Shown here: positions 1-50,410 of the stretch, piece by piece
Layout: each line of letters begins with the position of its first letter
Position numbering within the stretch: position 1 is the first letter of the stretch
Source of the DNA: an uncultured archaeon
GTDB taxonomy: Archaea; Asgardarchaeota; Lokiarchaeia; Sigyniarchaeales; SOKP01
Length of the DNA stretch: 50,410 nucleotides
Assembly: GCA_964632315.1 (NCBI GenBank)
Contig: CAZWEM010000035.1
Location: 1 to 50,410, forward strand
Reading direction: 5' to 3'
Position numbers and translations under genes: made by a program
The notes under the pieces: model-generated
Seen by the model: only the letters and a program-made list of their open reading frames with translations
Told to the model about the DNA's origin: nothing
The model's database searches: none

Positions 1-95
1 ATATTTCAATTTAATAATGATTTGTTTTAAAATTTAATTATTAATATAACAGAGTACTCTAATAAAAAAATTTTTATGTTTTTATGCTTTTTGAC

Positions 96-102
96 TTTAT
101 AA
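96..102 (+). promoter_or_regulatory. Possible TATA box for tRNA-Ile gene
   Basis: TTTATAA about 50 nt upstream of the mature tRNA 5' end; weak evidence in AT-rich DNA. Confidence 0.3.
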
Positions 103-189
103 GGTATTTCATGTAATTGAATAGTAAGAGAGTTCCCAACACCTTCAAAGGGCCATTTGCTTAGCCTGGTTAAAGCGCAGGTCTTATAA

Positions 190-240
190 GTGACCCACAA
201 TCATACAGAACATTAAACTTTATTGATTGTGACAGTAAAA
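190..240 (+). other. tRNA intron 1 (51 nt, non-canonical position 38/39)
   Basis: BHB: central helix TTAT(184-187)/GTAA(235-238), bulges AA|G and AA|A; internal hairpin CACAATCA/TGATTGTG. Confidence 0.8.
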
Positions 241-247
241 ACCTGAG

Positions 248-276
248 AGCCTAACAGATTTCCTTAAGGCATGGAA
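248..276 (+). other. tRNA intron 2 (29 nt, variable loop, 45/46)
   Basis: Bulges AG|A and AA|A flank a GCCT/AGGC helix; central helix CCTG/ATGG is imperfect (relaxed BHB); removal gives AG|ATC variable loop. Confidence 0.65.
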
Positions 277-360
277 ATCCGGGGTTCAAATCCCCGATGG
301 CCCATTTATTTTTTTCTAAAACAATCTAAAAATTATCGAAATAACAAAGAAATTTGCAAG

Positions 361-1047
361 TTATTTATCCAAATGAGTTGTGATTAAATTTAATATCCAT
401 TTTTTAATTTGCATTAAATTTTTAACTAATCCTGATACAAGATCGTCTGGAAAATTTTTTTCTTGATCTAATAACTGAACTCTCGTCATCCATTTATTTA
501 AAGCTAACTGTACTAAACTAGCTCCTTCCGCCTCCATAAACAAAGGGACAACCGCAGCACTCTCCCTAGCATCTCCAATGGCAAAATAAATCTTCCTATT
601 TTGTCCTTTAAGCATAATATAATTCATGCATTCATCTAGCTTTCTTTCTACTAAAATCATCTTTAAAACTTGCGATTTAAAGTCCTTCTCTTTTGCTAAA
701 AAAGATGCTTTTCTTCTGCTTAGTTTAGGCTGTATTTCTGTAATCAATTTATCTCCAGTAGTATCTTTTGGATAAAATTTCTTAAGAATAATCATATCAT
801 CTGAAGTTTCTAAAGTTGTAAATTTCTTACTATTTGAATACATTATCGCTTGAGAACCACTTTTATCTTCAGTAGGAGATAATTTAATCGAAATAGTTCT
901 ATTTGTCAATGAATTACACGTGTGATAGGCTAGTTCAAAAAGTTCTTTTGAGGTTAAAGGTTCGTACGGTAATTTAAACTCTTTAAATTCCCATTGCGTA
1001 GAAATTACACTATTAAATTGATTTAAAAGCCGATTTTCCATGCTCAC
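361..1047 (-). CDS. Hypothetical protein (228 aa)
   Basis: Long ORF with natural composition, downstream of and co-oriented with SepSecS; no recognised motif. Confidence 0.75.
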   Translation of the reverse strand: MSMENRLLNQFNSVISTQWEFKEFKLPYEPLTSKELFELAYHTCNSLTNRTISIKLSPTEDKSGSQAIMYSNSKKFTTLETSDDMIILKKFYPKDTTGDKLITEIQPKLSRRKASFLAKEKDFKSQVLKMILVERKLDECMNYIMLKGQNRKIYFAIGDARESAAVVPLFMEAEGASLVQLALNKWMTRVQLLDQEKNFPDDLVSGLVKNLMQIKKWILNLITTHLDK

Positions 1048-1138
1048 AAAAACCGTTTATTTTATATTAATATTGTTGTTTTTATTTTTATTTTTTTTCA
1101 ATATTCTTTAATCAATTTCAATGATCTAAATAAAAGAT

Positions 1139-2515
1139 TTACTTTTCAGTAATTTGTTGGTAAGCCTTTTCAAATCGATCTACTGCGGTTATAATATCCT
1201 CTCTGGTTGCCCCAATCGCAGCATTCATAACAATATATGGAGTTTTATAAGAATTGGTACACGTTCCGAACATTCTTGCTGAGGGATCATAAACCCTTGG
1301 TCCTGTGACTCTTAAGTTATATAGGGCACCTCCTAAAGCAAATAATTGTTCCTTTTTTAGCGAGTTTAAAGAAATTGCCACTGCAACTGGATTAAATATC
1401 TTAAGCACCCTCTCATTTATTTTTGAAGCAATTAGGGATAGCTTTTCTTCTAAAAGTATGCGATTTTGTTGTTGTTCTTTAAGAAGACTTTGATACCCCT
1501 CCACACCTAATGAAAGAATAGATATTAGAAAATCAACAATGGGGGAGGCAGAAGCTCTTCCTGCATATGCTTGACTTATTCTTTTTATCGATTCTTTATT
1601 CTTTGAAGCTAAAATTGCCCCACCTACTGGAGTCAATACATTCTTATCTGTTGATTGTATTATTGCATCCACTCGACCTGCATCTATTGCTGATCTGATT
1701 AGTTTCATCCATTCAGGGCTCTGTACTCCATAAGCATTAATAATAATGTGAACTAGATTATTTTGTTCTGCGATCTTGCTTATTTCTTTCACATCATCAT
1801 TTTCTCTAGGAGGGAAGAAACTTGTAAATGATAATATGGCATAACAGGTATCATCGATGGAATTTTTTATTTCTTCTATCGGAATTCGAACGGCATCCCC
1901 ATAAATTTTTCCTGGGACTATTTTTTTAGCTACTCCTACTAAATCGAGACTTTTTAATATTGAATTATGATCTAATTGGGGAATGATAACAACTCTCTTC
2001 TTAATGAGGGTCTCATCACTCCAATCTGGGCGTAGAGCTGCTAAAGCTAAAGCTAAAGTCATTCCAGTACATAAAGGAACTACAATTGCTCCCTTAATAT
2101 TCGGTAATCCAAATTTTCTTAAGAAATCACGTGCTAAGTAATTCACTAACTCATACATTATAGATCCCCCTGGAGCTTTAGGTTGAGGAGCAGTCAGAAA
2201 TCCACTTCTACCTATTCCATGACAAAATCCTCCTGACGTTTTTAGATGTAATTTTGATGCGATTCTAGCTTCTCGTTCTCCCACTCGTGATGCAGAATCA
2301 TCTTTATCTGTATCCATACTTGACAAACCTTGTAGCAAGAATTCAATTTGGGCATCACTCCAAGGTTTTTGAGGTACCGCTTTTTGTTCAAATAGGACTT
2401 TCAGTGGATTCAAAAAATTATTTAAGACTAATTGTCCACGCTTCAACATATTTTGGGGAATATCACTATTAGAAAAGTAGTCAATAATATTGCTGAAATC
2501 AACCATTTTGATCAC
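1139..2515 (-). CDS. spcS: O-phosphoseryl-tRNA(Sec) selenium transferase (SepSecS)
   Basis: RVGEREAR, HGIGRSG..APQPKAPG, INAYG, PLP-lysine QSTDKN..PVGG, YAGRAS motifs; directly downstream of tRNA-Sec. Confidence 0.96.
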   Translation of the reverse strand: MIKMVDFSNIIDYFSNSDIPQNMLKRGQLVLNNFLNPLKVLFEQKAVPQKPWSDAQIEFLLQGLSSMDTDKDDSASRVGEREARIASKLHLKTSGGFCHGIGRSGFLTAPQPKAPGGSIMYELVNYLARDFLRKFGLPNIKGAIVVPLCTGMTLALALAALRPDWSDETLIKKRVVIIPQLDHNSILKSLDLVGVAKKIVPGKIYGDAVRIPIEEIKNSIDDTCYAILSFTSFFPPRENDDVKEISKIAEQNNLVHIIINAYGVQSPEWMKLIRSAIDAGRVDAIIQSTDKNVLTPVGGAILASKNKESIKRISQAYAGRASASPIVDFLISILSLGVEGYQSLLKEQQQNRILLEEKLSLIASKINERVLKIFNPVAVAISLNSLKKEQLFALGGALYNLRVTGPRVYDPSARMFGTCTNSYKTPYIVMNAAIGATREDIITAVDRFEKAYQQITEK

Positions 2516-2537
2516 GTTTACAACGAATAGACTAATT

Positions 2538-2630
2538 TGGCGGCCCTCGAGGGGAATCGAACCCCTATCCCTCCGCGGGATAACTAGGTTTGAAGCCTAG
2601 CGTCAGAGACCACTCCAACCGTCAAGGGCC
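2538..2630 (-). tRNA. selC: tRNA-Sec(UCA), 9/4 fold, CCA encoded
   Basis: Reverse complement: 9-bp acceptor GGCCCTTGA/TCGAGGGCC, G73+CCA; 7-bp D-stem GTTGGAG-TGGT-CTCTGAC; anticodon arm GCTAGG-CTTCAAA-CCTAGT; long variable arm TATCCC-GCGGA-GGGATA; 4-bp T-stem GGGG-TTCGATT-CCCC. Confidence 0.97.
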
Positions 2631-2783
2631 AATATTAGATTAATTTAAAAAAATCTACTAATAGTTATTATTTTCAATTTTAAAAGAATTTTATGATTAA
2701 TATAGATAGTATTTTATAATCAATAAAAGGAAAAGAGATATTCTATAATGAATCTTCCATCCTAATGAAGTTAATATTTAATT

Positions 2784-3461
2784 TTATTTTACTATTTTAT
2801 CTTTGATATCTTCACATCTAACTCTTCTACAATTGGGATTCATTAAACCTAAACCATATACAGTGTCAATAAAATTCACAATAATATGTGATGTTGCGCC
2901 AAAGATTACGTATTTTCTTCCTAAAGAAGATATATAGCTAAACTTTCCGACCCCTATTAAAACTTTTTTTAAATAATAAGTACGTTCTCTATAATTCTTC
3001 TTATTAGCAAAAAAAGTAATAGGAATTTCAACAATCTCACTTACTTCCTCATCTTCCTTGTTCATAACTTGGTTTTCATTTATGTACCCAACGAATGGTG
3101 TAATAATAAATCCTTTTGGGGTTAGATGGTCATCAATGCAACCAATAATCTTAACATTCTCTTTTTTTATTGCTAACTCTTCTTCTAATTCTCTCAAAGC
3201 TGTATCAAGATAGTCATTATCAATTTCTGGATCAAATTTTCCACCTGGAAAAGACATTTCGCCAGAATGCTTGTCATTTTTATTTTTAGTTCGTCGAATC
3301 ATGACCAAATCATATGGTCTATTATTATGCGGAAGAATTAAAAACAGCACGGCAGAATTTATGAAATATTCATGTTTCATCGATAATCTAGATGGGGAAT
3401 TATACCTTTTCAAACGCGATTGTATCAAAATCGGGTCAAAAATAAATTTTTTTTCACTCAT
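2784..3461 (-). CDS. Nudix CoA pyrophosphatase (NUDT7/8-like), paralog 2
   Basis: R..HSGEMSFPGGK, TALRELEEEL Nudix box, IFGAT. Confidence 0.92.
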   Translation of the reverse strand: MSEKKFIFDPILIQSRLKRYNSPSRLSMKHEYFINSAVLFLILPHNNRPYDLVMIRRTKNKNDKHSGEMSFPGGKFDPEIDNDYLDTALRELEEELAIKKENVKIIGCIDDHLTPKGFIITPFVGYINENQVMNKEDEEVSEIVEIPITFFANKKNYRERTYYLKKVLIGVGKFSYISSLGRKYVIFGATSHIIVNFIDTVYGLGLMNPNCRRVRCEDIKDKIVK

Positions 3462-3466
3462 GACAA

Positions 3467-4177
3467 TCAGAAATTTTTCGTGATTTGATCCCTATATTTT
3501 ATATACTCCTTTAAATCCTTAATTTTCTCTAATCTGAATCGTTTTAAACCTAATTCAGAAAGAGTGAATCCATAGACTTTTTCTATAAAATTGACAATCA
3601 TGTAGGCAGTTGCACCCCAAACAGTATATCGCTTTTTATTAATCTTATCTTCATAATTGAAATAAAAGACTGGAAATTTATTGCCATCAATATCTACTGC
3701 TTGTTCTCTAAACTTTAGTCTATTAGTAAAGAAATTAATAGGAATCTTTAAAATTCTTTGAACTTCTGTTTCTTGTCTAATCAATTTTTGCTGTTTTTTA
3801 ATAATCCCAATGAATGGAGTAATAATATATTTTGTCATCGTGGGAAAATCATCTAAACAGCCTATAATTCTGACATCTTCCCTTAAAACACCAATTTCTT
3901 CCTGTGCCTCTCTAAGTGCGGTATCTTGAAGTGATTTATCACTTAAAGGCTCAAATTTTCCTCCAGGAAAAGACATTTCTCCTCTATGTCGACTTCCTCT
4001 ATTAGATCGGTGAATTAAAACTAAATCATATGGTTTGTTATTATAAGGGATAATTGTAAAAAGTATTGCAGAACTTGTAAAATAATCATCCTTTAATGAA
4101 ATCCGAGTGTTAGAATCACAGGGTATAAGATTTTGCGTGATTAAGGTTTCATCATAAAGGAATTTAGTAGGTTTCAT
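3467..4177 (-). CDS. Nudix CoA pyrophosphatase (NUDT7/8-like), paralog 1
   Basis: RHRGEMSFPGGK, TALREAQEEIG, VWGATA. Confidence 0.93.
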   Translation of the reverse strand: MKPTKFLYDETLITQNLIPCDSNTRISLKDDYFTSSAILFTIIPYNNKPYDLVLIHRSNRGSRHRGEMSFPGGKFEPLSDKSLQDTALREAQEEIGVLREDVRIIGCLDDFPTMTKYIITPFIGIIKKQQKLIRQETEVQRILKIPINFFTNRLKFREQAVDIDGNKFPVFYFNYEDKINKKRYTVWGATAYMIVNFIEKVYGFTLSELGLKRFRLEKIKDLKEYIKYRDQITKNF

Positions 4178-4262
4178 AAAATGTATGATAAAATTTTAAG
4201 ATGGTAATTAATTAAATTTCATAATATTCATTTCTAATAAAATTTTTAGTAAGTGAAAATGA

Positions 4263-4565
4263 ATGAAACTTCCTAAGGAACTAAGAGAAAAAGAGGATCT
4301 AAAGGGTGCTAGCAGTAAGAATAAAAAATGCAGCATTAAAGGATGTAATGAAGTTGCCATAAGATCATTATCTGAAAATAAATGGAAGAAATATGTTGAT
4401 AATGCAGATTTAAATTATATTGAAAATAGGCAACATAAGATCTATTTATGTAAAAACCATTATAGAGATGTAAACAAATATAGAAAATCGCAAGAAAAGT
4501 TTTATCTTAAAAAGGGTTTCTTAGATGATGATGTTTCTCAAGGAAAGGTAAAAAGGTATGATTAA
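4263..4565 (+). CDS. Small basic Zn-finger-like hypothetical protein
   Basis: CSIKGC...LCKNHY (C-x4-C ... C-x2-H). Confidence 0.7.
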   Translation: MKLPKELREKEDLKGASSKNKKCSIKGCNEVAIRSLSENKWKKYVDNADLNYIENRQHKIYLCKNHYRDVNKYRKSQEKFYLKKGFLDDDVSQGKVKRYD

Positions 4566-4691
4566 TCAAGGAATAGAAGCCATTTGGGTATAAATTGAAG
4601 GATACTGTAAAAATTCTGTTCCTACTATTCCTAATGTGAGTAAAGATAAAGCAATCAAAAATATAATGACTCCTATTATTTTTTTCCTCAT
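4566..4691 (-). CDS. Small single-TM/secreted peptide (41 aa), not in ORF track
   Basis: MRKKIIGVIIFLIALSLLTLGIVGTEFLQYPSIYTQMASIP*: basic N-terminus plus hydrophobic stretch; fills the gap without overlapping neighbours. Confidence 0.55.
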   Translation of the reverse strand: MRKKIIGVIIFLIALSLLTLGIVGTEFLQYPSIYTQMASIP

Positions 4692-4741
4692 TATAATCAT
4701 TAGAGTAAATTAATTTATCAAAATAAAATTTTGTTTTCAAG

Positions 4742-5608
4742 TTACTTGACAAGTTTTTCTAAAGTCTTAATTTTCACATCAATCTTTTTTAATCTTGTCT
4801 CAAAATCTTTTTCTTTAGCTTTAAAATCTTGTTCAGTTAATTCTTTAGCATGAAATCTTCCATCATTGAGATTTTTCTCGGAATTAATTTCTGCTTTTTC
4901 CAGTTTTAGCTCTTTTATCCACAATTTCATTCCAGATGTCAAATTCTCCCGTTCTTCTTCCAGACTTTCTTTTTCTTCTTTATATTTATCCCTTAATTTC
5001 TCAAATGAATCCTTATCTACTTTATGCAACTTATGTTCTTTCGTTAAATTTTTTAACTGGAAGATCTTTGTATCAATATCACTTTGAATCCTCTGAACTA
5101 TGAAGGGCTCCTCCATCTTTCCTTTAATTTCAATTTCTTTAGCCTTTAATTCATTTATTAAAGTTTTTATTGCATCTAACTTGACATTAATTGTGTTTTT
5201 ATATTGTTCATCATACTCATATTTTGGATCTTTTAGGGACTTCTGCAATTCTTTTAATTTATCAATTAAGAGTTCTTTATTTAGCTGAATATCATTATAT
5301 TCGATATATAATATCATCTGTTCTTTGACCTCATATGGAAGTGGTTTTTCGACGATCTCATCCTTTTTTTTCTTTTTTGATTTCTTTACTGATTCTAACT
5401 CTTCCTCCTCCATATCACTATCTTCATCTGTAAATTCAATTATTCTTTCTTCTTTTGGGGTAATTTTAGGACGTAAAGGTTCTTGAGACTCTCGCCTTTT
5501 AGTTTCTGGAATGTCTCTTAAGACAGGTTTTCCACATATGATACAGAATTTATCAGTTTCCTTCAATGGATTTCCACAGTACACACAATATTTAGGCATA
5601 ATTTTCAC
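4742..5608 (-). CDS. Zinc-ribbon + coiled-coil protein
   Basis: N-terminal CVYCG...FCIICG; long charged helical C-terminus. Confidence 0.8.
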   Translation of the reverse strand: MKIMPKYCVYCGNPLKETDKFCIICGKPVLRDIPETKRRESQEPLRPKITPKEERIIEFTDEDSDMEEEELESVKKSKKKKKDEIVEKPLPYEVKEQMILYIEYNDIQLNKELLIDKLKELQKSLKDPKYEYDEQYKNTINVKLDAIKTLINELKAKEIEIKGKMEEPFIVQRIQSDIDTKIFQLKNLTKEHKLHKVDKDSFEKLRDKYKEEKESLEEERENLTSGMKLWIKELKLEKAEINSEKNLNDGRFHAKELTEQDFKAKEKDFETRLKKIDVKIKTLEKLVK

Positions 5609-5722
5609 TATATTATTATATGATTTAATCTAAACTACTATAACTTAAATTAAAATCCATTGAATTAAATTTTATTGGAGTCCAATATTTAAAGTAATGC
5701 TAATGAAAAGGTTATTTGATTC

Positions 5723-7171
5723 ATGCAAGAGATTAAAAAAAAGATCCCAATACATATTGGATTATTTGGACACATAGATAGTGGTAAAACCGCGATTGCT
5801 GAAAACTTAAGTGAAGTAATTTCTACGGCTGGTATTGATGCTCATCCTCAAAGTAAGGAGCGTGGAATTACAATTGATTTAGGATTTACTAGTTTTATTA
5901 TTGATGACTATATCATTACATTGGTAGATGGTCCAGGTCACGCGGACTTGATTAAAATAAGTGCTTCTTCAGTTGAAATTATAGATTTAGCATTAATCGT
6001 TATAGATATCAATAAAGGACCACAAGTTCAGACTGGTGAACATATTATCATGATAGAGGCTCTAGGAGTTAAAGATATTATAGTGGCTTTAAACAAAATC
6101 GATCTATTTAAAGGAGATCTTCAAAAAGAAATACTAAAAATTAGAGATTTTTTCAGTTCTACGTCTTATGATGCCAATATTCCAATTTATCCCGTATCAG
6201 CAAAAGAGAAGAACGGCTTTGAAGAGCTAAAAACTGGACTTTTAAAAAAAATAAAACAACTAAATGTAGAGAGGGATACTGAAGGAAGTGTTATATTTCC
6301 TATTGATCATCATTTCTCGATAAAGGGTAGAGGTACAATAATCACAGGAACTCTTATAAAAGGTAAATTAAACGTAAATCAAGAATTGCACATTTTACCT
6401 ATAAATGAAAATGGAAGGATTAAGTCCATGCAAATGTTCCATCAAGATGTTTCTACAGCAATGGCGGGAGATCGACTTGGGATCAACGTTAAAGGGGTAA
6501 ATGTAAATAAGATTTATCGTGGATGTTATGCTACAGATAATATAAATAACTTTGAATATTGGGATTTAATCGAAGTACATGTCAAAAAAAGTAGTTTGTT
6601 CAAACCAGAAATCAATTTTGGCAGCCAAGTTCATGTGACAATCGGAATGTTTACTACGGCTGGATATATTTATCCATTCAAGGAAATTAATGAAAAAAAA
6701 GTACAATTAAATACAGTTAAAAAGGATGAATCTTTCAAAGCTTTCTTGTGGCTAAATGAGAAAATTTTAATAGGCAGAGAAAAGACATTCATTCTATTGA
6801 GTAGGTTAGACCTACCTCCCACCACATTAAGAATTATTGGAGCTGCTGAATTAAAATCAATTGTTAAATCACCACCTGAATTGCACAAGTATAAAATTAA
6901 GAAAGGATTCATTCAGAATCCAAATCATCCTCAAGGAATTGTGTGTGCAGGTCTAGCTCAAAGTTTAAATGGAGCTAAAAAAATTATTGGAAAAAAATTA
7001 GAAGCTCCCTTTACTAAGATTTTAAGTACTTTTGGGACAAAAGGCTTGATTATCGTGGGAATAGATCCATCTGTTAAAAAAAGTCTCTTGAAAAAAGGAG
7101 AAACTGTTATATTAAAGGAGTTGAGAAGTTTTACTCTGAAATCTAAAAAAGATTTAAATGTTCAAACTTAA
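5723..7171 (+). CDS. selB: Selenocysteine-specific elongation factor SelB/EFSec
   Basis: GHIDSGKT, PQSKERGITIDLGF, DGPGHADL, NKID, DHHFSIKGRGTIITGT, RLDLPPTTLRI, C-terminal FGTKG domain IV; near tRNA-Sec and SepSecS. Confidence 0.94.
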   Translation: MQEIKKKIPIHIGLFGHIDSGKTAIAENLSEVISTAGIDAHPQSKERGITIDLGFTSFIIDDYIITLVDGPGHADLIKISASSVEIIDLALIVIDINKGPQVQTGEHIIMIEALGVKDIIVALNKIDLFKGDLQKEILKIRDFFSSTSYDANIPIYPVSAKEKNGFEELKTGLLKKIKQLNVERDTEGSVIFPIDHHFSIKGRGTIITGTLIKGKLNVNQELHILPINENGRIKSMQMFHQDVSTAMAGDRLGINVKGVNVNKIYRGCYATDNINNFEYWDLIEVHVKKSSLFKPEINFGSQVHVTIGMFTTAGYIYPFKEINEKKVQLNTVKKDESFKAFLWLNEKILIGREKTFILLSRLDLPPTTLRIIGAAELKSIVKSPPELHKYKIKKGFIQNPNHPQGIVCAGLAQSLNGAKKIIGKKLEAPFTKILSTFGTKGLIIVGIDPSVKKSLLKKGETVILKELRSFTLKSKKDLNVQT

Positions 7172-7198
7172 TTATTATTATTAAGTGAGGTAATCAAA

Positions 7199-7639
7199 TT
7201 GGAAAATTATCCTTTACCTGAGATGAATATCGATCAAGAAATACTCGCAGATCTAATGCGAAAATTAGAAAACTTAGAAAGTTCAACAGATTTAGAAGGA
7301 ACCGCTTTAGTTTCAAAAACAGGGTTAAGAATAGCAAGTTCAGAGACTGCTGATATAGTTGCGGATATTTATAGTGCAAGTCCTGCGACATTAATCTCAT
7401 TAGGCGAAAAAATCAGTCATGGTTTGGGTCAAGGAGAGCTTCAAGAAATTGTTATCAGAGGTGTTAAAGGATATACCATTATTTTAGTTGGATCTTCAGA
7501 TAATGATTTCATGTTATTTACTAACTGTAAAAAGGGGTATAAGTTAGGATATTACTTTCATAAGATCAGAAAAGCATTCAAAGAAATGGAACCAACTTTA
7601 AAACAGATCGATAGCCAGCAAATTCCCGGGAGATATTAA
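7199..7639 (+). CDS. Roadblock/LC7 domain protein
   Basis: EGTALVSKTGLRIAS...ATLISLGEKI...LQEIVIRGVKGYTII; TTG start with GAGGT SD. Confidence 0.88.
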   Translation: MENYPLPEMNIDQEILADLMRKLENLESSTDLEGTALVSKTGLRIASSETADIVADIYSASPATLISLGEKISHGLGQGELQEIVIRGVKGYTIILVGSSDNDFMLFTNCKKGYKLGYYFHKIRKAFKEMEPTLKQIDSQQIPGRY

Positions 7640-8019
7640 ACTCTAGTCCAATTTATTGAATCTCCATTCTCTAATGGATATAAATTTGAAGCGTCGCCCG
7701 GAAAATAATTATTAACATAGTAAATCCAACTTCCTTCAATTCCATCTATTTTCCTAATAAAAAACGCTCTTCCAGAAATAGTGTATTGAATGATACACCA
7801 TTTTGCTAATGCATCAAAAGCAGTCGTCTTTCCTCCATCCAATGTAAAATTTTCTCTAATTTTTATCGATCCATTGTTATAATCGACATATAAATTTAAT
7901 CCCTCTACTCTTTCAAGCGTAGGAGGTGTTTGTTTCAAACTAAAATATATGATTGTGAGAGTAGTAAATGACATTATCCCAATTAACGCAATTATTATAA
8001 ACTTAAACTTTTTTCTCAT
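7636..8019 (-). CDS. DUF4430 (transcobalamin C-terminal-like) membrane-anchored protein
   Basis: N-terminal TM; TAFDAL, FIRKIDG, WIYYVN, LENGDSINW. Confidence 0.8.
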   Translation of the reverse strand: MRKKFKFIIIALIGIMSFTTLTIIYFSLKQTPPTLERVEGLNLYVDYNNGSIKIRENFTLDGGKTTAFDALAKWCIIQYTISGRAFFIRKIDGIEGSWIYYVNNYFPGDASNLYPLENGDSINWTRV

Positions 8020-8062
8020 CCCTAATCCTTAAAAGAAAAATAATTAAAAAAAATTAGTAAGA

Positions 8063-9457
8063 TCACTTAATTTTAGATTTAATATTTCTGAAAATGATCA
8101 ATGGACTAATTAAAATTACTAATCCAAGAACATAAAATCCATACGATGGAATATTATAATGTGGCGTTGTTGGAGTTGATTTTTTGGGAAGTGTAAATCC
8201 AATCAAATTCATTTCTAAAGTGTAATCTCCAACACTAGTATACACCCACTGTAATAGACCAGACATTTTTTCATAAATAAGAGATGTTATTTGTTGGGAC
8301 CCACCGATTTGATTATAGTTAATTTGAACTGTTAGTTCATTTTCTATTATTTCTACTTCTCCTGGATTAGCAGTTGCAAGTGCTTTTTCTTTGATGAAAG
8401 AAAGATTATCTATTAGGGGAATTAAAAAACCAGGTTGCATTGCGCCATAACCAATTGTCATTTGTATAGCAGCTTCTCGATTTGATATATTGTTCAAGTT
8501 TATTTGTGGTCCTATTTGTCCAGAAAATCCCTTATAAAAGATCTCAATGTTTAACCACGCTCTTGGAACATTATTGGGAAATGCATCCGTTGCCCATTCT
8601 GGTTCATAGGGATTCTTTGGATAGAATCCAGTGAAACTCACATTTACAATACCTCCTTCGTTTGTAGTCCAAGTGTCGAAGTAATTATTCCAATCATACC
8701 AAAAGATTGCTGCTTGGTTAAAATTAGTTACATTGTAGGAATAAGTGTTAGTTAAGTCGAGAGAATAGTTAGTTAAAAACATTTCCAAGTTATAACCTAG
8801 AGGATTAGTTATTGGGGCTAATTTGGTACGAGCCCAAATTAACAACCCAGTCTTTTTCTCATAAACCAAGGTTGTGTTTTGAAATTTGGAATTCTGTTTA
8901 AAATCAAACGATATAAAATTAGATGACTCCTCTACGGTAATTTTCCCGGACATAAAACCACTGTCTTGCGCTAAAGCTAATTCCTTTAAATATGTCATAT
9001 TATTGATGGGAATTAGAAGCCCTGATTTAAAGTAATTGTATCCTAAAGCGGTATTAGATGCAATTTCACCATTAGAAACATTATAAAATGTATGGTTCGA
9101 AGTAAGAATTCCACCCACATTCTCTTTAAACTCTATATTCATATAAGGCATAGGACTTTGAAATGCGTTATACATGTCATCTGGATTTTTTTCATAAAAC
9201 CCGGTAAAGTTTACCGTAATTTGGCCACCGATATTAGTTGAAGTATTATATTTTGAGATGTAGTCAAATCCTAACCAATTTAAATCCCCACCAAATTCAG
9301 TTACATTATAAACATAAGTGGAGTTTGTATCAAGATTAAAATAAAAATTGGAGGGAATTGTGATATTAGCCTTTGAAATTGGAATAGAAAAGATAAAAAA
9401 GCCTTGAAACCCAAAAATAAAGAGTAATAGTCCAAGTAACATTGATTTTTTAGTCAT
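8063..9457 (-). CDS. Secreted glycoprotein with two internal repeats and Loki-CTERM-like tail
   Basis: Signal peptide; many N-x-S/T sequons; duplicated YNVT..GG..VxFTGFYxKNP...GxLIP...LxYEKxxGLL; C-terminal IPSY-TM-basic tail. Confidence 0.8.
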   Translation of the reverse strand: MTKKSMLLGLLLFIFGFQGFFIFSIPISKANITIPSNFYFNLDTNSTYVYNVTEFGGDLNWLGFDYISKYNTSTNIGGQITVNFTGFYEKNPDDMYNAFQSPMPYMNIEFKENVGGILTSNHTFYNVSNGEIASNTALGYNYFKSGLLIPINNMTYLKELALAQDSGFMSGKITVEESSNFISFDFKQNSKFQNTTLVYEKKTGLLIWARTKLAPITNPLGYNLEMFLTNYSLDLTNTYSYNVTNFNQAAIFWYDWNNYFDTWTTNEGGIVNVSFTGFYPKNPYEPEWATDAFPNNVPRAWLNIEIFYKGFSGQIGPQINLNNISNREAAIQMTIGYGAMQPGFLIPLIDNLSFIKEKALATANPGEVEIIENELTVQINYNQIGGSQQITSLIYEKMSGLLQWVYTSVGDYTLEMNLIGFTLPKKSTPTTPHYNIPSYGFYVLGLVILISPLIIFRNIKSKIK

Positions 9458-9501
9458 AATTTTTCCTTATTTTACAATTTAGTATAGAATAATAGGTTAT
9501 C

Positions 9502-9626
9502 TTATCCTAGGATAAAATTCCAAATTTTTTAAAAAATATAAATCTTACTAAAAAATATAAAATTTTGAATTCAATTAGAAAGCTCAAGCTCATAATGTAT
9601 TGAGATTGCATTTTATATTAGGATAA
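9502..9626. promoter_or_regulatory. Two copies of a palindromic operator candidate (TTATCCTAGGATAA 9502-9515; TTATATTAGGATAA 9613-9626)
   Basis: Perfect 14-bp palindrome plus a 12/14 copy in a divergent intergenic region. Confidence 0.5.
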
Positions 9627-9702
9627 GTCTTCCTATAATTTTTTAAATCTTCAAATATTATGTTTTTTAATAAAAAAAATTGTTTGCATATTTTTCTGAA
9701 TA

Positions 9703-10341
9703 TTGAAGTATTCTATATTAACTAGTAATTTAAAGTCTCAAACTGATAACTTGGGTCACGAATCAGAAAATGGGTCAGTTTGGCTAAAAAGGAGATCCTT
9801 TAGGATTGCATTATTAGGTATATTCACAGCTTTAGCTGTCGTATTTGGTTATATGCTAGTAAATCTGCCAAATATAGAACTGTTCACTCTTATGATCTTT
9901 CTTTCAGGGTTTATAATGGGAAAGAAGGATGGGATGTTGGTTGGATTGTTGAGTGCGATAATATTTTGCCTTTTTAATCTGTATGGAGCGTCACCGCTAC
10001 CACTTTTAGCATATCAACTTACACATTATTCACTAACGGGATTAGCTGGAGCCTTAACGAGGAATTATTTGAATAAAAAATCTTATTTCAAACCTAAAAC
10101 AGATTTATATGTTCCCAGGATTCTTATATTGTTTGGTTTAATTGGTGCGATCATTACATTTGTATACGACATTTTAAGTACATTTTTTGGGGGATTAATA
10201 GTTTCTTTTGCATTTGAGTATTTTGTGGCCCAATATCTTATAGGATTAGTATATAGTGTCATTCATTTAATAGGTAATGCTTTAGGATTCATATTTATAT
10301 TACCGGGATTAATTCAATTAATCTTGAAACAGATAGATTAA
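9703..10341 (+). CDS. ECF transporter S component (CbrT-like, probably cobalamin)
   Basis: ~6 TM; PNIELFTLMIFLSG, HLIGN; divergent from the DUF4430 gene cluster; start uncertain. Confidence 0.8.
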   Translation: MKYSILTSNLKSQTDNLGHESENGSVWLKRRSFRIALLGIFTALAVVFGYMLVNLPNIELFTLMIFLSGFIMGKKDGMLVGLLSAIIFCLFNLYGASPLPLLAYQLTHYSLTGLAGALTRNYLNKKSYFKPKTDLYVPRILILFGLIGAIITFVYDILSTFFGGLIVSFAFEYFVAQYLIGLVYSVIHLIGNALGFIFILPGLIQLILKQID

Positions 10342-10391
10342 AATGAATTTATAAAAATAATAGAGAGAGAAAGCATTTAGGTGCAATTAAT

Positions 10392-10871
10392 TTATTCTGA
10401 TTTTACTAACAAGTTTACTTTTCCCCCAGCAGCTTCGATTTTCTCAATAGCTTGTTTTGAGGCTTTATTTACAGTAACATTTACAGATTTGGAAATTTCT
10501 CCACGACCTAAAATTTTTTGAATATTGAGTTCATTTAAATCAATATTATAGGTCGCGCCTGATTTAGTAGCTAAATCTCGTGAGGAAAATGTGTCAATTT
10601 TCATATCTAGTTCTTTTACATTCATTGTATTAACATGAGAGATACGTTGTATCTTCTGAGGTCTTTTAAAACCATGGGAGCCCATTATCCAATCTGGATC
10701 TGGAAAACCTAATTCTTTTTGTTTTAGATAATAAGATTTTTTACTAAATTTCCATTGAGTCGTTTTACCTCTTCCAGCTCGTTGTCCTGTTTTACGATGT
10801 TGCCCAACAACACCGTATCCTATTGTACGTGTTCCTCTTTTCTTTCTAATTTTTTTCGGATATTTTTTCAT
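10392..10871 (-). CDS. rpl15: 50S ribosomal protein uL15
   Basis: RGTRTIGYG, HRKTGQRAGRG, KILGRG, AIEKIEAAGG; operon position. Confidence 0.96.
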   Translation of the reverse strand: MKKYPKKIRKKRGTRTIGYGVVGQHRKTGQRAGRGKTTQWKFSKKSYYLKQKELGFPDPDWIMGSHGFKRPQKIQRISHVNTMNVKELDMKIDTFSSRDLATKSGATYNIDLNELNIQKILGRGEISKSVNVTVNKASKQAIEKIEAAGGKVNLLVKSE

Positions 10872-10881
10872 CTAAAATCAC

Positions 10882-11427
10882 CTAAATCATTTTGTGAATT
10901 AATTCATTAATATAGATGTCAACATAACCTAACGTTCCGCCTTCATTGAAAGCTTTCTTAATCGACCCTCTAAAACCTTTCTTTGGAGGATGTAATCGAA
11001 ATACGGGTTTAATCTTGTAAATATACTTCTCCTTATACTGGATTTCACCCTTTAATAGGGCTTTTGTCAATTCTTTAAGATTAGCATAATTTGTTAAATT
11101 TTTGACATATTCATCTGTGAGTGGATTATTTCCCTCTATTCTTCCACGTACTCTTAACAATCTTAGCAAAGTTTTTTCATTGATCTCACCAAATGCAATA
11201 TAATCCTTGCACTTATAGAGCATGCCTAAAACAGATGGATCTCCCCATAATAAAACACCATGATTTACCTTGTTCATTCGGAGCATACTTAATGTATCCA
11301 TAATTTTCCTTTTCATGCCTGGAGAACCTCTAATTCGGATTGCAAAATGTAATTTAGGTTGGCTCGATTGCTTCTTTTTTGATTTTTTCTTAATCATAAC
11401 ATCTTGTTCTGCTATCATTTTCATCAC
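10882..11427 (-). CDS. rpl30: 50S ribosomal protein uL30
   Basis: IRIRG, FRLHPPKKG, INELIHKMI. Confidence 0.96.
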   Translation of the reverse strand: MMKMIAEQDVMIKKKSKKKQSSQPKLHFAIRIRGSPGMKRKIMDTLSMLRMNKVNHGVLLWGDPSVLGMLYKCKDYIAFGEINEKTLLRLLRVRGRIEGNNPLTDEYVKNLTNYANLKELTKALLKGEIQYKEKYIYKIKPVFRLHPPKKGFRGSIKKAFNEGGTLGYVDIYINELIHKMI

Positions 11428-11447
11428 TATTTATGATTTTATGATTT

Positions 11448-12071
11448 TTATAATTTGAAATTTAATTTATGAGCATTTCGAAGGGCATCAAAGGTAGCTT
11501 TAACTAGATTTTCACTTGTTCTTGTGTCACCAAATGTTTTACTCCATATATCTTCAATTCCTGCTAATTTTAATACTTGCTTTACTTTATCAGCACATGC
11601 TAATCCTACACCAGCTGGAGCTGGGATTAATCTAACGGTTACAGAGCCACATTTCCCTTCAATTTTAAAGGGAATACTATGCATTTGACCGCAACCACAT
11701 TCCCCGCTTCCACAACCTCTAAGTACGGGCACCACTGCGAGTTTTGCTTTGTCTATAGCTTTTCTAATTGCAGGACCAACTTCCCTACTTTTTGTAGAAC
11801 CTACTCCGATATAACCATCTGCTCCTACAAGTACAACGGCCTTAAACCTTGATCTCTGACCACTAGCAGTCATCTGCTGGACCATTTTTATTGTTACTAC
11901 ATCCTCAGCTAACTGTGGCAAAAGCATATCTATTATTTCTTTTTCTTTTACAACAAGATTATTTTCAAATATTTTATCGATAGTAATCAAACCTTGTTGT
12001 ACCAATTCTCCAAGTTTTGTCCTTGGAATCCAAGTTTCTTCAACATTTCTTTGACGACTCATAATATTCAC
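11448..12071 (-). CDS. rps5: 30S ribosomal protein uS5
   Basis: WIPRTKLG, GKCGSVTVRLIPAPAGVGL. Confidence 0.97.
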   Translation of the reverse strand: MNIMSRQRNVEETWIPRTKLGELVQQGLITIDKIFENNLVVKEKEIIDMLLPQLAEDVVTIKMVQQMTASGQRSRFKAVVLVGADGYIGVGSTKSREVGPAIRKAIDKAKLAVVPVLRGCGSGECGCGQMHSIPFKIEGKCGSVTVRLIPAPAGVGLACADKVKQVLKLAGIEDIWSKTFGDTRTSENLVKATFDALRNAHKLNFKL

Positions 12072-12073
12072 TT

Positions 12074-12667
12074 TTACGCATTATTTTCAATTGATTTTAA
12101 AGTGCTTGCTACTATTTGACTAAATTTTAAAGGATTTATTTTAGATTTTTTAATATAACCAGAAAAAGTTTTCTCGTATTTTTCTGGATCATCTGATTTT
12201 AAGGTTTTGGCATAATTTTCAACATGAACTCCTTTTGTTTTTTCTTCCAGATTTTCTGGAAAAAAATCTTCACTGTAAGGGATTTCTATATCGGCATTCA
12301 AAACTCCTTTAAATGCTGCTAATACCCGGTTAGTATGATAATTGATTCCTAAATCCAAAATTGCTTCTGATATATTTAATTTTTTAGCTCTTAGGCCTGC
12401 AAGATAGCCTGTTAAATATGCTGCAGGAATATTTCCTGTATTTGCTTTCCATCCAAATCTTTTTATTAATTCTTTTGAATGAGCTGAAGCGAGAATTTTA
12501 TCTCCACCTAATTTTGACTCAATAATCTGAACAACCATATGAGTATTTGAAGCTCTTATTACACATCTTAACCGCCGAGACTTTATAAGTTTCAATCTTT
12601 TATGATAATTTGTTTTTCCTTCAGCTCTTCTTCTAAAAGGCAATCGATATCTAGGTCCTTTTGCCAT
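12074..12667 (-). CDS. rpl18: 50S ribosomal protein uL18
   Basis: MAKGPRY..RRRAEGKTNY, NIPAAYLTG. Confidence 0.97.
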   Translation of the reverse strand: MAKGPRYRLPFRRRAEGKTNYHKRLKLIKSRRLRCVIRASNTHMVVQIIESKLGGDKILASAHSKELIKRFGWKANTGNIPAAYLTGYLAGLRAKKLNISEAILDLGINYHTNRVLAAFKGVLNADIEIPYSEDFFPENLEEKTKGVHVENYAKTLKSDDPEKYEKTFSGYIKKSKINPLKFSQIVASTLKSIENNA

Positions 12668-12669
12668 CT

Positions 12670-13125
12670 TTATCTCCCTCTTTTAATTAGTTCTTTTTCG
12701 CGAATATATCTATTCATTTGAGCTACGCTGTTAAACATGCCACCCTTAGCATTCTTATAGAGGATTCTATAAGTAACCGGGCTAATAATTTTTCTATCTC
12801 TTAGTTTTTTTAATTCTCTTCTTTGTGGTCTAATTCTTGCCATCCACATTTTCTTTTTTGGGCTTCTAGCATATTTTTTACCTTTTCTTTTTCCCAGTCC
12901 TCTAGCTCTTCCTTTCTTCTTTCGATCATGGCGAATTAATTTTCTATGTTTTGATATACCTTTTTTATACTTTTTAGAAATTACGCCTTCTTTTATCAGA
13001 TTTCTTACATCTTCTCGAGTAATAGCCATTCGAATGTCCTCAATTAAATAAGGATCGAAATAAACTCTATTTTCACCACACTTCAAAATTTCTGCTGCCA
13101 TTCTTTTCTGGGCTTTTAGACTCAT
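12670..13125 (-). CDS. rpl19e: 50S ribosomal protein eL19
   Basis: QKRMAAEIL, AITREDVRNLI, GKRKG. Confidence 0.97.
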   Translation of the reverse strand: MSLKAQKRMAAEILKCGENRVYFDPYLIEDIRMAITREDVRNLIKEGVISKKYKKGISKHRKLIRHDRKKKGRARGLGKRKGKKYARSPKKKMWMARIRPQRRELKKLRDRKIISPVTYRILYKNAKGGMFNSVAQMNRYIREKELIKRGR

Positions 13126-13143
13126 CTTAAATCACATTTTTAT

Positions 13144-13611
13144 TTAATCTTCATCCATTTCATCAATATCAACGTATTCATCTTCTTCCAATGAAGATTC
13201 TAACAAGCTTTCAAAACTTTCTAATTCTTGTTGAGAAATTCCAAGATTTAAAATTTTAAATCCTTTTCTTTGTGCCACTTCTATGAGCATTATGCGCTTT
13301 TTGGCACCTAATCTACTCGATATCTTTAAAGCATGTTTGTTTTTATTCAAATTATCTAAATCCTTGATCGTGAAAACTCTAATTTCTTCATAGCCCGAAG
13401 GATGAATTCCTCTTATTTTTTTGGGACTTCTATATCCCACAGATGGTGACTTCACTCCTGATTTACTCTTTCTTCTTGTTTTAGAGTCAATACCTCTAGC
13501 TTTTCTCCAAGAACTTTTAACTCGCTTATATCTCCAAGATTCAACTCGTTGAAAACTTGGCCGTTGTTTTTTCATTTTTTTCCTTAATTCAATTAATCTT
13601 TTTTGTTCCAT
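13144..13611 (-). CDS. rpl32e: 50S ribosomal protein eL32
   Basis: WRKARGIDSK, GYRSP..RGIHPSGY; acidic C-terminal tail. Confidence 0.96.
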   Translation of the reverse strand: MEQKRLIELRKKMKKQRPSFQRVESWRYKRVKSSWRKARGIDSKTRRKSKSGVKSPSVGYRSPKKIRGIHPSGYEEIRVFTIKDLDNLNKNKHALKISSRLGAKKRIMLIEVAQRKGFKILNLGISQQELESFESLLESSLEEDEYVDIDEMDED

Positions 13612-13620
13612 TTAATTCAC

Positions 13621-14199
13621 CTATTTGATTTGCCAGAGGATCTCATCTCCAAGCTCTTTCTTATATAAATAAACCCCATCTTGAAAAACTCGGGGATCTT
13701 TCTTTCTAATTCTGCAACTTCTTTTCATATTGGCTGCTGTTTGTCCAAGTGTTTCTTTATCAGGACCCATTAGAATAACATCATCACCAGAGATTTCTAC
13801 TTTAACATTTTCTAAATATTTTGTAACTCTAGGCGCTCTTTCTCCTAAAAAATTAACAAAATGTATTTCATGTTGCTTCGGTTTAATTTCTGCATTGAAC
13901 GGAAAATGACTATAACAAATTTTACAATAATATTTGTAATTATTTTGAACTCCAGTGATAAGATTTTTTACCAGATTATAAGCAGTTTTAGTTAGCGCTA
14001 CAGTTTCACCTTTAGGAAAGTAAGTAGAAAATTTTATGAGGTTCCCCTCAACGATCATTTTAATTCCCCTCATATGGGAAAAATCTTTGGTAATGGTTCC
14101 ATTTGGACCCTTAACAGTAATATGATGATCTCCTGTTACTTTAACCTCGATTCCTTCAGGAATCTCTAAAACCTCTTCTAAAAAGGCTGTTTTTACCAT
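13621..14199 (-). CDS. rpl6: 50S ribosomal protein uL6
   Basis: YSHFP, NFLGE, KDPRVFQDGVY. Confidence 0.97.
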   Translation of the reverse strand: MVKTAFLEEVLEIPEGIEVKVTGDHHITVKGPNGTITKDFSHMRGIKMIVEGNLIKFSTYFPKGETVALTKTAYNLVKNLITGVQNNYKYYCKICYSHFPFNAEIKPKQHEIHFVNFLGERAPRVTKYLENVKVEISGDDVILMGPDKETLGQTAANMKRSCRIRKKDPRVFQDGVYLYKKELGDEILWQIK

Positions 14200-14218
14200 T
14201 TTTTAGCACCTAAATCAA

Positions 14219-14631
14219 TTAATAAATATAACAAAGAGTCATCCCACCTATTTTTTTCTCTTCAGCATCTTTAATTGTCATAATTCCTTGATTGGTTGTA
14301 AGAATTATTAAACCTAAACCAGGAGCTGGTAATAATCTGCGCTCTAATTTTTCAAAGTCCCCTATTCCATAGTTCAATCTCATCAATGCTTTACATTCGT
14401 TTATTTTTCCATTTAAAGCAATCTTAAACTTTCCCGTGCGTCCGTCGTCATATCTTTCAAAATTGCGTCTAATAGAAAGATCTATTAGATTTCGCCTATA
14501 TAAGCGTATTGCTGAAAGATACGAAGAACACGTTGGATTAACTTACTCGCGGGGCTAACTATTACTTCCTTTTTTCTTGCCATTTCCGCATTTTTTAACA
14601 TGTTGCACGCGTCAGCTAGAGTGTTTGTCAT
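14219..14631 (-). CDS. rps8: 30S ribosomal protein uS8, split by a 29-nt intron: join(14631..14491,14461..14219), 127 aa
   Basis: Exon1 MTNTLADACNMLKNAEMARKKEVIVSPASKLIQRVLRIFQQYAYIGE; exon2 FERYDDGRTGKFKIALNGKINECKA...LLPAPGLGLIILTTNQGIMT...KKIGGMTLCYIY*; AGGTG SD; canonical position between uS14 and uL6. Confidence 0.95.
14462..14490 (-). other. Putative BHB (EndA-type) mRNA intron in rps8
   Basis: ATCTAATAGATCTTTCTATTAGACGCAAT; 9-bp hairpin; central helix GGCG/CGCA; bulges AA|A and AT|T; predicted cuts restore GAA|TTT (E-F). Confidence 0.85.
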
Positions 14632-14665
14632 CTATTTTTTCACCTTTATTTTATATTTTATCCTT

Positions 14666-14815
14666 TCATTCATAACGGCGGAAACCAATATCTTTTCCAA
14701 TTTCATAGAAGCATCTCCGGCATATATATAATCCATATCGCCGAATTAATCCACGATGAGTGTGGCATCTTCTACATTCTCTTTGGCCTTTTCCGCTGTT
14801 TTTTCCTTGAGGCAT
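14666..14815 (-). CDS. rps14: 30S ribosomal protein uS14 (Zn-binding, 49 aa), not in ORF track
   Basis: MPQGKNSGKGQRECRRCHTHRGLIRRYGLYICRRCFYEIGKDIGFRRYE*. Confidence 0.96.
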   Translation of the reverse strand: MPQGKNSGKGQRECRRCHTHRGLIRRYGLYICRRCFYEIGKDIGFRRYE

Positions 14816-14843
14816 TTAATCATCCTTTTAAATTTATTTTAAA

Positions 14844-15434
14844 TTAAAAATATTCTAAATCTAATTTATCAACTAATTTTATTCCAAATTTTGTGGTTAA
14901 AAAATATTGTGCTTCATCCTTAGAGACATAATGATGTCTTGGGATCTTAGTTTTTCTTTTTCTTCGATATCTCACTCTCATCCCTGGTCTAACTATTCTT
15001 CCAACCACATCTAAACCCCAAATACCGATTAAATTATCATAATCTATTCCTGGAATTGTGATGTGTTCGAGAACGCCAAATCCAAAATTACCATAATTAT
15101 CAAAACTCTTGCGCAACATTCGATTATTATTCACAATAATTAGCCTTTTTAAAAGTTTTTCTGCTTCAGCTCCTCGAATAGTCACTTTTGTTCCAATTGG
15201 GCGTCCTTTTCTTAAATTAAATTCCTTTACATTCTTTTTTGATATAGTTTTTACTGCTTTACGACCAGAAATAGTCTCTAAAACCACTGATGCTTTTTCT
15301 AGTTCTTCTCCTCCTTCTCCAACTCCAATATTTAGAACTAACTTTTCCAAAAACGGTCTCTTCATTGGATTTTTCCACAATTCTTCATAGTATTCCGAAT
15401 CGAGTTGTTGTTGAGTTTTATTTTTTGTTGACAT
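14844..15434 (-). CDS. rpl5: 50S ribosomal protein uL5
   Basis: NPMK, LNIGVGEGG, GNFGFG..EHI. Confidence 0.97.
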   Translation of the reverse strand: MSTKNKTQQQLDSEYYEELWKNPMKRPFLEKLVLNIGVGEGGEELEKASVVLETISGRKAVKTISKKNVKEFNLRKGRPIGTKVTIRGAEAEKLLKRLIIVNNNRMLRKSFDNYGNFGFGVLEHITIPGIDYDNLIGIWGLDVVGRIVRPGMRVRYRRKRKTKIPRHHYVSKDEAQYFLTTKFGIKLVDKLDLEYF

Positions 15435-15452
15435 TTATATCCACCTTCTTAA

Positions 15453-16202
15453 TTAAATAGAGGGTAATGCTATTTCTGATTGTTCTTCTCCAATTATAAA
15501 GGTATAATCATAAAGAGTTTCCGTAAGTTCTGACTCATGTTGGATTGATACAGTACTAGCTTTTGGACCGAATCTCTTCAAAATATTTTCAATTTTACCT
15601 ACTTGTCCAATATTTTTACCGGACATAATTATAGCAAGATTTCCCTCTTTAAACCTTAATACCTTTAAAATCTCTTGTTCTGGAAGCGAGATCTTCAAAA
15701 CATCCATCCTTTTATAAATATCTTCTTTAGGATTTTTTGGATCTTTTACTTGAATAATAATATTTCTCCCGTCATGCAAATTTAATTGAATGTGACCACC
15801 TTTTATAGTGGTTTTTTGTGTAATTCTGCATAACTTGAATAAACTTTCTTTTTCTGTGATTTCATATAACTTTAACCCATGATGTGAATCAGGTAGAATT
15901 CTATAATGCTTTTTAATCTTCTCAATGCTTATTACATCCATCAATCCAACAGGATATGCTTTATCTTTTACAATTTTTCCATCAATTTTAAAGTAACCTA
16001 GACCTATCAGTTTTTTTGCTTCCCTATAATTATCGACAATCTTTAACAGATCTCTTACAACGTGGAGCAAGGGTAAGCTAAATCGTTTTGGATGAGGCCC
16101 TGGTGAAGGATTTATAAAGAATGTCCCGTGCTTTCGCTTTATTTGCATAAAATCTGGAGTGTTTAACCGCTTTAAAGTCTTATTTCCTCCATGTTTTGTC
16201 AT
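15453..16202 (-). CDS. rps4e: 30S ribosomal protein eS4
   Basis: PSPGPH, YPVGLMDV, QLNLHDGRN. Confidence 0.97.
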   Translation of the reverse strand: MTKHGGNKTLKRLNTPDFMQIKRKHGTFFINPSPGPHPKRFSLPLLHVVRDLLKIVDNYREAKKLIGLGYFKIDGKIVKDKAYPVGLMDVISIEKIKKHYRILPDSHHGLKLYEITEKESLFKLCRITQKTTIKGGHIQLNLHDGRNIIIQVKDPKNPKEDIYKRMDVLKISLPEQEILKVLRFKEGNLAIIMSGKNIGQVGKIENILKRFGPKASTVSIQHESELTETLYDYTFIIGEEQSEIALPSI

Positions 16203-16639
16203 TTATAATCCTCCTCTTTCTTTTGTTTTTTAGGTGCCATTAATTCTTCAGTACCAAAACCAAATAATGCTTTTCTTTCAATCATAGACGCCCTCCATTG
16301 ATCCATTTTTCTTTCATCTTTAAACTTTGTAATTATCAAATTCGAAATGTGAATAGCGGGGTGGAATTGGGTTCCATCAGTCTTTTCAAAAACACATTCC
16401 TTTACTTTTACTCTTTGGTTTGCAGCGATTTCAATTACTTCTCCTTCAAAATCCTCAAATTCTCCTTTAACGACTTTTACTTGATCTCCAATTCGTATCG
16501 GGAGTTTTTTGATTCCATACTCTTCACGCAAGAAGTCCGCTACTCTCGTGGAAAATAATTTTGATCTTTGATGATTTGAATAATTATAGAGAGCTTTCCT
16601 TTGTTTTCTAGGTTGTTTTGACTTAACTTTCATCAACAT
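16199..16639 (-). CDS. rpl24: 50S ribosomal protein uL24
   Basis: SKQPRKQRK, PIRIGDQVKVVKG. Confidence 0.95.
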   Translation of the reverse strand: MLMKVKSKQPRKQRKALYNYSNHQRSKLFSTRVADFLREEYGIKKLPIRIGDQVKVVKGEFEDFEGEVIEIAANQRVKVKECVFEKTDGTQFHPAIHISNLIITKFKDERKMDQWRASMIERKALFGFGTEELMAPKKQKKEEDYK

Positions 16640-16652
16640 CTACCTTCATTTA

Positions 16653-17078
16653 TTATATTATTAACGATGAGATTGAGGCTAATCGTGGAAATAGTTCTGC
16701 AGCCTCTCGTGCTATTGGCCCTCTTATTTCAGTACCTTTAGGATCTCCTTCTTTAGAGATTATTACTCCAGCATTATCTTCAAAACACAATCTAGTTCCG
16801 TCTAACCTTCGATATATCATTTTTTGTCTAACAATTACTGCTTTTACGATGTTTCCTCTAAGATCTGGTCTTCCTTTCTTAATAGTCACAGAACAAACGG
16901 ATCCTACGGTCGCTTGGGGTAATCTTCTTAAACGGGTTTTAGCATGGTCAACATTGATAATTTCTCCTATTTTTGCGCCAGAATTATCTGTAATCAAGAT
17001 TCTACTTCCATTTTGAAGTCCATAGCTAGTTCTGGACTTAACCATCTTCTTTCTACCCGTCTTTCTTCTAGATCCCAT
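16653..17078 (-). CDS. rpl14: 50S ribosomal protein uL14
   Basis: DNSGAK, FEDNAGVI, KGTEIRGPIAREAA. Confidence 0.97.
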   Translation of the reverse strand: MGSRRKTGRKKMVKSRTSYGLQNGSRILITDNSGAKIGEIINVDHAKTRLRRLPQATVGSVCSVTIKKGRPDLRGNIVKAVIVRQKMIYRRLDGTRLCFEDNAGVIISKEGDPKGTEIRGPIAREAAELFPRLASISSLII

Positions 17079-17426
17079 TTAGATCTCCTCTTTTTTTACC
17101 TTATCTAATACTATAAATGCCTTAGTTTTTGATACTTTACGACTTTCACCAACTTTAACTAGATCTCCAACATTAATTTCAGTTCTTAAGCATTCTGGTA
17201 AATGACATGCGAGTCGTGAATTTCTTCTCTCATATCTTTGGTACTTTTTAATAAATTGAACGTAATCTTGCCGAATTACTACGGTATTTCTGGAATTTTT
17301 ACTCACAACTACTCCTTGAGTTATTTTACCTCGAATCCTGGTTTCCCCATGGAAAGGACAACTAAGATCTTCACAAGTTTTCTTTGGTAAATTTACCCCG
17401 GGAATACCTATATTTCTAATACTCAT
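17079..17426 (-). CDS. rps17: 30S ribosomal protein uS17
   Basis: CPFHG, KYQRYERR, SKTKAF. Confidence 0.97.
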   Translation of the reverse strand: MSIRNIGIPGVNLPKKTCEDLSCPFHGETRIRGKITQGVVVSKNSRNTVVIRQDYVQFIKKYQRYERRNSRLACHLPECLRTEINVGDLVKVGESRKVSKTKAFIVLDKVKKEEI

Positions 17427-17430
17427 TTCA

Positions 17431-17715
17431 TTATCTCATCCTTTTTTTCTTTTTAAGGCTTCTCAATCTATTTTCAGGAACACCGACAATCTTGGTTCCA
17501 TCGATTTCTAAAATTCCTCCTTCAAATAGCACCCTAAATTGATAATCTTTTTTTACATATTTTTTTGTTTTATTATCTTTCTTAACAATCAATAAATTTT
17601 TAGTATCATCAATAATAATACCACTACTTGTAAACCCATCTTTACTTTTTTTAGGTTTCACTGATACTTTAAATCCAATTAAATCATGGTAAGCTATATA
17701 TTTCGGAGCAATCAT
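17431..17715 (-). CDS. rnp1: Ribonuclease P protein subunit Rpp29/Pop4
   Basis: HDLIG, GIIIDDTKN, PENRL; canonical position between uL29 and uS17. Confidence 0.9.
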   Translation of the reverse strand: MIAPKYIAYHDLIGFKVSVKPKKSKDGFTSSGIIIDDTKNLLIVKKDNKTKKYVKKDYQFRVLFEGGILEIDGTKIVGVPENRLRSLKKKKRMR

Positions 17716-17912
17716 CGCTTTTCCTCATTTTTGATCGTTAAAATTCTGGCAATCTGTTTCCTCAAGATTTTTGCTTTTGCGGGATTATCCGAAATACCTC
17801 CTCCAGTTTGTTGACTATAAAGCATCATCAATTCTTCTCTCAAATTAAGTAAAGTTCTTTCCCTCTCTCTTTCATCCATTTCTCTTATTTTATTAGCTTT
17901 AAGATTTGCCAT
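17712..17912 (-). CDS. rpl29: 50S ribosomal protein uL29
   Basis: IREM, RKQIARILT. Confidence 0.95.
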   Translation of the reverse strand: MANLKANKIREMDERERERTLLNLREELMMLYSQQTGGGISDNPAKAKILRKQIARILTIKNEEKR

Positions 17913-17932
17913 AATTCATTCCCCAATGATTT

Positions 17933-18715
17933 TTATTTGTTTTTTTTACCATTATCATTTTCAGGTTGCAAAGATATTTCAGAAATATCTTCCTCATCAA
18001 CTTCGTCAATTAATTCTTTATCCTCGACATCAGGTTCTTCTTCAGATTCTTCTATAATGTATTCTGCTCTTGTTTTTTGCGTCTTTGATTCCTCCTTTGC
18101 TTGAGCTTTTATTAATAAATCATCATGTATTTTCACTGTGTCACCCATTTTTGTATCAGCACGCATTATTTTAACTAAGATTCCTAATGTTCCAGATTTC
18201 TGAATGCATTGAGCAACTCCTTTATCAACACCATCTTGAGCAGGCTGTCCAGATTTAGACATTGTTCCGGCTCTAAAGATTTGAGTTCTTGCTCTTTGAG
18301 AGGTAACTTTTCCCGATATTCTAATCTCAACGCCCCTAGCTTCTCCAGAATCCATTACCTTACGTAAGATGTAATATCCTGCTCTCCTGTAGTGTCTACC
18401 TCGATCTAATGAATAGGCTAATCTTTCAGCCATAATTTGTGCATTCACATCGGGATTCTGAACCTCTTCCACCTCCACCTGAGGCAGTTCAAGGTCAAAC
18501 CTCTCTTGAAGGGTATCGGTGATCTCTTGGATTCTTTTTCCTCCCTTCCCAATTACTAAACCAGGTCTTGAAGTCCTTAATGTTATTCTCACTCCTAAGG
18601 GTGTTTTTTGTATATCAACCCCCGCAAATCCCGCACGTACTAATTCAGATCGCAGGTATTCGTTTATCTGCATCATCTTAATCCCTGATTCAATGAAGTG
18701 TTTAGATAATGGCAT
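17933..18715 (-). CDS. rps3: 30S ribosomal protein uS3
   Basis: RPGLVIGKGG KH motif, GVEIRISGK; acidic C-terminal tail. Confidence 0.97.
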   Translation of the reverse strand: MPLSKHFIESGIKMMQINEYLRSELVRAGFAGVDIQKTPLGVRITLRTSRPGLVIGKGGKRIQEITDTLQERFDLELPQVEVEEVQNPDVNAQIMAERLAYSLDRGRHYRRAGYYILRKVMDSGEARGVEIRISGKVTSQRARTQIFRAGTMSKSGQPAQDGVDKGVAQCIQKSGTLGILVKIMRADTKMGDTVKIHDDLLIKAQAKEESKTQKTRAEYIIEESEEEPDVEDKELIDEVDEEDISEISLQPENDNGKKNK

Positions 18716-18749
18716 AATTTCACTTTTATAGATTGTTATTAATTATTTT

Positions 18750-19229
18750 TTAACTAGGAACTTCATAAATTACAATTTCAACATGACTTAAATGTCTATT
18801 TTTTGGAGATGATCTTCCATGTGCCCGAGGAATAAATCTTTTTATAGTTCTTGCTTGGTGGGCAGCTGCATGTATAATCCGACATATATCAACATCTAAT
18901 CCCTTATATTCCGCATTAGATTCTACAGAAGTTAAAATTTCATAGATTCTTGCAGCTGCTTTTTGAGGATATCTTCCGGCATACCATTTGAATTCCTTTA
19001 AATCATGCCTATGTGCTTGCTTTTTTTTATATCTCCTATAGGGAACCGATTGCTCTAACTTTATAACACGCTCTAGAAAGGTCTTAGCACGATCCACCTT
19101 CATTCCCTTGATCGTTGCACATATTTCTCTCGCATCTTTGGGTTTAATTCTTAAATCTCTTCCAGATGCTTTTGCTAATCGATCTGAGTCATACCTTTGC
19201 TCAACGAACGAATAACTCCAATTTGGCAA
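18750..19229 (-). CDS. rpl22: 50S ribosomal protein uL22
   Basis: GRYPQKAA, PRAHGRS, HVEI; TTG start. Confidence 0.96.
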   Translation of the reverse strand: MPNWSYSFVEQRYDSDRLAKASGRDLRIKPKDAREICATIKGMKVDRAKTFLERVIKLEQSVPYRRYKKKQAHRHDLKEFKWYAGRYPQKAAARIYEILTSVESNAEYKGLDVDICRIIHAAAHQARTIKRFIPRAHGRSSPKNRHLSHVEIVIYEVPS

Positions 19230-19258
19230 TTTTTCACATCTCCTTTATTTTATCTTGT

Positions 19259-19792
19259 TTACTTTAATGGAACGTACTTACTTGATCTAGTGGCACCAAT
19301 ACCAGGAGAACCGTGTTGTACTCTCTTTCGGGTTAAAGCAAATTCTCCTAAATAATGACCAATCATCTCGGGTCTGATTTCTACATTCTCGAAAATTTGA
19401 CCATTATAAATACCGATTTTTAAACCTACCATCTCGGGGAAAATAATCATATCTCTAACATGTGTGCGAGTAAGAAGATCTTTTCCCCTTTTTTTGGCTC
19501 TATATGCTCTTCTTAACCTTTCTAAAAGTTTTTTTTGTCTTGGCGGTAAACCTCTTCTTAAGCTTCGGCGAGCTCTAGCTGGTAATAATTGAATAAATTG
19601 ATCCATATTCATTTTCTTGAGTTCTTCAAGTGTGTATCCACGATAATGAAAGCGAAGTCGATCAAGTTCTTTTTCAGAATCTATATCCTCTTCACTTTCA
19701 ATTTCTTGAATTTCTTCATCGATTTCTTCATCTATATCGTCTTCTTCTAGATCCTCTGATCCCTCATCAATAGGTTCTTCATTCGGAGTCAT
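19259..19792 (-). CDS. rps19: 30S ribosomal protein uS19 with acidic N-terminal extension
   Basis: [31 protein letters not shown]. Confidence 0.97.
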
Positions 19793-19919
19793 AATTCAAT
19801 CAATCTAAGTGTTCCAATTAATTAATTATATATAGTTTTTTCACAATATTTACAACGTGTAAGCTTTTTAGTATTCTATTCAATTTTAATTTTATTAAAA
19901 CGCGTGGAGTCAAAAGCAT

Positions 19920-19934
19920 AAACTTTAAAAGTTT
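19920..19934 (-). promoter_or_regulatory. Probable BRE/TATA promoter of the ribosomal protein operon
   Basis: Minus strand AAACTTTTAAAGTTT about 130 nt upstream of rps19. Confidence 0.35.
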
Positions 19935-20021
19935 GGATTTTGAAATTATTCTGATATTATCTCAAAAATTGAAATTTTATCGACTAATCCGAGCTATATT
20001 TTAGAATCAGATTAAACTGCT

Positions 20022-20702
20022 TTAGTAATAGTGGTTTGGATTAAAAATTCTCGTAATGTCTTTCTCATCAAAATTTCCAGTCCATGTTTCTTTTATAATT
20101 ACATAATCATCTTTTATTTTACTTGGGTTTATCACCGAATGAAAGGACTTCTTAGGGGTGGAAAATTCAGAGCCAATTTCAGTGAAATAATAGACTTTAT
20201 CTACGTTGATAATAATGGGATTTCCAGCAAGAACTTTCCATTTCTCACTACGATTATCGTGGATTTGAATAGAAATTCCTAAACTAGGTTTAATGAAAAT
20301 GATATTATAATCGACATAACTAAATTTTATACTATACCATTTAGCAAGTACGTCAAAATATCCCTTAGGGATGGAAAAATTATTTACAAATGAATTTGGA
20401 TTAAGATTTTTTTTTTTAGATTTTTCGTAAAGATAAGGATTATAAATTACCTTATGATTTGAAATAACATCGTTATAGAATATTTCCAAGGGATCATTTG
20501 AGTTATTTATCATCATGTAATAATCTAATGGTTTAACAATGAGATTATCTTTTTTTAAGCTTGTATAAAAACGATTTTGATTGATCATTAAAACGTTATT
20601 AAATTTATCAGGTTCAATATCCAAACGCAATTTTTTCGTAGAATTTTTTCTTAAACAAGTTCCTCTTTTCGGCTTTAATACTTGCTTATACATTTTAATC
20701 AT
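20022..20702 (-). CDS. Cupin protein, mannose-6-phosphate isomerase type II C-terminal-like
   Basis: SIQIHDNRSEKWKV, HSVIN, FDEKDITR. Confidence 0.7.
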   Translation of the reverse strand: MIKMYKQVLKPKRGTCLRKNSTKKLRLDIEPDKFNNVLMINQNRFYTSLKKDNLIVKPLDYYMMINNSNDPLEIFYNDVISNHKVIYNPYLYEKSKKKNLNPNSFVNNFSIPKGYFDVLAKWYSIKFSYVDYNIIFIKPSLGISIQIHDNRSEKWKVLAGNPIIINVDKVYYFTEIGSEFSTPKKSFHSVINPSKIKDDYVIIKETWTGNFDEKDITRIFNPNHYY

Positions 20703-21656
20703 TTAAAAAATGGCTTTATATTTTTCTTCAATCTCATTTAAATCTGGCATTGAGTCTTGGGCACCCTTTCTAGTTACGGCAATTGAAGCTCCAACTACTG
20801 CATATTTTACTGCGTTAATCAATTTTTCCCCCTTACTCAAGAAACTCGCCAATATTCCATTAAAAGAATCGCCTGCTCCAACTGTATCAACTGCGTTGAC
20901 TTTTGGAGCATCAATTTGAATTATTTCATCTGTTTCTGATTGATATATTTTGCAACCTTTAGATCCTAGAGTGGTAATGACAATCTTAGGACCCAAACTC
21001 ACTAAATTTTTAGATGCAATCAGAATATTTTTCTCTTCTTCTTCAAAATCTCCTAAATTATATAATCTATTCAGTTGAAATAATTCCCCTTGATTTGGAA
21101 TGATTATATCGATCAAATTTAGGATATTTAAAGGTATTTTTTTAAGAGGAGCAGGATTTAAGATCTTTAAAGGTTTACCTTCAGAAGCAATTTTAAAAAT
21201 CTGTGAGATAGTTTCTGTGGGAATTTCCATTTGAACGAGAATAATAGTGGCATTTTTTATAAGATCAGATATTTGATTTAATTCTTCAGGCTTCAATAAA
21301 GCATTCGCTCCAGGAGCGACACTTATCATATTCTCTCCATTTTCATCCACCATAATGAATGCAATCCCACTAGGATTTTCATCAGCTCTTATTATATTTT
21401 CAATATAAATACCTTCCTTTAATAATTTTGAAACCATACGATCCCCAAAATCATCTTTTCCAATTTTAGCAATAAAATAAGTTTTTGAGCCCGCACGGGT
21501 AGATGCTAACGCTTGGTTTGCTCCTTTTCCACCAAGATGTTGTTCAAAAGTGCCACCTGTGACAGTCTCACCAGATCTGGGAAGCTTTTCAGAATAAATA
21601 ACAAGATCCATATTGCTTGATCCAATTACTACCACGTACCTCTCATCATTCATCAA
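20703..21656 (-). CDS. rbsK: Ribokinase (PfkB family)
   Basis: GSSNMD, GGKGANQA, LNPAP, DTVGAGDSF. Confidence 0.94.
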   Translation of the reverse strand: MMNDERYVVVIGSSNMDLVIYSEKLPRSGETVTGGTFEQHLGGKGANQALASTRAGSKTYFIAKIGKDDFGDRMVSKLLKEGIYIENIIRADENPSGIAFIMVDENGENMISVAPGANALLKPEELNQISDLIKNATIILVQMEIPTETISQIFKIASEGKPLKILNPAPLKKIPLNILNLIDIIIPNQGELFQLNRLYNLGDFEEEEKNILIASKNLVSLGPKIVITTLGSKGCKIYQSETDEIIQIDAPKVNAVDTVGAGDSFNGILASFLSKGEKLINAVKYAVVGASIAVTRKGAQDSMPDLNEIEEKYKAIF

Positions 21657-21834
21657 TTAGCACTTTAGGTCTTTTTTATTCTTTGACAATAATATTTTGT
21701 GGAACATCACAATTAATAGTCTTTGATTTATTATCGAATGGTTTTAATTTAATAGTGATTTAAATGAAGTAATAAGCATTATTCATTGCTTAAGATTAGA
21801 AAATCTATAAATATCAAAATTAATCTTCGAGGTT

Positions 21835-22164
21835 TTGAAATTGGCGAAAGATAAGATCATAGGCGCATTGGTTATGATAATCGGTATCCTAATCTTGATT
21901 ATCTACACTATGGGAAGTATTGTTGATTTGTTTTTCCGCGTAGTGGCTGATAATCCAAACTGGGCTGTTAATATTTTTGGCCCGATTGGCAATTTTCTCG
22001 ATTGGAGACTATTTGTAGTCGTGCCTTTATGGATTATTGTCATTTTGATTGCTGTTATTGCTATTTGGATAGGATATAGCATGTTAACTACTCCAGCACC
22101 AGTTCCACTTGAAGAATTAGAAGAGGAACTAGCAGCAGAAGAAGCAGAATCAAATGAAGAATAA
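21835..22164 (+). CDS. Two-TM membrane protein, DPM2-like
   Basis: DKIIG...YT...FL...VPL...IGYSMLTT, acidic tail; likely start TTG 21841 after GAGGT. Confidence 0.65.
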   Translation: MKLAKDKIIGALVMIIGILILIIYTMGSIVDLFFRVVADNPNWAVNIFGPIGNFLDWRLFVVVPLWIIVILIAVIAIWIGYSMLTTPAPVPLEELEEELAAEEAESNEE

Positions 22165-22281
22165 GGTCAATAATTTTTTTTTTATTTTTTATTTAAATTA
22201 GATATTTTTATCCATTAGAATGCTAATTATGTTAAAGATTTGATCTTTGAGTTTTTATATCTGAATTAAAATATACTAATA

Positions 22282-22902
22282 ATGATTGTAAATGTTGTTG
22301 AAGCTACAATCCATAGTAAGATAGTATATGTGGGACCCGCAATGTCAGGTAAGACAACAACATTAAAAGTACTCTCTGAATATTATCGGGAAAAAGTAGT
22401 CAACGATTTTTTAAGTATAGAAAATACATCAGGTAGAACTTTATACTTTGATTACTTATTGATGTTTTTCAAGAATCGAAGATACTCATTAAAAACACAT
22501 ATATACTCTACGACGGGGCAGGATTTTTATGCCATTACACGACCAGATACGATTAGAAATTTAGATGGAATTGTTTTTATCGCAGATTCATCAAAAGAAG
22601 CACTAATTAGAAACATTTCCTCTTGGAAAGAACTAGAAATATATTTAGGACAAAATTTAATAACAATCCCTAAAGTAATCGTGTTTAATAAGCAAGATCT
22701 TAATGAGAAATTTGAGAAAATTCTCTTTTTTAATGCAATAAAAGTCAATAAATATACTAATTTAGAAATGATGGATTCAATCGCAATAGAAAAAGAAGGA
22801 GTTGTTCCAGCCTTTAGAAAAATTTTAAAATTAATCTTGGAAAACTCTGATTCTTTAAAACGTGCAGAAAATGAAGAACAGAATAAAAGTATAATCGCAT
22901 AG
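22282..22902 (+). CDS. MglA-family small GTPase
   Basis: KIVYVGPAMSGKTT, RTLYFDY, GQDFY, DGIVFIADS, NKQD. Confidence 0.9.
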   Translation: MIVNVVEATIHSKIVYVGPAMSGKTTTLKVLSEYYREKVVNDFLSIENTSGRTLYFDYLLMFFKNRRYSLKTHIYSTTGQDFYAITRPDTIRNLDGIVFIADSSKEALIRNISSWKELEIYLGQNLITIPKVIVFNKQDLNEKFEKILFFNAIKVNKYTNLEMMDSIAIEKEGVVPAFRKILKLILENSDSLKRAENEEQNKSIIA

Positions 22903-22911
22903 AAAGATGCA

Positions 22912-23295
22912 TTAGTCAATTAGTAAGCCTTGAAGAGCTGCTGAAACCTCTTCTGGGAGGTGGTGTTCAATTTTACAGGAAATATCTCGAACTAACTCCT
23001 TATTTTTCAATTTTAAGAAATGAAAAAAGAAATCATATAAAATCTGATAATTTTTCAATGTGTGTTGAGCTATCTTTTTACCTTTCGAGGTTAATCTTAC
23101 GGATCCTCTAGGTTTCCAATCGATTAGTTCCCCTTCTCTAAGATTGTATAACATACTCGTTACTGAAGAGGGTTTTACTCCAAGAAAGCGGGATATTTCG
23201 GAGTTTGAGACCCACCCTCCTCTATGGGTTTTTGAAATTTTATAAATTGCCTTCAAGTAATCTTCATGACTTTCATGAAATGAATTTTGGTTCAT
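22912..23295 (-). CDS. DtxR/MntR family metal-dependent repressor
   Basis: EDYLKAIY, LGVKPSSVTSM, LTSKG, CKIEHH. Confidence 0.92.
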   Translation of the reverse strand: MNQNSFHESHEDYLKAIYKISKTHRGGWVSNSEISRFLGVKPSSVTSMLYNLREGELIDWKPRGSVRLTSKGKKIAQHTLKNYQILYDFFFHFLKLKNKELVRDISCKIEHHLPEEVSAALQGLLID

Positions 23296-23299
23296 CTCA

Positions 23300-23321
23300 T
23301 TTATGAATAATTATTCATAAA
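23300..23321. promoter_or_regulatory. Perfect 22-bp palindrome, operator candidate
   Basis: TTTATGAATAATTATTCATAAA between the divergent DtxR and NifX-like genes. Confidence 0.6.
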
Positions 23322-23380
23322 ATTTAAATCTTATACTTTCATTATAAAATTATAATAAATAAATTTCAAGGTAAAAAGAT

Positions 23381-23779
23381 TTGATCGTTGCAATAAGTAC
23401 AGAATCAGGAAGAGTTTGCCCTCATTTTGGTCGCGCACCTCAATTCACAATTATAGAAGTGGAAGATGGAAAATTAATTGAAAAAAAGATAGTTTCAAAT
23501 CCAGGTCACTCAGTTGGGAATATCCCTAAATTTATGCATGAAAATAATGTAAATTACATGCTAACGGGAGGAATGGGGGTTAGAGCTAAAGAATTTTTTA
23601 ATCAATATAAAATCGAAACCATCACAGGTGTGGACGGTTTGATAGAAGATGTAATTAAGAATATCCTAAATGGTAATATCAAAGATTTGGGTGGAGATAG
23701 TTTGTGCACTCCTGGTGGTGGTAAGGGTTATGGAATCGATAAAATCCATGATCTTGACCATGAATGTGAAGAGGATTAA
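23381..23779 (+). CDS. NifB/NifX (FeMo-cofactor-binding-like, MTH1175 family) protein
   Basis: HFGRAPQF, GGMGVRA, His/Cys-containing tail. Confidence 0.88.
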   Translation: MIVAISTESGRVCPHFGRAPQFTIIEVEDGKLIEKKIVSNPGHSVGNIPKFMHENNVNYMLTGGMGVRAKEFFNQYKIETITGVDGLIEDVIKNILNGNIKDLGGDSLCTPGGGKGYGIDKIHDLDHECEED

Positions 23780-23781
23780 TT

Positions 23782-24692
23782 TTAATGAAAGTTACATAGT
23801 TCCTCAAGATTATCAAAGAATAGCTCTTTTTCCCATATTATTTTTAGATTCATTAAGTTGTAAAGATGTCTAATTAACACACGTGGATAAACGGGTTTTT
23901 TCAAGTTTCTTCTCTTTAGATATTCATAAAGCCTCCTAGCTAATAATGAGTCAATCTCGTCCATTTTTAAATTTTCATTCTCAAAATCAGAAAGAGCATA
24001 ATCTACTGATTCATAAGTGTGCTTTTTTAATTGATTATTGATGAGAAGGAGAAATGAATGTTCGCATAATTTAAATTTTGGGATAAAAATTTTACTAATT
24101 TTTTATTCTTAAGTAAATAGTCAGCAATTCTAATTTTTCGGTTGCTTTACAATAGGGACATTTGATTGAATAAAAAACAAAATCGTCAATGATCGAATCT
24201 TGATCCTTCAGGAGATAATAAATCATAATATTTTTGGTAAATTGTAATAAATTCTTTACGCTTCTCTTCCGGTGTCTGGCTTAATACGGTTTCCTCAAAT
24301 GATTTATTGCGATAATTCAATAATGAGGGAATCCAATTGATATTTTTAATTTCACTAGCCATTTGATCAATTATATGTTCTTTAGACTTAAGATATTTTA
24401 TTATCTCCAATGATTCACTCTTGATATCGATTTCATTAATTAAATAAGTAATAAACATTTGCTAATATCCCCCTCTTGAATACTCAGAATCAATCAAAAA
24501 TAAATTGTTAATACTAGAATACGTATTATTAGAAAGGATGACATATTGCCCGTCATATCAAAATCTAATAGTTTTAGCAATTCATTCCGCGTTAATTTGT
24601 TGATTTGCTTATTACAATAGAAAACTGATGGTCCTATTATCTGATCAAAATAAGATATTAGTAATAACCAAGATATAGTCTTCATCCTTCAT
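23782..24692 (-). pseudogene. Decayed Asgard-type gene(s): uDENN/longin-like N-terminus + CPxC...CEH zinc-ribbon domain
   Basis: Fragments across frames: SYFDQIIGP; SINNLFLIDSEYSRGGY*QMFITYL (in-frame TAG 24462-24464); KCPYCK (24149-24160) frameshifted to IPKFKLCEHSF...; several frameshifts. Confidence 0.65.
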
Positions 24693-24721
24693 AATCATAC
24701 TGGATAGAAATATTTATACCT

Positions 24722-25459
24722 TCATATTTCTAGTTTCACGAATTTAGTGGACAAATCTAATAAGTTTATTTTTATCAGAACATTATTCGGTATTTCTTTC
24801 ATATTTTCTAATAATGGAGTAGTACTGACAATTATATTATTGCTATAAGTTTTAATAAATAGCGTATGATGGCGCCCATTAAAATTGGTATTATGATAAG
24901 TTATTACATTGCATTCCCTTGAGTTAAATAAAAAAGCATTTGCTCCCGCCCCAATTTCAACTATCCTAAATATTTCTTCTAATGAAACTTTTAATCTCAA
25001 CCCATTTTGAATTTTATCTAAGATTGTACAGAGATATCTCCTAGTATCTAAAGAAGTTGATGCTCTTATTGTTTCTAACGTTGGATCAATTAAACTTGGG
25101 AAAGAATCACTTTTAATAACTCCATTATGAGCAATCAAATAATTTTGTTGGATGTTTATTGGGTGGATATCCTTAAAATTCTTATTCCATGGGTATGCTT
25201 TTCTAGCATGAACCAAAAGGAAGCGCGTTTTTATCTTACTCAATGCTTTCCAATCTGATTTATATATAGGATTAATATCTCGTTTTATACCTAATTTAAG
25301 ATTTTCATTCAAATATGCAAATCCCCATCCTAAATTATGATGACCAAATAGGTTGTATTGATGAAGATACTGCCAATGACAGCTTTTCACAAATTTTTTT
25401 AATAAGTCCAATTCAATAAAAAAGGGTTCGGTTGAACACCTAAAAAACATGCGGCACAT
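24722..25459 (-). CDS. Class II glutamine amidotransferase (YafJ/EgtC-like)
   Basis: N-terminal MCRM, GWG, HARKA, HP, AHNG. Confidence 0.88.
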   Translation of the reverse strand: MCRMFFRCSTEPFFIELDLLKKFVKSCHWQYLHQYNLFGHHNLGWGFAYLNENLKLGIKRDINPIYKSDWKALSKIKTRFLLVHARKAYPWNKNFKDIHPINIQQNYLIAHNGVIKSDSFPSLIDPTLETIRASTSLDTRRYLCTILDKIQNGLRLKVSLEEIFRIVEIGAGANAFLFNSRECNVITYHNTNFNGRHHTLFIKTYSNNIIVSTTPLLENMKEIPNNVLIKINLLDLSTKFVKLEI

Positions 25460-25489
25460 TTTTTATCACGAAATTAATTATTTATTAAT

Positions 25490-26575
25490 TCAATAGTTAA
25501 GGAGATAACAAGAGATCAGACCATCATCCTGACAAATATAAATTGTGTCTGTAAATGTATCGTATTTGATATCATTAATGCAAGATGAGGTTTTAACATT
25601 ACAAATTAGATTTCCATTTGATCCATCAACAATCATTAATTCTCCCTTTGTAGTACCAAGGATAATTTCATTTCTATGTGGAATAAAAACTTCAGTATTT
25701 ACGTTCTTTAATTCCCATTTCAAATTTAATCTATCATCTAAGCACACCATCTTAGAAGAATAAACTATATTATTTTTCGCAACAGAATCATTTAGAAAAT
25801 CAAAGGAATAAGTCGTTAGCACCAAATAATTTTCATTTGCCTTAATTTTCCATACGATATCATCAAATGGAATAGTCTTAATCTCGTTTTGTGAGGTATA
25901 ATCAATAAAATGTGCTTTATTATCATCTCCGCCGCAAACAATCACAATTTTATCATAAGATTTAATACAAGAAACACATCGCATTTTATTAGAAAAACGT
26001 AAGAAATTAAGAAGCTCACCATTATATGCATCGAAAAATCTAATCGTGCCATCATTACCGACCGCAATGATTGATGTTCTCGAATTATTTTCTTTCAAAA
26101 TTATAGCATCACTTATTCCATCTTCAAATACTTGTCCCCATATTAAGGATCCGTCTATTGAGTCAAGTACTCTTAAAGATTTATCAAGACTGTAAGCAAT
26201 AATCTCATTTTTATCATCGTAATTGATATCATTAATCATGATTCCACTAATAGAAGCACCGAATTGATGAGTCCATATTGGTTTCAATTCTAATGATTTG
26301 TTTATTTGAAAGACTCTCAATAATCCGTCTAAAGAACCTAGCAACATTACATTGTTAAAACTTTTAGAAACATTTGAAATTTTTAAAATCCAAATTGGAG
26401 ATTTCTCTGTAATATTCTTACTGCGTAAAATTTGACCACTTGCGGATAGAATGTAAATTTTACCTGATTTTGTTTGGGCTATAATTTCCTTTGTTCCATC
26501 TTTAGTCAAATCTTTTAATTCTAATCCTAAAACTTGTTCATTTGCATTATAAGTCCAAAAATTTGAGATTTTCAA
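25490..26575 (-). CDS. WD40/FG-GAP-like beta-propeller protein
   Basis: DLTKDGTKEII, DINYDDKNEII, GSLDG, GNDGTIR, GGDD repeats. Confidence 0.8.
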   Translation of the reverse strand: MKISNFWTYNANEQVLGLELKDLTKDGTKEIIAQTKSGKIYILSASGQILRSKNITEKSPIWILKISNVSKSFNNVMLLGSLDGLLRVFQINKSLELKPIWTHQFGASISGIMINDINYDDKNEIIAYSLDKSLRVLDSIDGSLIWGQVFEDGISDAIILKENNSRTSIIAVGNDGTIRFFDAYNGELLNFLRFSNKMRCVSCIKSYDKIVIVCGGDDNKAHFIDYTSQNEIKTIPFDDIVWKIKANENYLVLTTYSFDFLNDSVAKNNIVYSSKMVCLDDRLNLKWELKNVNTEVFIPHRNEIILGTTKGELMIVDGSNGNLICNVKTSSCINDIKYDTFTDTIYICQDDGLISCYLLNY

Positions 26576-26687
26576 TTTTAATTAGACCTTATAAATGTAG
26601 AATTCAAATTTACTACCAATATTATAAAACGAAACAATTTATTTAGTTTTAAGATATATTAATTCTTAACAAAATTTTAGTGATTAA

Positions 26688-27125
26688 ATGATGTCATCTC
26701 AAAGAAACGTTGATCCCTTTTCAGTACTGATTCTATTCATCAGTCTTTTAGCAATAATATTAGAAAGCGTTGGTGATTTCGCTGGTTTATATATTGGTGG
26801 GGGGCATTATCGATATTCTTGTCTAGATTGTGAATATAGTACAATAGGAGATTTAATCTTTCAGATTCTAAGTATAATTGTTTTTATCATTATCGTAATT
26901 ATGGCATTGAACAATTTACTTCCTAATAGATTTATTGCTAAAGACTTAACCAAAGTTGGATTTTTACTATCAATTATAACAATTATTTTTGCAATAGCCG
27001 GATTAACCTCTTTTGGTATTTATTATAGTGCTTATGAATGGTGGCCAGAAATGGGATTTTATGCTATAATTATTGGAGGAATTCTAAACACCATCTTCTT
27101 CTTCCTTAAACAAAAGAATGCTTAA
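26688..27125 (+). CDS. Four-TM membrane protein
   Basis: Four hydrophobic segments; CLDC in the first loop. Confidence 0.75.
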   Translation: MMSSQRNVDPFSVLILFISLLAIILESVGDFAGLYIGGGHYRYSCLDCEYSTIGDLIFQILSIIVFIIIVIMALNNLLPNRFIAKDLTKVGFLLSIITIIFAIAGLTSFGIYYSAYEWWPEMGFYAIIIGGILNTIFFFLKQKNA

Positions 27126-27284
27126 ATTTTCAAAATAATTTTTTATTTTTTTTAAGTAAGATGCTAAAATAATAATCTCTAAATAAAAAAGAAATTTATA
27201 TTTTTTACATAATTCTCATTATTAAAGATAATTAATTATCTATTAGTTAAAAAAATCTTAATAATAAACCAAAGTGTAATAAAG

Positions 27285-27482
27285 ATGTCTTTTGGAATTG
27301 AAATTGATATGGATGCTTGTACCGGTTGCGGTACTTGTTATGAAGTCTGTCCAAGTGAATGTTTTGGAGAACCTGAAGGTGGAAAGGTTAACGTAATTGA
27401 AGAGAATCGAGAAGATTGCGTTGGATGTCGCGCTTGTGAGACACAGTGTCCTGAAGAAGCCATAACCATCACTGAAGACTAA
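27285..27482 (+). CDS. 2x[4Fe-4S] ferredoxin
   Basis: CTGCGTCYEVCP and CVGCRACETQCP. Confidence 0.95.
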   Translation: MSFGIEIDMDACTGCGTCYEVCPSECFGEPEGGKVNVIEENREDCVGCRACETQCPEEAITITED

Positions 27483-27488
27483 ATTACA

Positions 27489-27529
27489 TACGATTGGCTT
27501 ATCGTAAACGTATTTTTTTTCTTTTTTTT
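27489..27529 (+). terminator. Hairpin + T-tract after ferredoxin
   Basis: TACGAT-TGGCTT-ATCGTA followed by long T runs. Confidence 0.55.
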
Positions 27530-27580
27530 GCTATTATTTTACTTGATTTTAATTTCAAAAAAGTAAGATTAAGATATTCT

Positions 27581-27602
27581 TCGTGAAAGGGGGGTTTCAC
27601 GA
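27581..27602. repeat. Inverted repeat TCGTGAAA-GGGGGG-TTTCACGA
   Basis: Perfect 8-bp arms with a G6 spacer in a convergent intergenic region. Confidence 0.7.
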
Positions 27603-27639
27603 CAATGCATATATATTCATATATTATTTAGATAAATCT

Positions 27640-28932
27640 CTAAATATCATCACATAAAAAGACAATTAATTCCTTAATATACGTGAGAACATCTTTCATC
27701 CTTATATATTCGTTCACTCCGTGAGAATTAGAGCCAATGGTCCCAACTCCATGAAAAATAATGTCGTTTGTATTTAGAATTTCAGAAACATAACCCATAT
27801 CAGTAGAACCCGCATTACCAACGATAAATACTTTTTCGTCTGGTACATCTTGTACTTCCATTATCACATTCTTAATGCGGGTGATATCTGGTGCACTAGG
27901 ATCGGCTGTCATAGGAGGATAATCATAGATATAAGTTGTTTTAACATCTAAGAGTTTGCTTTGAGCTTTTCCTCGTTCAATGGCTTCTGCGATCTCTTTT
28001 TTAACCTCCTCGATATTCTCATCCGGAATAACACGCCTGTTTATCGTTAGCTTACAGAGGTCTGGGACAATATTGGTTTTTGTTCCAGAATGAATAATAT
28101 CTAAATTAAACATTGGAGTCATATTCCTTTTTTCACCCGTTCCAAATTGGGGTAACCCCGGAATGATTTTACTTTCTCGAGCTTCGACAGTTTTCTTTAA
28201 TTTCATTAATTCCACGAGAATAGGAATGGTTTCTTCTAATGCATTCACTCCCATAAAGTTCATTCCTGAATGACAACTTCTTCCTATAGATTCCACGATT
28301 ACATTTAACGCACCTGCCGTTCCAACTACAATTATTGGATTTATGACGCCTTCCATACAAAAAACGGTGCCTTTTATATATTCATTCTCTGCTAAATATC
28401 GAATTCCAGGCCAAACTCCTATTTCTTCATCAGTGCAATTTAAGACATGAATGTTGTATTTTGGGGTTAATTTTAAAATCTCAATGATTTGTAGAGCAAG
28501 GATCAAACAAACCATTGATCCTTTCATATCAGAAGTTCCACGACCATAAATCTTCCCACTTTTAATCATCGTTGCTTTGAAAGGAGGAAATCTCCATTTT
28601 TTCTCACCTTCATTAGGAGCTGGTACCACATCCATGTGACCGTAGAAACTGACATCTCTTTTTTGACCAAAATTTTTACTGGCGACTAAATTAATTCTAG
28701 GGCCTTCAAGTTCATATGGGATTTCTTTGACTAGATCTTCTGGAAGCTCAACTTCAACAGTTTTATAACCTAAATCCGAAAAAAAAGGTTTTAATGCATT
28801 AATATATTCTCTATAGGTGTTTGCTGGAGGTACTGTAGTATCAATGTTAATAAGTGTTTTCATAACGCTCATTATATGGTTTGGGTCCAAATTATCTACA
28901 ACTTGAAAGATTTCTTTCTTATCAATCATCAT
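27640..28932 (-). CDS. M20 family metallohydrolase (ArgE/DapE-like)
   Basis: GHMDVVP, YGRGTSDMKG, DEEIG, GSTDM, HGVNE. Confidence 0.93.
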   Translation of the reverse strand: MMIDKKEIFQVVDNLDPNHIMSVMKTLINIDTTVPPANTYREYINALKPFFSDLGYKTVEVELPEDLVKEIPYELEGPRINLVASKNFGQKRDVSFYGHMDVVPAPNEGEKKWRFPPFKATMIKSGKIYGRGTSDMKGSMVCLILALQIIEILKLTPKYNIHVLNCTDEEIGVWPGIRYLAENEYIKGTVFCMEGVINPIIVVGTAGALNVIVESIGRSCHSGMNFMGVNALEETIPILVELMKLKKTVEARESKIIPGLPQFGTGEKRNMTPMFNLDIIHSGTKTNIVPDLCKLTINRRVIPDENIEEVKKEIAEAIERGKAQSKLLDVKTTYIYDYPPMTADPSAPDITRIKNVIMEVQDVPDEKVFIVGNAGSTDMGYVSEILNTNDIIFHGVGTIGSNSHGVNEYIRMKDVLTYIKELIVFLCDDI

Positions 28933-29017
28933 TCAATTCCTTCAGAAAATTAATTAGTTATAATGATAAAATTAGAACGATTTAAAATAATTATTAAAAA
29001 GAAGGAGGTTAGAAAAT

Positions 29018-30112
29018 TCACCATAGTAGAATTTTACCACAATCTTTACATACTCCTTCATTGATCTGCACATTAAGACAATTCTCATGATATAAAGCAT
29101 TGCACGAATTACACTTATAGATCTTACCTGAATATTCCCCAAAATCATACCCGCAATAAGCACAATTATTTCCAAATGAAAAGTTTGCATCATTTACGTT
29201 AACCTGGATTACTTGAGCCGTTCCAGTCAACGCTGAATCTGAGATTGATGGAGTGATATAATTAGGATTTTCAAGTGAAGGACCTGGTACCGCTTCAGTA
29301 TGTTCCCAATCTGAAACATAACCTTGTGAGGATCCTTTGGATAACCCCATTCTGATTGTAACTTTCTCATCTAAAATATTAGTAAGGATTAATGCTGAAG
29401 CATACTTCCCTTTTGATCCTCCCTTTTGAAGATGTGTATGAGAAATTAAATGGATAATTCTACCTCCCGTCTTCCCATAATCAAAATAACAAAGTACAGG
29501 AGCATCTCCCCATTTCTGCTGTATTTCTATCGAAGAAATTAGAACTCTCACTTCAGGATTCAATACTTGAATGGGAAAACTTCGGTTTTCAAGCCACCAT
29601 TTGAATTCAGATTTCTTTGTATTACTTACCTTTTTGCTCCATTTATCTTGTTGAATTTCTGTGAGAACTCCTTCAAGAAAAGGATGATTAGGTTCTAATA
29701 TTTGGCAAGATACAACAGCATCACCCGTCCTTTCTTTATTCCATCGAATATATCCAGGGAAGATCATTTCGATAATATGTTTTAATGCCCAGTCAGTGGT
29801 TATCAACCAACCTCCATTTAGATTTACATATTCACTTATTTTTGGAAAAGCAGAATGCGGAATTTCGTCACCAGGACAACCTATTAGAACTAAATCATAT
29901 TCATTTAAATTATATTTCATTATCTTAGCTGGTTTTATTGTTTCGTGTTCTGACGCATACATGTGATCTACTACTTTTTCTGGTTTTTCATATCTACCCT
30001 TTATAGCAAGAATTTTTCCATGTTGTTCAACTGCTTTTACCACGTCTTTTTTATTTAAGGCTTCCATTTTGCGTTGTTTAACTTCAGAATATAAATCCTT
30101 CCAGCTACTCAT
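29018..30112 (-). CDS. GATase-like domain + C-terminal C4HC3 (RING/PHD-like) zinc finger protein
   Basis: YDLVLIGCPG...GGWLITTDWAL; CAYC..CNSC...HENC...CKDC. Confidence 0.7.
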   Translation of the reverse strand: MSSWKDLYSEVKQRKMEALNKKDVVKAVEQHGKILAIKGRYEKPEKVVDHMYASEHETIKPAKIMKYNLNEYDLVLIGCPGDEIPHSAFPKISEYVNLNGGWLITTDWALKHIIEMIFPGYIRWNKERTGDAVVSCQILEPNHPFLEGVLTEIQQDKWSKKVSNTKKSEFKWWLENRSFPIQVLNPEVRVLISSIEIQQKWGDAPVLCYFDYGKTGGRIIHLISHTHLQKGGSKGKYASALILTNILDEKVTIRMGLSKGSSQGYVSDWEHTEAVPGPSLENPNYITPSISDSALTGTAQVIQVNVNDANFSFGNNCAYCGYDFGEYSGKIYKCNSCNALYHENCLNVQINEGVCKDCGKILLW

Positions 30113-30205
30113 TTTAAAGTCTCTGTAATTAAAATTTTATAGTTTTATACATTATTAAATAATAAAAAATATTTCTTATTTATATTTGCATGGAATAGGA
30201 TTTAT

Positions 30206-31711
30206 ATGAAGGATTTAAGAAAATTAGGCAATCCAATTGAGTTTTGGAATTATTTTTATGAGATCTCTCAAATACCACGCTGTTCTCAAAAAGAAGAGAA
30301 GATCCGACAATATGTCAAAAATGAAGCAAGCAAATTCAATTATGATACGAGAATAGATGGTATTGGAAATATTGTTATTACAGTCCCCCCCAAAGAAGAT
30401 ACATCAAAAACGAAGATCGTTTTGCAAAGTCACATGGATATGGTTTGTGAAAAAAATTTAGATATTGAGCACGATTTTTCAAAAGATGCATTGAAATTAA
30501 TGACTATACAAAAAGATGATGAAGAGTGGTTAACTGCTGATGGTACAACATTAGGAGCGGATAATGCTGTTGGAATTGCTTATCAATTAGCAATAATGAA
30601 AAAGATTCATGATGGAAGTCTTAATCTCGGCCCTTTAACCTTGGATTTATTATTTACAGTTGATGAAGAGCGAGGACTATCTGGAGCGTCCCAAATGGAT
30701 AAAGGCATGATTGATGGAAAATATCTCATAAATTTAGATTCTGAAGAAGATGATGAATTTACAATAGGTTGTGCAGGGGGAAGAGTCTTTAGTGTCGAAT
30801 TTGAAAAAGTAATGGAAGAGCGACTTTCGGAAAAGGATAAAATTCCGATCAAAATTTCAGTTTCTGGGTTGATCGGAGGACATTCTGGAATGGACATAAA
30901 TAAAGGAAGAGGAAATGCAGTAAAAATTCTAATCGAGATTCTTTGGAAAATTGATTCTAGCTTTGATGTTTCAATTAATACCATTGAAGGAGGAAATTTG
31001 TCTAATGCGATTCCAAGAGAATCTAATGCTATCTTATACATTGATAAATCTCAAAAGGTTGAGATTGATAGGTTTACGAAGGAAATATTCCCTAAAATCA
31101 AATCTTTGTATAATGTTATTGAGCCAGATTTAACAATTAAATTAGAAGAAATATCAGATTTCAATAAAAATCTCAGTTTTAATAATAATTTTCAGCATAA
31201 ATTAATCAATCTTTTTAATCTTATACCGACAGGTCCAATAGTGCAACACCCAACAAGTAAAGGTTTAGTTCATACATCGTTGAACTTTGCATCAATACAT
31301 ACCCTTGAAAATAAAATTGAGATAAAAATTAGCACAAGAAGTTTAACTGGGTATGATAAAGATAACTTATTTGAGAGAGTCAAGTCTCTTATTAAAATGA
31401 CAGGATTAAAGTATAATATTATCATTGAAACGATTTATCCTAGTTGGTTTCCTAATTTTGAATCTGAAATCGTTAAAACTTCTAAAAGGGTATACAAGGA
31501 TAGATTTAATGATGATGTTAGGATTAAAGCAATTCATGCTGGATTAGAATGTGCTTTTTTTAGTCATTATTATCCTGAGATGCAAATGATCTCGATAGGA
31601 CCAGATATTATAATGGGGCATTCACCTGATGAAAGATTGAGAATAAAAAGTGTCGAGAAGATCTGGAATTTTTTAATTACATTCTTGGAAAAATTGGTTG
31701 AAATATCTTGA
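30206..31711 (+). CDS. pepD: Aminoacyl-histidine dipeptidase (M20C)
   Basis: QSHMDMVCEK, GTTLGADN, DEE, NLDSEE, GGHSG, IHAGLEC, HSPDE. Confidence 0.95.
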   Translation: MKDLRKLGNPIEFWNYFYEISQIPRCSQKEEKIRQYVKNEASKFNYDTRIDGIGNIVITVPPKEDTSKTKIVLQSHMDMVCEKNLDIEHDFSKDALKLMTIQKDDEEWLTADGTTLGADNAVGIAYQLAIMKKIHDGSLNLGPLTLDLLFTVDEERGLSGASQMDKGMIDGKYLINLDSEEDDEFTIGCAGGRVFSVEFEKVMEERLSEKDKIPIKISVSGLIGGHSGMDINKGRGNAVKILIEILWKIDSSFDVSINTIEGGNLSNAIPRESNAILYIDKSQKVEIDRFTKEIFPKIKSLYNVIEPDLTIKLEEISDFNKNLSFNNNFQHKLINLFNLIPTGPIVQHPTSKGLVHTSLNFASIHTLENKIEIKISTRSLTGYDKDNLFERVKSLIKMTGLKYNIIIETIYPSWFPNFESEIVKTSKRVYKDRFNDDVRIKAIHAGLECAFFSHYYPEMQMISIGPDIIMGHSPDERLRIKSVEKIWNFLITFLEKLVEIS

Positions 31712-31807
31712 AATGTATGCAAACTAAAAAAAAATTTAATTAAAATAGAAATTTATTAATCTTATATTGAATTATTGATTAAATGTTTTTAGTGAGAATG
31801 AAGCATA

Positions 31808-32338
31808 ATGGAAAAGAAACAAACATCACAAACTAACAATAAAAAACAAGATGTTAGTGGTTCTGAAACTGTACTAGAACGTTTTAAAAGCAGAACTCCA
31901 TGGATTTTTGGTAAAAAATTAAAAAAACCAAAAATTAAATTTCCCGATATGACACTCCCTCGCATGGATTTACCAGTTCCTGGTAGATCTATCGCCGTAA
32001 TAGGGATTTATGCATTTTTATTTCTTCTTCAAACAGGGTTTGTCTATTTAATATATACCAAACCTCCAGCACTGGGTACTAATTCAGATGGACAAGCAAT
32101 GTTCTTGTATGTAGGTAGCATTCACGATGCATTCATAATTGAAAGTATTGTAGCATCAATATTCATTTTTCTATGCTCTCTAGGTTTTGTATTTCTGTAT
32201 CAAGCCTCAAAACATGTATATAACAAGAAAATTGCCACTCGAATCTTAGCTATAGGGATAATTTTAATATTTCTATCGTTTTTGGCGCTTAATGCAATGA
32301 TAGATATAAAACTGGGTAATAAATTGTTTAACGTTTAA
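31808..32338 (+). CDS. Oligosaccharyltransferase OSTC/DC2 (OST3/OST6 TM family)-like subunit
   Basis: GFVYLIYTKPPALG...FLY...FIIESIVASIFIFLCSLGFV; three TM; no thioredoxin domain. Confidence 0.8.
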   Translation: MEKKQTSQTNNKKQDVSGSETVLERFKSRTPWIFGKKLKKPKIKFPDMTLPRMDLPVPGRSIAVIGIYAFLFLLQTGFVYLIYTKPPALGTNSDGQAMFLYVGSIHDAFIIESIVASIFIFLCSLGFVFLYQASKHVYNKKIATRILAIGIILIFLSFLALNAMIDIKLGNKLFNV

Positions 32339-32379
32339 TAATTGAGAGAAAATTAAAAAAAAGAAAAGTTAAAGGCTAA

Positions 32380-32781
32380 TTATTTAAGACTATCTGTAAA
32401 TGCTTTATAAGCTGATTCATCAAGCAAGTTTCCTTTTTCTGCATCAAAATTTGAAGCTTCAACCTTAAATAACCAAGCAGAAGAGGGATCTTCATTAATT
32501 TTTTCCGGTTCATCCATTAAGTCAGAATTAACTTCGCTAACATTCCCGGATACAGGGCTATATACATCTCCCACAGCTTTACTTGATTCCACTGTGCAAT
32601 CTAAAGGATCGCTTGTTGGTTCATCACCATCCATTTGAACTTGTTCAACACTTGCACCTTCAAGTGCTTCAACATCCACGAATGAAATTTCACCTAATTG
32701 CTCAGCGGCAAATGCAGTTATACCAACTTCACCAGTGGCATCATTATACCATTGATGGGTCTTTGTGTACCAAATTGCCAT
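32380..32781 (-). CDS. gcvH: Glycine cleavage system H protein
   Basis: YTKTHQW, GITAFA..LG, VESSKA lipoyl-Lys, YSPVSG, INEDP..WL. Confidence 0.92.
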   Translation of the reverse strand: MAIWYTKTHQWYNDATGEVGITAFAAEQLGEISFVDVEALEGASVEQVQMDGDEPTSDPLDCTVESSKAVGDVYSPVSGNVSEVNSDLMDEPEKINEDPSSAWLFKVEASNFDAEKGNLLDESAYKAFTDSLK

Positions 32782-32917
32782 AATTTCATAAACTCCTTTT
32801 TTGTTATAAAAAATTATAATATTGAATTTTGTATGATAAAATTAATTATATAAAAGATTTAAAATTTTTTTATTAGATGATTTGATTTTTTGAGAATAAT
32901 TATGAGATGAGAACTTA

Positions 32918-33742
32918 ATAATTATAGATAAAATTAATTTTTATCGAGAATTTGAGGAATGGTATTGGAAAATAAAAAAGGACTTTAATTTTAATTACGA
33001 ATTAGATCAAAAAGCTAGAGACTTACTATTAAGTTTTTTTAATAACAAGGATCCTGAATGGATCCTTGAAAGGATATTAGAATCATTTTGTAAGAGAATC
33101 CAAAGCAAAAAGTCATTATTCATTTATGGATGCGGTCCTACTCTTGTTAATACTGTTAATTATATAATTAATACCAAATTAAAGGAGCAATTTATTAATA
33201 GTATCCATCTAGCCGCAGATGGTGCAACCAGATTTTTGAAAAAAATAAATCTTCCAGTTGATGCTACATTTACAGATTTAGATGGTATAAGAACAGAAGA
33301 TTTCAACTATCCAAGTTATATAATAGTTCATGCTCATGGTGATAATATTGATAAGCTTCAAAATTATAAACATGAAATAATACAAGCCAAAAATATAATC
33401 GGAACAACCCAAGTTGAACCCCACGAGAAAATTCTCAATCCAGGTGGTTTTACTGATGGTGATAGAATCCTTTTTTTTATAAGATCCTTAATCAAATCAG
33501 ATCAGAACATTTTTTTGATCGGTATGGATTTTAAAGATGTGATCGGTGAATACAGTAAACCAGAATATGAAAAGAACCAAAGAGGTTCTCCAACAAAGAT
33601 TAAAAAGTTAGTTTATGCATATAAGCTGACATCTTGGTTCGCAGAGATGATTGATAATAAAATATTTTTGTTAAACAGTAAGCTAAAAATTAAACAAATC
33701 GAATCAGTTTCATTATCCGAAATAACCGATTTAAAATTTTAA
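32918..33742 (+). CDS. mptE: 6-hydroxymethylpterin diphosphokinase MptE-like (DUF115); start upstream of the ORF-track call, non-canonical
   Basis: Frame open from 32906 with WY..I, GCGPT, AADGA, TDLDG, HAHGDN, GGFTDGDR, GMDF; no ATG/GTG/TTG before 33236. Confidence 0.8.
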   Translation: MIIDKINFYREFEEWYWKIKKDFNFNYELDQKARDLLLSFFNNKDPEWILERILESFCKRIQSKKSLFIYGCGPTLVNTVNYIINTKLKEQFINSIHLAADGATRFLKKINLPVDATFTDLDGIRTEDFNYPSYIIVHAHGDNIDKLQNYKHEIIQAKNIIGTTQVEPHEKILNPGGFTDGDRILFFIRSLIKSDQNIFLIGMDFKDVIGEYSKPEYEKNQRGSPTKIKKLVYAYKLTSWFAEMIDNKIFLLNSKLKIKQIESVSLSEITDLKF

Positions 33743-34515
33743 TTCGCATCAATAATGCCCTTGGAATTAATCGTATAAGCTACTTTATTTTCTCTTAAAT
33801 GAGAAGAATTAACTAAATGCATAAAAAGATTCTTACTAGTTTTTGATAAGTATATAAATTCTGAAAAAAAATGATTAAGATATTGAATACCCACCGGAAC
33901 GTGTTTAATAGTTGAATTTGGATTAAAATTTGGACTGACTTGAGAAGTATATATTGAAATCAAACCATATTTTTTAGTTAACAGATTTAAATGATTTAAA
34001 ATGTTGATAAATAATTTCTTTGATTTTTCAAATGATATGCCTTGTTCCAAACGATAATAATTATTGATCGTATCGATTAAAAGTAATTTAATCTCTGAAT
34101 TTTTCAAGACATTATCCAATTCACTAATCTTGTAATTTAAAACATCATCACTCCTAATGGTCGCAACCAAAATTGTTTTAAGCACATCATTGTAATTTAA
34201 TCCTCTTGTTAGACATAATTCTTTGATACGTTCTGGACGAAATGTGTTTTCTGAATCAAAATATGCTGTTTTAATTCCGCTTTTAAATGCTTCAAGACAA
34301 ACTTGATGACATAGCTGCGTTTTACCCGTACTATTTTCACCAAAGAATATGTATGATCTACCAGAATAAAATCCACCACCTAAAAGGAGATCCAAATTAT
34401 TAGTACCAGATTTGAGAATAAAATTACTTTTCTGTTTGAAATTTTTAAGTTCACTTTCTAAATCAATAAGTAAGTTAGATTTTCGGAGCGAATCTTTTAA
34501 AAAATCTTGATCCAT
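33739..34515 (-). CDS. RadA/Rad51 paralog ATPase
   Basis: LDLLLGGG, GENSTGKTQLCHQ, DSENTFRPER, LLLIDT; lacks N-terminal HhH domain. Confidence 0.85.
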   Translation of the reverse strand: MDQDFLKDSLRKSNLLIDLESELKNFKQKSNFILKSGTNNLDLLLGGGFYSGRSYIFFGENSTGKTQLCHQVCLEAFKSGIKTAYFDSENTFRPERIKELCLTRGLNYNDVLKTILVATIRSDDVLNYKISELDNVLKNSEIKLLLIDTINNYYRLEQGISFEKSKKLFINILNHLNLLTKKYGLISIYTSQVSPNFNPNSTIKHVPVGIQYLNHFFSEFIYLSKTSKNLFMHLVNSSHLRENKVAYTINSKGIIDAN

Positions 34516-34632
34516 ATCTAATCAATCAGTCAATTTTATATTTAAATAATGAATAACAAAATCGTAAAATTATTTTTAACGTAATCATAAAACATAGTAT
34601 ATTTCTATAATTTTAAAATCACACTAAAGATA

Positions 34633-35244
34633 ATGGCAAAAAAGAAAAAGGAAGTTTGTCCATATTGCGGTAAATCTTTCGCATATCTTAACCGTCATAA
34701 GTGCAAAGTAAAAGAAAGAATTGAAGGGTCTGAGGAATCTGAAAAATCAGAAGTAGAAAGAAGAATTGAAAGAACAGAGGAAAGAAAAAAAGATTCCACA
34801 CGAAATCTTAAGAAGGACGAGAAAAAAATACTCGATATCATTACTAAGGAGAAAAACATTTTTTTTGAAGATCTACGAAGTCTCACTAATAAAACGAGAA
34901 ACGAATTAGATGACATTCTAGATGTTCTAGAACTTCAATCAAAAGTTAAAGTGAAAAGAGAAATGATAAATGCCACCTGGACAAAAAATATCTCGTTAAT
35001 TGAGAATATTGATCTAGAAGTTGCCGAATTGGAAATTGATAAGAATAAAAAGGATTTCATTTTAGAAGTGTTTTCTTATCAACCATGTTTAGTATGTCCA
35101 TTTGCTAATAAATGTAATGATACAAATTTAGACAAATTTAACCCTAAACATTGTCCTTGGCTAACTGATTGGATTGAAGCATGTATTGAGGGAAGAAAGT
35201 ATTATATCAATTTTGAAGAAATCGAAGAAGAATTAATCGATTAA
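34633..35244 (+). CDS. RPC34-like / TFE-beta protein with N-terminal zinc finger
   Basis: CPYC...HKC finger; wHTH; C-terminal PCLVCP....C...P..CPWLTDW Fe-S motif. Confidence 0.75.
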   Translation: MAKKKKEVCPYCGKSFAYLNRHKCKVKERIEGSEESEKSEVERRIERTEERKKDSTRNLKKDEKKILDIITKEKNIFFEDLRSLTNKTRNELDDILDVLELQSKVKVKREMINATWTKNISLIENIDLEVAELEIDKNKKDFILEVFSYQPCLVCPFANKCNDTNLDKFNPKHCPWLTDWIEACIEGRKYYINFEEIEEELID

Positions 35245-35864
35245 AATTTTTTCAACCCAATTATAAATGTCTCATTACTTTTTTTATAAGAACTTCTAGG
35301 TTTAAATCCCTTCACAAATTGAAATTTCCTTTTAACTAGTTTAAAAAAATCTTGATAGTCGACCCCTCGAAAAAGTTTTATTATTATATTCCCATTTTTT
35401 TTCAAAACTTCTGAAAATTCGAGGATTTTATAGCATAATCTGATTTGGTGGACTTGATCACTAAACTTATTCCCCGATTTTTGAATACTCGCATCTGATA
35501 TTATTAAATCAACCTCATCACCAAAATATGATTTGACTTCTGGGAGAAATTCGGGTACAGAAATGTCCATTTTTAATATTTTTACATTTTCTATTGGAGT
35601 TATGTTTTTGACATCAACTCCTAATATCTTATAAGAATCTCTGTGATAATATTTATCATTATATTTTAAGAGGTTTTCTTCAGCTTTTAATTTAGCAACT
35701 TGCAACCATGATCCGGGGGCGCTGCCAATATCAATAATATAAAAAGCTCGTTTAAAAATCTTGAATCTTTTTTCGATTTCCAGTAATTTATACGCAGATC
35801 TTGCTCTATATCCCTCTCTTTTTGCTCTCCTATAGGTCGGATCCTTATTATGTTGTTCAGTCAT
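35241..35864 (-). CDS. rlmE: 23S rRNA 2'-O-methyltransferase RlmE/FtsJ
   Basis: GYRARSAYKL, DIGSAPGSW, ISDA, KPRSS...E. Confidence 0.93.
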   Translation of the reverse strand: MTEQHNKDPTYRRAKREGYRARSAYKLLEIEKRFKIFKRAFYIIDIGSAPGSWLQVAKLKAEENLLKYNDKYYHRDSYKILGVDVKNITPIENVKILKMDISVPEFLPEVKSYFGDEVDLIISDASIQKSGNKFSDQVHQIRLCYKILEFSEVLKKNGNIIIKLFRGVDYQDFFKLVKRKFQFVKGFKPRSSYKKSNETFIIGLKKF

Positions 35865-37066
35865 TATAAATTCTCTTTCAGAATGTTATTTAATGAGTTT
35901 AAAGGGATGTTAGTTTTAATCGAAAGAGGATCAAAATGAGTTCTTGTTGCTTCATTTTTTAATTCTTTAATTATTTTAATGATAGATTGAATTTTTGGTA
36001 TTTGCGAGAGATTTAGCTTTTTACATAATTGATGGATATTATAATAAGAAATTGGCATATTTGTTTCTTGAATAATAATTTTTAACAATTTGTCCACTTT
36101 ATTTCGATTCGCATAATTCAAATTAGAATTTTCTTCCAACATTTGTTTAATAAATAATTCCTCATGAATTTTTCCAATCCAAAGTGGTCCTGCGTATTGC
36201 TGAATTGGTTTTTTACATAATGGACAAGTTGAATTTAATATAAAATCACCAATGTTTATTACTTTTCTATAACCACATTTTTCACAATGAATGATATAAC
36301 CATAATTTGAAAAAAAATGACTTATTTTGTCTTTATTCTTAAATGTTAAAGCAAAAATTCTAAGAAAATGATTTGAATAGAATGTTAAAAGGGGGGAAAT
36401 CCCGAGATTATTTATATTCGCAATTCTAGAGATGAAATGCAATAAAATTCTGGCTCCTATTTCTTTTGAATATTCTACTCGAAGTGGTTTAGAAAGATAT
36501 TTTCTTATACATGCATCTGATCTTACTCCAAATAAAACAGCAGTATCAGTTGCGGTTATACAAATTAATCCTTTTTTTTTATTGATTACTTTAAAAACAG
36601 AATCCATATAAATATTTGGAGTACCAAATGGATCAATAGAAATAACATCAGGCTTGTCGTTATTCTGCTGATTCCTTATTTCCAAAAGCAGTAAACTTGC
36701 ATCCTTCTGAGAGAGTGATATTTTATCAATATTGATGTTGTTAAATTTAAAATTAAATTTTATTAGTTCTATGGCAACGGGATTTATATCATTTACATAA
36801 AGCCTATGAATATTCTGGCAATCCTTGAGCATCCTGATTGAACCTATTCCTGAAGCAGCCATACAATCAATTACTATTAATGGTTTTTTAGCATAGAGCA
36901 AATCATAACTTTTTAAAGCGAGATTTGAGAGATCGCGGTTTAATTCCATTGATTTATTATAAAATACATTCATTGATTTTGAGGGGATGTTTTGTGCATC
37001 TTCTTTATATATATAGAATTGAACTGAATCTTCTTTTTTTTTAATTAAGTTTCTTTTTAAGCTCAT
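35864..37066 (-). CDS. trm1: tRNA (guanine-26-N2)-dimethyltransferase
   Basis: VFYN..M.LNRD, AASGI, DPFGTP, TATD, GPLWIG, RTHF. Confidence 0.94.
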   Translation of the reverse strand: MSLKRNLIKKKEDSVQFYIYKEDAQNIPSKSMNVFYNKSMELNRDLSNLALKSYDLLYAKKPLIVIDCMAASGIGSIRMLKDCQNIHRLYVNDINPVAIELIKFNFKFNNINIDKISLSQKDASLLLLEIRNQQNNDKPDVISIDPFGTPNIYMDSVFKVINKKKGLICITATDTAVLFGVRSDACIRKYLSKPLRVEYSKEIGARILLHFISRIANINNLGISPLLTFYSNHFLRIFALTFKNKDKISHFFSNYGYIIHCEKCGYRKVINIGDFILNSTCPLCKKPIQQYAGPLWIGKIHEELFIKQMLEENSNLNYANRNKVDKLLKIIIQETNMPISYYNIHQLCKKLNLSQIPKIQSIIKIIKELKNEATRTHFDPLSIKTNIPLNSLNNILKENL

Positions 37067-37079
37067 TTTAATAAACTCA

Positions 37080-38081
37080 CTATAAACTCAAGAACAGATC
37101 TACAGCTTTTTTATTTCCCACTACACCACCACAAGTTTTAGTATGTAAATCAGCAATGTTTTGTAATTTTAAAGGTGGGAAGTCATCTATCGTTCTTATT
37201 CTATCTGGATCTTCAGAATCTCCTATTGCTAAAAATTTACCTCCTAAAGTTATAGCAATAAATGCTAAAGGCAACCATTCATAGTAGAATCTTATTTTAG
37301 GTTTAGTTAGAGAAAAATAAGAATAGATTCCTCCATAATGAAGGATAGCATGAAAATCCCCAACAAAACTCCCACTATATCTATTTATAAATTTGTTTTG
37401 GATAAGATCTTCTTGATATTTAATACATTTTGCAGACCAATTCAGAGGGTCTCCACCCATACACCTTATACCACCTCTAGAAAGGTCTGGTAATTCTTTT
37501 AATTCTTGAAAAACATAATGATAAAAGGTCATACTATATGGAGATGTATCCAATACAAATTCAGCTACTTTTCCATTAATGGCTATTATCAAGTTAGTAA
37601 AGATTCCATATAGAACATAAAAAGCACATACCATATCTCCTTGTTTATTATGGATACCGACTATTGTTCCAACCGTTCTATTTACAACAACATTTGATGA
37701 ACCATCCACAGGATCAATTGTAATTCCAAAAACACCTTCACCTAATACCGGATCCGATTCTTCGGATGCAATATAGAGATATTTTTTTCCTCTTTCTTTT
37801 ATTGCTTGTAAGATGATTCCATGGGTTAAAATATCCTCATGAATTTGTTCCTCATCATAGACATTAATACTTGGATAAGTTGGTTCAACAATGTTCATTC
37901 TATGCTCTATCTCTCGAGAAGTAATACCGCGTTCCAATAATCCTCTTATTGGAATCGTAGCTTCAGCTATTACTTCAATTAGATCTATTAAAGTTCCTTT
38001 ATTTTGAAAATAATGGGGTATATTTTCATCTAACCATTTTGAGAGTTTTTTTTTAGCCGATTTAGACATATAATTTACCAA
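37080..38081 (-). CDS. fbp: Fructose-1,6-bisphosphatase class I
   Basis: ASEE, DPVDGSSN, VGTI, RYSGSFVGDFH...GG, KIRFYYE..PLAF. Confidence 0.85.
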   Translation of the reverse strand: MVNYMSKSAKKKLSKWLDENIPHYFQNKGTLIDLIEVIAEATIPIRGLLERGITSREIEHRMNIVEPTYPSINVYDEEQIHEDILTHGIILQAIKERGKKYLYIASEESDPVLGEGVFGITIDPVDGSSNVVVNRTVGTIVGIHNKQGDMVCAFYVLYGIFTNLIIAINGKVAEFVLDTSPYSMTFYHYVFQELKELPDLSRGGIRCMGGDPLNWSAKCIKYQEDLIQNKFINRYSGSFVGDFHAILHYGGIYSYFSLTKPKIRFYYEWLPLAFIAITLGGKFLAIGDSEDPDRIRTIDDFPPLKLQNIADLHTKTCGGVVGNKKAVDLFLSL

Positions 38082-38152
38082 TTTAAATTATTTTTTTACA
38101 AATTTAAAAATGAATTATGATTGATAAAATTCTATAAACAATCAAAGAGGAT

Positions 38153-38845
38153 TTATAGTTTAAATCCATTATTAGTCAATGATAGATAATATTCCTCTTT
38201 AATTTCACCATCTTTAATCAATAAGATTTTTCTCTTATTCAATGAATCTGTTCTTTCAATATGAAATGAGCAAGATACCCAATAATCCATTACCTTGCCA
38301 CCACTTTGAATTTCATAATATTCATCCTTTTGCATTTTTTTACTTGATTCATTAATAATGATGATTTCCAAATCGAATCTTTTTTTCAAGTAATAAATAG
38401 TTGCTATAATAAAATTTAATTGATAATTAAGTTTTACATTAGAGCCCTTTTTTTCTTTATTTAAGACTAATCGGTATAAATCTGTGATCGAATCAAAAAT
38501 TATTAGTTTTGGAGGCTCTCGATTTCTTTTCAAGTCATTTAGAAAAGCAGATTCTAATCTACGAATGAATGAATACAATTCTTTAAAATTGTTCATAGGA
38601 ATAATAATTAAATTGTCCAAATGAATAGATTTTTTATATTCAATCATATCTTTAAGGTTCTCAAGGGGTAAATTTGGTTTACTGTAAATATAATATACTT
38701 GATTATATGTACTTATATTCTCTAAGGCAATTTGTATTGAAAAAATAGTTTTTCCTACTCCAAATTCCCCCCATATTGATAAAAGATCATATTTCTTTTT
38801 AACCGCATTTAATTGATCATTTAACACTTTGAGGGGAATTTTCAT
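38153..38845 (-). CDS. RadB-like recombinase paralog
   Basis: GEFGVGKT, IIFDSI..LYR, GGKVMDYW. Confidence 0.75.
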   Translation of the reverse strand: MKIPLKVLNDQLNAVKKKYDLLSIWGEFGVGKTIFSIQIALENISTYNQVYYIYSKPNLPLENLKDMIEYKKSIHLDNLIIIPMNNFKELYSFIRRLESAFLNDLKRNREPPKLIIFDSITDLYRLVLNKEKKGSNVKLNYQLNFIIATIYYLKKRFDLEIIIINESSKKMQKDEYYEIQSGGKVMDYWVSCSFHIERTDSLNKRKILLIKDGEIKEEYYLSLTNNGFKL

Positions 38846-38869
38846 AATTAGAACTTTTTAATTTCATAC

Positions 38870-39727
38870 TTGATTTATATAATTAATTTGAGAAATAAAC
38901 CTATATATATATTAACTGAAGATCTAAATTTTTTTTATAGAATTAATAAAGCTCTAAATAACAAAAAACTCAATTTTAAGATATTAGGCATTCAGGATAA
39001 GATCCCTAATATACCTTCTATTATCCTCACAACCTTCGAAGAATTAAATCTTATTAAACCTAGAAATGATTTCGTTGACATTATCCCATATTTATCCGAA
39101 GAGAACCTTGAAAAATATATATTTAAAATATTAGCTGCTTATCGTTTAGGATATCGCGATTATGAAACATTAACCTTCTCAATTGATCCCGGATTAAATC
39201 ATATAGGTATAGTTGTATTTCTAGATTATTTTTACCTAAATTCCCAAACGATCTTAGAACGAAAAAATTTAATCAAACAAATAAAAAAATATGAAGAGTC
39301 AATACAAGAAGATAATTCAAAAGAATTAAAATTAATTTTCAAATTTGGAAAAAGCTTACATGAAATTATTCGAAACTTTATTAATGAGATACTTAATCTA
39401 TATGAAGAAAAGAGAGTTAGGATCTATTTAATTGATGAGTCTCATTCATCAAAGATTCGCGTGTCTCATAAAGGAAGAAAATTTCCTAAGCATGAAAGTT
39501 CGGCTTTAATTTTAGCATTTAGAAGAGGTTTAGAAGTAAATTCAGATAATTATGAAACAATGCTATCCAAACATATAAAACAGATCAAGGATTCATCTTC
39601 TAAACAATTTAAGGATGGTTCAATAAAACTATCAGAAATTGCCGAAAAAGTGATTAATGGTGAGATTTCTCTTAAAGAGTCATTTTATTTAATGAATAAT
39701 GACGTTGAATTAAAACAAGGTTTTTAA
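38870..39727 (+). CDS. Hypothetical protein with RNase H-like (YqgF/Tex-like) domain
   Basis: SIDPG...GIVV, IDESHSS, HESSALILA. Confidence 0.65.
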   Translation: MIYIINLRNKPIYILTEDLNFFYRINKALNNKKLNFKILGIQDKIPNIPSIILTTFEELNLIKPRNDFVDIIPYLSEENLEKYIFKILAAYRLGYRDYETLTFSIDPGLNHIGIVVFLDYFYLNSQTILERKNLIKQIKKYEESIQEDNSKELKLIFKFGKSLHEIIRNFINEILNLYEEKRVRIYLIDESHSSKIRVSHKGRKFPKHESSALILAFRRGLEVNSDNYETMLSKHIKQIKDSSSKQFKDGSIKLSEIAEKVINGEISLKESFYLMNNDVELKQGF

Positions 39728-39828
39728 ATACTGTGGTTAATTTGGCAAGGAAAATGATTTAAATTAAACATAAAAGTTAATTTTTGCGTAATGTTTTTTT
39801 TAACTAAACTATTATTCAATTTTTTATC

Positions 39829-40905
39829 ATGATTAGATTTAAAAGCATCGATACTTTTCGCGGAATATGCATGACTTGGATGTATCTAGGACATTTATTA
39901 GAGTGGTGGTTAAAACCTGAATATCTTTTTATAAATACAATCGCTCATCAAACATTAGATTCTGTTGGAGCTGCTGGTTTTTTACTGGTTTCTGGAATGA
40001 GCATTGCTCTCTCAATTAGGAGAAAAAACGCTCGAAGTAATGCTAACCAAAGTCAGATTAAAAAAGCATATTTTTTAAGAGCATTTTTCTTGTTAATCAT
40101 TGCAATTTTATATAATGTACCGACAGCAATCGCATATAATAATTTTTTCGAAATTTGGATATGGTTTGTTCTTTTAACAGCTGCTTTTTCACTTATGTTA
40201 GCATGGCCATTGTTAAAAGCCCCGATATTCGTAAGAGTAATAATCGTGTTTTCATTTTTGTTTGCAAATTCTTATCTATTTATGTATCTCTCCCATTTTA
40301 GTGGAGAGTTTTCCATTAATGGCGTGATTTATTATATACTTTATAATCAGCCTCAACTAGACCCTTTAATGACTTTTTTTCCATTCTTTCTTTTTGGAAC
40401 TGTATTGGGTGAAATGATCTTCCGATTAGATCAAAAAAAAGATACTTCGGATTATAAAGTAAAACTTAAGAAAAATTTTATAATTCCCTTAATCTTGATT
40501 GGTATAGTATTGATTATATTTGGTGTTATTTACAATTATCCACAATTTTTTACAATTAGGGGAAGTCTTGCTTGGAATCTTTATTCTTTAGGAATCGAAA
40601 CGATTTTGTTAATGATATTTTTCTCAATTGAGTTCCTTTTTAAATACAAATCTAAAAAAAGCCATCGATTCCTATTTTACTTTTCATATTATTCATTTAC
40701 TGTATATTTAGTTCATCAGCTTTTATACTTCTTATTTCTTGGACAATTAGATTATATTACCATCTGGTTCGCCATACTTATCACTTTTATTTTATCGGGA
40801 CTAATTTTAAGAACTGTTTATAGGCATATAGGCCCATATGCTTCAATTAAAGCCTTAATAAGTAAATTTAGTACTTATATCGCAAAAAGAAAATATGTTG
40901 AGTAA
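39829..40905 (+). CDS. HGSNAT/DUF1624-like membrane acyltransferase
   Basis: RFKSIDTFRG, H, F..VSGMS; multi-TM. Confidence 0.8.
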   Translation: MIRFKSIDTFRGICMTWMYLGHLLEWWLKPEYLFINTIAHQTLDSVGAAGFLLVSGMSIALSIRRKNARSNANQSQIKKAYFLRAFFLLIIAILYNVPTAIAYNNFFEIWIWFVLLTAAFSLMLAWPLLKAPIFVRVIIVFSFLFANSYLFMYLSHFSGEFSINGVIYYILYNQPQLDPLMTFFPFFLFGTVLGEMIFRLDQKKDTSDYKVKLKKNFIIPLILIGIVLIIFGVIYNYPQFFTIRGSLAWNLYSLGIETILLMIFFSIEFLFKYKSKKSHRFLFYFSYYSFTVYLVHQLLYFLFLGQLDYITIWFAILITFILSGLILRTVYRHIGPYASIKALISKFSTYIAKRKYVE

Positions 40906-40916
40906 TGAAATAAGTC

Positions 40917-41714
40917 TTGAAAAAAAGATTAGATGTTATTTTAACAGAAAGAGAGTTGGTTGAGAGCAGAACTAAAGCTCAGTGGTTAATTAAAAATGGT
41001 TTTGTTTATGTAAATGGAGACTGTATTATTAAACCTAGTAAAAGAGTTGACAATAGCACGAAAGTCTTGCTAACGCAAGAATTTCCTTATGTGGGAAGAG
41101 GAGGAATCAAGTTAGAAGCTGCAATCGAGGAATTTTCTATTAATGTAAATGAAAAAACTTGTTTAGATCTTGGTGCTTCTATTGGGGGATTTACTGATTG
41201 TTTGTTGCAGAAAGGGGCAAAAAAAGTCTATGCTGTTGATTCTGCTAAAAATCTACTTCACCCTTCTTTAGTTTGTAAAAAGGGTAAGGTGATAGTTTTA
41301 GATGAGACTGACGCAAGAAAAAGATTCAAGCTAGATGAACTCATGGATATTATCGTAATCGACATTACATTTGCTTCCTTAAAGGAGCTAATACCAAACT
41401 CTAAATTATACTTAAAAAATGATGGTGATATTATAGTACTCGTAAAACCGTTGTTTGAAAAAAAAATAGAAAAGGGTGAAAAATTGATAATTATTAAAGA
41501 TAAAGAGGATCTTAAAATTATATTAAGAAATTTGACTAATTGGGCTTTATTAAATGAGATTTACCCCATTAATATAATAAAATCTCCCATATTGGGAAAA
41601 GGGGGATCAATAGAATTTTTTATTCACTTTAAGTTAAACAAGAAAGATATAACAGAAAAATTTGCCGGTAATTTACCATTATTAATTAATTCACTGTTTC
41701 AGGATAATCAATAA
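40917..41714 (+). CDS. tlyA: TlyA family rRNA 2'-O-methyltransferase
   Basis: S4 domain RLD...SRTKA; YVGRGGIKL, DLGASIGGFTD, LVKP.FE, SPILG. Confidence 0.9.
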   Translation: MKKRLDVILTERELVESRTKAQWLIKNGFVYVNGDCIIKPSKRVDNSTKVLLTQEFPYVGRGGIKLEAAIEEFSINVNEKTCLDLGASIGGFTDCLLQKGAKKVYAVDSAKNLLHPSLVCKKGKVIVLDETDARKRFKLDELMDIIVIDITFASLKELIPNSKLYLKNDGDIIVLVKPLFEKKIEKGEKLIIIKDKEDLKIILRNLTNWALLNEIYPINIIKSPILGKGGSIEFFIHFKLNKKDITEKFAGNLPLLINSLFQDNQ

Positions 41715-42864
41715 ATTTTTGGCCCCATTCAGATTTATTAAAATCATTTATCCTTTTCTTTCCTATGGTTGGATACCAGAACATATCATGATACACAAGA
41801 GAGGCTAAAATTGGTAGTTTCATAAATAACCTATTTCTCATTAAAGGATTTAAGAATTTAAGGCTTCCTTTCCTCACCATTTGGTCACCCCAAATGACTA
41901 AACTACGTTTTACTTTAAAGTTCCAGTTGATATTTGAGACATCATCCCCGATGATTTCAATCTGGTCGAAATCTCCGCATCCTAATCCTTCATCATGAGC
42001 AAGTTTTATCGCGGGTAATTTCAATGGATTAAATCCTAACATTTTTGCTACTACTGTATCTACTGCTACTTGATCATAACCAGCAAGAATATAATTCTTA
42101 ATCTTGGGGATCATAGTCCGAGGTCCTGCTCCATCACCACACACAGTACCATCAACTACAGCCATTATATCAGGATGTAATTGTTTTTGAATAATCAGAA
42201 GGTCCACTAAAACTTCTGACATAAATTGGTGGCTATAATGGCGCCGTTTAGTAAGAAGCCCCCCAAATGCATTTTTCATTGCACATGTTATACCTCCATG
42301 TTTCATTTCATCTGAAGTCTGCATTAAGTCTCCACCTATTGCACCAGTATGGCCATGAGTCTTCATGGTGGGTAAGTGAATAATAGATTTTCCGAGATAA
42401 AATTGAGGAATTCGAAAACCATTAGGAAAGATCTTAGAGTCTAAAACATGTAGTTGTTTATTCTTCATGTTTATAAATTTTGAACGTAAGCTTTCATAAG
42501 GAACAAATTTAATTCTTGTTAATGGAACAAACCATACACCATACTTCTTAATTAATGGTTCCCATTTATTTCCTTTTAGACCTTTTTCGATATTAGTGAC
42601 TACAGTTCTATTTTCAGCCGTAAATAATTTTTTAGGACTATATCCATCTTCAACCATCGTTTTTAATACTCCCTCAACTTGCCAAGGAGGACTCGAACAA
42701 GAAGGGAAAAATTTAGACCAACTAAGGTTTAATTTAATGACCACATCATCATCAAGGCTGATTTTATCCTGATAATTTGCTAAATGCATCAAATTAGTAT
42801 AATCTTCGAGTATCGTTTGAGGCGAAGTTTTAACTACAAAAATTTTAGATTGTTCAGTATGCAT
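41686..42864 (-). CDS. DUF362 domain protein
   Basis: KLNLSW, PTMKTH, MKNAFGG, DG..CGDGAGP, DQVAVD. Confidence 0.88.
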   Translation of the reverse strand: MHTEQSKIFVVKTSPQTILEDYTNLMHLANYQDKISLDDDVVIKLNLSWSKFFPSCSSPPWQVEGVLKTMVEDGYSPKKLFTAENRTVVTNIEKGLKGNKWEPLIKKYGVWFVPLTRIKFVPYESLRSKFINMKNKQLHVLDSKIFPNGFRIPQFYLGKSIIHLPTMKTHGHTGAIGGDLMQTSDEMKHGGITCAMKNAFGGLLTKRRHYSHQFMSEVLVDLLIIQKQLHPDIMAVVDGTVCGDGAGPRTMIPKIKNYILAGYDQVAVDTVVAKMLGFNPLKLPAIKLAHDEGLGCGDFDQIEIIGDDVSNINWNFKVKRSLVIWGDQMVRKGSLKFLNPLMRNRLFMKLPILASLVYHDMFWYPTIGKKRINDFNKSEWGQKFIDYPETVN

Positions 42865-42966
42865 TAAAAAGGTAAAAGAATCTTAATTTAATTTGTTTTT
42901 GATTTAAATCTGAATCGAAAAGATTGATATTTGAAAGAATAAAATGAATAAAAAATTAATAAATTT

Positions 42967-44082
42967 TTAATCAGATATATATTCCATTCCTTTATAGGAT
43001 TTCTCAGGTTTAAGTAATGGACGGCAGTACATATAATGGTCTCCATCGAGATCTACCCGAATAGGAGTTTCTATTCCACATTTTTGATGTTTATCTTTTT
43101 CATAACATCTGGGATGAAAGGCACATCCAGAGGGGGGGTTTATTGGACTTGGGACATCTCCTTCTAATATAATTCGATTTCGCTTTGATGAGGGATCGAA
43201 TGTTGGTCTTGCTGAAAGTAATGCTCGAGAATAAGGATGTGTGGGATTTTTAAAAACTTCTTCGACACTTCCCCCTTCCACAAATTTACCTAGATACATT
43301 ACCTCTATATTATCTGCGATATGCTGAACAACGGTTAAATCGTGCGTAATAAATAAGAATGATAGGTCAAATTGGTCTTGAAGATCATTGAGAAGATTTA
43401 GTATCTGAGCTTGTACTGACACATCTAATGCAGAAGTCGGTTCATCCAAGATAATCACTTCTGGATTACATGCTAACGCTCTAGCAATAACTATTCGCTG
43501 TTTCTGACCACCAGAAAACTCATGAGGATACCTGTCTAAATGCTCTGCTTTCATCGAAACTGTTTCTAATAATTCCAACACGTGTCTTCTGATTTCACTT
43601 CCCTTCTTAATACCCATCAATAGTCTTAACGGCTCTCCGATTATATTCACTATTTTCCATCTTGGATTTAGTGAAGAATCTGGATCTTGAAATACCATTT
43701 GTATTTTCTTTCTTAATTCGGTATTAAACTCCTGGAAATTGGTTTTTTCACGTCGTTCCAATGATTTAACTTTTTTTTCCATTTCTTTAGTCTGAATTAT
43801 TAATTTCCCCTTATAATAAATTTCTCCAGAAGTGGGAGGAACTAAATTTAAAATAGTATTTCCAATAGTGGTTTTACCGCATCCACTTTCACCTACTAAA
43901 CCAAGAGTTTCCTTTTTAAGTAGATCGAAAGAGACTCCATCAACAGCCTTAACATCCCCAATTCTTCTTTTAAATAATCCTCCATAGATAGGATAATAAG
44001 TTCGAAGATTTCTAACTGAAATTATAGAATCCTCTGGAATATCCGGTTGGGAGTAACTTAAATTTTCATCTGCTTCTGTCAT
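42967..44082 (-). CDS. oppF: Oligopeptide/dipeptide ABC ATPase OppF/DppF
   Basis: GESGCGKT, YPHEFSGGQ, DEPTSALD, GCAFHPRC. Confidence 0.93.
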   Translation of the reverse strand: MTEADENLSYSQPDIPEDSIISVRNLRTYYPIYGGLFKRRIGDVKAVDGVSFDLLKKETLGLVGESGCGKTTIGNTILNLVPPTSGEIYYKGKLIIQTKEMEKKVKSLERREKTNFQEFNTELRKKIQMVFQDPDSSLNPRWKIVNIIGEPLRLLMGIKKGSEIRRHVLELLETVSMKAEHLDRYPHEFSGGQKQRIVIARALACNPEVIILDEPTSALDVSVQAQILNLLNDLQDQFDLSFLFITHDLTVVQHIADNIEVMYLGKFVEGGSVEEVFKNPTHPYSRALLSARPTFDPSSKRNRIILEGDVPSPINPPSGCAFHPRCYEKDKHQKCGIETPIRVDLDGDHYMYCRPLLKPEKSYKGMEYISD

Positions 44083-44104
44083 TTTACATCACTTTATTTG
44101 CATT

Positions 44105-45349
44105 TTAAACTTGATAAGATGTTGCTTTTTCATCTGCTTCCCATTCATATTTGGGAGAATCTTTATATTTTGGATCAAATAGATGGCACGCAACATAATA
44201 ATTTTCTCTTATTTCATTTAATTTCGGTTTAATCTTGTCGCAAATTTCCATTCTAAAGTCACAGCGTGGATGAAAGCGACAGCCTGATGGCGGATAAATT
44301 AAATTCGGAACCATACCTCTTATTGTTTTAAGTTTCTCATTCTTCATCTCTTTGCTTGGTATTGCTCCTAACAATCCTTTTGTATATGGATGGCTGGGGT
44401 TCTTAAATAAATCTTCTGCTGTAGCATATTCAACGATGTTTCCACTATACATTACAGCTACTCTATCGCATAATTCAGCAATTACGCCTAAATCGTGTGT
44501 TATTAATAGTATTGAGGTTTTTAACTTTTCTTTAAGATTCTTCATAAGATCTAAAATTTGCGCTTGAATAGTAACATCTAAAGCTGTTGTTGGCTCATCT
44601 GCAATTAATAATGCAGGATTGCATGATAATGCCATTGCAATCATAATTCTTTGTCTCATTCCCCCACTTAATTCATGAGGAAAGCGATCAAGTATATTTC
44701 TCGAATCTGCAATACCAACTTCTTTAATTATTTGTGCAGCATAATCTCTTACTACATCGCTCAATACTGGGACTGTTTTTGTCTCTAGCGTAAGATTTTC
44801 TATTTGTCGCTCAAGATCCTCTCTTTCAGATTCATCCAATTGTTCTTCATTAAGGCGATTTTTCAATTCTTTTTTTTCATTTAGTTTCTCTTTTCGTTCA
44901 AGTAATCTACGATCTAATTCTGATTTAATCTCAGCTTTTTGATGCAGTAAAAAAGGTTCCCCTACTTGAGTCCCAATTTTCATAACTGGATTAAGAGAAT
45001 TGAGAGGATCTTGAAAAATCATCGTTATTTCTTTTCCTCGATATTCTCTCATTTGATTTTTATTCAAGTGAACTAAATCTGTTCCTTTAAATAAGATTTC
45101 ACCATCAATAATTTTTCCAGGAGCTCTAACTAAATTCAATATAGATAACGCAGTTACTGATTTCCCGCATCCAGTTTCCCCTACCAAGCCAATTACTTCA
45201 TCCTCATAGATATCAAAGTTAATACCATCGACTGCTTTAACTATTCCTTCTTCTGTATAAAAGTATGTCTTTAAATTTTTAATTTGTATTAACTTGTTTC
45301 TACTTGTATTGGCAGTTTCAAAGTCTGTTGATTTTTCACTTTCTGTCAT
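44105..45349 (-). CDS. oppD: Oligopeptide/dipeptide ABC ATPase OppD/DppD with coiled-coil insertion
   Basis: GETGCGKS, PHELSGGM, DEPTTALD, GCRFHPRC. Confidence 0.93.
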   Translation of the reverse strand: MTESEKSTDFETANTSRNKLIQIKNLKTYFYTEEGIVKAVDGINFDIYEDEVIGLVGETGCGKSVTALSILNLVRAPGKIIDGEILFKGTDLVHLNKNQMREYRGKEITMIFQDPLNSLNPVMKIGTQVGEPFLLHQKAEIKSELDRRLLERKEKLNEKKELKNRLNEEQLDESEREDLERQIENLTLETKTVPVLSDVVRDYAAQIIKEVGIADSRNILDRFPHELSGGMRQRIMIAMALSCNPALLIADEPTTALDVTIQAQILDLMKNLKEKLKTSILLITHDLGVIAELCDRVAVMYSGNIVEYATAEDLFKNPSHPYTKGLLGAIPSKEMKNEKLKTIRGMVPNLIYPPSGCRFHPRCDFRMEICDKIKPKLNEIRENYYVACHLFDPKYKDSPKYEWEADEKATSYQV

Positions 45350-45407
45350 TTAATATATCTCCATTTTATAAGTATGTGTAATTTAAAAAAATATAATTAA
45401 TGATCCT

Positions 45408-46439
45408 CTATAAGTTTTTTAATCGAGGATCTAATGCATCTCGCAATCCATCACCGAGTAACATAAACCCTAAAACAGCAATTAAAATGAATAATCCTGG
45501 CCAGAGGGAAGCCCAAGGGGCAATATCGAAATACAATCGACCTTGACTTATTTCATTTCCCCAATCGATCATTCTGTAATCACTAAATCCTAAGAATGCC
45601 AGTCCAGATAATCCTAATATTACTCCTCCAATGTCAAATGTTACTGAAATAATTATAGGTTGGATGACGTTTGGTAAAATATGCCTGAACATTATCCTTG
45701 CATTACTTGCACCAGAAACTCTCGCTGCTTGCACGTAAGGTAATTCTCTTGCTTGAAGAACATTACCCCTAATAAGACGAGAATAGTATGGTATACCTAA
45801 CAAGCCCCACGCAAGCATAATATACTCGATTCTAGGTCCAGTACCGAAAGCTTGTCCAAAAACGACGACAAAAACCAATGCAAGAATCAAAGCTGGAAAT
45901 GCCATAAAAACATCAATAATTCTCATTATTACTGCATCTACCCATCCTCCATAATATGCTGCAATAACTCCAATCATTACCCCAAACACAACACTCATTG
46001 CTATTGCGGGGAGTGCTACTGTTAACGAAGTTCTTGCACCGAAGATTACCCTCGCAAGAACATCTCGGCCAAATTTAGTCAATCCAAATGGATGTGCTTC
46101 AGTAGGAGGGCCCCACGCATTGGTATATACTCCAAGTGCTTGTTGGAGAGTATAGGGTGAAATCCAATGAGGAAAAACCGCTAAAGTGGCAACAAAAAAC
46201 ACTAAAAGAATTCCCAATATTGTTAACACGGATTTAAATCGTCTAATAAATTTCCTCTTGCTTCGATTCATTTCATATTCAAATTCTCTAAGGGTTAATT
46301 GTTCCAATCTCGAAGCTGGAATGAAAAGGAATTTAAGATTTTTACCGATCCATTTAAAAACTCTTTTTGTGATTTCTTGTACGCTATTTTCTCGTTCTTC
46401 TTCTTCAAGTATGGTCTCATACATTACTTCTTTTTGCAT
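45408..46439 (-). CDS. oppC: Oligopeptide/dipeptide ABC permease OppC/DppC
   Basis: HPFG..KFGRD, YVQAARVSGA, RHILPN, GDGLRDALDPR. Confidence 0.93.
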   Translation of the reverse strand: MQKEVMYETILEEEERENSVQEITKRVFKWIGKNLKFLFIPASRLEQLTLREFEYEMNRSKRKFIRRFKSVLTILGILLVFFVATLAVFPHWISPYTLQQALGVYTNAWGPPTEAHPFGLTKFGRDVLARVIFGARTSLTVALPAIAMSVVFGVMIGVIAAYYGGWVDAVIMRIIDVFMAFPALILALVFVVVFGQAFGTGPRIEYIMLAWGLLGIPYYSRLIRGNVLQARELPYVQAARVSGASNARIMFRHILPNVIQPIIISVTFDIGGVILGLSGLAFLGFSDYRMIDWGNEISQGRLYFDIAPWASLWPGLFILIAVLGFMLLGDGLRDALDPRLKNL

Positions 46440-46461
46440 AATTTTATTCCTCTCTTATTAA

Positions 46462-47481
46462 TTAGTATCTAATTCGTGGATCTAAAATACCATATATTAC
46501 GTCCGTAATCAAATTGATAAAGATGAATACCAACGCAAAGAAAAAAACTAATCCGTTTAGAACCCAGTAATCACTGTCAGTTATTGCATCAATGAGCAAT
46601 TGGCCTATACCTGCCAGTCCGAAAGTAGTCTCCGTGAGTACTGCACCCGTTAAAAGACCTCCGAATCCCAAACCAATAACGGTAACTGTTGGAATCATGG
46701 CATTCTTTTTAGCATGGGTATTAATCACATCTTTCTCTTTACAACCTTTTGCTCGAGCAGTTCGAATATAATCTTGTTCAAGAACCTCTAGCATACTTGA
46801 GCGTGTTTGTCTTACAATCCCTGCTAAAGAGATAAATGACAAGCAAAAAACTGGTAGCACTAAGTGGTAAAAATAATCAGTAAACAAATAAAATTGTCCC
46901 GAAATTAATGCATCTATCCATCTAAAACCAGTGACCAATGGGGGATCTACGTAAAATTGTGTCTTGAATCCTGTCGCTGGAAAGATATGAGTAGTTATTG
47001 CTAAAAGATATTGAAGAAGCATCCCAAGAAAAAATACTGGTACGGCTACCCCAACTAATGATATGCCTCTAAAAATTGTGTCCCTCGCCTTATTGCGATG
47101 AGTTGCTGAAACTACTCCAGCTTTAATCCCTAAGACTGCGGCAATGATGATTGAAAAGATTGCGAGATCTGCTGTTCGAGGCAATTTTAACATAATTAAT
47201 TCCCAAACAGGCATTCCTCTTGCGATTGATTGAGAATAACCCCAATTTCCTACCAATACGTCCCCAAGATATCTGAAATATTGAATGATAAGGGGATCAT
47301 TAAGCCCTAATTCCTGCTTTAATCGAAGGTAATAAGGAAGACTAAACCTACCCTCTCCGATATACGCTAGTACAGGATCTCCTGGCATGAACCTTGATAA
47401 TATAAATGTTAATGTCATTACACCGAATATCACTGGAACGGCAATTAATAACCTTCTTATGATATATTTTAATAAACTCAT
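46462..47481 (-). CDS. oppB: Oligopeptide/dipeptide ABC permease OppB/DppB
   Basis: PGDP, QDYIRTARAKG, DPRIRY. Confidence 0.94.
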   Translation of the reverse strand: MSLLKYIIRRLLIAVPVIFGVMTLTFILSRFMPGDPVLAYIGEGRFSLPYYLRLKQELGLNDPLIIQYFRYLGDVLVGNWGYSQSIARGMPVWELIMLKLPRTADLAIFSIIIAAVLGIKAGVVSATHRNKARDTIFRGISLVGVAVPVFFLGMLLQYLLAITTHIFPATGFKTQFYVDPPLVTGFRWIDALISGQFYLFTDYFYHLVLPVFCLSFISLAGIVRQTRSSMLEVLEQDYIRTARAKGCKEKDVINTHAKKNAMIPTVTVIGLGFGGLLTGAVLTETTFGLAGIGQLLIDAITDSDYWVLNGLVFFFALVFIFINLITDVIYGILDPRIRY

Positions 47482-47504
47482 TTAATTTAAACCTCTCTTT
47501 TTAT

Positions 47505-47969
47505 TTATTCCTCAATCCTTTTAGTTCTTTTTATAAAGGCATTATATTTTTCTCTCGCGATTGAAGCTACGATGGCCGTACCGATATTTATACCAAGCAA
47601 GGTCAAGATCGTAATGTAAGTTTCAATCCTGAGAAAATATGCACCTATCATGCCAATATCAAAATCCTCAATTATAAACCAATACCAGATCCAGGATTGT
47701 ACAATGATAAAGGGAATTAGCCAAATACTATTTCGAATGCCATATTCGAAAAAATGTTCCCTAAAAACCATAAGAAAAACGATGAATACAAGGATAAGTG
47801 AGGATAAGAATGATTGGGGGTTAAATAATACTTTATACAAAAATAAAACACCATCTCCAATATTTTTCTGATATACATTTGATAAATATCCGAAAAAGAG
47901 AAAATGAGTGAGCAATAACGCCAGTATAAAGTTACTTTGTCGAGCAAATTCAATTTTTTTGAACTTCAT
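47505..47969 (-). CDS. Four-TM membrane protein inside the opp operon
   Basis: Hydrophobic ORF co-oriented between oppA and oppB. Confidence 0.75.
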   Translation of the reverse strand: MKFKKIEFARQSNFILALLLTHFLFFGYLSNVYQKNIGDGVLFLYKVLFNPQSFLSSLILVFIVFLMVFREHFFEYGIRNSIWLIPFIIVQSWIWYWFIIEDFDIGMIGAYFLRIETYITILTLLGINIGTAIVASIAREKYNAFIKRTKRIEE

Positions 47970-47979
47970 AATATCAAAC

Positions 47980-48858
47980 TCAAGATATTTCTAATAATTC
48001 TTCTAAATTAAGTTTTTTTAGCTCTATCTTAGATGAAATTGTTCTAATATCATCAATAGTAGATGTTTTATTAATTATTTTATTATCTTCGTAAACTTTT
48101 AAATTTATCGGTATATCCGCATTCATTAGAAGCTTTTTGTTATAAGAAAAGCAATCCAATAAATCATCATAAATTAGATAGGGCACAAATTTCATGTCAC
48201 GACTTTCATTCGTTTTCAAATCACTTATTACAATCGGAATTTCTAATGGAAAATATTTTTTTCTTCGCTCTAAGTATAGTTTCTCAAGATCAAAAGAATC
48301 CTCCTTCCTAACAAAGAAGATGTTTTTTTCAATCTTACTTCGGAAATAAGTAATTATCCTATCACAATAATTTGCTAATTGGATTTTGTATTCTTTATTG
48401 TTTATACTTGGATCCAGTCCTATTTCGTTGATCTTTGAATAGGTTTTTATAAACTCTGCAGTAATAAATGTGAAAGATTTATCCAAATCAAGATTACGAG
48501 TAGTAATTTCATTTGAAGCTTCCCACCATTTTCTTAATAAATCGCTCACAGTAAGATTTTTTTTGCTTACTTCTTCTTGCATTGAAAAAGCATATTTTAA
48601 CAAGTTTTGTAGTCCAGTTTTATAAAACAAGGAATAATCAATAAAATATCCATACTTCTTAAATATTCTCTCTAATTTTCGTTGATTGGGAGTGATAAAT
48701 AAGGTAGGTTGACCATGAAATACTTTATCTATCCTTAAAGGTATAGGAAGTATCGGAATCTGGAATAACGATGTGGAGAATATGTCAAAATAAAATCCTA
48801 TTGGAGCTATATCTTGTTTGAAGGGTTTTACTTTTGACTTATATTTAAAAAATAACAT
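47980..48858 (-). CDS. Hypothetical soluble protein inside the opp operon
   Basis: 292-aa ORF, no recognised motif. Confidence 0.72.
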   Translation of the reverse strand: MLFFKYKSKVKPFKQDIAPIGFYFDIFSTSLFQIPILPIPLRIDKVFHGQPTLFITPNQRKLERIFKKYGYFIDYSLFYKTGLQNLLKYAFSMQEEVSKKNLTVSDLLRKWWEASNEITTRNLDLDKSFTFITAEFIKTYSKINEIGLDPSINNKEYKIQLANYCDRIITYFRSKIEKNIFFVRKEDSFDLEKLYLERRKKYFPLEIPIVISDLKTNESRDMKFVPYLIYDDLLDCFSYNKKLLMNADIPINLKVYEDNKIINKTSTIDDIRTISSKIELKKLNLEELLEIS

Positions 48859-48926
48859 TATTTTACAAGAAAAGTTAATATAAAAAAAAATGAAATATTT
48901 AATTTATTGTTTTGGTACTTTAACTC

Positions 48927-50410
48927 TTATGTTCTGTAAGAACTACGGAAAATTGGATAGATTCGTAGAGCACCCATGGCGTTAGTTTGAACGCCATAAA
49001 TGTCACCACGCATGAGTCCAATTACTTTTGAGTGGTAGAGTGGAATGTGGTTGAATCCTTGAGTTGCCATGTAAGATTGTATGTCCTTATAAGTGTTATC
49101 CCTATCTACGGGATTAGTTTCTGTTAAAGCTGCTGCCATCATTGTATTTAGAGTAGTATCATTGACTTGAGCAGAGTTTGATCCAGAAGCTGGATTAAAC
49201 AATGGATCAAGCATGTTATAAGGCGATAGATAATCAGGCGCCCATCCAATAGCGTACAATTCTAAATGGTCAAATCCTTGATCCGGAGTACCTCCACCAA
49301 CATCGTAGAGATAATCCAAGAATTGATCCCATTGCACACCATCGTCTTCAGTGGCACAACCGATTAATTTAAGCCATTCCGAAACAGCAACGAATAAATC
49401 TTCTCTAAAAGTATTTCCGAGGTTATAAGTGTAACGTACAGTTGCAAATGGACTACCACTATTTGCTACAGCTTTCCAGGCGGCATCATCTGCTAGTCCT
49501 AAACCTACACCATAACCCATTGATTGCATAGTTTGTCGAGCAACGGTTATATCGCCCTGATCGGGAACTGATCTTGGATCAGAGGGTACAGATGCATTAT
49601 ATGCCGCACCAAAACCTGGTGAGATTGCAGTATAAGATCTGAACGCATTTCCTAATCGTAATTCATCAATTACGTAGGTATAGTTTACAGCAAAAGCGAA
49701 TGCTTTTCTCCAAGTTGCGTTATACTTATGGTTGTTAACACCCATGTATTGATAAACTAAACTTGGTTTTCCTGTAATTGTAGTAAAATCTTGTACGAAA
49801 ATATCATCTCGAGTTCTGTAAGTCTCAATGTTTTGATCAGAAGCCATGGCATTGGCATCAATAGAACCACTAAGGAATGCTTGATGAGCAGTATTAGCAT
49901 CATCATAGATCGCATAGATTACTAATGGGAAGTATGCACCATGACCATAGAGTTGAGCTCCCCAATAATTATCAAAACGAGACATTCTTACTTCAACATC
50001 TGGAGTGAAACTATCGAACATGTATGGTCCAGTTCCAACAAGATCTCCAGAAAGAGGGATGAAACTTTCAGCGTCATCCGCATGGAAAGTTGGAGAAATC
50101 ATACCAGAGTTAATGTAACTCAAAGTAGCCAAGAAAGGAGCATATGGGTCATTTAAAGTGATTGTTATGTTATATGCCCCATCTGAGGTGATGCTGTCCA
50201 TTATAGGAGTTACACCATCAGGGAAACTCCATAAGGATTTAGTTTGAGCTACTGTATCATGATTATCTCCAGTAGCGTTTATAAGGTAATTTAACCTTTC
50301 TAAATTCCATTGAGCAGCATCAGCATTAAAGTCAGTCCCATCTTGGAATGTAACGCCCTCTCTTAACTTGATTTGAAGAACCGTTTCATTTACCCAGTAA
50401 TAAGATTCAG
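48927..50410 (-). CDS. oppA: ABC substrate-binding protein OppA/DppA (family 5), 5' end beyond window
   Basis: Frame open to the window edge: LREGVTFQDGTDFNA, VGTGPY, GWAPDY..P. Confidence 0.92.
   Translation of the reverse strand, partial: ESYYWVNETVLQIKLREGVTFQDGTDFNADAAQWNLERLNYLINATGDNHDTVAQTKSLWSFPDGVTPIMDSITSDGAYNITITLNDPYAPFLATLSYINSGMISPTFHADDAESFIPLSGDLVGTGPYMFDSFTPDVEVRMSRFDNYWGAQLYGHGAYFPLVIYAIYDDANTAHQAFLSGSIDANAMASDQNIETYRTRDDIFVQDFTTITGKPSLVYQYMGVNNHKYNATWRKAFAFAVNYTYVIDELRLGNAFRSYTAISPGFGAAYNASVPSDPRSVPDQGDITVARQTMQSMGYGVGLGLADDAAWKAVANSGSPFATVRYTYNLGNTFREDLFVAVSEWLKLIGCATEDDGVQWDQFLDYLYDVGGGTPDQGFDHLELYAIGWAPDYLSPYNMLDPLFNPASGSNSAQVNDTTLNTMMAAALTETNPVDRDNTYKDIQSYMATQGFNHIPLYHSKVIGLMRGDIYGVQTNAMGALRIYPIFRSSYRT

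What the first reader, a model, noticed from the sequence alone, without database searches (positions are those of the whole stretch)
150..304. Intron-containing tRNA-Ile with UAU anticodon (eukaryote-like AUA decoding)
SEEN: Ile-type acceptor (GGGCC.., A73) with anticodon TAT. U34 pairs with intron A237 in the BHB central helix, which supports T rather than a miscalled C. KNOWN: most archaea read AUA with tRNA-Ile(CAU) modified to agmatidine by TiaS; UAU is rare (reported for Nanoarchaeum and Korarchaeum). Eukaryotes use an intron-containing tRNA-Ile(UAU) with intron-dependent pseudouridines at 34/36 in yeast. INFERENCE: this lineage may have switched, or be switching, to the eukaryotic solution.
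Basis: partly seen in the sequence, partly recalled or inferred. Interest (0 to 1): 0.72.

Follow-up and report, generated by a model that had tools for sequence, protein, structure and literature searches.

The report
Two-intron Asgard tRNA-Ile(UAU), no TiaS
This is a real isoleucine tRNA gene, split by two small introns and carrying the unusual anticodon UAU, that most likely reads the very common AUA codon in a Loki-type Asgard archaeon whose whole order lacks TiaS, the enzyme most archaea need for AUA; a few other archaea are already known to do this.

Summary
Window 150-304 (+) is a tRNA gene (Rfam tRNA 43.7 bits; ARAGORN with introns: tRNA-Ile, tat). T185-A186-T187 is the anticodon.

It has two inserts, not one:
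- a 51-nt intron next to the anticodon (190-240);
- a 29-nt intron in the variable loop (best model 248-276).

The spliced product is a normal 75-nt cloverleaf. Thirty orthologous loci in related genomes all keep the loop CTTATA[A/T] and an anticodon-loop intron, with compensatory changes in all three stems checked. It is neither a base-call error nor a pseudogene.

TiaS was not found in this 99.5%-complete genome by three searches, nor in 121 sampled genomes of its order. It is present in 171 of 301 genomes of the phylum. AUA makes up 30 per 1000 codons and sits at isoleucine positions.

The "eukaryote-like" reading is only partly supported:
- the switch away from TiaS is complete and old, not in progress;
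- the partner tRNA is Ile(GAU), not the eukaryotic AAU type;
- there is only one TruA/Pus1-family gene;
- the same UAU solution occurs in DPANN archaea and is published for Nanoarchaeum and Korarchaeum.

This scan has noted the same thing on other DNA (77 notes, at least 61 genomes). How AUG misreading is avoided remains unknown.

The parts
150..189 (+). Exon 1: tRNA positions 1-38 (acceptor 5' strand, D arm, anticodon stem 5' strand, whole anticodon loop CTTATAA)
   Evidence: Rfam alignment; sequence. CTTATAA is invariant in the same-genus orthologs, while the next base varies G/A/T.
185..187 (+). Anticodon TAT (UAU), positions 34-36
   Evidence: All 30 orthologous loci read CTTATA.
190..240 (+). 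Intron 1, 51 nt, at 38/39 by helix register (189-239 if canonical 37/38; same mature sequence). Relaxed bulge-helix-bulge: central helix T184-T187 : G235-A238, 5' bulge A188 A189 G190, then T191:A234 and G192:C233, and an 8-bp inner hairpin 196-203 / 224-231
   Evidence: The shifted register gives 4 bp in 18 same-genus loci; the canonical register gives 4 bp in 6 loci of other genera. The inner hairpin covaries among orthologs.
241..247 (+). Exon 2: positions 39-45 (anticodon stem 3' strand ACCTG, then A44 G45)
248..276 (+). Intron 2, 29 nt, best model at 45/46 (alternative 251-279 at 48/49). 5' bulge A246 G247 | A248; hairpin G249-T252 : A267-C270; weak central helix C242 C243 : G273 G274; 3' bulge A275 A276 | A277
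   Evidence: Most orthologs lack it: they read ..CCTG AGAGC CGGGG.. or ..AGATC... It is present in 4 of the 30 loci including this one (the others are L002, L004, L111), all starting AG and ending GGAAATC. The central helix is 2 bp here, 3 bp in L002/L004 and 4 bp in L111.
277..304 (+). Exon 3: positions 46-73 (A46 T47 C48, T arm CGGGG-TTCAAAT-CCCCG, acceptor 3' strand ATGGCCC, discriminator A304). No encoded CCA
96..102 (+). TTTATAA, a TATA-box-like element about 50 nt upstream (inferred archaeal promoter, not tested)
   Evidence: Sequence. The upstream A/T-rich block is shared with orthologous loci L019/L020/L024. The bacterial promoter scan does not apply to archaea.
305..317 (+). T-rich tract (TTTATTTTTTTTC) directly after the discriminator; inferred archaeal termination signal
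   Evidence: Sequence.

Best explanation
Window 150-304 encodes the AUA-reading isoleucine tRNA of a Loki-type Asgard archaeon.

Proposed pathway:
1. The primary transcript carries two introns. They are removed by the archaeal splicing endonuclease at relaxed bulge-helix-bulge motifs (inferred).
2. Ligation gives a 75-nt tRNA with anticodon loop CUUAUAA.
3. The tRNA is charged by IleRS (inferred from A35-U36, A73, and closest similarity to tRNA-Ile(GAU)).
4. U34 pairs with the A of AUA.

Because the lineage has lost TiaS, it cannot turn a CAU anticodon into agmatidine-AU. The UAU tRNA therefore replaces tRNA-Ile2(CAU).

Shown here: the gene, its conservation, its anticodon, the lack of TiaS, and heavy use of AUA at isoleucine positions.

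Inferred only: splicing, charging, and the modification state of U34. An Elp3 gene is present, so an xm5U-type U34 is possible. Pseudouridine or an unmodified U cannot be excluded.
For: Gene calls:
- Rfam tRNA 43.7 bits.
- ARAGORN with introns: Ile (tat).
- Fold z-score -4.27.

Conservation, from 30 orthologous loci:
- All have the loop CTTATA[A/T].
- Compensatory pairs occur in the acceptor stem (pairs 3, 4, 6, 7), the anticodon stem (pair 2: AT/TA/GC/CG) and the T stem.

Spliced product:
- 75 nt; 75% identical to this genome's own tRNA-Ile(GAU), 68% to the Met(CAU) tRNA, 61-64% to unrelated tRNAs.
- UAU tRNAs of the sister family are 83-89% identical to Ile(GAU).

TiaS:
- TiaS_FLD, TiaS_TCKD and a whole TiaS protein find nothing in the 99.5%-complete genome. 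The controls ring in 4 archaea.
- 0 of 121 genomes in the order have TiaS, against 171 of 301 in the phylum.

Codon use:
- AUA is 30.3 per 1000 codons and 30.5% of Ile codons.
- At 17 AUA sites of Trm1, homologs have I 60%, V 17%, and M is not among the six commonest residues (each under 3%).

Splicing enzyme: Asgard archaea have the (alpha-beta)2 endonuclease with the L1 loop, which cleaves relaxed motifs (PMC5829648).
Against: - No expression, splicing, charging or modification data exist.
- Neither intron has a strict bulge-helix-bulge. Intron 1 has a 1x2 internal loop in place of the 3' bulge. Intron 2 has only 2 of 4 central pairs here.
- My tRNA inventory is incomplete. About 41 genes and only one CAU tRNA were found. 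The initiator and six other expected tRNAs were not. An undetected CAU tRNA cannot be excluded.
- Haloarchaeal tRNA-Ile mutants with U34 (cnm5U) bind AUG as well as AUA and slow growth (PMC3895270). A plain UAU reader should carry a fidelity cost, and nothing found here explains how that is avoided.
Confidence: 0.85

Rival explanations
1. The intron is cut in another register, so that the mature anticodon comes from the 3' side (T236 A237 A238 = UAA here, UAG in some relatives). That would make this a leucine tRNA.
For: The 3' end of the intron reads ..GTAAAA-ACCTG here and ..GTAGAC-GCCTG in relatives. Joining after T184 would give the loops CTTAAAA or CTTAGAC, both with Leu anticodons. The gene also has a long variable-region insert, a class II feature.
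Against: - No helix-bulge geometry supports cuts at 184/235. The only 4-bp central helix puts the cuts at 189/240.
- CTTATAA is invariant, while the 3' hexamer varies.
- Most orthologs have a 5-nt variable loop.
- Two Leu(UAA) genes already exist.
- The tRNA is closest to Ile(GAU).
Confidence: 0.03
2. The gene is a relic or minor tRNA. AUA is really read by an undetected CAU tRNA whose C34 is modified by an enzyme unrelated to TiaS.
For: - Seven expected tRNAs, including the initiator, escaped my scans, so hidden genes exist or are unassembled.
- New C34 modifications for AUA decoding are still being found in bacteria and organelles (PMC11938285, title and abstract only).
Against: - The UAU gene is kept in 30 loci with compensatory stem changes.
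- It is the only cognate anticodon found for the ninth commonest codon.
- The loss of TiaS and the presence of UAU coincide across the order.
Confidence: 0.05
3. The contig is mis-binned, or the T at position 34 is an assembly error.
For: The bin has 8.6% estimated contamination, and about 140 kb of high-GC contigs are clearly foreign.
Against: - The contig is 50 kb and lies among the bin's low-GC contigs (the bin as a whole is 33% G+C).
- It carries Asgard-type Trm1.
- The tRNA has orthologs in 21 of 24 same-genus genomes, some with a shared upstream sequence.
- All 30 loci read T at position 34.
Confidence: 0.02

Closest known systems
tRNA-Ile(UAU) of TiaS-less archaea (Nanoarchaeum equitans, Candidatus Korarchaeum cryptofilum; PMC6000648, PMC3895270), and the DPANN loci found here
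   Same: - UAU anticodon in a genome without TiaS.
- Usually an intron in the anticodon loop.
- In Korarchaeum the best match of the UAU tRNA is the Ile(GAU) of the same genome (PMC6000648), as found here.
   Different: - The host is an Asgard archaeon. I found no paper linking TiaS or agmatidine with Asgard archaea.
- There is a second intron in the variable loop.
- The anticodon intron sits one position off the canonical site in this genus.
- AUA is a very common codon here.
Eukaryotic cytoplasmic tRNA-Ile(UAU) (yeast: intron-dependent pseudouridines 34 and 36 made by Pus1; from my own knowledge and PMC3895270)
   Same: UAU anticodon, an intron beside the anticodon whose 3' part pairs with U34-A35, and no C34-modifying enzyme.
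   Different: - No evidence of pseudouridine.
- Only one TruA/Pus1-family gene.
- The partner tRNA is GAU, not AAU/IAU.
- The intron is at 38/39 here.
- The splicing motif is archaeal.
tRNA-Ile(UAU) of Mycoplasma mobile and other tilS-less bacteria (PMC3575796)
   Same: Loss of the C34-modifying enzyme, compensated by a UAU anticodon.
   Different: Bacterial, without an intron. The reported compensation lies in that bacterium's own decoding system, and nothing comparable was tested here.
Multi-intron archaeal tRNA genes with non-canonical introns (Thermoproteales, Asgard; PMC5829648)
   Same: Several short introns at the D loop, 31/32, anticodon loop, variable loop and T loop. The motifs are relaxed and are cut by an (alpha-beta)2 endonuclease with the L1 loop.
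   Different: Nothing essential. This genome is an extreme case, in which nearly every tRNA gene found carries 1-3 introns.

Membership tests
tRNA (Rfam RF00005) | Cloverleaf scoring above the family's gathering score | tested here: met
   43.7 bits against 29, model positions 1-71.
tRNA (Rfam RF00005) | Stems maintained by compensatory change among orthologs | tested here: met
   30 loci. Acceptor pairs 3, 4, 6 and 7, anticodon-stem pair 2 and T-stem pair 1 each show two or more Watson-Crick types.
tRNA-Ile(UAU) of TiaS-less archaea | Anticodon UAU after splicing | tested here: met
   T185 A186 T187. Both plausible splice registers give the loop CUUAUAA. Splicing itself was not observed.
tRNA-Ile(UAU) of TiaS-less archaea | No TiaS in the genome | tested here: met
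   PF08489, PF22641 and a full TiaS protein give no match in a 99.5%-complete genome. 0 of 121 genomes in the order have it. The controls ring in 4 archaea.
tRNA-Ile(UAU) of TiaS-less archaea | No tRNA-Ile2(CAU) | tested here: inconclusive
   Only one CAU tRNA was found (contig C6:53403-53552, elongator-Met-like). The initiator and six other tRNAs were not found either.
tRNA-Ile(UAU) of TiaS-less archaea | Isoleucine identity | tested here: inconclusive
   A73 and A35-U36 are present. The tRNA is 75% identical to its own Ile(GAU) and 68% to Met(CAU); orthologs in the sister family reach 83-89% to Ile(GAU). Charging is not testable here.
tRNA-Ile(UAU) of TiaS-less archaea | AUA used as an isoleucine codon | tested here: met
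   30.3 per 1000 codons. AUA sites align with I/V like ATT and ATC sites, not with M (one protein, 17 sites).
Archaeal bulge-helix-bulge intron (strict hBHBh') | Two 3-nt bulges separated by a 4-bp helix and flanked by helices | tested here: not met
   - Intron 1: the 4-bp helix and the 5' bulge are present, but the 3' side is a 1x2 internal loop and the inner flank is 2 bp before a further internal loop.
- Intron 2: only 2 of 4 central pairs here.
- Both fit relaxed forms. The sister family has the canonical 32-35 helix.
Eukaryotic tRNA-Ile(UAU) decoding system | Intron at 37/38 | tested here: inconclusive
   The helix register places it at 38/39 in 18 same-genus loci and at 37/38 in 6 loci of other genera. 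In this gene the mature sequence is the same either way.
Eukaryotic tRNA-Ile(UAU) decoding system | Dedicated Pus1-type pseudouridine synthase acting on positions 34 and 36 | tested here: inconclusive
   One PF01416 gene only (contig C25:45232-45525), as in ordinary archaea. Its specificity is unknown.
Eukaryotic tRNA-Ile(UAU) decoding system | Partner tRNA-Ile(AAU, read as IAU) | tested here: not met
   The partner is Ile(GAU) at contig C20:30128-30265. None of the 9 AAT-loop candidates looked like a tRNA.

The most novel reading that the evidence does not exclude
The intron-containing tRNA-Ile(UAU) of eukaryotes was inherited from a TiaS-less Asgard ancestor. The anticodon-loop intron, kept in all 30 orthologs while the other introns come and go, is retained because an intron-dependent modification of U34 and/or U36 keeps the tRNA from reading AUG.
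Probability: 0.1. Interest if true: 0.8.

Novelty: new member of a known kind. Interest (0 to 1): 0.45.

Why it matters
AUA/AUG discrimination is one of the few places where the three domains of life use different chemistry: lysidine, agmatidine, and inosine or pseudouridine.

[quoted passage not shown] It reads a very common AUA codon with a UAU tRNA that always carries an intron beside the anticodon.

Two consequences follow:
- The origin of the eukaryotic tRNA-Ile(UAU) becomes a testable question, because cultured relatives exist.
- There is a sharp unanswered problem. A haloarchaeal U34 tRNA-Ile misreads AUG (PMC3895270), so these organisms must have some means of fidelity that is not yet known.

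On the practical side, standard tRNA finders miss this gene and most others in the genome, so automatic annotations of such genomes will wrongly report that no AUA decoder exists.

Tried and rejected
- **Leu reading by an alternative splice register:** rejected. See the first rival explanation.
- **Strict bulge-helix-bulge search over the whole precursor:** the top scores were cloverleaf helices, so the search was not informative. I replaced it with register tests on orthologs.
- **Full tRNA inventory.** I tried several approaches:
  - acceptor plus T-arm pairing scans;
  - T-arm-first and D-arm-first scans;
  - anticodon-loop scans;
  - initiator motifs.

  They recovered about 41 genes. They never found the initiator, Asn, Glu(UUC), Ala(UGC), Arg(CCG), Leu(CAA) or Leu(UAG). 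Several of these scans mostly produced noise.
- **Finding tRNA-Ile2(CAU) in five complete TiaS-positive Asgard genomes by BLAST with this gene:** only Ile(GAU) and unrelated T arms came up. Whether the UAU tRNA descends from Ile2(CAU) or from Ile(GAU) was therefore not settled directly; similarity favours an Ile(GAU)-like body.
- **Naming the TiaS-positive and TiaS-negative families:**
  - A TiaS protein search returned mostly Bathyarchaeia names.
  - A protein labelled 'Hodarchaeota' mapped at 100% identity to a genome of this window's own family.
  - The Lokiarchaeum GC14_75 protein matched that family at 65%.
  - I therefore do not trust the names, and I cannot say whether Heimdall- or Hod-type lineages have TiaS.
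- **Box C/D guide RNA in intron 1:** no C or D box motifs were seen by eye. I did not pursue this.
- **Bacterial promoter and terminator scan:** not applicable to archaea.

Full report
**What is there.** Rfam's tRNA model matches window 150-304 on the + strand from end to end, at 43.7 bits against a gathering score of 29. The alignment shows two large inserts: one in the anticodon loop and one in the variable region. Default ARAGORN sees only the tRNA-Sec at 2538-2630. With introns allowed it calls tRNA-Ile (tat) at 150-304. The strand folds much better than shuffles (z = -4.27).

Numbering from the sequence:
- acceptor 150-156 / 297-303, discriminator A304
- D arm 159-176
- anticodon stem CAGGT 178-182 / ACCTG 241-245
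- loop C183 T184 T185 A186 T187 A188 A189
- T arm 280-296

No CCA is encoded. A T-rich tract follows the gene directly, and a TTTATAA element lies at 96-102.

**Genome.** The window is contig C35 of a 4.45-Mb, 33% G+C assembly, 99.5% complete with 8.6% contamination. About 140 kb of high-GC contigs are foreign. C35 itself is typical of the bin. It carries Asgard-type genes: the closest named Trm1 relatives are Lokiarchaeota and Promethearchaeota.

**Orthologs.** A DNA search of 40 relatives found the gene in 21 of 24 same-genus genomes and in 7 of 11 genomes of a sister family.

I extracted 30 loci, including three from a public-collection scan.
- All have the loop CTTATA[A/T].
- All have an anticodon-loop intron of 41-77 nt.
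- The other introns are sporadic:
  - D region: none, one or two.
  - Variable-loop insert: in 4 of the 30 loci (this gene, L002, L004, L111).
  - T loop: an intron of about 30 nt in 7.
- The stems show compensatory substitutions: acceptor pairs 3, 4, 6 and 7; anticodon-stem pair 2 with AT, TA, GC and CG; T-stem pair 1.

This rules out a miscalled base and a decaying pseudogene.

**Intron 1.**
- In six loci of other genera, loop positions 32-35 (CTTA) pair with TAAG, TGAG or TAGG just before a two-base bulge and position 38. That is the canonical arrangement for an intron at 37/38.
- In 18 loci of this genus that register gives 1 pair. The register 33-36 (TTAT : GTAA or GTAG) gives 4 pairs.
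- The endonuclease cuts two bases 3' of each strand of the 4-bp helix (established geometry of the motif, from my own knowledge). The cuts therefore fall after A189 and after A240, which places the intron at 190-240 (38/39).
- Conservation agrees: A189 is invariant in the genus, while base 240 varies A/C/T.
- The motif is relaxed. C183 faces A239-A240, and the inner flank is two pairs followed by an internal loop and an 8-bp hairpin that covaries.
- A register that would produce a Leu anticodon from the 3' side has no structural support. It is also contradicted by the invariance of CTTATAA.

**Intron 2.**
- Most orthologs read ..CCTG-AGAGC-CGGGG.. or ..AGATC...
- The four carriers all start AG and end GGAAATC.
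- The best model cuts AG | 29 nt | ATC, giving 248-276 at position 45/46.
- In that model, the 5' bulge is AG|A and an intron hairpin (GCCT 249-252 : AGGC 267-270) sits exactly where the inner helix should be.
- The central helix forms between the anticodon-stem 3' strand CCTG and the intron's NNGG. It has 2 pairs here, 3 in L002/L004 and 4 in L111. The 3' bulge is AA|A.
- An alternative at 48/49 (251-279) gives a product of the same length and cannot be excluded.
- The two introns use the same CCTG strand, so they must be removed in sequence (inference).
- Asgard archaea have the broad-specificity (alpha-beta)2 endonuclease with the L1 loop (PMC5829648).

**Identity.** The spliced 75-nt sequence (150-189 + 241-247 + 277-304) is 75% identical to this genome's own tRNA-Ile(GAU) at contig C20:30128-30265. 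It is 68% identical to the one CAU tRNA found and 61-64% to five unrelated tRNAs. Sister-family UAU tRNAs are 83-89% identical to Ile(GAU). The published Korarchaeum case shows the same pattern (PMC6000648).

**TiaS.**
- The TiaS_FLD and TiaS_TCKD profiles and a complete Asgard TiaS protein (domains confirmed) find nothing in this genome. The profile controls ring in the four archaeal control genomes.
- No TiaS_FLD match was found in 121 sampled genomes of the order, 39 of them of high quality.
- In the phylum, 171 of 301 genomes have it, and whole families are either with or without.

**Need for an AUA reader.**
- In 1650 long ORFs, AUA is 30.3 per 1000 codons. That makes it the ninth commonest codon, commoner than AUG.
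- In the window's Trm1, the 17 AUA sites align in 62 homologs with I 60% and V 17%, and M is not among the six commonest residues (each under 3%). This is the same pattern as at ATT and ATC sites. ATG sites align with M 60%.
- AUA is therefore isoleucine, and this is the only cognate anticodon found.

**Limits.**
- My custom scans found about 41 tRNA genes, nearly all with 1-3 introns.
- The elongator-type Met(CAU) tRNA has an intron at 31/32 plus a T-loop intron.
- The initiator and six other expected tRNAs were not found, so the absence of a tRNA-Ile2(CAU) is not proven.
- PMC5829648 reports the same difficulty with Asgard tRNA sets.

**How far the eukaryote analogy goes.**
- Shared features: a UAU anticodon, an intron pairing with U34-A35, and no C34-modifying enzyme.
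- Features not shared: the partner tRNA is GAU, and there is only one TruA/Pus1-family gene.
- The trait is not Asgard-specific. A pattern scan recovered tRNA-Ile(tat) genes in Nano-, Woese-, Pace-, Micr- and Aenigmarchaeota loci; 11 of those 12 DPANN genes have an anticodon-loop intron call, although for one of them (L055) default ARAGORN gives an intron-less model.
- Elp3 is present, so an xm5U-type U34 is possible.
- In Haloferax, a cnm5U34 tRNA-Ile binds AUA > AUG > AUU and slows growth (PMC3895270). The way fidelity is kept here is therefore an open question.

**Literature and earlier notes.**
- Four searches found no paper that links TiaS or agmatidine with Asgard archaea.
- A 2018 survey of 167 archaeal genomes lists UAU only for Korarchaeum and Nanoarchaeum (PMC6000648).
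- This scan has already noted the same arrangement on other DNA: 77 notes in at least 61 genomes. I treated those notes as leads, and the tests reported above are my own.

**Verdict.** This is a real, conserved, two-intron tRNA-Ile(UAU) that replaces the agmatidine route in a TiaS-less Asgard order. It is a new member of a known kind. The eukaryote link is unproven.

Noticed in passing
window 1139-7171: Selenocysteine gene cluster next to the tRNA: SepSecS (1139-2515, -), tRNA-Sec (2538-2630, -; Rfam 61.3 bits) and archaeal SelB (5723-7171, +).
   Followed up: partly
window 35864-37066 (-): Trm1 (N2,N2-dimethylguanosine tRNA methyltransferase). The closest named relatives are all Asgard at 54-61% identity.
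   Followed up: partly
whole genome G000 (e.g. contigs C6:53403-53552, C20:30128-30265, C3:15271-15427): Nearly every tRNA gene found has 1-3 introns, at many positions: right after the acceptor stem, in the D loop, at 31/32, in the anticodon loop, in the variable loop, and a recurrent intron of about 30 nt in the T loop (at least 10 genes). Infernal at its default threshold sees only 20 tRNAs.
   Followed up: partly
whole genome G000: Seven expected tRNAs were not found by any scan: initiator Met, Asn, Glu(UUC), Ala(UGC), Arg(CCG), Leu(CAA) and Leu(UAG). They are either unassembled or disrupted in ways my scans do not model, such as split or permuted genes or introns in the acceptor stem.
   Followed up: partly
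G000 contigs C36, C74, C80, C82, C87, C90, C103-C113 and others: About 140 kb of contigs with 43-70% G+C, against 33% for the rest of the bin. This is bacterial contamination. C90 carries a spurious ARAGORN 'tRNA-Gly' call.
   Followed up: no
window 248-276; L002, L004: In intron 2, a TTCC in the loop of the intron hairpin can pair with the conserved GGAA tail. That would make an H-type pseudoknot competing with the splice-site helix. The same is seen in L002 and L004 with different stem sequences. It may be chance.
   Followed up: no
L063 and other 'uncultured Methanosarcinales archaeon' records (L065, L082, L093, L116): The UAU anticodon-arm motif occurs in several MAGs labelled Methanosarcinales, and ARAGORN confirms tRNA-Ile(tat) in L063. 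This is odd, because Methanosarcina has TiaS (it rings as a control). The label may be wrong, or this is a further TiaS-less lineage.
   Followed up: no
G045 (family f1, genus g12); protein P0110: A protein labelled 'Candidatus Hodarchaeota archaeon' at NCBI is 100% identical to a genome that the genome collection places in this window's own family. The Lokiarchaeum GC14_75 protein matches that family at 65%. Public names for these MAGs are inconsistent.
   Followed up: partly
L031:1075-2400 (G150): The TiaS of one Asgard genome is closest (53-60% identity) to TiaS of Bathyarchaeia and Methanomethylicota, with one Jordarchaeaceae hit. This could mean horizontal transfer of TiaS or a deep relationship.
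   Followed up: no

What the first reader, a model, noticed from the sequence alone, without database searches (positions are those of the whole stretch)
14219..14631. Candidate BHB (tRNA-type) intron inside the mRNA of essential ribosomal protein uS8
SEEN: the uS8 frame stops at ...TAT ATA GGC GAA|ATC TAA TAG and resumes in another frame at TTT GAA AGA TAT GAC GAC GGA. The intervening 29 nt (minus strand 14490-14462, ATCTAATAGATCTTTCTATTAGACGCAAT) contain a perfect 9-bp hairpin (TCTAATAGA-TCTT-TCTATTAGA). Its base continues as a 3-nt bulge (AA|A), a 4-position central helix between exon GGCG and intron CGCA (3 Watson-Crick pairs + G.A), and a second 3-nt segment (AT|T); the exon-exon helix is weak, so the motif is a relaxed BHB. 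Cutting after the second nucleotide of each bulge gives exactly YIGE|FERYDDG and a 127-aa protein. Shifting the junction by one base gives D-F or E-I instead. Both exons are otherwise intact, and all neighbouring r-protein genes are intact. KNOWN: archaeal EndA cleaves BHB motifs this way and RtcB ligates; YIGEFE is conserved in archaeal/eukaryotic uS8; the established archaeal protein-gene intron of this type is crenarchaeal cbf5. INFERENCE: this is enzymatic mRNA splicing of a ribosomal-protein transcript in an Asgard archaeon, which automated annotation would call a missing or pseudogenised rps8.
Basis: partly seen in the sequence, partly recalled or inferred. Interest (0 to 1): 0.97.

Follow-up and report, generated by a model that had tools for sequence, protein, structure and literature searches.

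The report
tRNA-type mini-intron splits Asgard rps8
The only gene for the essential ribosomal protein uS8 in this Lokiarchaeia-type (Asgard) archaeon is broken by a 29-base hairpin insert shaped like a tRNA intron, so its mRNA almost certainly has to be cut and rejoined by the tRNA-splicing enzymes, which the papers I could search document for only one archaeal protein gene (cbf5).

Summary
rps8 (minus strand 14631-14219) is interrupted by 29 nt (14490-14462). These fold as a 4-position central helix, a 3-nt bulge, a perfect 9-bp hairpin and a second 3-nt bulge. Cutting after the second base of each bulge gives ...AYIGE|FERYDDG..., which aligns without gaps to intron-less orthologues.

The insert is real DNA: an independent salt-marsh run and five JGI contigs carry it. 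This is the genome's only rps8. Ten of 132 genomes of the family carry such an insert, at two sites 9 nt apart. All ten share the same architecture, with compensatory changes in hairpin and central helix. The exon codons that pair with the intron co-vary with its presence. Synonymous differences far outnumber non-synonymous ones.

The genome encodes a catalytic and a non-catalytic EndA paralogue and RtcB. TBP, LeuRS and EF-2 carry 30-nt inserts of the same kind.

Splicing itself is not shown, because no RNA data covered the junction. The best explanation is an EndA/RtcB-spliced BHB mRNA intron (confidence about 0.88).

Published precedent in the papers I could search is cbf5 only. Earlier notes of this scan describe the same kind of intron in other ribosomal-protein genes of other Asgard genomes.

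The parts
14491..14631 (-). rps8 (uS8) exon 1, 47 codons, ATG at 14631, ends ...GGC GAA
   Evidence: P0001 hits PF00410 positions 2-43. If read unspliced, the frame stops after one more codon (ATC TAA).
14462..14490 (-). 29-nt BHB-type intron: A, 9-bp hairpin with TCTT loop, CGCA, AT
   Evidence: It is unique in the genome and matches no Rfam family.
14219..14461 (-). rps8 exon 2, 80 codons plus stop (TAA at 14221-14219), starts TTT GAA AGA
   Evidence: P0002 hits PF00410 positions 92-126. The joined protein aligns without gaps to intron-less orthologues.
14493..14496 (-). Exon strand of the central helix H (GGCG: the Gly codon GGC plus the G of GAA)
   Evidence: It pairs with 14464-14467. All site-A intron holders use GGC, whereas none of the 14 intron-less same-genus genes compared does; they use GGA, GGG or GGT.
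14464..14467 (-). Intron strand of the central helix H' (CGCA)
   Evidence: Gives 3 Watson-Crick pairs plus G.A. It is CGCC (4 of 4 pairs) in G081.
14490..14492 (-). 5' bulge AA|A; predicted cut between 14491 and 14490
   Evidence: The rule 'cut between the 2nd and 3rd bulge residue' is from PMC2738675. The bulge reads A-N-A in all 10 rps8 introns.
14468..14489 (-). Intron hairpin h': arms 14489-14481 and 14476-14468, loop 14480-14477
   Evidence: Perfect 9 bp. Compensatory C-G to U-A and A-U to G-C changes occur in G016 and G035.
14461..14463 (-). 3' bulge AT|T; predicted cut between 14462 and 14461
   Evidence: The first base is A in all 10 introns. In the RNAalifold model it lies in an internal loop rather than a clean bulge.
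14499..14504 (-). Weak outer exon-exon helix h, 5' strand (CUUAUA), pairing with 14454-14459
   Evidence: RNAalifold consensus of 5 site-A sequences: 5 pairs, offset from H by an asymmetric loop. No informative covariation.
14454..14459 (-). Weak outer exon-exon helix h, 3' strand

Best explanation
The 29 nt at 14490-14462 are an archaeal bulge-helix-bulge (BHB) intron inside the coding sequence of rps8.

Proposed mechanism. In the operon transcript, the last bases of exon 1 (GGCG) pair with CGCA near the 3' end of the insert. The rest of the insert forms a 9-bp hairpin stacked on that helix. This leaves 3 unpaired bases at each exon-intron border. The heteromeric splicing endonuclease (a catalytic and a non-catalytic EndA paralogue, both encoded in this genome) cuts after the second base of each unpaired triplet. 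RtcB joins GGC GAA to TTT GAA. The result is a 127-aa uS8 reading ...AYIGEFERYDDG... Unspliced mRNA stops two codons into the insert.

Shown here: the DNA insert, its structure and covariation, the exact frame restoration, single-copy status, purifying selection on both exons, and the presence of the enzymes.

Inferred: that cutting and ligation occur, and that EndA and RtcB are the enzymes that do it.
For: (1) The insert is real and this is the only copy. An independent DNA run bridges it without a difference (record 13). Five JGI contigs carry the site-A insert. Only one rps8 is found in a 99.5%-complete genome.

(2) Comparative anatomy. Ten of 132 family genomes with a match carry an insert. 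The inserts lie at two sites 9 nt apart: GE|FE in G000, G016, G035, G004 and G081, and AY|IG in G003, G067, G155, G070 and G084. All have the layout H(4) - bulge(3) - 9-position stem - loop - stem - H'(4) - bulge(3) and are 29-32 nt long.

(3) Structure conservation. 120 of 130 pair cells are paired, against 41-54 of 130 when the 3' partner is slid. Twelve of 13 pair positions show two or more pair types. RNAalifold finds the same H + bulge + hairpin in both sets on its own, with 8 compensatory pairs in the site-B set.

(4) The canonical cut rule (PMC2738675) gives a gapless AY[ILV]GEFE junction in all 10.

(5) Exon-intron co-variation. All site-A holders use Gly GGC, while intron-less congeners use GGA, GGG or GGT. 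In site B, the exon change GCC to GCT is matched by the intron change G to A. The closest intron-less relative uses GGG.

(6) Both exons are under purifying selection: 56 synonymous against 18 non-synonymous codon differences between G000 and G016.

(7) Frame arguments. The 30-nt inserts are in frame but full of stops, and the 29- and 32-nt inserts shift the frame. Only excision explains all ten.

(8) Machinery. There are two EndA paralogues with N- and C-terminal domains; by my reading one keeps the Y..H..K catalytic pattern and the other lacks the His. There is one RtcB. Asgard EndA is reported as the (alpha-beta)2 type with the L1 loop linked to broad specificity (PMC5829648).

(9) Same genome. 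Inserts of 30 nt with the same layout split TBP, LeuRS and EF-2 inside one Pfam domain with contiguous profile coordinates. Motif hits that rescue an ORF number 23-28 at the predicted cut, against 5-11 at shifted cuts.
Against: There is no RNA evidence for this gene. The two RNA runs that touch the region cover only 14047-14218.

The central helix has a G.A mismatch in five of the ten introns. The outer exon-exon helix is weak and offset, so the 3' cut site sits in an internal loop rather than a clean 3-nt bulge. Cleavage therefore depends on a broad-specificity enzyme whose range has not been measured for this lineage.

The bulge rule (A-N-A / A-N-N) used in the genome scan was taken from the rps8 introns themselves. 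Several scan hits were gene boundaries.
Confidence: 0.88

Rival explanations
1. Translational recoding: ribosomes bypass (hop over) or frameshift across the 29 nt, as in phage T4 gene 60, and the mRNA is never cut.
For: A stop codon follows the break directly and a stable hairpin starts there, which superficially resembles a bypass site.
Against: There are no matching take-off and landing codons. From GAA the next GAA lies beyond the junction and would delete F-E. At site B the next Tyr codon would delete IGEFER. A frameshift cannot rescue the 30-nt in-frame inserts, which carry 1-3 stops. Bypass does not explain the conserved 4-position exon-intron helix, its compensatory changes, or the fixed 3-nt spacing.
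Confidence: 0.03
2. A dead or dying gene: the insert is a small mobile or slippage-derived hairpin that inactivated rps8, and the organism survives through an unassembled copy.
For: The genome is a draft of 119 contigs with 8.6% contamination, so a missing copy cannot be formally excluded.
Against: uS8 is a universal ribosomal protein. Nine other genomes, several 96-100% complete, also have only the interrupted copy. Both exons stay intact with synonymous far exceeding non-synonymous differences across species that diverged at about 40% of codons. There are no other defects in the gene or operon.
Confidence: 0.03
3. The insert is removed from RNA, but by another route than EndA/RtcB, for example another structure-specific nuclease and ligase.
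For: The 3' site is not a textbook bulge, and no enzyme assay exists for this lineage.
Against: The geometry is exactly that of BHB substrates: a 4-bp helix, 3-nt bulges, and cuts after the second bulge base in 10 of 10 cases. The genome's tRNA genes hold candidate inserts of the same layout. The insert is too small for a self-splicing intron, and it has no Rfam match.
Confidence: 0.05
4. Assembly or sequencing artefact.
For: None found.
Against: The same insert appears in an independent run, in four other species' assemblies at the same site, and in five JGI contigs.
Confidence: 0.005

Closest known systems
BHB intron in the cbf5 (aCBF5 pseudouridine synthase) pre-mRNA of Desulfurococcales and Sulfolobales (Watanabe 2002; Yoshinari 2006; Yokobori 2009, PMC2738675)
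   Same: A short intron inside an archaeal coding sequence. It has a relaxed BHB with cut sites between the 2nd and 3rd bulge residues. It depends on a heteromeric splicing endonuclease. Its distribution is patchy, implying gain and loss.
   Different: Different host gene (a ribosomal protein) and a different phylum (Asgard, Lokiarchaeia-type). There are two alternative insertion sites 9 nt apart within one genus. The architecture is a very uniform 29-32 nt hairpin. Several other essential genes of the same genome are interrupted in the same way. Splicing of cbf5 was shown by cDNA and enzyme assay; here it is inferred.
Non-canonical tRNA introns of Thermoproteales and Asgard archaea (Marck and Grosjean 2003; bioRxiv 10.64898/2026.10.13.758758)
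   Same: The same motif and, presumably, the same enzymes. Many short introns sit at varied positions, with repeated gains. The tRNA genes of this genome hold candidate inserts of the same layout, several with the same A-N-A 5' bulge.
   Different: The host is an mRNA, so removal must be exact to the base to keep the reading frame. No tRNA body helps recognition.
Unconventional cytoplasmic splicing of HAC1/XBP1 mRNA in eukaryotes (Ire1 cut, tRNA ligase or RtcB joining)
   Same: Protein-only splicing of an mRNA at paired stem-loop sites, with ligation by the tRNA-splicing ligase (RtcB in metazoans). Removal changes the reading frame.
   Different: The nuclease is Ire1, not the tRNA-splicing endonuclease. 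That splicing is regulated by stress, whereas this one is presumably constitutive. This comparison rests on general knowledge and was not tested here.

Membership tests
Archaeal BHB (splicing-endonuclease) intron | A central 4-bp helix flanked by two 3-nt bulges on opposite strands | tested here: met
   The helix is GGCG/CGCA (3 Watson-Crick pairs plus G.A) with AAA and ATT triplets. Five of the 10 family introns have 4 of 4 pairs. This is the relaxed form, not the strict form.
Archaeal BHB (splicing-endonuclease) intron | Flanking helices h (exon-exon) and h' (intron-intron) that frame the bulges | tested here: inconclusive
   h' is a perfect 9-bp hairpin. h is only a weak 5-pair helix offset by an asymmetric loop at site A, and none is evident at site B. 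The layout is therefore of the HBh' type.
Archaeal BHB (splicing-endonuclease) intron | Cuts between the 2nd and 3rd bulge residue give the functional product | tested here: met
   The rule is from PMC2738675. Applied to 10 introns, it gives gapless AY[ILV]GEFE junctions in all.
Archaeal BHB (splicing-endonuclease) intron | Structure kept through compensatory change | tested here: met
   120 of 130 cells are paired, against 41-54 when slid. Twelve of 13 positions have two or more pair types. RNAalifold agrees.
Archaeal BHB (splicing-endonuclease) intron | The organism encodes a splicing endonuclease of a broad-specificity type and an RNA ligase | tested here: met
   Two EndA paralogues are present and one RtcB. 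The catalytic versus structural assignment is read from the presence or absence of the His in the Y..H..K pattern and is my inference. The L1 loop was not examined.
Archaeal BHB (splicing-endonuclease) intron | The intron is absent from mature RNA | not testable with these tools
   Tried without success. The RNA runs cover only 14047-14218, and no spliced-junction contig was found.
cbf5 pre-mRNA intron (as a homologous intron lineage) | Located in the cbf5 gene of Crenarchaeota | tested here: not met
   The host gene is rps8 (PF00410) in a Promethearchaeota relative. The mechanism class is the same, but it is not the same intron.
Translational bypass (T4 gene 60 type) | Matching take-off and landing codons that give the conserved protein | tested here: not met
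   No matching codon pair restores YIGEFE at either site.
Self-splicing group I or II intron | Catalytic RNA core of hundreds of nucleotides | tested here: not met
   The insert is 29 nt, and there is no Rfam match at E <= 1 on it.

The most novel reading that the evidence does not exclude
The rps8 intron is one visible member of a lineage-wide, actively turning-over population of uniform ~30-nt introns. These would be removed by the tRNA-splicing enzymes from the mRNAs of core genes (uS8, TBP, EF-2, LeuRS and others) in Lokiarchaeia. They would be gained repeatedly at neighbouring sites wherever a few exon bases can pair with the insert. That would amount to a protein-enzyme-based mRNA intron system, with ongoing intron gain, in close relatives of eukaryotes.
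Probability: 0.6. Interest if true: 0.9.

Novelty: new member of a known kind. Interest (0 to 1): 0.8.

Why it matters
In the papers I could search, splicing of an archaeal protein-coding message by the tRNA-splicing endonuclease is documented only for cbf5 in Crenarchaeota.

Here an essential, single-copy ribosomal protein gene of an Asgard archaeon depends on it. The same genome interrupts TBP, EF-2 and LeuRS in the same way.

If confirmed at the RNA level, this would have four consequences:
- Core gene expression in these organisms would be tied to EndA/RtcB activity.
- It would explain 'missing' or 'pseudogenised' marker genes in Asgard MAG annotation and completeness estimates.
- The two-site, high-turnover pattern (at least 9 state changes among 40 taxa) would give a tractable system for asking how such introns are gained.
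- It bears on how interrupted protein genes could be tolerated before spliceosomal introns.

Tried and rejected
RNA evidence, none obtained:
- The only two RNA runs that hold part of the stretch (X19, X20) cover 14047-14218, the start of uL6. They say nothing on splicing.
- An exact search of JGI metagenome contigs for the spliced site-A junction found nothing.
- A protein search for a full-length product of the spliced gene found P0003 (127 aa, 98% identical to exon 2, Logan). Its contigs are only 84% identical in DNA and use GGG for Gly, so this is an intron-less relative and not a spliced transcript.
- P0004 and P0006 are likewise intron-less relatives near G023.

Genome scan:
- The first script timed out.
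- A loose motif plus ORF-rescue filter showed no excess over shifted-cut controls. An excess appeared only after requiring A-N-A / A-N-N bulges.
- Among the strict hits, C1:95310 is the gcvH/gcvP boundary.
- C31:40755, C38:36081 and C13:50431 look like gene boundaries.
- C27:25047 is ambiguous, and C3:12835 has no Pfam support.

Other:
- The MAFFT alignment A1 of all ten motifs put gaps in the stem, so I tabulated pairs by structural position in a script instead.
- The intron has no second copy in the genome, so I found no sign of a multi-copy mobile element.
- ARAGORN intron calls for tRNAs were too imprecise for a clean comparison with tRNA introns.

Full report
**1. What is in the sequence**

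On the minus strand, an ORF starting at ATG 14631 encodes the N-terminal 47 residues of uS8. It ends ...TAT ATA GGC GAA, and the frame then runs ATC TAA TAG. Twenty-nine bases further on, in another frame, TTT GAA AGA TAT GAC GAC GGA opens the remaining 80 codons down to TAA at 14221-14219. Both pieces hit Pfam Ribosomal_S8, at profile positions 2-43 and 92-126. The neighbouring ribosomal-protein genes (uS14, uL5, eS4, uL24, uL14, uL6, eL32, eL19, uL18, uS5) are intact ORFs in the usual order.

The 29 nt at 14490-14462 read A, TCTAATAGA, TCTT, TCTATTAGA, CGCA, AT.

**2. Is it real, and is it the only copy?**

- A 227-nt contig from a salt-marsh DNA run of another study spans 14335-14561 without a single difference (record 13).
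- Five JGI metagenome contigs carry the same kind of insert at the same codon.
- A search of the whole genome (99.5% complete, 119 contigs) with PF00410 finds only these two exon pieces.

**3. Relatives**

Among 60 relatives, all 24 genomes of other families have an uninterrupted rps8. Within the window's own family (132 genomes with a match, 13 genera), ten carry an interrupted gene and no intact second copy.

Reading the DNA shows two insertion sites 9 nt apart:
- Site A lies between the Glu and Phe codons of YIGE|FE. It occurs in G000 (this genome), G016, G035 and G004 of the same genus, and in G081 of another genus. Lengths are 29-32 nt.
- Site B lies after the Tyr codon, AY|IGEFE. It occurs in G003 (same genus) and in G067, G155, G070 and G084 (four other genera). 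Lengths are 29-30 nt.

The site-B inserts share almost no sequence with site A or with each other. Even so, all ten have the same layout: 4 exon bases, 3 unpaired bases, a 9-position stem, a loop of 4-7, the return stem, 4 bases complementary to the exon bases, then 3 unpaired bases.

Tabulated by structural position, 120 of 130 cells are standard pairs. The figure is 41-54 of 130 when the 3' partner is slid by 1-3 positions. Twelve of the 13 pair positions show two to four pair types. RNAalifold, run separately on each site's sequences, returns the same helix-bulge-hairpin arrangement. It finds 2 compensatory pairs in the closely related site-A set and 8 in the site-B set.

**4. The cut rule and the protein**

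For BHB motifs the cleavage sites lie between the second and third residues of each bulge (PMC2738675, read). Applying that rule to the ten structures removes 29-32 nt. In every case it yields ...AY[I/L/V]GEFE[R/L]Y.DG..., which aligns without a gap to 22 intron-less orthologues.

The 30-nt inserts are in frame but contain one to three stops. The 29- and 32-nt inserts shift the frame. Frameshifting, read-through and hopping cannot each account for all ten; excision can. No matching take-off and landing codons exist for a bypass that would keep YIGEFE.

**5. Exon-intron co-variation and selection**

- All five site-A holders, and the five JGI contigs, use GGC for the Gly whose bases form the central helix. 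None of the 14 intron-less genes of the same genus that I compared does; they use GGA, GGG or GGT.
- The nearest intron-less relative found in the protein collection is 96-98% identical in protein and 84% in DNA. It uses GGG.
- At site B the exon strand is GCCU in four genomes. In G070 it is GCUU, and there the intron strand changes from .GG. to .AG..
- Between intron holders, synonymous codon differences far exceed non-synonymous ones: 56 against 18 for G000 and G016, and 51 against 29 for G000 and G004. Both exons are therefore kept as coding sequence.

**6. Machinery**

The genome encodes two splicing-endonuclease paralogues of 207 and 205 aa, each with the N-terminal and catalytic-type C-terminal domains. 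By my reading of the sequences, one keeps the Tyr-His-Lys pattern and the other lacks the His. That is what a catalytic plus structural subunit pair looks like.

Published work assigns Asgard archaea the (alpha-beta)2 enzyme with the L1 loop linked to broad substrate range (PMC5829648). One RtcB ligase gene is present.

**7. Not an isolated case in this genome**

I scanned both strands for the motif. I then asked whether removal at the predicted cuts joins two frames that are each open for at least 40 codons, while the unspliced frame stops.
- With loose criteria there was no excess over controls in which the 3' cut was shifted by 1 or 2 bases.
- Requiring the bulge pattern seen in the rps8 introns (A-N-A and A-N-N) gave 23-28 hits, against 5-11 in the controls.
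- Pfam continuity confirms three of them. TBP (C18:19083-19112, 30 nt) is split at position 8/9 of its second repeat. LeuRS (C41:26254-26283, 30 nt) is split between profile positions 46 and 48. A DUF35/ChsH2-type OB protein (C43:10093-10121, 29 nt) has only the second half of the OB domain in exon 2.
- EF-2 (C25:29359-29388, 30 nt, before EQERGIT) is split inside the GTPase domain, between profile positions 37 and 49. I looked for this one after an earlier first-reader note.
- Other hits were gene boundaries.
- The rps8 intron sequence itself occurs only once in the genome.

**8. Evolution**

A tree of uL6 plus eL32 from 40 genomes has modest resolution, with 17 of 37 inner branches open. It scatters the holders:
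- G016 and G035 group with the intron-less G023.
- G004 groups with the intron-less G015 and G024.
- G070 groups with the intron-less G069.
- G155 and G067 group with the intron-less G156.

At least 9 state changes are needed. The site-A intron is nearly identical in G000, G035 and G004 although about 60% of codons differ between the exons. This fits the slow evolution expected of paired stems, and it does not by itself show transfer. I cannot tell whether sites A and B reflect independent gains or a shift of one intron.

**9. What is not shown**

No RNA data reached the junction. Searches for a spliced form in metagenome contigs and in the protein collection found only intron-less relatives. 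Cutting and joining, and the identity of the enzymes, are therefore inferred.

**10. Known or new**

Six full-text searches and three papers read for this point gave only cbf5 as an archaeal protein gene with a BHB intron. The 2026 preprint on Asgard tRNA introns does not treat mRNAs. The library lacks most subscription journals, so a report may have been missed.

Within this scan the same kind of intron has been noted before on other DNA: eS30, eS26, uL11, eL39, uL2 and DnaG in other Asgard genomes, and other genes of this genome. One earlier follow-up reports environmental RNA with a spliced eS26 message, which I did not check.

I file this as a new member of a known kind (an endonuclease-spliced pre-mRNA intron). 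Its wider setting may be more than that.

Noticed in passing
window 150-304 (+): A tRNA-Ile(UAU) gene that default ARAGORN misses but intron mode finds. The sequence shows a ~50-nt insert after the anticodon loop and a second ~30-nt hairpin insert (about 251-280) before the T arm.
   Followed up: partly
L042 (G084 C188:38100-38700, minus strand): A stop-riddled copy of the rps8 exon-1 region lies just upstream of rpl14. It is about 4.5 kb from that genome's real, site-B-interrupted rps8.
   Followed up: no
L043 (G123 C7:199600-200200): Behind uS14 there is only an exon-1-like rps8 fragment ending ...YIGEFEVCLL*. The intact rps8 lies 15 kb further along the same contig. This suggests a rearrangement or insertion that broke exactly in the region where relatives carry introns.
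   Followed up: no
G000 C18:19083-19112 (+), C41:26254-26283 (-), C25:29359-29388 (-), C43:10093-10121 (-): Inserts of 29-30 nt with the same BHB layout interrupt TBP, LeuRS, EF-2 and a DUF35/ChsH2 OB-fold protein in the same genome. Pfam profile coordinates are contiguous across the break for the first three.
   Followed up: partly
all ten rps8 introns (window 14462-14490; L033-L041): Every intron carries at least one stop in the upstream reading frame; in this window it is ATC TAA TAG. Unspliced mRNA would therefore give only a short truncated peptide. Ten of ten is somewhat more than AT-rich sequence alone would give by my rough estimate, which I did not compute formally.
   Followed up: no
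whole genome G000: ARAGORN with introns allowed finds only 30 tRNA genes in a 99.5%-complete genome, several with odd calls. Many tRNA genes are probably too interrupted to be recognised.
   Followed up: no
window 2538-2630 (-): A tRNA-Sec gene (anticodon TCA) is present, so the organism probably uses selenocysteine.
   Followed up: no

What the first reader, a model, noticed from the sequence alone, without database searches (positions are those of the whole stretch)
14462..14496. uS8 intron as a possible splicing-based autoregulatory switch or operon processing site
SEEN: the unspliced message meets TAA TAG one codon into the intron (48-aa dead product), mid-way through a 19-gene co-oriented cluster. 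KNOWN: uS8 binds irregular RNA helices (16S h21), represses the spc operon in E. coli, and yeast uS8 (RPS22B) is autoregulated through an intron. INFERENCE: free uS8 could bind this helix and block EndA. Cleavage without ligation would also separate the uS19-uS14 part from the uL6-uL15 part, tying ribosome synthesis to tRNA-splicing capacity.
Basis: inference. Interest (0 to 1): 0.7.

Follow-up and report, generated by a model that had tools for sequence, protein, structure and literature searches.

The report
tRNA-type mini-intron in Asgard uS8 gene
The only ribosomal protein uS8 gene of this Loki-type (Asgard) archaeon is broken by a 29-base hairpin insert shaped like a tRNA intron, so its message almost certainly has to be spliced. 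Nothing supports the idea that the insert is a special uS8-controlled switch.

Summary
uS8 lies on the minus strand. Exon 1 is 14631-14491, a 29-nt insert is 14490-14462 (AUC, then UAA UAG), and exon 2 is 14461-14219. Removing exactly those 29 nt restores AYIGEFERYDDGR, the sequence found in all 36 uninterrupted genes of the genus.

With its exon flanks the insert forms a near-canonical bulge-helix-bulge (BHB) motif. The genome has a two-subunit EndA with the broad-specificity loop, and RtcB.

Ten of 151 genomes of the order carry such an insert. They use two sites 9 nt apart, with unrelated hairpin sequences but one shared architecture. Splitting is therefore real and selected, but sporadic.

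I confirmed the same kind of insert in TBP and a FwdB-like gene of this genome, and in uS3 of a congener. Earlier notes of this scan report it in many other Asgard genes, so the scan found this before on other DNA.

No RNA data were available, so splicing is inferred.

The autoregulation idea is unsupported. The element has no helix-21-like uS8 site, its hairpin sequence is not conserved, and 93% of relatives lack it.

One added point: carriers are polyphyletic yet share the ~33-nt upstream exon flank, which suggests exchange by recombination.

The parts
14491..14631 (-). uS8 exon 1 (47 codons, ATG 14631-14629 to GAA 14493-14491)
   Evidence: junction fixed by comparison with 36 intronless congeners
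14462..14490 (-). 29-nt BHB-type mini-intron (AUC UAA UAG ...), architecture 1 + 9 + 4 + 9 + 4 + 2
14219..14461 (-). uS8 exon 2 (80 codons plus stop), in the -1 frame relative to exon 1
14482..14487 (-). in-frame TAA TAG that end the unspliced reading frame after 48 aa
14493..14496 (-). H5: exon strand (GGCG) of the central BHB helix; pairs with 14464-14467 (3 Watson-Crick pairs plus an outer G.A)
14490..14492 (-). 5' bulge AA|A; predicted cut between 14491 and 14490
   Evidence: geometry; the cut position restores the consensus codons
14468..14489 (-). inner helix h': 9-bp hairpin UCUAAUAGA / UCUAUUAGA with loop UCUU
   Evidence: two compensatory pairs among type-A carriers
14464..14467 (-). 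H3: intron strand (CGCA) of the central helix
14461..14463 (-). 3' bulge AU|U; predicted cut between 14462 and 14461
14449..14460 (-). h3: exon-2 strand of the 12-bp outer helix, starting at exon-2 base +2
14512..14523 (-). h5: exon-1 strand of the outer helix (CGUAUCUUUCAG), separated from H5 by a 15-nt loop (14497-14511)
   Evidence: 12/12 pairs in type-A carriers vs mean 9.2/12 in intronless congeners
14502..14506 (-). exon-only partner (CGCUU) that can pair with 14493-14497 instead of the intron; this conformer is 0.9 kcal/mol more stable than the BHB conformer

Best explanation
The 29 nt at 14490-14462 are an archaeal bulge-helix-bulge (tRNA-type) mini-intron inside the uS8 coding sequence of a Promethearchaeota (Lokiarchaeial, Asgard) genome.

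Proposed mechanism:
1. In the pre-mRNA, exon bases GGCG pair with intron bases CGCA to form the central helix.
2. A 9-bp intron hairpin forms the inner helix.
3. A 12-bp exon1-exon2 helix closes the outside.
4. Two 3-nt bulges, AA|A and AU|U, are left on opposite strands.
5. [quoted passage not shown]
6. RtcB joins GAA to UUU, restoring ...YIGE-FERYDDG...

Unspliced RNA gives only a 48-aa fragment, so splicing is obligatory for uS8 synthesis.

The intron is one member of a population of 28-33-nt mini-introns in protein genes of these archaea. It is sporadic among relatives and appears to be exchanged or lost by homologous recombination. It is most simply a tolerated, near-neutral element rather than a dedicated regulator.

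Shown: sequence anatomy, comparative pattern, presence of the enzymes. Inferred: the cleavage and ligation itself, and the recombinational spread.
For: Junction:
- Removing 14490-14462 restores GGN GAA TTT GAA, as in all 36 intronless genes of the genus.

Carriers:
- Four further genomes have an intron at the same site (G004, G016, G057: 29 nt; G081: 32 nt).
- Five genomes in five genera have one 9 nt upstream at TAY|ATT: G003, G070, G084, G067, G150.
- Seven of 77 environmental contigs are also split.

Architecture:
- Nine of the ten carriers fit the register 4-nt exon H5, 3-nt bulge, 9-position stem, 4-5-nt loop, stem, 4-nt H3, 3-nt bulge. The tenth, G081 (32 nt), keeps H (4 Watson-Crick pairs) and both bulges, but its stem has an internal loop.
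- 109 of 117 predicted pairs are standard.
- Type-B stems pair 96% with their own partner strand vs 55% with another carrier's.
- Type-A alignment: 95% of cells paired vs 32-49% when partners are slid; 2 compensatory pairs.
- The BHB conformer lies within 0.9 kcal/mol of the minimum free energy for type A, and is the minimum-energy fold for G003.

Enzymes:
- Two EndA paralogues are present.
- One aligns end to end with the Aeropyrum pernix catalytic subunit 3P1Z_B, including the K44 loop lysine and the Y/H/K triad. The other lacks the His.
- RtcB is present.
- The (alpha-beta)2 type with the L1 loop cleaves relaxed motifs and is reported for Asgard (PMC5829648; 10.64898/2026.10.13.758758).

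Function retained:
- Single-copy gene; synonymous changes dominate.

Generic nature:
- Same architecture in TBP, where removal restores QNIVASGDL.
- A 30-nt insert in a FwdB-like gene.
- Two inserts in uS3 of congener G015.
Against: - No RNA evidence. The single run found does not cover uS8, and no contig matches the predicted spliced junction.
- In G000 the central helix has only 3 Watson-Crick pairs plus a G.A.
- The outer helix is displaced by a 15-nt loop opposite the 3' bulge, so the motif is relaxed rather than textbook.
- The minimum-energy fold prefers an exon-only hairpin over the central helix by 0.9 kcal/mol.
- uS8 is a more frequent host (10 of 132 genomes in the family) than the equally sized uL14 (0 of 129). 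This could hint at something gene-specific.
- My structure-plus-ORF census of the genome showed no enrichment over decoys. I therefore cannot give my own count of such introns in this genome.
Confidence: 0.78

Rival explanations
1. The intron is an autoregulatory device: free uS8 binds the intron helix, blocks EndA, and so lowers its own synthesis. Alternatively, cleavage without ligation splits the operon transcript.
For: - Splicing is obligatory for uS8 synthesis, so any change in splicing efficiency would change uS8 output.
- uS8 is an RNA-binding repressor in E. coli, and it can bind RNAs that lack the native motif (PMC4176348).
- Two introns 9 nt apart recur in uS8 in six genera, while uL14 has none.
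- An exon-only hairpin competes with the central helix at nearly equal energy.
- A negative-regulator role was once proposed for the cbf5 intron (PMC2738675).
Against: - 141 of 151 relatives do without the intron.
- Hairpin sequences are unrelated between carriers.
- There is no helix-21-like internal loop or AAGU/AUAC core in or around the element, although the genus 16S keeps it.
- The AAUAC seen upstream in G000 is AACAC in the other three 29-nt type-A carriers.
- Rfam gives no r-protein leader match.
- The same intron type sits in non-ribosomal genes and in uS3.
- In G004 the uS8 gene is already physically separated from uS14 and the genes upstream, so operon-splitting is not needed there.
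Confidence: 0.06
2. The insert stays in the mRNA and the ribosome deals with it, by translational bypassing (hopping, as in T4 gene 60 or yeast mitochondrial byps), by -1 frameshifting, or by stop read-through.
For: - Stop codons directly follow the last sense codon, and a hairpin starts there. This resembles gene 60.
- In G003 an ATT codon flanks both sides of the insert.
Against: - Matched take-off and landing codons are absent in G000, G004, G016, G057 and most type-B carriers.
- G003 has stops in both relevant frames, so no frameshift window exists.
- The 30-nt in-frame inserts carry 1-3 stops and would add 10 residues inside a conserved strand.
- There is no slippery heptamer upstream of the hairpin.
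- What is conserved across carriers is the EndA register, including exon-intron pairing H5/H3 that covaries: GCCU/AGGU, GCUU/AAGU, GGCG/CGCC. Ribosomal bypass has no use for that pairing.
Confidence: 0.04
3. The insert is removed at the RNA level, but not by EndA/RtcB. Some other nuclease-ligase pair or a self-cleaving activity does it.
For: - No cleavage assay exists for any Asgard EndA (stated in 10.64898/2026.10.13.758758).
- The motif in G000 is relaxed.
Against: - The predicted cuts fall after the second base of each 3-nt bulge in all ten carriers. That is the EndA rule.
- 29 nt is too short for known ribozymes, and there is no Rfam match.
- The required enzymes are encoded.
Confidence: 0.07
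4. The gene is a pseudogene, or the insert is an assembly or sequencing artefact.
For: Taken at face value the reading frame is broken.
Against: - uS8 is essential and single-copy here.
- The same insert occurs in independent assemblies and in environmental contigs.
- The exons show purifying selection.
- Insert lengths (29, 30, 32 nt) always restore the frame exactly.
Confidence: 0.01

Closest known systems
BHB intron in the cbf5 (pseudouridine synthase) pre-mRNA of Crenarchaeota (Desulfurococcales, Sulfolobales; PMC2738675 and papers cited there)
   Same: - A short intron inside a protein-coding sequence.
- An often relaxed bulge-helix-bulge motif built partly from exon sequence.
- A host with heteromeric broad-specificity EndA.
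- Patchy distribution with secondary losses.
   Different: - Host is an Asgard (Promethearchaeota) archaeon and the gene is a ribosomal protein in the spc-like cluster.
- Very uniform 29-32-nt architecture.
- Two insertion sites 9 nt apart.
- Carriers are polyphyletic and share an exon flank.
- It is one of many such introns in these genomes rather than a single case.
- Splicing is not yet shown by RNA data, whereas cbf5 splicing was shown experimentally.
Non-canonical tRNA introns of Asgard archaea and Thermoproteales (10.64898/2026.10.13.758758; PMC11291895; PMC5829648)
   Same: - The same predicted enzymes, (alpha-beta)2 EndA with L1 loop and RtcB.
- The same BHB/relaxed-BHB logic.
- Repeated gains.
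- Dependence on exon sequence that allows the motif to form.
   Different: The substrate is an mRNA. The exon half of the motif is made of codons (Gly GGC + G of GAA, or Ala GCC/GCU + U of UAY). Failure to splice gives a truncated protein rather than a dead tRNA.
uS8 autogenous repression of the spc operon in E. coli (PMC4176348, PMC3616713) and intron-mediated control of yeast RPS22B
   Same: The gene product is an RNA-binding protein, and its synthesis could in principle be gated by an RNA structure in its own message.
   Different: No helix-21 mimic (asymmetric 7-nt internal loop, base triples, A642 equivalent) is present. The element is not conserved among relatives. The E. coli site lies at the rplE start, not inside rpsH.
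Translational bypass elements (T4 gene 60; mitochondrial byps) - from my own knowledge, not checked in papers here
   Same: A short insert in a coding sequence, beginning with stop codons and a hairpin.
   Different: No matched take-off and landing codons. Conserved exon-intron pairing in the EndA register.

Membership tests
Archaeal BHB intron (EndA/RtcB-spliced) | [quoted passage not shown] | tested here: met
   G000: AA|A and AU|U separated by GGCG/CGCA (3 Watson-Crick pairs + G.A). Full 4 bp in G081, G003, G084, G070 and G150. This is the relaxed form in G000.
Archaeal BHB intron (EndA/RtcB-spliced) | Cuts after the 2nd base of each bulge give a functional joined product | tested here: met
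   The rule restores the consensus Y-I/V/L-G-E-F-E in 10 of 10 carriers.
Archaeal BHB intron (EndA/RtcB-spliced) | Flanking helices h' (intron) and h (exon) | tested here: met
   h' has 9 positions starting at intron base 2 in nine of the ten carriers. In G081 the 32-nt intron has an interrupted stem. h is 12 bp starting at exon-2 base +2, but is displaced by a 15-nt loop on the other strand.
Archaeal BHB intron (EndA/RtcB-spliced) | Host encodes a splicing endonuclease able to cut relaxed motifs, and an RNA ligase | tested here: met
   Two EndA paralogues. The alpha subunit has the L1-loop Lys and the Y/H/K triad, aligned to 3P1Z_B. RtcB E = 1e-170.
Archaeal BHB intron (EndA/RtcB-spliced) | Intron absent from the mature RNA | not testable with these tools
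   No RNA run holds the locus. No spliced-form contig was found among 157 loci. The exact-junction scan of metagenomes could not be run.
uS8 autoregulatory RNA (spc-type operator) | Mimic of the helix-21 site: helix interrupted by a conserved 7-nt internal loop with base triples and an A642 equivalent (PMC4176348) | tested here: not met
   The intron stem is fully Watson-Crick. The only irregularities are the EndA bulges. The genus helix 21 reads GUAAGUUCC/GGAAUACUG and has no counterpart in any carrier.
uS8 autoregulatory RNA (spc-type operator) | Conservation of the operator among relatives that share the operon | tested here: not met
   Present in 10 of 151 genomes. Stem sequences are unrelated between carriers.
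uS8 autoregulatory RNA (spc-type operator) | uS8 binds the RNA and lowers expression | not testable with these tools
   Needs EMSA and a cleavage assay.
Programmed translational bypass / -1 frameshift | Matched take-off and landing codons, or a slippery heptamer with an overlapping open window | tested here: not met

The most novel reading that the evidence does not exclude
BHB mini-introns of Lokiarchaeial protein genes behave as a horizontally exchanged population. On this reading the uS8 intron moved between species of the genus together with about 33 nt of upstream exon. That stretch is exactly the part that supplies the outer-helix strand, the central-helix strand and the 5' bulge. The uS8 Tyr44-Phe48 codons would then be a recurrent landing or retention site, because the coding sequence can build the exon half of the splicing motif. 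This would be a homing-like spread of tRNA-type introns in mRNAs of the closest prokaryotic relatives of eukaryotes.
Probability: 0.35. Interest if true: 0.8.

Novelty: new member of a known kind. Interest (0 to 1): 0.6.

Why it matters
In the papers I could search, endonuclease-type splicing inside an archaeal coding sequence is documented only for cbf5. Here an essential ribosomal protein of an Asgard archaeon depends on it, and the same kind of element sits in other core genes.

If RNA data confirm this, routine mRNA splicing by the tRNA-splicing machinery exists in the lineage closest to eukaryotes. That ties ribosome production to EndA/RtcB activity.

There is also a practical consequence. 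Gene callers split or truncate such genes, so uS8 is annotated as two fragments or as missing. That distorts marker-gene sets and completeness estimates.

At present it is speculation.

Tried and rejected
- RNA evidence. The look-up of sequencing runs listed one run of unknown kind and no RNA holder. Laid on 13600-15500 it covered only 14689-14739, so it gives no information on splicing.
- Exact-pattern scan of metagenome contigs for the spliced or unspliced junction. The step was left out.
- Spliced-form contigs. Among 157 related loci, none is closer than 109/120 to the predicted spliced junction of any carrier.
- Genome-wide census of mini-introns by BHB architecture plus an ORF-joining test. 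There was no enrichment over frame-shifted decoys. The hits I inspected were mostly gene junctions, such as RFC paralogues and TPP enzyme plus SDR. Only uS8, TBP and the FwdB-like gene stood out.
- Sequence family. The intron sequence is unique in the genome, so it is not a repeat family by sequence.
- Rfam on 14380-14600 at E <= 10 gave only chance hits.
- My first reading of the BHB geometry was mirrored, and it led me to think no BHB existed. I corrected it against the tRNA 37/38 case and the figure legend in 10.64898/2026.10.13.758758.
- 16S rRNA is absent from G000. Helix 21 was taken from congeners instead.
- 'The GGC Gly codon is exclusive to carriers.' This is true within the genus (0 of 35 intronless) but not in wider sampling (9 intronless loci have GGCG).
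- MAFFT alignment of type A with type B introduced gaps. Pair counts across both types were therefore done in register by script.

Full report
**What is there**

The finding lies in the uS8 gene, which runs on the minus strand.
- Reading from ATG 14631, the frame gives 47 residues of uS8 (MTNTLADACN...QQYAYIGE), one Ile codon, then TAA TAG. The ORF listing gives a 48-aa ORF at 14485..14631.
- The remaining 80 residues (FERYDDGRTGKF...MTLCYIY*) follow in the -1 frame from 14461 to 14219.
- The two pieces match Pfam Ribosomal_S8 positions 2-44 and 92-126.
- A whole-genome search finds no other uS8 copy.
- The surrounding 19 co-oriented genes (uS19, uL22, uS3, uL29, Rpp29, uS17, uL14, uL24, eS4, uL5, uS14, uS8, uL6, eL32, eL19, uL18, uS5, uL30, uL15) were confirmed with Pfam.

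The range 14462-14496 is the intron (14462-14490) plus six exon bases that belong to the splicing motif.

**Exact boundaries**

All 36 uninterrupted uS8 genes of the same genus read ...GCN TAY RTN GGN GAR TTY GAR MGN TAY GAY GAY GG. In the window, GGC GAA is followed by 29 extra bases and then TTT GAA AGA TAT GAC. Only the deletion of 14490-14462 restores the consensus. Shifting by one base either way gives GD-F or GE-I.

**Organism and enzymes**

- Related contigs are titled Promethearchaeota (Lokiarchaeial Asgard) MAGs.
- The assembly is 4.45 Mb with 33% G+C.
- It encodes two EndA paralogues of 207 and 205 aa that are 31% identical.
- The first aligns over its whole length with the catalytic subunit of the Aeropyrum pernix heterotetramer (3P1Z_B, E = 8e-34). 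It keeps the loop lysine equivalent to K44 (GINKPR) and the Tyr/His/Lys triad. The second lacks the His.
- This is the (alpha-beta)2 type with the L1 loop. That type cleaves relaxed motifs and was reported for Asgard archaea (PMC5829648; 10.64898/2026.10.13.758758).
- RtcB is present.

**Structure**

The canonical register is: outer helix h, 4-nt exon strand H5, bulge [e-2 e-1 | i1], inner helix h' from i2, then H3 = i(n-5..n-2), bulge [i(n-1) i(n) | e+1], and h from e+2. I first had this register mirrored and corrected it.

The window fits as follows:

| Element | Sequence | Coordinates |
|---|---|---|
| H5 | GGCG | 14496-14493 |
| 5' bulge | AA\|A | 14492-14490 |
| h' | UCUAAUAGA / UCUAUUAGA, loop UCUU | 14489-14468 |
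| H3 | CGCA | 14467-14464 |
| 3' bulge | AU\|U | 14463-14461 |
| h (3' strand) | UUGAAAGAUAUG | 14460-14449 |
| h (5' strand) | CGUAUCUUUCAG | 14523-14512 |

- The central helix has three Watson-Crick pairs plus an outer G.A.
- A 15-nt loop lies opposite the 3' bulge.
- The minimum-energy fold uses an exon-only hairpin (14506-14502 with 14497-14493) instead of the central helix. The BHB conformer is only 0.9 kcal/mol higher.
- An 81-nt window folds with z = -3.7 against shuffles.

**Comparative evidence**

Distribution:

| Group | Genomes with split uS8 |
|---|---|
| Genus | 5 of 41 |
| Family f1 | 10 of 132 |
| Order | 10 of 151 |
| Other three families of the order | 0 of 19 |

There are two sites.
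- Type A lies between Glu47 and Phe48. Carriers are G000, G004, G016, G057 (29 nt) and G081 (32 nt, with a perfect GGCG/CGCC central helix).
- Type B lies 9 nt upstream, between Tyr44 and Ile/Val/Leu45. Carriers are G003, G084 (29 nt), G070, G067 and G150 (30 nt). These five sit in five different genera.

The five type-B stems have unrelated sequences. Nine of the ten carriers obey 1 + 9 + (4 or 5) + 9 + 4 + 2. In the tenth, G081, the stem carries an internal loop.
- In a register-based count, 109 of 117 predicted pairs are standard. Most stem positions show 2-4 pair types.
- Type-B stems pair 96% with their own partner strand but 55% with another carrier's.
- The exon-intron helix covaries too: GCCU/AGGU, GCCU/GGGU, GCUU/AAGU, GGCG/CGCC.
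- Within type A, two stem pairs change on both sides, and 95% of cells pair against 32-49% in slid controls. With only four sequences the shuffle control is weak, 59/500.
- Seven of 77 environmental contigs carry the same introns.
- The exons evolve under purifying selection.

**Alternatives**

- Frameshifting is excluded. G003 has stops in both frames, and the 30-nt inserts are in frame but carry 1-3 stops.
- Bypassing lacks matched codons in most carriers. It also has no use for the conserved exon-intron pairing.
- A pseudogene or an artefact is excluded by recurrence, single copy and selection.

**Is it special to uS8?**

I verified three other cases myself.
- The TBP gene of this genome (C18:19083-19112, 30 nt). 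Removal restores QNIVASGDL, with the same 1+9+5+9+4+2 layout and a 3-bp plus A.G central helix.
- A FwdB-like molybdopterin oxidoreductase (C24:24131-24160, 30 nt, joining CPFCG to LCDD).
- uS3 of congener G015, with two inserts of 31 and 30 nt.

A tblastn census of the 19 cluster genes in 40 congeners found interruptions only in uS8 (4, plus G000) and uS3 (1 genome). uL14 is intact in 129 of 129 family genomes.

So uS8 is a comparatively frequent host. The number of independent origins is small: type A, type B, and possibly a few more type B.

Earlier notes of this scan report similar 28-49-nt introns in many genes of this genome and of other Asgard genomes, several of them ribosomal. I treat those notes as leads. 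My own checks agree with them.

**Evolution**

- A maximum-likelihood tree of the uS8 coding sequence, leaving out the 51 nt upstream of the intron, places G004 inside a clade of 18 intronless genes, sister to G008 (99/96).
- It places G000, G016 and G057 in a six-member clade with three intronless genes.
- Holding the four type-A carriers together costs 148 log-likelihood units (AU p = 3e-14).
- Yet in the 30 nt just upstream of the intron, G004 matches G016, G057 and G000 at 29/30 and its sister G008 at only 24/30. Everywhere else G004:G008 is 27-30/30 and G004:G016 is about 20/30.
- G016 likewise differs from its intronless sister G006 mainly in the 60 nt upstream (16/30 and 25/30).
- The shared tract coincides with the exon half of the motif.
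- In carriers the outer helix is 12/12 paired. In 35 intronless congeners the mean is 9.2/12, and none of them uses GGC for the Gly codon. Nine intronless loci in the wider sampling do use it.

The simplest reading is exchange of intron-plus and intron-minus alleles by homologous recombination with short conversion tracts. Convergent selection on the flank cannot be excluded.

The EndA-type intron is supported. The regulatory switch is not.
- uS8 sites are helices interrupted by a conserved asymmetric seven-nucleotide loop with base triples and an invariant A642 (PMC4176348).
- The genus 16S keeps this loop (GUAAGUUCC...GGAAUACUG).
- The intron stem is regular. Its only irregularities are the EndA bulges. 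Its sequence differs completely between carriers.
- An AAUAC upstream in G000 is not conserved in the other carriers.
- Rfam finds no leader-like element.
- Most relatives (141 of 151) lack the intron.
- In G004 the uS8-uL15 part is already detached from uS14 and the genes upstream at the DNA level.

Since uS8 can bind non-native RNAs (PMC4176348), binding cannot be excluded without an assay. I give the model about 6%.

**Limits**

Splicing itself is inferred. No RNA data cover the locus.

**Verdict**

This is a real, obligatorily removed, tRNA-type mini-intron in an essential ribosomal protein gene of an Asgard archaeon. It is a new member of the kind so far printed only for cbf5, and most likely a tolerated and occasionally exchanged element rather than a uS8-operated switch.

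Noticed in passing
window 150-304 (+): Rfam tRNA match (43.7 bits) spans 155 nt for a 71-position model, and ARAGORN does not call it. It is probably a tRNA gene with one or more long or non-canonical introns.
   Followed up: no
window 2538-2630 (-): tRNA-Sec (Rfam 61.3 bits; ARAGORN anticodon TCA). The organism uses selenocysteine.
   Followed up: no
G000 C18:19083-19112 (+) (locus L055/L056): The TBP gene carries a 30-nt mini-intron with an in-frame TAA between the two repeats. Removal restores QNIVASGDL. It has the same 1+9+5+9+4+2 BHB layout as the uS8 intron.
   Followed up: partly
G000 C24:24131-24160 (-) (locus L063): A 30-nt hairpin insert separates a 37-aa exon ending ...CCPFCG from a 421-aa molybdopterin-oxidoreductase exon starting LCDDLEID. 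This looks like a FwdB-type gene with a mini-intron.
   Followed up: partly
L254 (G015) about 10002-10032 and 9912-9941 (-): uS3 of a congener has two mini-inserts: 31 nt after residue 57 and 30 nt (in frame, with a stop) near residue 77. G000 lacks both.
   Followed up: partly
L280 (G004), upstream of uS8 (locus >6051); uL14 on another contig (G004:C90): In G004 the ribosomal cluster is broken immediately upstream of the uS8 start. No uS14 or uL5 is found in the 5.5 kb upstream, and the sequence there does not align with congeners.
   Followed up: partly
L158 (G123:C7:199733-199873): A second, truncated uS8 copy encodes only MTNT...AYIGEFE, then diverges and stops. It lies 15 kb upstream of the intact gene, and it ends right at the intron-site region.
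   Followed up: no
window 8063-9457 (-): The 464-aa ORF directly downstream of uL15, where archaea usually have secY, has no Pfam match even at E <= 1. An ECF-transporter S-component-like ORF lies on the other strand at 9703-10341.
   Followed up: partly
window 19792-21656 (-): Upstream of uS19 the cluster is preceded by a mannose-6-phosphate isomerase-like gene and a PfkB kinase gene instead of uL3-uL4-uL23-uL2.
   Followed up: no
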